Source: Candidatus Altiarchaeota archaeon (GTDB lineage: Archaea > Altiarchaeota > Altiarchaeia > IMC4 > SCGC-AAA252-I15). From it: a stretch of 20,030 nucleotides of DNA. The DNA lies in contig JAZDMS010000042.1 of the NCBI GenBank assembly GCA_043800705.1, positions 1 through 20,030 of the forward strand, given 5' to 3'. Below are positions 1-20,030 of the stretch, in pieces (position 1 is the stretch's first letter; every line of letters begins with the position of its first letter). Both the position numbers and the translations under genes were made by a program. The notes beneath the pieces were generated by a model, which worked only from the letters and a program-made list of their open reading frames with translations, was not told the origin of the DNA and ran no database searches.

Positions 1-1
1 T

Positions 2-3000
2 GGCTTTCACGATCTGCTCGTAGTTTTCCCGAAGCTGCTCCTTCATACTCTCCCTGTCCGTGACGTCCCTGAAGATGTAGATGGCCTCATTGACAGTCCT
101 GTCGGCGACGACGGGGAATGCCTTCACCTCGTGATATCTCCTTCCGTCGTCGTATTGGTGGTTGTGGATGGACTCCGATGTCCTGCCGCTTCTGAACACC
201 TCCCTTACCACGCAATTGCGGCATGCGGATTTGGCGTCGTGGATTATGTCAAAGCACTTCTTCCCGAGGCAGTTCAGGTTGGGCCTGCCCACCCACCGCT
301 GGAAGGCCTTGTTGTAGCTGACTATGTTGTATCTGCGGTCCAGGACGACTATGGATTCGCTTATGCCGTCGAGGACCGTCTCCAGGTGGGTTTTCACGTC
401 GAGGATCTCCTTCTGGGCGGTTTTCCGGTCCGTTATGTCGCGGAAAATGTCCAGGAATCCGTCCTCGCCCCTGTACTTCAGCGGCATGGACACCACGTCG
501 ACGTCGACGTGGGATCCGTCCTTGCGCAGGAGCATCTCCTCCACCCGGGGGGCTATCGTACCCTTTCTTCTCATCATGCTGATGCGGTCGTTGACGATCT
601 TTCTGGATTCCGGATGTACTCCTTCCAGGAACGATTTCCCGATGGGCTCGTTCATGTCCTTAAAGCCCGTAATCTTCGCTGCGGCCTTGTTCATGTAGAC
701 GACCCTGCCTCCGGAATGGATTGCTATCCCATCCGGCGCGTTTTCGACGAGCATCCTGTACCTCTCCTCGCTATCTCTCAAGGCCTCCTCTCCGATTTTT
801 TTATCAGTGACGTCATTGATGACTGTCACGACCCTCACGACCATATCCCCCTCGAATACGGGCAGCTTCCTTGTTTCCGTGTACATGACCCTTCCATTGA
901 CCGTGTTCACGTCAAATGTTGTGATGGCCTTCCCCGTCTTGAACACCCTCTCGTATTCGTCTCCGACACTCTTGGGGAGGAATGGGAACACCTCATATAT
1001 GCTCCTTCCTATGACTTCTGTGGTCAGGCCGGCGCCCTTATTGAATTGGACGAGCTCATCATTGCATATCAGGATCCGCATTTCCCTGTCGACAAGGTGT
1101 ATGAAGGCCTTCATGGCGTTGATCGTCGTGCGGTACCTTATCTCGTTCTCCTTGAGGGCCTCTTCGGCAGTCTTCCGTTCCGTGATGTCTTCGATCATGG
1201 CTATATACCATCGTAGTCCCCCATCCTTGTCGTGTATCCCGGATATCGTCGACGACGCCCAGAAGACCCCCCCATCCTTCCTCATGTACCTCTTCTCGGT
1301 CTTGTAGACGGGGGCCTTCCCCCTGGCCATGCTCATTATGCCCTCCCAGTCCTTGGCTACGTGGTCAGGGTGGGTGATGTCCTTGAACGTCTTTGCAGTC
1401 AGTTCCCTCTCGCTGTAGCCCGTCATCCTGCAGAACACCTCGTTTGCCTTGGTGAACCTTATCGTCTCCGCGTCTGTCATCGCCATCCCGAGGGGGCCGG
1501 TCTCGAAGACCTTCCTGAAGCGCTCCTCGCTCTCCCTTAGGGCTTCCTCGGCCTTCTTCCGTGCCGTTATGTTCCTCGACATGCCGAGGACAGATTTCAC
1601 CCTGCCTGCTTCGTCTTTGAGGGGGATAAGCCACGTGTCCAGGGTCAGGGTCCCCAGGAGCGGGAAGCTGGTGATATTCTCGATGTAGGTAGCCTCGCCG
1701 GTCTGGAACACATTCTGGATGGATTTGGCCTGCCTGGCATGCTCCTTCGGGAAGAGCTCCCCTATACGCTTTCCGACCATCTCTTCGGAGGGGCGCCCGA
1801 AGGCCTTCGCGCTGATCCTGTTGGCGTAGCTGACGAGGCCCTCGCGGCTGATTATAAATATGAAATCCTGGGAGGATTCGGAGAGCGCCCTGTATTTTTC
1901 CTCGCTCTCCCGAAGCGCCTCTTCGGACTTCTTCCGCTCGCTTATGTCCCATGCGGTTATGATGATGCCCTTGATGCTCGGGTGCGAGAGCATGTTCTGG
2001 CCGATGGCCTCAAGGGACACCCAGTGCCCGTCCCTGTGCCTGAAGCGGAACTGAGTAGGGATGTATTTGTTCACCGCGTCGACCACTTCTCCAAAGTCCT
2101 TTTTCACGAGTTCAAGGTCCTCCCTGTGGATGAAGTCGAAACCCCTTTTTCCGATGAGGTGTTCCTGCTCAAATCCGAGGACCCTCGCAGTCGAGGGTGT
2201 CGCGTACTTTATCCGGGTGTCCGTGTCGAGGATGAACACGACCTCCGAGAGGTGCTGGACGATGGACCTCCAGCGCTCCTCGCTGTCCCTGAGCGCTTTT
2301 TCGGCCTGCAGCCTCTCGACCTGCGCCCCGAGCTCCCAACCGATGGATGTGAGCACCTTGCGCTCTTCGCTGCTGACGGTGTGCTTCTTCCTGCTCACGA
2401 GGTTCATCGTCCCGATGACGCGCGTGCCTGCCATTATCGGTATGATTATTATGGACTCGAATCCGTAGGATGCGCGTTCCGGGGAAAAATTCCGGTAGTC
2501 GTCTGTGGCCATCACCTCCCCGTGCCGCAGGGCGTCGGCGTACTTAGACGTGTCGGGCTTCATTACCCCGGCAGTTTTTAAGAAATCTTCAGGGATGTTT
2601 TGGTGGCATATCAGCCTCGCCATGCCATCCCCCTCGTCGAAGAGGTAGACCCCTCCGGCATCGAATTCCATGAGCCTAATCGTCTGTTCGAGGGCGAGTT
2701 TCATGAATTTGGGGAGATTTTCGGCCTGGATTGAGGATGTGACAATATCGTTAAGGGTCTCGAGCATCTTCGCCCTCGACGACAGCTCCACGGTCCTCTC
2801 CCTTACCTTCTCCTCTAGGCCGTCCCGGACTATGCGGAGCTCCTCCTCTATCTTGTTGCGTTCGGTGAAATCCCGTATTATCCCCACTATGTACTTTTTG
2901 CCGTCCTTGCTGGTGTAAAGGGTCTTCTTGGTGACGATGGTCCTGGTGACTCCTTTTGCGTCGGTGAACCGCTCCTCGTTGACGTTCTCCCCGCCCGTGG

Positions 3001-3268
3001 TGAACACGAGCTCATCCTTCTCCCAGAAAACGTCGGCTTCGCCCTTGGGGAAGAATTCGTAGTCGGATCTGCCGATAAGCATCTCCCTGGGGTGGCCCAT
3101 GAAGATGCATAACGCGTCGTTCAGGAGGACCCACCTGTGCTCCCGGTCCTTGACGAATACGGGGTCAGCGATGGAGTTTACTATGTTTATTAACGTATCC
3201 TCGGATATGGCGATTACCGCTTCAGTCTGAGCGTCCTTTGGTCCACCTTCAGGCGGGCTTTCCGTCAT
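2..3268 (-). CDS. Multi-sensor PAS/GAF protein, probable histidine kinase (3'-partial; PAS-GAF-PASx6, >1089 aa)
   Basis: Not in the ORF track because there is no stop in the window. Translated by hand from ATG 3268 (ATGA overlap with the receiver stop): MTESPPEGG...IVNSIADPVFVKDREHRWVLLND...GIIRDFTERNK (PAS), then FDAGGVYLFD...SIIIIPIMAGTRVIGTMNL (GAF), then six more PAS units, mostly joined by D(I/V)T-ERK-x-AEEAL-RESEERYR-type linkers, ending ...IFRDVTDRESMKEQLRENYEQIVKA at the window edge. The kinase domain is inferred, not seen. Confidence 0.93.
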   Translation of the reverse strand, partial: MTESPPEGGPKDAQTEAVIAISEDTLINIVNSIADPVFVKDREHRWVLLNDALCIFMGHPREMLIGRSDYEFFPKGEADVFWEKDELVFTTGGENVNEERFTDAKGVTRTIVTKKTLYTSKDGKKYIVGIIRDFTERNKIEEELRIVRDGLEEKVRERTVELSSRAKMLETLNDIVTSSIQAENLPKFMKLALEQTIRLMEFDAGGVYLFDEGDGMARLICHQNIPEDFLKTAGVMKPDTSKYADALRHGEVMATDDYRNFSPERASYGFESIIIIPIMAGTRVIGTMNLVSRKKHTVSSEERKVLTSIGWELGAQVERLQAEKALRDSEERWRSIVQHLSEVVFILDTDTRIKYATPSTARVLGFEQEHLIGKRGFDFIHREDLELVKKDFGEVVDAVNKYIPTQFRFRHRDGHWVSLEAIGQNMLSHPSIKGIIITAWDISERKKSEEALRESEEKYRALSESSQDFIFIISREGLVSYANRISAKAFGRPSEEMVGKRIGELFPKEHARQAKSIQNVFQTGEATYIENITSFPLLGTLTLDTWLIPLKDEAGRVKSVLGMSRNITARKKAEEALRESEERFRKVFETGPLGMAMTDAETIRFTKANEVFCRMTGYSERELTAKTFKDITHPDHVAKDWEGIMSMARGKAPVYKTEKRYMRKDGGVFWASSTISGIHDKDGGLRWYIAMIEDITERKTAEEALKENEIRYRTTINAMKAFIHLVDREMRILICNDELVQFNKGAGLTTEVIGRSIYEVFPFLPKSVGDEYERVFKTGKAITTFDVNTVNGRVMYTETRKLPVFEGDMVVRVVTVINDVTDKKIGEEALRDSEERYRMLVENAPDGIAIHSGGRVVYMNKAAAKITGFKDMNEPIGKSFLEGVHPESRKIVNDRISMMRRKGTIAPRVEEMLLRKDGSHVDVDVVSMPLKYRGEDGFLDIFRDITDRKTAQKEILDVKTHLETVLDGISESIVVLDRRYNIVSYNKAFQRWVGRPNLNCLGKKCFDIIHDAKSACRNCVVREVFRSGRTSESIHNHQYDDGRRYHEVKAFPVVADRTVNEAIYIFRDVTDRESMKEQLRENYEQIVKA

Positions 3269-3633
3269 GCTAGCGCCTTTTTAACGTGCTTGATGAGCTT
3301 CTCCCTGTCGAACGGCTTGGTTATGTAGTCCGAGACGACGTCCTGGAGCCCGAATATCTCCACCCCCGGGCCCTTCTCGACAGTCAGGATGATCACCCTG
3401 GTCTTGTCGGTCACCCTGTTCTCCTTGAGTTTTTTCAGCGTAGTCCACCCGTCCATCTGCGGCATGCGGATGTCGAGGATTATGAGGTCGAACTCCTCCC
3501 TCGACGTCTTCTCCAGGCATTCTTTGCCGCTTGCGGCGCTCGACAGGGTAAATCCGGCCTGAGCGAGCACCAGCCTGAGTATGTCGACCATGTCAGGCTC
3601 GTCGTCCACAACCAATATCCTATTCTTCTTCAT
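3265..3633 (-). CDS. Stand-alone CheY-like response regulator (receiver domain only)
   Basis: Motifs ILVVDDE, DLIILDIRMPQMDG (phosphoacceptor Asp), IILT and DYITKPF. ATG 3633 is preferred to 3645 because it follows GGTGAGGAG and overlaps the upstream stop. Confidence 0.96.
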   Translation of the reverse strand: MKKNRILVVDDEPDMVDILRLVLAQAGFTLSSAASGKECLEKTSREEFDLIILDIRMPQMDGWTTLKKLKENRVTDKTRVIILTVEKGPGVEIFGLQDVVSDYITKPFDREKLIKHVKKALA

Positions 3634-5119
3634 TCTCCTCACCACCCTTTACGCTCGCTGGGCTTGTCACGATCGCCTTGCCCTTGTCGGTCACCTCGAG
3701 GAACTTGTACCTGCCCTCGTTCAGTATCCTCAAGAGGCCCTTGCTTTCCAGCTCGTAGATCCTCTTACGGGCCGTGGTCTTCGTGATCAAGAACTTCTTC
3801 GTGATGCTCTTGAACGACGGAGTCCTCCTCCTGAGGTTTTCCGCTGAAACAAATAGGAGAACTGAATATAAAGGTTCGCCCAGGGTGATCTTGTCGGCGT
3901 TGGTGAGGTCTTCGAGCTCCTGGGTGAGGAGGGCCAGCTTCTCCCGGCTCAGGGTCGACGGGTCCAGCGAAATGAGCAGCATGCACCTCGATGCCATTAT
4001 GATGTCGTTCAGGTTGTGTATGAACTTCAGGACCGTGTTGAAGTCGTTCTCCGTGATGAGATAGTCCAGGCGCTGGATGAGGATGATCGAGTCTATGTCG
4101 AACCTGATGAAATCCTTAATGATGAAGGCAATCCTATCCAGGTCCGTCGGCTTGACAGTCTTCTCGTCGGTCTTTGCGTTCGTCATCCAGAGCACAGGCG
4201 TCGTCCTCAAGCCGAAGCTTTGCCGCACTCGGGAGGGTTGCGTCCTTGTGAGCATGAGTCCGTGGTGGTTGTGTGTGACGAATTCCGTGAATATCTCCAT
4301 GCTCTGGGTCGGGGTCTCCTCCAGGATGAGGTAACAGTACCCCTTCTTCAGCCGGTATTTCTGCGGCTTCTTGTCTTTTTTCTCGCCGAGGGGTATCAGG
4401 TGGACTCCCCGCGCCTGGGCCTCGAGTATGAGCATGACCACCGTTACCAGGAGGAGGAGTACGGCAAAACACTGCGTCAGCACCCCGACGAGGCGTATGA
4501 CGTATTTGGCTCCTGAGCCTATCCCGTAGACGTATACGTAGTTGACGAGCACCGGGTCGACGATGAGGAGCATGGACCCGAGCCTTGCGCTGGAATAGGC
4601 CAGGAGCCTGTACCTGGGTATGTAGTTCTGCGTCAGCTTGCCGATCGCAAGGAAGACGAGCACCATGGACGTGACCGAGAGGTTGTAGGCGATCAGATGC
4701 CATGCCGTCGCATCGTTCGTGTAACCCGCAAAGAAGGAGATGATGGGTATGACGATGCCTATCAACGCGAGCCCCTTCACCGTGTTCTGTGTCCTGTCGA
4801 GGCTTATCTTCTGGAAGTTCAGAAGCTGCAGCGACGCAAACGCGGCGATTATCGTCCCCAGAAGCAGGATCGTGCTGGCTATGAGCTGGCTCTCCGAGGT
4901 CGTGTCGCCGTAGACGCTGATGTAGTAGGATGTGATGGCGGGATACGCGGTCGCCAGAACCATGGCGACGATATACGCCCTCCACTGGGTCTTGAAGCGC
5001 GTGTAATGTTCTATGCAGTATGATAAGATGGCAAGCGACAGCAGCGGGATAACCCACGTCACCAGGCTCAAAATGTTTGCTACGGTGTTAACCAAAAACC
5101 ATTCCCCTTGTGCGGGCAT
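3620..5119 (-). CDS. Membrane protein with about 7 TM helices, DUF835 (degenerate KaiC-like) domain and C-terminal winged helix-turn-helix
   Basis: Seven hydrophobic segments in aa ~15-232. DUF835-type motifs GLMLTRTQP, PVLWMT, VKPTDLDRI, IILIQRLDYLITENDF, VLKFIHNLND, LLISLDPSTL. wHTH-like tail PSFKSITKKFLITKTTARKRIYELESKGLL...LEVTDKGK. Confidence 0.85.
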   Translation of the reverse strand: MPAQGEWFLVNTVANILSLVTWVIPLLSLAILSYCIEHYTRFKTQWRAYIVAMVLATAYPAITSYYISVYGDTTSESQLIASTILLLGTIIAAFASLQLLNFQKISLDRTQNTVKGLALIGIVIPIISFFAGYTNDATAWHLIAYNLSVTSMVLVFLAIGKLTQNYIPRYRLLAYSSARLGSMLLIVDPVLVNYVYVYGIGSGAKYVIRLVGVLTQCFAVLLLLVTVVMLILEAQARGVHLIPLGEKKDKKPQKYRLKKGYCYLILEETPTQSMEIFTEFVTHNHHGLMLTRTQPSRVRQSFGLRTTPVLWMTNAKTDEKTVKPTDLDRIAFIIKDFIRFDIDSIILIQRLDYLITENDFNTVLKFIHNLNDIIMASRCMLLISLDPSTLSREKLALLTQELEDLTNADKITLGEPLYSVLLFVSAENLRRRTPSFKSITKKFLITKTTARKRIYELESKGLLRILNEGRYKFLEVTDKGKAIVTSPASVKGGEENEEE

Positions 5120-5150
5120 GTACCAACCACCGGTAACTAATTAGAAGCCG

Positions 5151-5158
5151 TATAAAAA
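5151..5158 (-). promoter_or_regulatory. Putative archaeal TATA box for the 7TM-DUF835 operon
   Basis: Minus strand reads TTTTTATA about 32 nt before ATG 5119, with a GGTGG SD-like motif just before the ATG. Confidence 0.55.
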
Positions 5159-5202
5159 TACCACTATGTTGTCACTATCCCTTTTCTGGCACTGAGGTAG
5201 AG

Positions 5203-6267
5203 TCAATGAACCGTTTTCTTTTCCTCGATGTACAGCCTTAGATAATCCGTTCTGCCAGCCTGTTGGGCCTTTTCCCTGTATCCCCCCCTCCTTGCGATCC
5301 TGTCGAGGGCCTTGTTGGTTCCGCTGCCGTATTGTGCGGCCTTTTTCACCCTGTCTGCGACATAATCCGGGACGCCCATCCTCCTGGCAAGCATTTTGAG
5401 AGCGTATTTTCTGATGAATCTACGCCCACGGATCACATCGGACGAAAGGTCCTCGGTATTCGGTTCTCGGTTTTCGGTTCTCAGTTCTCGGTTTTCGGTT
5501 CTCAGTTCTCGGTTTTCGGTTCTCAGTTCTCGGTTTTCGGTTCTCAGTTCTCGGTTTTCCGTTTTCGGTTTTCGGTTTTCCGTCAAGACTGAATACTGAG
5601 GACTGGAAACTGCAGACTGGGAACTGGAAACTGAAAACTGAGGACCGTAGACTTCGCGTATCTTCAGATCCAGCGGCATCCCCCTGGCGTAGTTCGAGAA
5701 TCCCCTATCCAGGTATGGGAACCTCAGTTCGCATCCGTTGGCCTTGTTCATCGCGATGTCCCGCTCAAGGTTGTCCTCATACGCGTTTTCCCAGTCTTTC
5801 TCCATCCACAGAGCCACGGCTTCCGGCCCCTTCTCGAGCATGCATTCGAGGTATCTCCAGTATCCTCCGAACAGTTCGTCGCCGCCCTGTCCGCAGAGCA
5901 TCACATCCATTCCATCCTCTTTGGCGGCCTTCGAAGCCGCGTAGAACGGGATCCCGACGCCGACGTCGATGGGGTCCGGCTCATCCAGGAGCGACAGGAC
6001 CGTCGGGACGAGACGCTCGACGTCCTCTTGCCCGAGTATGACGTGCCTGATCCTGAACGGGGCGGATTCCTCCAGCATTTTCGCGAATTTCGTGTCTTCC
6101 GCGCCTTCTACGCCGACGTGGTATGCGGTGACTTTCGCATGTTTCGCGGCCGTGTATGCGACCAGGGCTGAATCGACGCCCGCGGAGAATACTATCCCCA
6201 CTTCCGGTTCAGAGACGGATTTTACGGCGCCGTCGAACAGCCTCTCGAGGTCTGTCAGCCAGTCCAT
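5203..6267 (-). CDS. Asparagine synthase C-terminal (PP-loop synthetase) domain protein without a glutaminase domain, with an in-frame repeat insertion
   Basis: PP-loop FSAGVDSAL, CGQGGDELFGGY, LRFPYLD and the C-terminal motif RKYALK...VP...RVKKAAQYGSG. No N-terminal Cys1 Ntn domain. Confidence 0.88.
   Translation of the reverse strand: MDWLTDLERLFDGAVKSVSEPEVGIVFSAGVDSALVAYTAAKHAKVTAYHVGVEGAEDTKFAKMLEESAPFRIRHVILGQEDVERLVPTVLSLLDEPDPIDVGVGIPFYAASKAAKEDGMDVMLCGQGGDELFGGYWRYLECMLEKGPEAVALWMEKDWENAYEDNLERDIAMNKANGCELRFPYLDRGFSNYARGMPLDLKIREVYGPQFSVSSSQSAVSSPQYSVLTENRKPKTENRELRTENRELRTENRELRTENRELRTENREPNTEDLSSDVIRGRRFIRKYALKMLARRMGVPDYVADRVKKAAQYGSGTNKALDRIARRGGYREKAQQAGRTDYLRLYIEEKKTVH
5453..5648. 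repeat. Bipartite heptamer tandem repeat forming an imperfect inverted repeat
   Basis: 5453-5585 holds 19 units of consensus TCRGTTY, including 4 exact copies of the 21-mer TCGGTTTTCGGTTCTCAGTTC at 5467-5550. It directly abuts 9 units of consensus RRACTGR at 5586-5648, the reverse-complement type. Confidence 0.95.
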
Positions 6268-6291
6268 GTCTGATGATTAGGCGCATCCCGC

Positions 6292-6305
6292 ATATAAGAC
6301 TTTTT
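6292..6305 (-). promoter_or_regulatory. Putative BRE/TATA promoter for a leaderless asparagine-synthase-like transcript
   Basis: Minus strand AAAAAGTCTTATAT ends about 25 nt upstream of ATG 6267. No SD motif. Confidence 0.55.
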
Positions 6306-6370
6306 GCCGGATGAGGCCGCGGCCAGGACCGCCCCTTTACCGCTCCCACAGCATTTGAGGCCAATTCCTT

Positions 6371-6378
6371 CTTATATG
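6371..6378 (+). promoter_or_regulatory. Putative TATA box for the beta-CASP gene (leaderless)
   Basis: CTTATATG about 25 nt before ATG 6403. The divergent promoter has the same CTTATATG core. Confidence 0.5.
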
Positions 6379-6402
6379 TAGCTACTCCCTATCTGTAGAA
6401 AC

Positions 6403-7650
6403 ATGAAACTTACCTTTCTCGGCGGCGCGATGGAGGTCGGAAAGTCCTCCGTACTCCTTGAGACTGACGGCCTGAAGGTCGTCTTCGACTCGGGAATCAA
6501 GCTGACGGAGCCTCCGACCACCCCGATCGGCGCAGAAGACGTCGACGCCGCTTTCCTGTCGCACGCCCACCTCGACCACTGCGGCAACCTCCCTGCGCTG
6601 CACAGGGTCAACAGGATGCCCGTGTACGGGACTCCCATAACGTTCGAACTGTCGCACATGATACAGGCGGACAGCATCAAGATAAACAAGCTCAAGGGGT
6701 ATCCGCTGACGTATTCCGAGAAGGACATAGCGAGGATGGTCGAGGGGGAGATACACGTCCAGTATGAACGGCAGTACCGCTTCCACGACAAGGTCGACTT
6801 CAGGTTCATCGACGCGGGGCACATCCCAGGCAGCGCGGGGATATTGGTGGAGTCTTCGGAGAAGTCGGTCTTCTACACCGGAGACACGCATTCGACCGAT
6901 ACGCGCCTGATGAAGAAGGCCCAGTTTCCGGAACACGCCGACGTCGTGATCTCGGAATCGACGTATGGCAACCGGATGCACCCGCCCCGCAAAGAGGTCG
7001 AAAAACAGCTATTGGACGAGGTCGACGAAGTCCTCGGCCGCGAAGGTGTCGCCCTGCTGCCTGTTTTCGCAATAGGCCGCACCCAGGAAATCCTCCTCCT
7101 GCTCAAGGACCTGGAGTGGCCGGTCTACCTGGACGGCATGTCAAAGAAGGCTTCCCAGGTCATAATGAAACACCCGGATATGGTGAAGAACTCCATGCAG
7201 CTGCAGGAGGCGGTCGACAACACCCTCTGGATCAAGGACTCCAATCAGCGAAAGCGGATATGCAAGGAGCCTTGCATCATAGTGACAACTGCCGGGATGC
7301 TGGAAGGCGGCCCGGTGATGGACTATATCAGGTACCTGCACAAGGACGCGAACAGCAACATAATACTAACCGGCTACCAGGTCGAGGACACCAACGGCCA
7401 CCTCCTGATGGAGAAGGGGTACATCCTCGACCAGCTTTCGAACAACAAGTTCAAGGTGGCGATGAAGGTCAGCCAGTACGACTTCAGCGCCCACAGCGAC
7501 CGCGACGAGCTGGAGCGGACCATAAAGGCCATGAACCCCGAGCACGTGGTGCTAATGCACGGCGCGAGGGAGTCGATAGAGGACCTGAAGACGAGGTTCG
7601 AGGGGATAACCGTCCACACCCCGGAGCTGGGGCAGGAGATAGAGCTCTAG
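6403..7650 (+). CDS. MBL-fold beta-CASP ribonuclease (short aCPSF-type, no KH domains)
   Basis: Motifs LGGAMEVGKS, SHAHLDH, AGHIPGS, YTGD, ESTYG, FAIGRTQE, GMLEGGP, GYQVEDTNG, FSAHSD and LMHG. Confidence 0.95.
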   Translation: MKLTFLGGAMEVGKSSVLLETDGLKVVFDSGIKLTEPPTTPIGAEDVDAAFLSHAHLDHCGNLPALHRVNRMPVYGTPITFELSHMIQADSIKINKLKGYPLTYSEKDIARMVEGEIHVQYERQYRFHDKVDFRFIDAGHIPGSAGILVESSEKSVFYTGDTHSTDTRLMKKAQFPEHADVVISESTYGNRMHPPRKEVEKQLLDEVDEVLGREGVALLPVFAIGRTQEILLLLKDLEWPVYLDGMSKKASQVIMKHPDMVKNSMQLQEAVDNTLWIKDSNQRKRICKEPCIIVTTAGMLEGGPVMDYIRYLHKDANSNIILTGYQVEDTNGHLLMEKGYILDQLSNNKFKVAMKVSQYDFSAHSDRDELERTIKAMNPEHVVLMHGARESIEDLKTRFEGITVHTPELGQEIEL

Positions 7651-7677
7651 CAATCCTCTTCTCGTTCGGAGGCATAC

Positions 7678-8064
7678 CTAGGCGGTCGGTATATATTCGA
7701 CGTTCTTCTTGTCCTTGAAGTGCTGGTCTGATGTCACGATCAAAGCCTTATGTCGTCTGGCCGTTGCATAGATTATCGCATCCGCCATGCCAAGCTCTTC
7801 GGCGACGCTGATGTCAGCCGCATCCAATGCAAGGGCTTCATCCAGATTGATGACAGTTGTGTAGTGGGTTATGTAGGCGTGGGCTTCGATAGCCTTGTCC
7901 CGGCCCACAGAAGATTTCAGCCGTTTGTAGACTTCATAAATGACGACGGAGGGTGTGAAGTACTGGTTTTTATCCGCCTTATCTATATGGGCAGCGTAAC
8001 GGTGGGCTAGTCTTCCGTCGCAGAAGTATTCGATCCAGCCGTAGCTGTCAATCAAAACGTTCAC
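7678..8064 (-). CDS. vapC: VapC PIN-domain toxin
   Basis: VLIDSYGWIEYF, VIYEV, LGMADAIIYATA and IVTSDQHF give the acidic PIN tetrad. The GTG start overlaps the end of the antitoxin gene. Confidence 0.95.
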   Translation of the reverse strand: MNVLIDSYGWIEYFCDGRLAHRYAAHIDKADKNQYFTPSVVIYEVYKRLKSSVGRDKAIEAHAYITHYTTVINLDEALALDAADISVAEELGMADAIIYATARRHKALIVTSDQHFKDKKNVEYIPTA

Positions 8065-8260
8065 TTTCGTCCCTCAGGCCTTCGAATGAGACCCCCTTGA
8101 CAAAACCGCGCATCGATTTCATCCCACGCAACGGAACCAGATGTATGAGGCCTTCGCTTTCCACGACCGCCAGCTTCTCCCCCGGCCGGATGGACATATG
8201 CTCCCTGACCTCCTTCGGGACCACGATCTGGAATTTCGACGAAACCGTCACAAAAGACAT
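8048..8260 (-). CDS. vapB: AbrB/MazE/SpoVT-family antitoxin
   Basis: MSFVTVSSKFQIVVPKEVREHMSIRPGEKL is a typical AbrB fold. ATG 8260 follows GAAGGTG, and the gene lies upstream of and overlaps vapC. Confidence 0.93.
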   Translation of the reverse strand: MSFVTVSSKFQIVVPKEVREHMSIRPGEKLAVVESEGLIHLVPLRGMKSMRGFVKGVSFEGLRDESERFD

Positions 8261-8296
8261 AAGCACACCTTCGTAAAACATATATGGCATCGATAA

Positions 8297-8308
8297 TATA
8301 AATGCTTT
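8297..8308 (-). promoter_or_regulatory. Putative BRE/TATA promoter of vapBC
   Basis: Minus strand AAAGCATTTATA in an AT-rich spacer about 37 nt upstream of ATG 8260. Confidence 0.5.
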
Positions 8309-8312
8309 ACTA

Positions 8313-9161
8313 TTAGACTATCGATGGTATTTTCGACTCGCAGGGGACGCCACACTGGCAGAGGCCGCATGCGGCCGTCTTGAGGCCGTATCTTTCCAGC
8401 GCATATTCTGATGCGGCCCCGTTGACATATTCCCTGCATTTCACTTTGTCGTGGCCTTTTTCCGTTATAGCCCCTGCGGGGCATCTTCCTGCGCAGGCGA
8501 CGCATTTTTCGGCCTGGAAAAATAGGCAATTCTCCCTGTGGTCCTTGAAGCGCCGCCCATTAGGCTTAAGCTTCATGTCGGTGATGGCGCTGCCGATCCT
8601 CACCGCTATCCCCTTCTCGGTTATGAAGCCGTCGCTCAGGCTGAACGTCCCCAAGCCCGCGGCATAGGCGGCATGCCGTTCGCTCCAGTTGGAGGCTCTG
8701 CCGACATTGTCGTCGAAAAGCGTCTCGAACCTGTCGGAGGCGGCGGATGCTACTGCCTTGAATCCGTCGCGCGTAAGCAGCTTCACCACCCGATGCCTCA
8801 ACAGTTGGTTGAATCTCTCGCCATACAGTTTGGTCAGCGCCCACCGCCGGGACGGATACCCCATCTCCTCGCGGTTGCTTATCCTCGTCGCCTCGGTTAT
8901 GGGCAGAGCCCAGCATATTACCGAACCGCTGTCGAATCTTTCGCCAGGATATGTTTTTCCAAGCCACTCGAGTGGGGTGGAGTGGAAGCCGCCGATTATT
9001 CGCTTATAGTCCTGGAATATCCCGTCTCTTGCGTCTGCGAAGCCGATGACCGGCTCGTCAAAGATGCGCTCGCCCTGGAAACCGGGCATCATATTGCCTG
9101 CATCACCTGCAACAAAAGCCGTTATCTCAGCTCTAAGTTCACGTTCGTCCACGCCGGACAA
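8313..9161 (-). CDS. Epoxyqueuosine reductase (QueG)/reductive dehalogenase-like 2x[4Fe-4S] protein
   Basis: SERHAAYAAGLGTFSLSDGFITEKGIAVRIGSAITD, plus Cys clusters C-x7-CVACAGRCP and KC...ACGLCQCGVPC. The TTG start is uncertain. Confidence 0.85.
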   Translation of the reverse strand: MSGVDERELRAEITAFVAGDAGNMMPGFQGERIFDEPVIGFADARDGIFQDYKRIIGGFHSTPLEWLGKTYPGERFDSGSVICWALPITEATRISNREEMGYPSRRWALTKLYGERFNQLLRHRVVKLLTRDGFKAVASAASDRFETLFDDNVGRASNWSERHAAYAAGLGTFSLSDGFITEKGIAVRIGSAITDMKLKPNGRRFKDHRENCLFFQAEKCVACAGRCPAGAITEKGHDKVKCREYVNGAASEYALERYGLKTAACGLCQCGVPCESKIPSIV

Positions 9162-9171
9162 CCTCGCAAGA

Positions 9172-9657
9172 TTAAACCACTTTTCCTCCCTGGTATTTTC
9201 CGTCGTAGAGCGCGGTTTCTCCCGACACTTCCTCGAACACTATCTGCGCGATCCTCGCTCCGCGTTCGATGGTGAAGTCCCGCATGGAGAGGTTCTTGAG
9301 GCCGAATGTGAGGGTTCCCCTGAATCCTGGGTCTACGACGGCGTTGAAGAGGCTGCATCCGCATCTGAAGAGCGTAGAGCGGTTGAGGACCCTGGCCATG
9401 ACGTCCGGGGGCATCTTGACCTTCTCCAGCGTCTCGACGAGGACGTATTCGCCCGGCGGGATAGCGTATTTCTCGAACATGATCTCCTGCACGTCCGGGG
9501 TCTTCCTGTCATTTACCCCCAGGCGGCTGTCGGATTCGAGGGAATATATCCTGTCGACCCTGAGGTCGTATCCGGCGCCGCCGAGGCAGTCTATGGTGAA
9601 GTTCTCGATGAGGCCGCCTTCGACGAGGCGCAGGATCCTCTGCCTGCCCAATATCAT
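9172..9657 (-). CDS. dcd: dCTP deaminase/dUTPase family protein (likely dUTPase activity)
   Basis: Motifs GYDLRV, IPPGEYVLVETLEKVKMP, NRSTLFRCG, VDPGFRG, GARIAQIVF and YDGKYQ. Start moved to ATG 9657 (MILGRQRI) because the longer ORF overlaps the divergent gene. Confidence 0.9.
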   Translation of the reverse strand: MILGRQRILRLVEGGLIENFTIDCLGGAGYDLRVDRIYSLESDSRLGVNDRKTPDVQEIMFEKYAIPPGEYVLVETLEKVKMPPDVMARVLNRSTLFRCGCSLFNAVVDPGFRGTLTFGLKNLSMRDFTIERGARIAQIVFEEVSGETALYDGKYQGGKVV

Positions 9658-9689
9658 GGGATTTATTCTGGCTGATGATAATATATACC
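9658..9689. promoter_or_regulatory. 32-bp divergent promoter region
   Basis: TTTATT (+, 9662-9667) lies about 23 nt before ATG 9690. TATATATT (-, 9687-9680) lies about 23 nt before ATG 9657. Confidence 0.45.
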
Positions 9690-12095
9690 ATGCGGTCGAG
9701 GGTTTTCGCGTCGTCCATAGCTCTGCTAATACTTCTTGGCACATGCGCCTGCGCCCAGGACTACATGGGCCTCCTCTGGAACCAGACCGTGAAGGAGATA
9801 CTCTCCGACATCGACGTCGGAGACGTCAACGGCGACGGGAGACTGGAGGTCGCGGTGTCCGGGTCGTCCGACGGCCTCGTCTACCTCTTCGACTCCGCAG
9901 GAAACGCCCTGTGGAAGAGGGACGTAGCATCCTACATAAACGCAGTCAAGGTGGCCGACCTGGACGGCGACGGGAGGGCCGAAGTCGTCACAGGCCACGC
10001 CGACATGTATGTGTTCAACAGCACGGGCTCGAGGGTCGGCCAGTTCAGCACCCAGAACGGAGTGTTTCAGATCAAGGCAGCGGACGTCAGCGGAGACGGG
10101 AAGAACGACATAATCCTCGCATCATACGACAAGGGGTCCTGCGATAACGGCTTCATCTACGCCCTCGACTGCAGCGGCAACTCCGCGGGCGTGCCGTGCA
10201 GGCAGCTTTGGAAATACGACGTCGGAAAAAGCATCCCCTTCGACTTCGACGTGGCTGACTACGACGGCGACGGAAGGAAGGAGATCGCGGTCGGGCTCGT
10301 CTATCGCGCATCCGGATCTAACAAGATGAGCGGGTGCGAGAAGGTTTTCAACAAGCCCTCCGCAGTCCAGGTGCTAAAAAGCGACGGCACGCTGCTCTGG
10401 CAGTATCAGACGGCCTCCGGGATAATGGCGGTGGGCTCGGGGGACATAAGGGGCGACGGAAAGAAGGCGATTGTCGCAGGGGGGTACCCGGACCTGTATG
10501 TCATCTCATCAGACGGCAAGCTCCTGTGGAGCGACTCCAAGACCGCATTGAGCTATGTGCAGTCGGTCGCGGTCGCGGACCTGTACGGCGACAACAGGAG
10601 CGAGGTGTTGGCGGGCTCGAACAAGCTCACCGTCTACGACGACCAGGGGAAGATGCTCTGGAGCGGCGACACAGACTCCCGCGTATATTCCCTGGCAGCC
10701 GGGGACATCGACCATACGGGAATCCCCTCGATAATCGTCGGCTCATCATCCATATTCGTGTTCGACGGGAAGGGGGCTCAGCGGTGGAAGAGCCCGTCCC
10801 ACACGTCATACGGCTTCGTGAGGGTGGCTGACATCGACGGGAACGGGTACGGGGACGTCATATCCGGGTCGGTCAAGGGCGTATACGCCTTCCAGACCAT
10901 GGAATACGCGAAAAGGGTCAGAGCAGACGAGCTTTACAAACAGGCCATAATACTGGCAACCACGAATCCGACCCTGGCTGTCGAGAAGATGAGGGAGGCC
11001 CGCAACCTGTACGGGGAGCTGAACATGATGGACAAGGTCTCGGACACCATCAACCAGATCGCCAGGCTCACGGACACCACTGGAAAGGCAGGCGACCTCA
11101 TGGCCGGGGCGGAATCCGACCTCAACATGTCCAAGGCCCTACTGGCGGCCGGAGACCACATCAACGCCTCCAAATATGCGATGTCCGCGCGCGACATGTA
11201 CAATGCTCCGCAGGTGAACAACAAGGTGAAGGCCGCCGAGGCGGATGAAATAATCGCGCTGGCGAAGGTCGTCCTCGCAGGCAACGCCTCCGACGAGCTG
11301 ATGCTGGCTAACGAGTCCTATCATATGCGCGACTACAACGCATCATTGGCCCACGCACTGAAGGCGCAGGAGTATTTCGACTTCATAGGCGACATGGAGC
11401 GCAGGCAGAAGGCGGCGGAGGTCGCATACGGCCTGAGGGAGCTGATGGGGCTGAACCCGAAAAACCAGACCACGGACCTAATCCTTAACGACCTTTACGG
11501 CCTGCCTCAGAAGCTGAAGGGCCTAAGCCCCATGCTCCTCGTGCTGGTCATTCTAGCGGCGGCCATCGTCGTTATGATGTTCGCAGTGACGCTCTACTTC
11601 TGGCGCCTGTCCCGCAGGAAGACGCTCAATCTGGAAAATCTCCACAAGACCCGCTACCCCAAGGACGAGGAAATCCCGAAGGCCCAGGAAGAACCGCTCT
11701 CCCATAGACGGGAGCTTCAAACGAAGGTCGAAAAATACAGGACCACGCAGGAGGACGAATACAAATCCATGTTTCCCCCGTCTTCAAGGGGGGAACCGAG
11801 CCTCAGGCGGATACCGCCGGCGGAGAGGCATAAGCCGGCAGACGCGGAAAAAAAGCCAGCCAAACCGCTGCCGGAAGAGGCTTCCAGGCCCGCCTTGCAG
11901 GGAAGGCCCGCAGACATGCCGCGGCCCGCAAGGACGTTCGAACCTCCGGTCCGGGTCCCGGAGAAAAAACAGCAACAGGCTCCAGAAGCCCAAACTCCGC
12001 TTGCGCCCAACAAGGGCATAGTGAAGATGCGCATCTGCAGGCGGGGGCTGTGCCTGAAGACGAAGCCTATAAGAAAGTCCGTCCGCGGCTTTTAA
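9690..12095 (+). CDS. Membrane-anchored FG-GAP/VCBS-repeat beta-propeller protein (signal peptide, 8 repeats, helical stalk, TM, Pro-rich tail)
   Basis: Signal MRSRVFASSIALLILLGTCACA. Eight DxD/NGDG-type motifs: GDVNGDG, ADLDGDG, ADVSGDG, ADYDGDG, GDIRGDG, ADLYGDN, GDIDHTG, ADIDGNG. TM helix at about 11532-11603 followed by RLSRRK. Confidence 0.88.
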   Translation: MRSRVFASSIALLILLGTCACAQDYMGLLWNQTVKEILSDIDVGDVNGDGRLEVAVSGSSDGLVYLFDSAGNALWKRDVASYINAVKVADLDGDGRAEVVTGHADMYVFNSTGSRVGQFSTQNGVFQIKAADVSGDGKNDIILASYDKGSCDNGFIYALDCSGNSAGVPCRQLWKYDVGKSIPFDFDVADYDGDGRKEIAVGLVYRASGSNKMSGCEKVFNKPSAVQVLKSDGTLLWQYQTASGIMAVGSGDIRGDGKKAIVAGGYPDLYVISSDGKLLWSDSKTALSYVQSVAVADLYGDNRSEVLAGSNKLTVYDDQGKMLWSGDTDSRVYSLAAGDIDHTGIPSIIVGSSSIFVFDGKGAQRWKSPSHTSYGFVRVADIDGNGYGDVISGSVKGVYAFQTMEYAKRVRADELYKQAIILATTNPTLAVEKMREARNLYGELNMMDKVSDTINQIARLTDTTGKAGDLMAGAESDLNMSKALLAAGDHINASKYAMSARDMYNAPQVNNKVKAAEADEIIALAKVVLAGNASDELMLANESYHMRDYNASLAHALKAQEYFDFIGDMERRQKAAEVAYGLRELMGLNPKNQTTDLILNDLYGLPQKLKGLSPMLLVLVILAAAIVVMMFAVTLYFWRLSRRKTLNLENLHKTRYPKDEEIPKAQEEPLSHRRELQTKVEKYRTTQEDEYKSMFPPSSRGEPSLRRIPPAERHKPADAEKKPAKPLPEEASRPALQGRPADMPRPARTFEPPVRVPEKKQQQAPEAQTPLAPNKGIVKMRICRRGLCLKTKPIRKSVRGF

Positions 12096-12131
12096 ACGGC
12101 GAAGACCAATATTGCAAGGGAGTGATAAACC

Positions 12132-12338
12132 GTGAATTTCACCAGAATCCTGGCCGTCCTGCCGCTGATAGCGTATCCGGCAGCCGCTGAATCGGTGCCC
12201 CTGTTTGCGGGAATCGAAGCCCACATAGGCCTGATACTGCTCATAGTCTCCGTCGTGATCATACTCCTGTTGATACTGATGATCCTATACCTCCACAGCA
12301 TAGCCGAACACCTCAACTGGATACGGCGGATACGATAG
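12132..12338 (+). CDS. Small membrane protein (signal-like N-terminus plus one TM helix)
   Basis: GTG start after GGGAGTGA. Segment HIGLILLIVSVVIILLLILMILYL followed by a basic C-terminus WIRRIR. Confidence 0.6.
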   Translation: MNFTRILAVLPLIAYPAAAESVPLFAGIEAHIGLILLIVSVVIILLLILMILYLHSIAEHLNWIRRIR

Positions 12339-12408
12339 CGCCTCCGGATCCGGATTATCTTTTCCCATCGTCGGCATTTTTATTCTCTTTTGCGTATACT
12401 TATTCTCG

Positions 12409-12648
12409 GTGGTTGTGTTGGTTGTCAGAAAGGTTTTAACTTGTGAGACTAGGCTTGAGCGCGCCGGCAAGAGGCAGACCGTCTACGACATAATCCACGG
12501 CCTGCACGAGCTTAACACCACCAGTCTCAGGGCGGAAGCGCAGCGGCGGAAGATCGAATCGGTCGAACTCAAGGAGATAATCGTCGAACTGAGGCAGAAA
12601 GGCCTGATATATTCCCCGAAGCCGGGGATGTTCACCTGCGTCGACTAG
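12409..12648 (+). CDS. Small winged-helix protein resembling the archaeal MCM C-terminal domain
   Basis: VYDIIHGL...LRAEAQRRKI...LKEIIVELRQKGLIYSPKPG. Start uncertain (GTG 12409 or 12415, or TTG 12418 after GGTGG). Confidence 0.6.
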   Translation: MVVLVVRKVLTCETRLERAGKRQTVYDIIHGLHELNTTSLRAEAQRRKIESVELKEIIVELRQKGLIYSPKPGMFTCVD

Positions 12649-15257
12649 AGCGAGCTCAGCTTCGTCGTCGGCTTCTCATCATCCCCCTTTTCCTCGCCCC
12701 TTCTCAGTATCGCGATGATCCTCCTGGCCGCGGTATCCAGGAAGTAGAGACACAATGCGAGGGCGCCGAAGTATGCCCAGAGGTCCTGCGGATCCCTTAT
12801 CTCCAGCGTGGACGTCTCCTTCAGCCTTGAGATGATGTCATCGGCCATCGCGGTCGCTTCGGCCTCGGTGTACACCCTTGAGCCCGTGGTTGCTGCAATG
12901 CGCCTGAGGGTGTCTTCGTCTATCCCAAGGGGGGAATATTCCCCCGGGTAGTTGACTGCCACGGCGTCGAGGTCCTGTTTCGGCTCGAGCCTGGCTATTA
13001 TTCCGTAGAAGCCGAGGTCCTTCGGCATGAACGATCCGGTGTAGCTGTTCAGGGACGTCCTCGTCAGCAGCACCAGCGGCGCGTCGCCGGTCGCTGCGTT
13101 CTTGGCTTCCGCATGCGGCAAAGCAGGCGCCTTGACCTGTAGTAAGACCGGGTTTCCGAGGCTTGCGTCCTGGGAGCTGATCCTGATGGCTTTGCCTTTC
13201 TCCAGGTCCCCGATGATCCAGTTCGTCATCGCCGATACGACTTTGCCTGAGTCGACTGATATGAGGTCCTGCCCCCATTGTAGGCCGTTGTCGGAGGTGA
13301 GAGCCGCGACCCTGCCGAGGCCGAAGTTCCATACCGTCAGTATGGGTTTTCCGCCCTTGGTGGAAAGCAGCATCTGTGCGACGCTCTTTTCGTGGACCTT
13401 GTTGAATCCGCTCACAGCCGTCCCCTTCTCCTGAAGATCGGGCAGGCTGCGGGTTATGTAGTGGTAGTCGTCGGTCATCACGACCGGTGTCGTGTCCTTG
13501 GTCTTGTCGTCCGCCTGGTCGCCGAAGACGATCTTCAGCCTGTTGTCCGGGTTTGATTTAAGGCTGAAGTACTGTCCCCCCCCGGCGCGTGCCATATCGT
13601 CCATGAATTGTTCGTCGGTGTCGAAGCCGACCCCCACCGTGAACGTCTTTATGCCTTCGTCCTTCATCTGCCCGACCCTGTCGATCGCCATCTGCATCCT
13701 CGTGCTCCTGATGACTCCGTCGGATATGATTATGAGGTACTTGTCCACGGTCTTTCCCCTGAGGTCGGATTCCGCGGCCTCGATGGCCGACTGTATGTCG
13801 GTGCCTCCGCCGAACCTGAGCTCCCTTATGGTCTGCCATGTGTCGTCGAACTTCGGGCCGAGCGGGGTGAGGGGTGTCACGACGTAGGGGTTCGTGTTGA
13901 ATGCGTAGACGCCGACTGAGTCGTTCGCGTTCAGGGCGGAGAGCATCCTGAGCGCCACCGCCTTTTCGACGTCTATCTTGGAGTCCGCTCCGGTGCCGTA
14001 TTCCGTGCTCTCCGACACGTCTATGAGGAAGACGATCGCGAAGTCCCTCCTGCGCTCGACGGGCTTGTCCGTGCTCTTCACAGGCAGTATGTTCTCGACG
14101 AAGCTGTTGTTGTAGCCTCCGTATTCGAAGCTGTTCCTGCCGCCTATGAAGGCGACGCCGTTGCCCTCCTCCATCACGTACTTCCTTATCCTGTTCACGA
14201 TGTTCCGATCGAAGTCCTTTTCGTTGATGTTGTCGAATATGAGCCCCGCATACTTGCCGTAGTCGTTATCCACCTGCCTGGTGACCTCGACCTCGTAGAG
14301 CTTCTTGAGGGCGTCTAGCATCGGCGAGGACGAGTTCCCGGTCACATACAGGATCTTCGGCTTTTCGACGACCTTGACGGTCTTGTAGTAGACGTCGTTC
14401 TCTGGAAAACCCCTGCCGCCGGTGTCCAGTTCGACTTTTATCTCGTGCACCCCGATGTCCTTGATGCTCAGGATCAGCGGAATGTCCTTGAGGGGTTCGG
14501 CCTGCTTGTAGGGTTGCTGGTTGTAGAACCTCCGTATGCCGTCGACGTATACGTTGATGTCGTATGAGACCTCGCGATCCGCGGTGCTGGCGATCCTTAA
14601 AAGGAGGTCGTATTTCGTGTTCGCCGGGATCTTTTTGTCGCCCACCGCGGCCTGGATGTAGATGTCGTCCGCCTTTTTGGCGGGTTTCAAGGAGTATATC
14701 GTGGAATTGGTCTGTGCAAGGACCTTGGCCATGTCCACCGGATTCCTGCCGTGGTTGTTCTGTCCGTCGGAGATGACGACCATAGTCATGGGCTGCCCCC
14801 CATACTGGACCATATTGTGGTATATCGCGTCCCCAATGGCGGTCCTGTTGCCGTCGGAGACGTACTCTATCTTGACATTCTGGGTGCTCCCAGTCAGGTT
14901 CCCGACCTGGGTCTTGATCCTGTCGTATATCGCGTATCCGGTGTTCGGGGCGTCGGGGTACAGGCGCATGCTCGGCGAGGAGTCCAGGAGCACGGTTATG
15001 GGGTGTGCGTCGTCGACGGTCTTGTGCGTCTTGTAATAGAGGGGGGACGCCAGCGCCATGGCCACCAGCAGGATTATCACCGACCGGACCAGGAGGAAGC
15101 CGATCCTTGTTTTGGTCGCTTTGCCCCTGAGGAGGTAGGCCGCGAAAAAGGCGAGAAGCGGCAGGAGTATGAGCAGGTACTCGGGGTACATGAAGCCCGC
15201 AGGCGTGCCGAAGAGGTCGAACTCTATCTTTGCCGCGGCGATCGACTCGTTCATCAT
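12645..15257 (-). CDS. Membrane-anchored double-VWA protein with Ig-like and GATase-like modules
   Basis: Two N-terminal TM helices. VWA1 LLDSSPSM...VISDG. GGRNSFEYGGY...LPV and WNFGLGRVAALTSD segments. VWA2 LIDVSEST, GGGTD, IISDG, TVGVG, GGGQYF. C-terminal TM. Confidence 0.9.
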   Translation of the reverse strand: MMNESIAAAKIEFDLFGTPAGFMYPEYLLILLPLLAFFAAYLLRGKATKTRIGFLLVRSVIILLVAMALASPLYYKTHKTVDDAHPITVLLDSSPSMRLYPDAPNTGYAIYDRIKTQVGNLTGSTQNVKIEYVSDGNRTAIGDAIYHNMVQYGGQPMTMVVISDGQNNHGRNPVDMAKVLAQTNSTIYSLKPAKKADDIYIQAAVGDKKIPANTKYDLLLRIASTADREVSYDINVYVDGIRRFYNQQPYKQAEPLKDIPLILSIKDIGVHEIKVELDTGGRGFPENDVYYKTVKVVEKPKILYVTGNSSSPMLDALKKLYEVEVTRQVDNDYGKYAGLIFDNINEKDFDRNIVNRIRKYVMEEGNGVAFIGGRNSFEYGGYNNSFVENILPVKSTDKPVERRRDFAIVFLIDVSESTEYGTGADSKIDVEKAVALRMLSALNANDSVGVYAFNTNPYVVTPLTPLGPKFDDTWQTIRELRFGGGTDIQSAIEAAESDLRGKTVDKYLIIISDGVIRSTRMQMAIDRVGQMKDEGIKTFTVGVGFDTDEQFMDDMARAGGGQYFSLKSNPDNRLKIVFGDQADDKTKDTTPVVMTDDYHYITRSLPDLQEKGTAVSGFNKVHEKSVAQMLLSTKGGKPILTVWNFGLGRVAALTSDNGLQWGQDLISVDSGKVVSAMTNWIIGDLEKGKAIRISSQDASLGNPVLLQVKAPALPHAEAKNAATGDAPLVLLTRTSLNSYTGSFMPKDLGFYGIIARLEPKQDLDAVAVNYPGEYSPLGIDEDTLRRIAATTGSRVYTEAEATAMADDIISRLKETSTLEIRDPQDLWAYFGALALCLYFLDTAARRIIAILRRGEEKGDDEKPTTKLSSL

Positions 15258-17209
15258 AGTAAGCCCCTTTTGCGGTACAGGATCAGCTCGACGACGAGCC
15301 CTGCCAGCATTATCAGAAGCAGGTACCTGAAGACCTCGACCTTCACGTCTACTTCGTTGCGTCTGACCTCGTATTCCCCGCCGGCTGCCGCCTCGCCGAT
15401 CGAGCCCGTGATGTTGGATTCCGCGGAATCGAGCAGGTTCACGGTGACGTGATCGGTCCTGTCGGGGTATGCTACCTCATAGACTCCCGCCTTGTCGAGG
15501 AAGAGGCTAGAGGACCGTATGGTCAGCCCGGGCGGCGTCTGGATGTCCAAGCTCTGGGGGAGCTGGAGATATTCTCCGGTCTGGAGGGTGGTCGCCTGGG
15601 CGGAGCCCTTGTTCCGGGTCAGGTATGCGACCATCCTGGACCAGAATATCGGAAACGAGGAGCTGTAGTAGAAGTTGCTCCAATCGGGGTCGGTGTTGAT
15701 GCCTATGTATACTACGGTCCCTTCGCCGTACGGCCTATAGGTTATGAGCGGGGTGTTGAACTCCGATGCGACTATGGTCTTGGTCAGGTTGTCCCTCTCC
15801 CTCGAGTTGTAGTACCTCTTCACGACGACGTTTTCGAAGGCCACGTCCATCAGCATGTCGTGCTCCTGTGCGACCTGGACCTTGGCCTCCCTCGTGCTGA
15901 TGTCGGCCCTCTCCACGGGCATCATCTGCCACAGGTAGCCGTCATCTTTCACGTCGTTTAGGCTCCCCGAGCCCATGACGACGAGGTTCGTCCCCTTCTG
16001 GACCTGGCTCGATATGTACCTGAACGTGTCGGGGGTTATGTCCCTGCGCATGGTCCCGAGGACGATTATGTCAAAGTTGTTGTTGACGCTCAGGGGCGAG
16101 ATGCTGGTGTCGTATAAGACCGGCTGCCTGACGTTCCGAAGCGATTCGAGCATCCGCTGGAGATAATAGTCCTGGCCCGAGGACATTAGCACCAGGATGC
16201 TTGACTGCCTGACCGCGGGGATGAATGTATAGGCCGTGTCGTCAGCTGATAAACCGTCATCCCCCCCCTCGAGGCCGACCTTTATCAGGTTTTCCCCGCT
16301 TGAGATATTGGGTTTGAAGTAGAAGAATCCCTCGCCGCCGGCGTCCACGGACTTTTTCTGGGAGCTCAGGTATGCGCCGCCGGAGTAGACCGTCATGTTC
16401 ACTTCCGAGGCCTCCTGCCCGAAGTTCCTGACCGAGGCGGTCATGAAAAGCTCCCCCTCGTTGGCGCTGGATCGTTTGGCGTCGAGGCTGACGATGCCGA
16501 CGTTCGCGCCGCCGGAGCCGAACTTCAGGAACTCGACCTCGACCTGGGACACCATGGCGACGCGTTTGGCGATCTGCGGGTCCAGGCCCCCTCCCTGGGC
16601 GAAATCGGACAGTACATACATGACCTTCATGCGGGTCGAGCCTGTCAGAATGTCGCGGCCGAGCATCATCGCGTCCCCGACGTTCGTGGGAGTGTCGGAT
16701 ACGTTGAGTTTCCCGAGCATCCCGTAGGCGGCCTCGGGAGAAGCCTTCGTCGCGACGAGGGCCGGTATGTTCTCCGCGACGACTATGGATACCTCGTCGT
16801 TCTTGTTGAATCCCCTGATGAGTTCCCTCGCCTTGGAGACCGCTGCCTGGAACCTGGTCGGGCTCTCGTCGGTGGCCTGCATGCTGGCCGAGGCGTCGAT
16901 GACGACGACTATCGACTGTTCTGGCCTTATGTCCTCTTTCGAGTCGTAGTACGGCGCCGCGAGGGCGGCGACCAGGAGGGTTATGATGAGCAGCTGCATC
17001 AGCAGGAGCGGGTCGTGTATGAACCTCTGCAGGAAGCTCGTGAACCTCTTGTTCTTTTCCATGAACCTGATGAACATGGTCGACGGGAACAGGACGATCT
17101 TCGGCTTCGGGCGAAGGAGATACAGGAGCACAATCGGGACTATGAGGGCGAGCCCTGCGAGTGCCATGGGATTGACGAAGATTGAGGATAACGGCAGTAT
17201 CTCAGCCAC
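15254..17209 (-). CDS. BatA-type N-terminal double-TM VWA protein
   Basis: FVNPMALAGLALIVPIVLLYLLRPKPK...FPST...LLLMQLLIITLLVAALAAP, then MIDAS VIDASASM, TRFQAA, VLSDF, and a C-terminal TM. Confidence 0.92.
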   Translation of the reverse strand: MAEILPLSSIFVNPMALAGLALIVPIVLLYLLRPKPKIVLFPSTMFIRFMEKNKRFTSFLQRFIHDPLLLMQLLIITLLVAALAAPYYDSKEDIRPEQSIVVVIDASASMQATDESPTRFQAAVSKARELIRGFNKNDEVSIVVAENIPALVATKASPEAAYGMLGKLNVSDTPTNVGDAMMLGRDILTGSTRMKVMYVLSDFAQGGGLDPQIAKRVAMVSQVEVEFLKFGSGGANVGIVSLDAKRSSANEGELFMTASVRNFGQEASEVNMTVYSGGAYLSSQKKSVDAGGEGFFYFKPNISSGENLIKVGLEGGDDGLSADDTAYTFIPAVRQSSILVLMSSGQDYYLQRMLESLRNVRQPVLYDTSISPLSVNNNFDIIVLGTMRRDITPDTFRYISSQVQKGTNLVVMGSGSLNDVKDDGYLWQMMPVERADISTREAKVQVAQEHDMLMDVAFENVVVKRYYNSRERDNLTKTIVASEFNTPLITYRPYGEGTVVYIGINTDPDWSNFYYSSSFPIFWSRMVAYLTRNKGSAQATTLQTGEYLQLPQSLDIQTPPGLTIRSSSLFLDKAGVYEVAYPDRTDHVTVNLLDSAESNITGSIGEAAAGGEYEVRRNEVDVKVEVFRYLLLIMLAGLVVELILYRKRGLL

Positions 17210-18080
17210 GTTTCCTGCCTCCCCCCACAGCCTTCACGAAGGCGTCGAATATCGGCATGTCGGTGGTGATGGTCGTGAAGTCTATCCCGAGGCCCTTGCA
17301 TATCTCCTGGAGCTTGGCGTTGTGGTCCCTTATCCTCTGCGAGTATTCCCGCTTGAAGCTCGGAGAGACGAACGTCTGCTTCAGCTCCGACGTCTCCAGG
17401 TCCTGGAACTTTATGTCGTCGCGCCATCCCAGGTCCAGCTCCCAGGGGTCGAGCACCTGGACGAGCATCATCTCCTTCGAGTGCTTCGCCATCCTGTAGA
17501 TCCCCTCCTGGACCGATTCCGGGTTCTCGATGAAGTCGCTGATGACGATGCTGAACGCCTTGCTCTTGATGAGCTTCCCGTACTGCGCGGCGGAGACGCC
17601 GAAGTCCGTGGTGCCCTTCAGTTCGGTGGTGTTGAGCATGTCTATCACGTTGAACAGGTGGTTCTGGCTCTTCTTCGGCTGGGTCAGCTCCCTGAGCGCG
17701 TTAGCGTAGAGGGCGAGCGCGAACTTCTCGTGGTTGTGGACCGCGAGGTAGCCGAACCCCACAGCGAGGCTCCCCGCATAGTCGAACTTCGTCATCCCCC
17801 CAGTCTTGAAGTTCATGCTGGAGCTCGCATCGACCAGGATATGGACCGTCAGCTCCTTCTCCTCCTCGAACCTCCTGATGTACAGCTTCTCGGTCCTGCC
17901 GTAGACCCTCCAGTCTATAAGCCTGAAGTCGTCGCCGGGGATGTACTCCCTGTAGTCGATGACCTCGATGCCCCTGCCATGCTTTATGGAGGGGCGGCCT
18001 CCGGCGTATACGCTGGAGACCTTCTTGCTTATCACTAGGTCCAGCTCCTTCAGCTGGTCGAGGAAGGAGGGGTCTATCAT
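17202..18080 (-). CDS. DUF58 protein (MoxR-associated, VWA-like)
   Basis: GRGIEVIDYREYIPGDDFRLIDWRVYGRTEKLYIRRFEEE, LVDASSSM, VISDF, QVLDPWE. Confidence 0.96.
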   Translation of the reverse strand: MIDPSFLDQLKELDLVISKKVSSVYAGGRPSIKHGRGIEVIDYREYIPGDDFRLIDWRVYGRTEKLYIRRFEEEKELTVHILVDASSSMNFKTGGMTKFDYAGSLAVGFGYLAVHNHEKFALALYANALRELTQPKKSQNHLFNVIDMLNTTELKGTTDFGVSAAQYGKLIKSKAFSIVISDFIENPESVQEGIYRMAKHSKEMMLVQVLDPWELDLGWRDDIKFQDLETSELKQTFVSPSFKREYSQRIRDHNAKLQEICKGLGIDFTTITTDMPIFDAFVKAVGGGRKRG

Positions 18081-18085
18081 CCCCT

Positions 18086-19147
18086 TCAGACCTCCTTGAG
18101 TATCTGGCCTATCACGTCGTCGGTACTCATGCCCTTCCTCTCGCTCTCGAAGTTCAGGATTATCCTGTGTCTCATCACCGGGTACGCCATCGCCTTGATG
18201 TCGTCCTTGCTTACGTAGTTGCGGCCGTTCAGGAGCGCCCTCGCCTTGGAGGCCAGGACTATGCCGATGCTCGCCCTGGGCGATGCCCCGTAGTCCAAAA
18301 ACTGCGAGGCGGTGTTCTTCGCGTGCGGCCTCGATGCGGCGACGACCCTGAGGGCGTAGTCCCTGACATCCGCGGATATGGGCATCTTCTTGGTCAGGTC
18401 CTGGATGGCCAGGACGTGCTCGCGTCGGAGCACCTTGTTTACCGTGGGTGTGAATTCGCTGGAGTACATCTCGACTATCCTGTCCTCCTCCTTGAGGCTG
18501 GGGTAGCCGACCATTATCTTCAGCAGGAACCTGTCCACCTGCGCCTCAGGCAGGGGATACGTTCCCTCCATCTCAATCGGGTTCTGTGTCGCGAGGACGA
18601 AAAAAGGCCGCTCGAGCTTGTGCGTCGTGGTCCCCATGGTGACCTGCCTCTCCTGCATGGCCTCCAGCAGCGACGACTGCGACTTGGGCGTAGCCCTGTT
18701 TATCTCGTCCGCGAGGAGTATGTTGGTGAACACGGGGCCTTCTTCGAAGCGGAACCTCTTCTTGCCGCCGACGTCCTCTTCCACGATGTACGTTCCCGTG
18801 ACGTCGGAGGGCATGAGGTCCGGAGTGCACTGGATCCTCCTGAACTTCAGGTCCATGATGCTCGCCATCGTCCTGACCATCATGGTCTTTCCGAGGCCGG
18901 GGAATCCTTCCAGCAGCGCGTGGCTGTCGGTGAAAATGGCGACCAGGAGCTGTTCAAGGACGTCGTCCTGGCCTATGATCACGCGCGCGACTTCGCGGCG
19001 TACGTCCGCATACGTGTTCTTCATCTGGCCGTAGACCTTCCTCAGGTCGACGGACTCCACGTCCCGTTCCGCCCTCGTCGGGCTGCTTCCTGGCCTCTCG
19101 TCCACGCTGTCCCACAGGCTCCTGCCCCCGGTGTTTTCGCTTGCCAT
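18086..19147 (-). CDS. moxR: MoxR-family AAA+ ATPase
   Basis: Walker A GFPGLGKT, RIQCTPDLMPSDV, Walker B LLADEINR, ATQNPIEMEGTYPLPEAQVDRF, GASPRAS, MRHRI. ATG 19147 preferred (alternative GTG 19156). Confidence 0.97.
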   Translation of the reverse strand: MASENTGGRSLWDSVDERPGSSPTRAERDVESVDLRKVYGQMKNTYADVRREVARVIIGQDDVLEQLLVAIFTDSHALLEGFPGLGKTMMVRTMASIMDLKFRRIQCTPDLMPSDVTGTYIVEEDVGGKKRFRFEEGPVFTNILLADEINRATPKSQSSLLEAMQERQVTMGTTTHKLERPFFVLATQNPIEMEGTYPLPEAQVDRFLLKIMVGYPSLKEEDRIVEMYSSEFTPTVNKVLRREHVLAIQDLTKKMPISADVRDYALRVVAASRPHAKNTASQFLDYGASPRASIGIVLASKARALLNGRNYVSKDDIKAMAYPVMRHRIILNFESERKGMSTDDVIGQILKEV

Positions 19148-19181
19148 AGATACCACTTAATAATCCGTTTATGTATTAAAG

Positions 19182-20030
19182 TTAGCCTGCCGGCAGGATT
19201 TTCTCGAAGTATTTCCTGACCATCTCCTCGTGTTCGGGGCCGACGGTGCAGTCCTGGCATTCGTCCACGGACAGCACCTCCTCGGTCGAGGGTGCGCGGA
19301 CCTGCTTCTGGGTCCCGGTCTCCCTTATCTCGATGTCCCCCCCGTATTCCGGATGCAGCTTGAAGTCGACGTCCTGGCCTGCGATGTTCGCCGACTTCGC
19401 GTCGCCGTAGATGTTCTTCTTCGCCGTGTCGCCGGTGCCGCTGCCCTTGCCCGGAACCGGCCCCTGGCTGACTCCCGGATTGGTCCCGCCGGGTTTTGCG
19501 CCCAGCTTGTCCTGGCTCTTGTCTGTCGAGAAGTTGCTGGCCTCCCACCGGTCGCCTGTCACGACCTCAAACCCGGTGCCCGCCATCCCCGCCAGATCCT
19601 TGACGCCATCCCTGAGGTTGGCGGTGTCCATGAGGTAGTTGAGGGAGTCGAACGCCACGGAGCGCAGGTTCAGGACGGTGACCGTCAAGAGGATGAACGA
19701 CAGGACGACGATGGTCATTATCCTCCTTGACAGCTCCTTCGAGTTCAGGAAAGTGGACGTCTCTACGGCGTCCATCCGCTTGGTGACGTCGGACATCAGG
19801 TCTTCGACTATGATGTTCTTCGTCCCCTGGTATTCCATCGCGGTCTGAAGCCTCTGGTCGAGGTTGTCCTCCCTGCCTTGGAAGGCCTTGACGACGCTGC
19901 TGTTCACGCACTGCCTGCCGAGCTGGACTGCGGCATAGAAGACCGCAGGCAACAGGGCCATGGCCAGATTTACTCCCGCCATCTCGCAGGCGAGGGCGCT
20001 GAACATGAACGCGACGATGAAGTCCAATGC
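19182..20030 (-). CDS. MoxR-cluster membrane protein (5'-partial) with Gly-rich linker and C-terminal 'EEMVRKYFEKI' helix
   Basis: The frame is open to the window edge. TM segments, a LDQRLQTAME motif, a Gly/Pro-rich region and a C-terminal CQDC...VRKYFEKI. It is the first visible gene of the cluster. Confidence 0.8.
   Translation of the reverse strand, partial: ALDFIVAFMFSALACEMAGVNLAMALLPAVFYAAVQLGRQCVNSSVVKAFQGREDNLDQRLQTAMEYQGTKNIIVEDLMSDVTKRMDAVETSTFLNSKELSRRIMTIVVLSFILLTVTVLNLRSVAFDSLNYLMDTANLRDGVKDLAGMAGTGFEVVTGDRWEASNFSTDKSQDKLGAKPGGTNPGVSQGPVPGKGSGTGDTAKKNIYGDAKSANIAGQDVDFKLHPEYGGDIEIRETGTQKQVRAPSTEEVLSVDECQDCTVGPEHEEMVRKYFEKILPAG

Follow-up and report, generated by a model that had tools for sequence, protein, structure and literature searches.

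A palindromic heptamer-array insert within an asparagine-synthase-like gene of an altiarchaeal genome

How does a long palindrome built of seven-nucleotide repeats come to lie inside the reading frame of an enzyme gene, and what becomes of it there? The question is raised by a 20,030-nt stretch of DNA from a Candidatus Altiarchaeota archaeon (hereafter, the window), which is contig C16 of the 2.0-Mb, 43-contig genome G000. An earlier note on this DNA had described the palindrome and read it as a small hairpin element, non-autonomous and either REP/RPE-like or grown by slippage, that the enzyme tolerates in a surface loop.

The inserted segment and its host gene

The host gene (5203..6267, minus strand) was identified by ORF, Pfam, and Foldseek analyses as encoding a 354-aa, stand-alone synthetase (ATP-pyrophosphatase) domain protein of the asparagine synthase B type. 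Pfam PF00733 matched the protein in two separate stretches (E 2.3e-39), and the predicted model returned human ASNS (6gq3_A; E 5.9e-12) as its top Foldseek hit, followed by E. coli AsnB (1ct9). On the strength of the PF00733 match and the predicted AsnB-like fold, we assign the product to the asparagine synthase B family. The glutaminase domain is absent, and the family assignment thus does not extend to the substrate.

The palindrome consists of two opposed arms. On the plus strand, 19 phased heptamers of the GTYNNCN type (GTYYTCR units) form a long arm at 5449..5581, which is T-rich on that strand and purine-rich on the sense strand of the gene, where it encodes TENRKPK and TENRELR repeats. 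Nine phased NGNNRAC heptamers of the complementary type form a short arm at 5590..5652 (plus strand), whose sense strand reads as a T-poor GTYNNCN arm encoding YGPQFSVSSSQSAVSSPQYS, with TTTT in only one of its nine units. The arms meet at an 8-base, near-palindromic core, GTCAAGAC (5582..5589; no strand applies), centered at 5585/5586; this 8-nt spacer is all that separates them, and no ORF lies between. When read instead as TCRGTTY units from 5453 and RRACTGR units from 5586, the repeats span 5453-5648 without a spacer and with the same center, the degenerate unit TCCGTCA being the final one ahead of it, and the counts and coordinates given in the earlier note for this register (19 and 9 units) were correct. 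Tandem Repeats Finder reported the left arm at period 7 (18.6 copies, score 155) and, with a higher score of 208, as a 21-bp super-repeat of three units, or seven codons (5463..5580, plus strand; 5.6 copies, 95% matches), which was also recovered as a direct-repeat family; the right arm was reported at period 7 with 9.9 copies. Arm-to-arm complementarity was 71-72% over 59-68 nt. Folding of both strands, as the earlier note had proposed, gave -61.4 kcal/mol for the sense-strand RNA (z -3.9; none of 200 shuffles was as good) and -41.3 kcal/mol for the plus-strand DNA (z -6.0; better than all 200 shuffles). A search of the array against Rfam yielded only sub-threshold matches to eukaryotic miRNA-precursor hairpin models (21-46 bits vs. 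gathering scores of 60-144), and an identity with such precursors was rejected, the scores being so far under threshold as to reflect a generic likeness of hairpins.

Codon-level comparison with orthologue DNA, together with protein alignments, placed the inserted segment at 5452..5652 (minus strand; 201 nt, 67 codons, V206-E272), between 'DLKIRE' and 'DLSSD..GRRFIRKYA' and with the downstream part in frame, in agreement with the position that the earlier note had read from asparagine synthase motifs; both of the low-complexity peptides it described are present in the 354-aa ORF. Orthologues carry only two codons at this site (DG, GA, or GG), as expected of what was thought to be normally a short loop, and the net gain in the window is 195 nt, or 65 codons (273 nt vs. 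78 nt in G001, G003, and G004). Orthologues are shorter (271-325 aa), the other stand-alone homologues listed range from 194 to 325 aa, those with a name all being labelled Altiarchaeota, and the closest homologue listed is 293 aa long and 82% identical. The insert was absent from all 25 distinct homologues compared residue by residue, among which a similarly long loop might have undone the earlier reading, and from the orthologues of G001, G003, G004, and G017; in two alignments (12 and 14 sequences) and in orthologous proteins from the genomes of four relatives, no more than 2-10 residues separated 'DLKIRE' from 'DL.CDE..GRRF.RKYA'. To judge from these alignments, the insert is lineage-specific. 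The 81 residues downstream of it retain every residue that is invariant in the family. The alignment with orthologues thus defined the empty site, CGG GAG GAC GGC GAC CTT, which itself resembles two units, whereas a target duplication, also sought in that comparison, was not found: at the codon level no target-site duplication was recognizable at the window copy, and sharp ends of the element could not be defined.

A structure predicted from a 78-sequence alignment (mean pLDDT 91, pTM 0.83) showed a confident core on either side of the insert. Residues 207-237 of the model have no secondary structure (pLDDT below 50 at 211-233), while residues 238-266, comprising the TENRELR repeats, form one helix with a pLDDT of ~88 for the block. 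The prediction fits an insert that is a surface excursion outside the confident core, as would be expected if it were tolerated in a surface loop.

Head-to-head heptamer arrays across the genome

To count comparable arrays, we asked for runs of four or more successive heptamers with G, T, and C in fixed positions. This phase test found 83 arrays in G000, as opposed to 2, 2, and 1 when it was run on three genomes simulated from a third-order Markov model of G000; therefore, chance does not explain the arrays. Grouping them after dropping two overlapping calls gave 56 loci, and Tandem Repeats Finder returned 124 period-7 rows for the genome. The unit consensus was G-T-Y-Y-T-C-R, with GTTTTCG and GTTTTCA the commonest units. 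Where arrays lay no more than 30 nt apart, a forward array was followed by a reverse one (FR) in 17 cases, with the orders RF, FF, and RR seen 1, 2, and 1 times, respectively; the head-to-head architecture is thus nearly always fixed. The junction was usually GTY-AA-RAC, and the flanks of 18 FR loci showed only a loose extension of the palindrome (GAA-GTC...GAC-TTC) and no target duplication. Since arrays sit at contig ends (C1:201-483 and C33:3-177), the array count is a lower bound. The scan for head-to-head, 7-periodic arrays that the earlier note had in view thus uncovered a family of 56 loci with a strong bias of orientation, and a family of 83 arrays is not the single-copy element that would have told against that note. 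Its statement that no mobilizing gene is adjacent also held, in that no transposase domain was found among the 12 other window genes searched and the two flanking genes.

Gene context was taken from our own crude ORF caller (1,810 genes, 85% coverage), which placed 20 loci within ORFs, 9 across the end of a gene, and 27 between genes. Pfam scans of 20 array-bearing ORFs showed that at least six long arrays (≥8 units) are in frame within conserved genes. In Hef the array codes for residues 509-574 and separates Helicase_C from ERCC4, and in MetRS it codes for residues 554-590 and separates the anticodon domain from tRNA_bind. Further long arrays are in genes for an FNR/PyrK-like reductase (residues 149-209, splitting NAD_binding_1), a PRMT-like methyltransferase (residues 244-279), and a TP_methylase, and in all five of these genes the array is within or between Pfam-matched parts. 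Short arrays (4-6 units) occur in genes for DHBP synthase, HypF, threonine synthase (ThrC), a metallophosphoesterase, ribulose-phosphate epimerase, and others. Relatives lack the residues that the MetRS and Hef arrays encode, five of five in each case, with three of the five belonging to the same genus. The encoded peptides recur, in the form of an S/Q/V-rich stretch followed by TENRKPK- or TEDRGLK-type repeats, and the peptide VLTENRKPKTEN is common to the window protein and an HD-domain protein.

Read on the sense strand, genic arrays have the purine-rich form in 20 cases and the T-rich form in 8, all of the latter being the first arms of FR pairs. For such sequences, an open frame is weak proof of translation and weak evidence of selection: of the 96 frames in non-genic arrays that reach 80 nt or more, 31 are open as well. 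We likewise dropped the idea of selection against stop-bearing units in genes, as units bearing TGA made up 44 of 195 inside genes and 108 of 443 outside, with no difference. Because open frames are common outside genes and TGA units are not depleted inside them, the picture is one of survivorship, in which copies land widely and those with an open frame in a tolerant loop remain.

Outside genes, the family favors 3' ends. With non-genic arrays read on their T-rich strand, a gene's 3' end lies no more than 60 nt upstream of 25 arrays and a 5' end of 6, while 21 have no gene at that distance, so that 3' ends account for 25 of 31 cases. At several FR loci, the arrays take up all of the space between two convergent genes except for 3-5 nt next to each stop codon (C12:76829-77112 and C20:11300-11393). 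TTTT-bearing units are depleted in sense-strand T-type arms of genes, where they number 5 of 47, relative to antisense arms (37 of 142; Fisher p 0.027) and to arrays outside genes (130 of 429; p 0.0035), although both p values are overstated, the units being non-independent. Oligo-T tracts are archaeal termination signals, and termination at oligo-T would explain both the preference for 3' ends and the depletion of TTTT in sense arms.

Origin of the insert

Four loci (the window, C25:40969, C25:53395, and C25:69848) share both a core and an order of unit variants, GTTTTCC-[GTCAAGAC]-TGNAWAC-TGAGRAC-TGRAAAC, the only difference being in the third flanking unit of one locus. Since independent local growth would not give a shared order of variants, this points to descent of the cores from a common source. 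The 21-bp super-repeat of the window, in turn, points to recent growth by slippage in three-unit steps that keep the frame; a similar super-repeat is present in the HD-protein copy, while Tandem Repeats Finder gave periods of 14, 28, 35, and 56 for intergenic arrays. The two alternatives of the earlier note therefore seem to apply in turn, the element having been copied and then grown by slippage, for which the 95% matches of the super-repeat speak. Its reading is essentially supported as far as it could be followed here, though a likeness to REP or RPE elements is not taken as membership.

We accordingly favor, with a probability of roughly 0.7 for the history as a whole, the reading of the insert as a gene-less copy of a dispersed, palindromic heptamer-array element. 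The element would consist of repeated GTYYTCR units that pass through a short GTC-AA-GAC core into repeats of the complementary unit. A copy would have been inserted into the asparagine-synthase-like gene, in the loop that joins 'DLKIRE' to 'DL.CDE', and survived because its length was a multiple of three and the frame used had no stop. Replication slippage would then have lengthened it in 21-bp steps, the sole steps that keep the coding frame. At present both the transcript and the protein of the gene would include it; in the protein it would protrude from the surface, first as a disordered Ser/Gln-rich stretch and then as a charged TENRELR helix, presumably without a role of its own in the enzyme. 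Outside genes, where copies lie directly behind stop codons with the T-rich strand in the sense direction, they would probably help to end transcripts or simply be tolerated. The source of the family was most likely a longer element whose arrays enclose a gene of the 23S-rRNA-intervening-sequence protein family (PF05635; 23S_rRNA_IVP). That the element has been mobile is something we infer from the pattern of its copies.

Growth in place is an unlikely substitute for this history. Under it, heptamer-like codons (GAA GAC GGY GAC) would have expanded by slippage and fold-back copying as a local microsatellite, with no DNA having moved. Such growth could draw on the microhomology of the orthologous site, which resembles two units, on the super-repeat as proof that slippage occurred, and on the failure to find either a target duplication or, in the RVT_1 and Y1_Tnp search, a transposase. 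It does not account for 56 loci with one unit family and one head-to-head plan, for four loci with an identical core and variant order, or for same-genus genomes that have the site but no array anywhere. The shared core and variant order likewise fit copying better than the healing of double-strand breaks by addition of repeats to both 3' ends, which would also give the F-then-R order and fits the data less well.

A second possibility, which we consider rather improbable, is that the hairpin is retained as a functional RNA that regulates the gene by attenuation, termination, or cleavage, making the 3' part conditional. The fold of the sense-strand RNA is strong (z -3.9), and the family does favor the 3' ends of genes with its T-rich strand in sense (25 of 31). 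In the window, however, the T-rich arm is antisense to the gene and the sense arm has TTTT in one of nine units, the 81 downstream residues retain all invariant residues, no orthologue has such an element, and the Rfam matches, to eukaryotic miRNA hairpin models, are far under threshold.

It is very improbable that the segment is an intervening sequence removed from the RNA, as in rRNA, and never translated. The element is a long hairpin, and elements bearing PF05635 are known, by the account in the excerpts of PMC4990558, to be excised in bacterial 23S rRNA. However, a cut mRNA would need religation, of which there is no sign here, and the whole codons without a stop seen in the window and in other genic copies are the pattern left by a filter of translation. 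Finally, we give scarcely any credence to a repeat array misjoined into the gene by a short-read assembler, because, although the arrays at C1:201-483 and C33:3-177 show that such sequences disturb assembly at contig ends, this one lies in the middle of a 20-kb contig between the two halves of one gene in one frame, and chimeric joins would rarely keep the frame both here and at the other genic sites.

Known repeats and the PF05635 connection

The palindromic elements (RPEs) of the genus Rickettsia, reportedly the subject of a study by Ogata et al. in 2000, invite comparison with a copied, gene-less element of this kind. As portrayed in the excerpts of a MITE review (PMC10969869), they are short palindromes with many copies in one genome, and many of these copies are inserted in the coding sequences of unrelated housekeeping genes without breaking the frame, where they yield extra peptide segments believed not to disturb the fold. 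The altiarchaeal repeat is similarly a multi-copy palindrome (56 loci) with copies in frame inside unrelated conserved genes such as those of Hef and MetRS. However, RPEs are ~150 bp of complex sequence with a conserved peptide, whereas the present arms are simple 7-nt repeats of varying length grown by slippage, and the host is an archaeon; the two are set apart by description, and we do not claim membership. A REP/RAYT system was also considered, as was a diversity-generating retroelement. Neither PF00078 (RVT_1) nor PF01797 (Y1_Tnp) was found in G000, which is 87.6% complete, while a control search with PF01797 found it in 6 of 14 known genomes. Because both were not found in a genome of that completeness, the results argue against a G000 PF05635 gene that is part of a diversity-generating retroelement and against a family of the REP/RAYT type; unlike REP/BIME elements spread by RAYTs, the present family is not accompanied by any Y1 transposase found in the 87.6% of G000 covered. 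[quoted passage not shown]

Dispersed heptamer repeats are known from heterocystous cyanobacteria as STRRs. Our literature searches found other bacterial cases. Excerpts of PMC4679880 describe TAACTGA heptamers in Beggiatoaceae, Cyanobacteria, and Bacteroidetes, with a one-base variant, AAACTGA, listed as encoding the same KLKTEN peptide, and those of PMC4692102 describe two further units: GGGAATC, which forms 70-75 convergent inverted pairs in Xanthomonas, and, in Nostoc, GGGGAYT, about one third of whose arrays are intragenic. According to the same excerpts, these repeats are mainly intergenic and have been proposed as translational or G-quadruplex signals (PMC4679880, PMC4692102). Our family resembles them in its 7-nt units, in its many dispersed arrays above chance, and in a patchy occurrence that suggests horizontal spread, and it resembles the Xanthomonas repeat in its convergent inverted pairs (here, FR 17 vs. 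RF 1). The purine-strand unit of the window, AAACTGR, is one base away from TAACTGA, and GTTTTCA is the complement of AAACTGA in another register, while GTTATCA, the TAACTGA-type unit, occurs in G000 only within the array at C30:46654. Going by those partial descriptions, the differences are the systematic in-frame residence in enzymes, the archaeal host, and the link to PF05635. Borg tandem repeats, which are fast-evolving, archaeal, and create disordered regions in proteins, differ, as far as the excerpts of PMC9879509 go, in being direct, local, and made of many different units as opposed to one dispersed palindromic family. Literature searches for palindromic in-frame elements and for heptanucleotide repeats in archaea returned, among the matches listed, no description of such a family.

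In the 23S rRNA intervening sequences of Coxiella, Leptospira, and Xanthomonas, an S23p/PF05635 ORF lies in the loop of an inverted-repeat stem; the Coxiella element has tandem GACAGAT heptamers, in strain-variable number, just upstream of that ORF, and a mobile-element origin is discussed by the authors (PMC4990558, excerpts). In contrast to the window copy, which has no ORF and lies in a coding gene, those elements are lodged in rRNA helices, from which RNase III excises them. An ORF-bearing copy does occur in G000, on a different contig from the window and in an intergenic position: at C1:22184-23122, inverted repeats enclose the single PF05635 gene of the genome (C1:22677-22985), which lies between arrays of window-type units, with about six tandem F-R hairpins ahead of it, starting from the stop codon of the upstream gene, and more arrays after it.

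PF05635 was found in 5 of 31 genomes. In G017, 15 F units precede the gene and R units follow from its stop codon, while in G024 the order is 3-4 F units, the gene, and ~5 R units, directly after the 3' end of a tRNA. The G000, G017, and G024 proteins share 50-59% identity with one another and 19-28% with the G019 and G008 proteins. The G019 gene is flanked by arrays of another unit (GGGATTA and CTAACCC; GGGRYTN), which is dispersed over at least 11 contigs of that genome and was found in none of G000, G008, G017, and G024. Altogether, the gene lies between arrays in three of six relatives carrying it. A general rule of heptamer-flanked PF05635 in every genome was rejected, the exceptions being G008, whose gene has no flanking heptamer arrays, and G059 and G060, where arrays occur along with a PF05635 gene of the same subfamily, but GTTACGCTACA repeats flank that gene; G053 has one array and no PF05635. 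Across 36 genomes, the cross-tabulation of arrays against PF05635 (4, 1, 3, and 28) gave a Fisher p of 0.0027, in which kin are counted as though independent. Among the bacterial GTTYTCR loci listed, 7 of 120 had a PF05635 ORF (Pfam cut-off) within 600 bp, which we estimate, from an uncontrolled count, to be more than ten times the chance rate. The link between the array family and PF05635, as read from genomic position, is suggestive, and the element family probably derives from PF05635-bearing elements. To our knowledge, PF05635 has no known role in DNA mobility and is not a known transposase. Our literature searches turned up nothing that connects PF05635 with heptamer arrays.

The distribution of the unit is patchy. 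A six-unit pattern was found in 2 of 31 relatives' genomes, with 125 matches in G000 and 94 in G017, which belongs to the same family but another genus, and none in four same-genus genomes; across the phylum, 5 of 61 genomes carry the pattern. The genomes are 57-97% complete, a level at which a missing match does not amount to absence. A five-unit scan for GTTYTCR with one genome per species returned at least 120 bacterial stretches, among the matches listed in Acidobacteriota, Planctomycetota, Bacteroidota, Chloroflexota, Verrucomicrobiota, Parabeggiatoa, Kuenenia, and others. Since the unit is widespread in bacteria and patchy in the Altiarchaeota phylum, this suggests its horizontal arrival in the archaeal phylum. 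A broader proposal, which we regard as possible but doubtful, is that the hairpins are gene-less derivatives of a class of selfish elements in which opposed heptamer arrays surround a PF05635 gene (encoding an Avd/S23p-like four-helix bundle), a design as in the 23S rRNA intervening sequences. Such a class would cross between bacteria and archaea, each PF05635 lineage would spread its own unit, and its copies would seed disordered or helical segments in essential proteins.

We thus read the insert of the asparagine-synthase-like gene as a member of an archaeal family that resembles RPEs in its behavior and heptamer repeats in its make-up. If this is true, selfish DNA translated within proteins, as known in Rickettsia, also occurs in an archaeon, where it affects core enzymes such as MetRS and Hef, and the Rickettsia type of behavior is carried by the simplest repeat imaginable. 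It would also link the dispersed heptamers of cyanobacteria, Xanthomonas, and Beggiatoa with rRNA intervening sequences and PF05635 proteins. For annotators, it would mean that such arrays lengthen real genes, break assemblies, and mimic frameshifts or low-complexity artefacts.

Insert site and gene neighbourhood of the host gene

In the alignment of host-gene homologues, the closest homologue of the asparagine-synthase-like gene (P0002, 82% identity) carried an acidic loop, VNGEEDADG, precisely at the insert site. This loop is slightly longer than the DG or GG of the other homologues and may be either a leftover of an older insert or a sign that the loop is permissive. Immediately downstream of the host gene, the minus strand carries three consecutive genes (window 2-5119), which encode a large PAS/GAF sensor protein, a receiver-domain protein and a membrane DUF835 protein. 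Elsewhere in the window, a PIN-domain gene (7678-8064) adjoins a 282-aa ORF (8313-9161) for which no Pfam match was found, and positions 12645-19156 hold a Bat/aerotolerance-type cluster, made up of genes for a MoxR-type AAA ATPase, a DUF58 protein and two VWA/BatA-type proteins.

Other repeats at contig ends

Long imperfect ACT/ACG-rich repeats with a period of 9-15 nt were observed at three contig ends of the window's genome, G000 (C9:1-473, C8:10329-10806 and C12:85317-85539), and are probably part of at least one Thr/Ser-rich repeat gene that broke the assembly. Three further stretches (C32:1-130, C42:1-117 and C10:30225-30355) held near-perfect 17-nt repeats at two contig ends, which are mutual reverse complements, and an 18-nt repeat at the third; neither repeat is related to the heptamer family.

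PF05635 genes and their flanking repeats

The sole gene of G000 for a PF05635 (23S-rRNA-intervening-sequence) protein, the candidate source-element gene of the heptamer family, is enclosed by approximately six tandem head-to-head heptamer hairpins (C1:22184-23122; L031:1008-1946), the first of which begins precisely where the upstream gene has its stop codon, with GGAAACT|TCGGTT recurring as the boundary between successive hairpins. The PF05635 genes of two relatives, G059 (L153:1150-2100) and G060 (L154:1-850), belong to the same subfamily but are flanked by several copies of GAGTTACGCTACA, accompanied by a short inverted copy, rather than by heptamers. Downstream of these genes and their GAGTTACGCTACA flanks is a conserved ORF of ~30 aa (MYKR.I.G.WY.YRS...). 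In a third relative, G024 (L030:1290-1430), the PF05635 unit, which has few heptamers, starts immediately downstream of an apparent tRNA 3' end (GGTTCGAATCCC...CCGCA), and this adjacency in the sequence suggests that the unit was inserted next to a tRNA gene.
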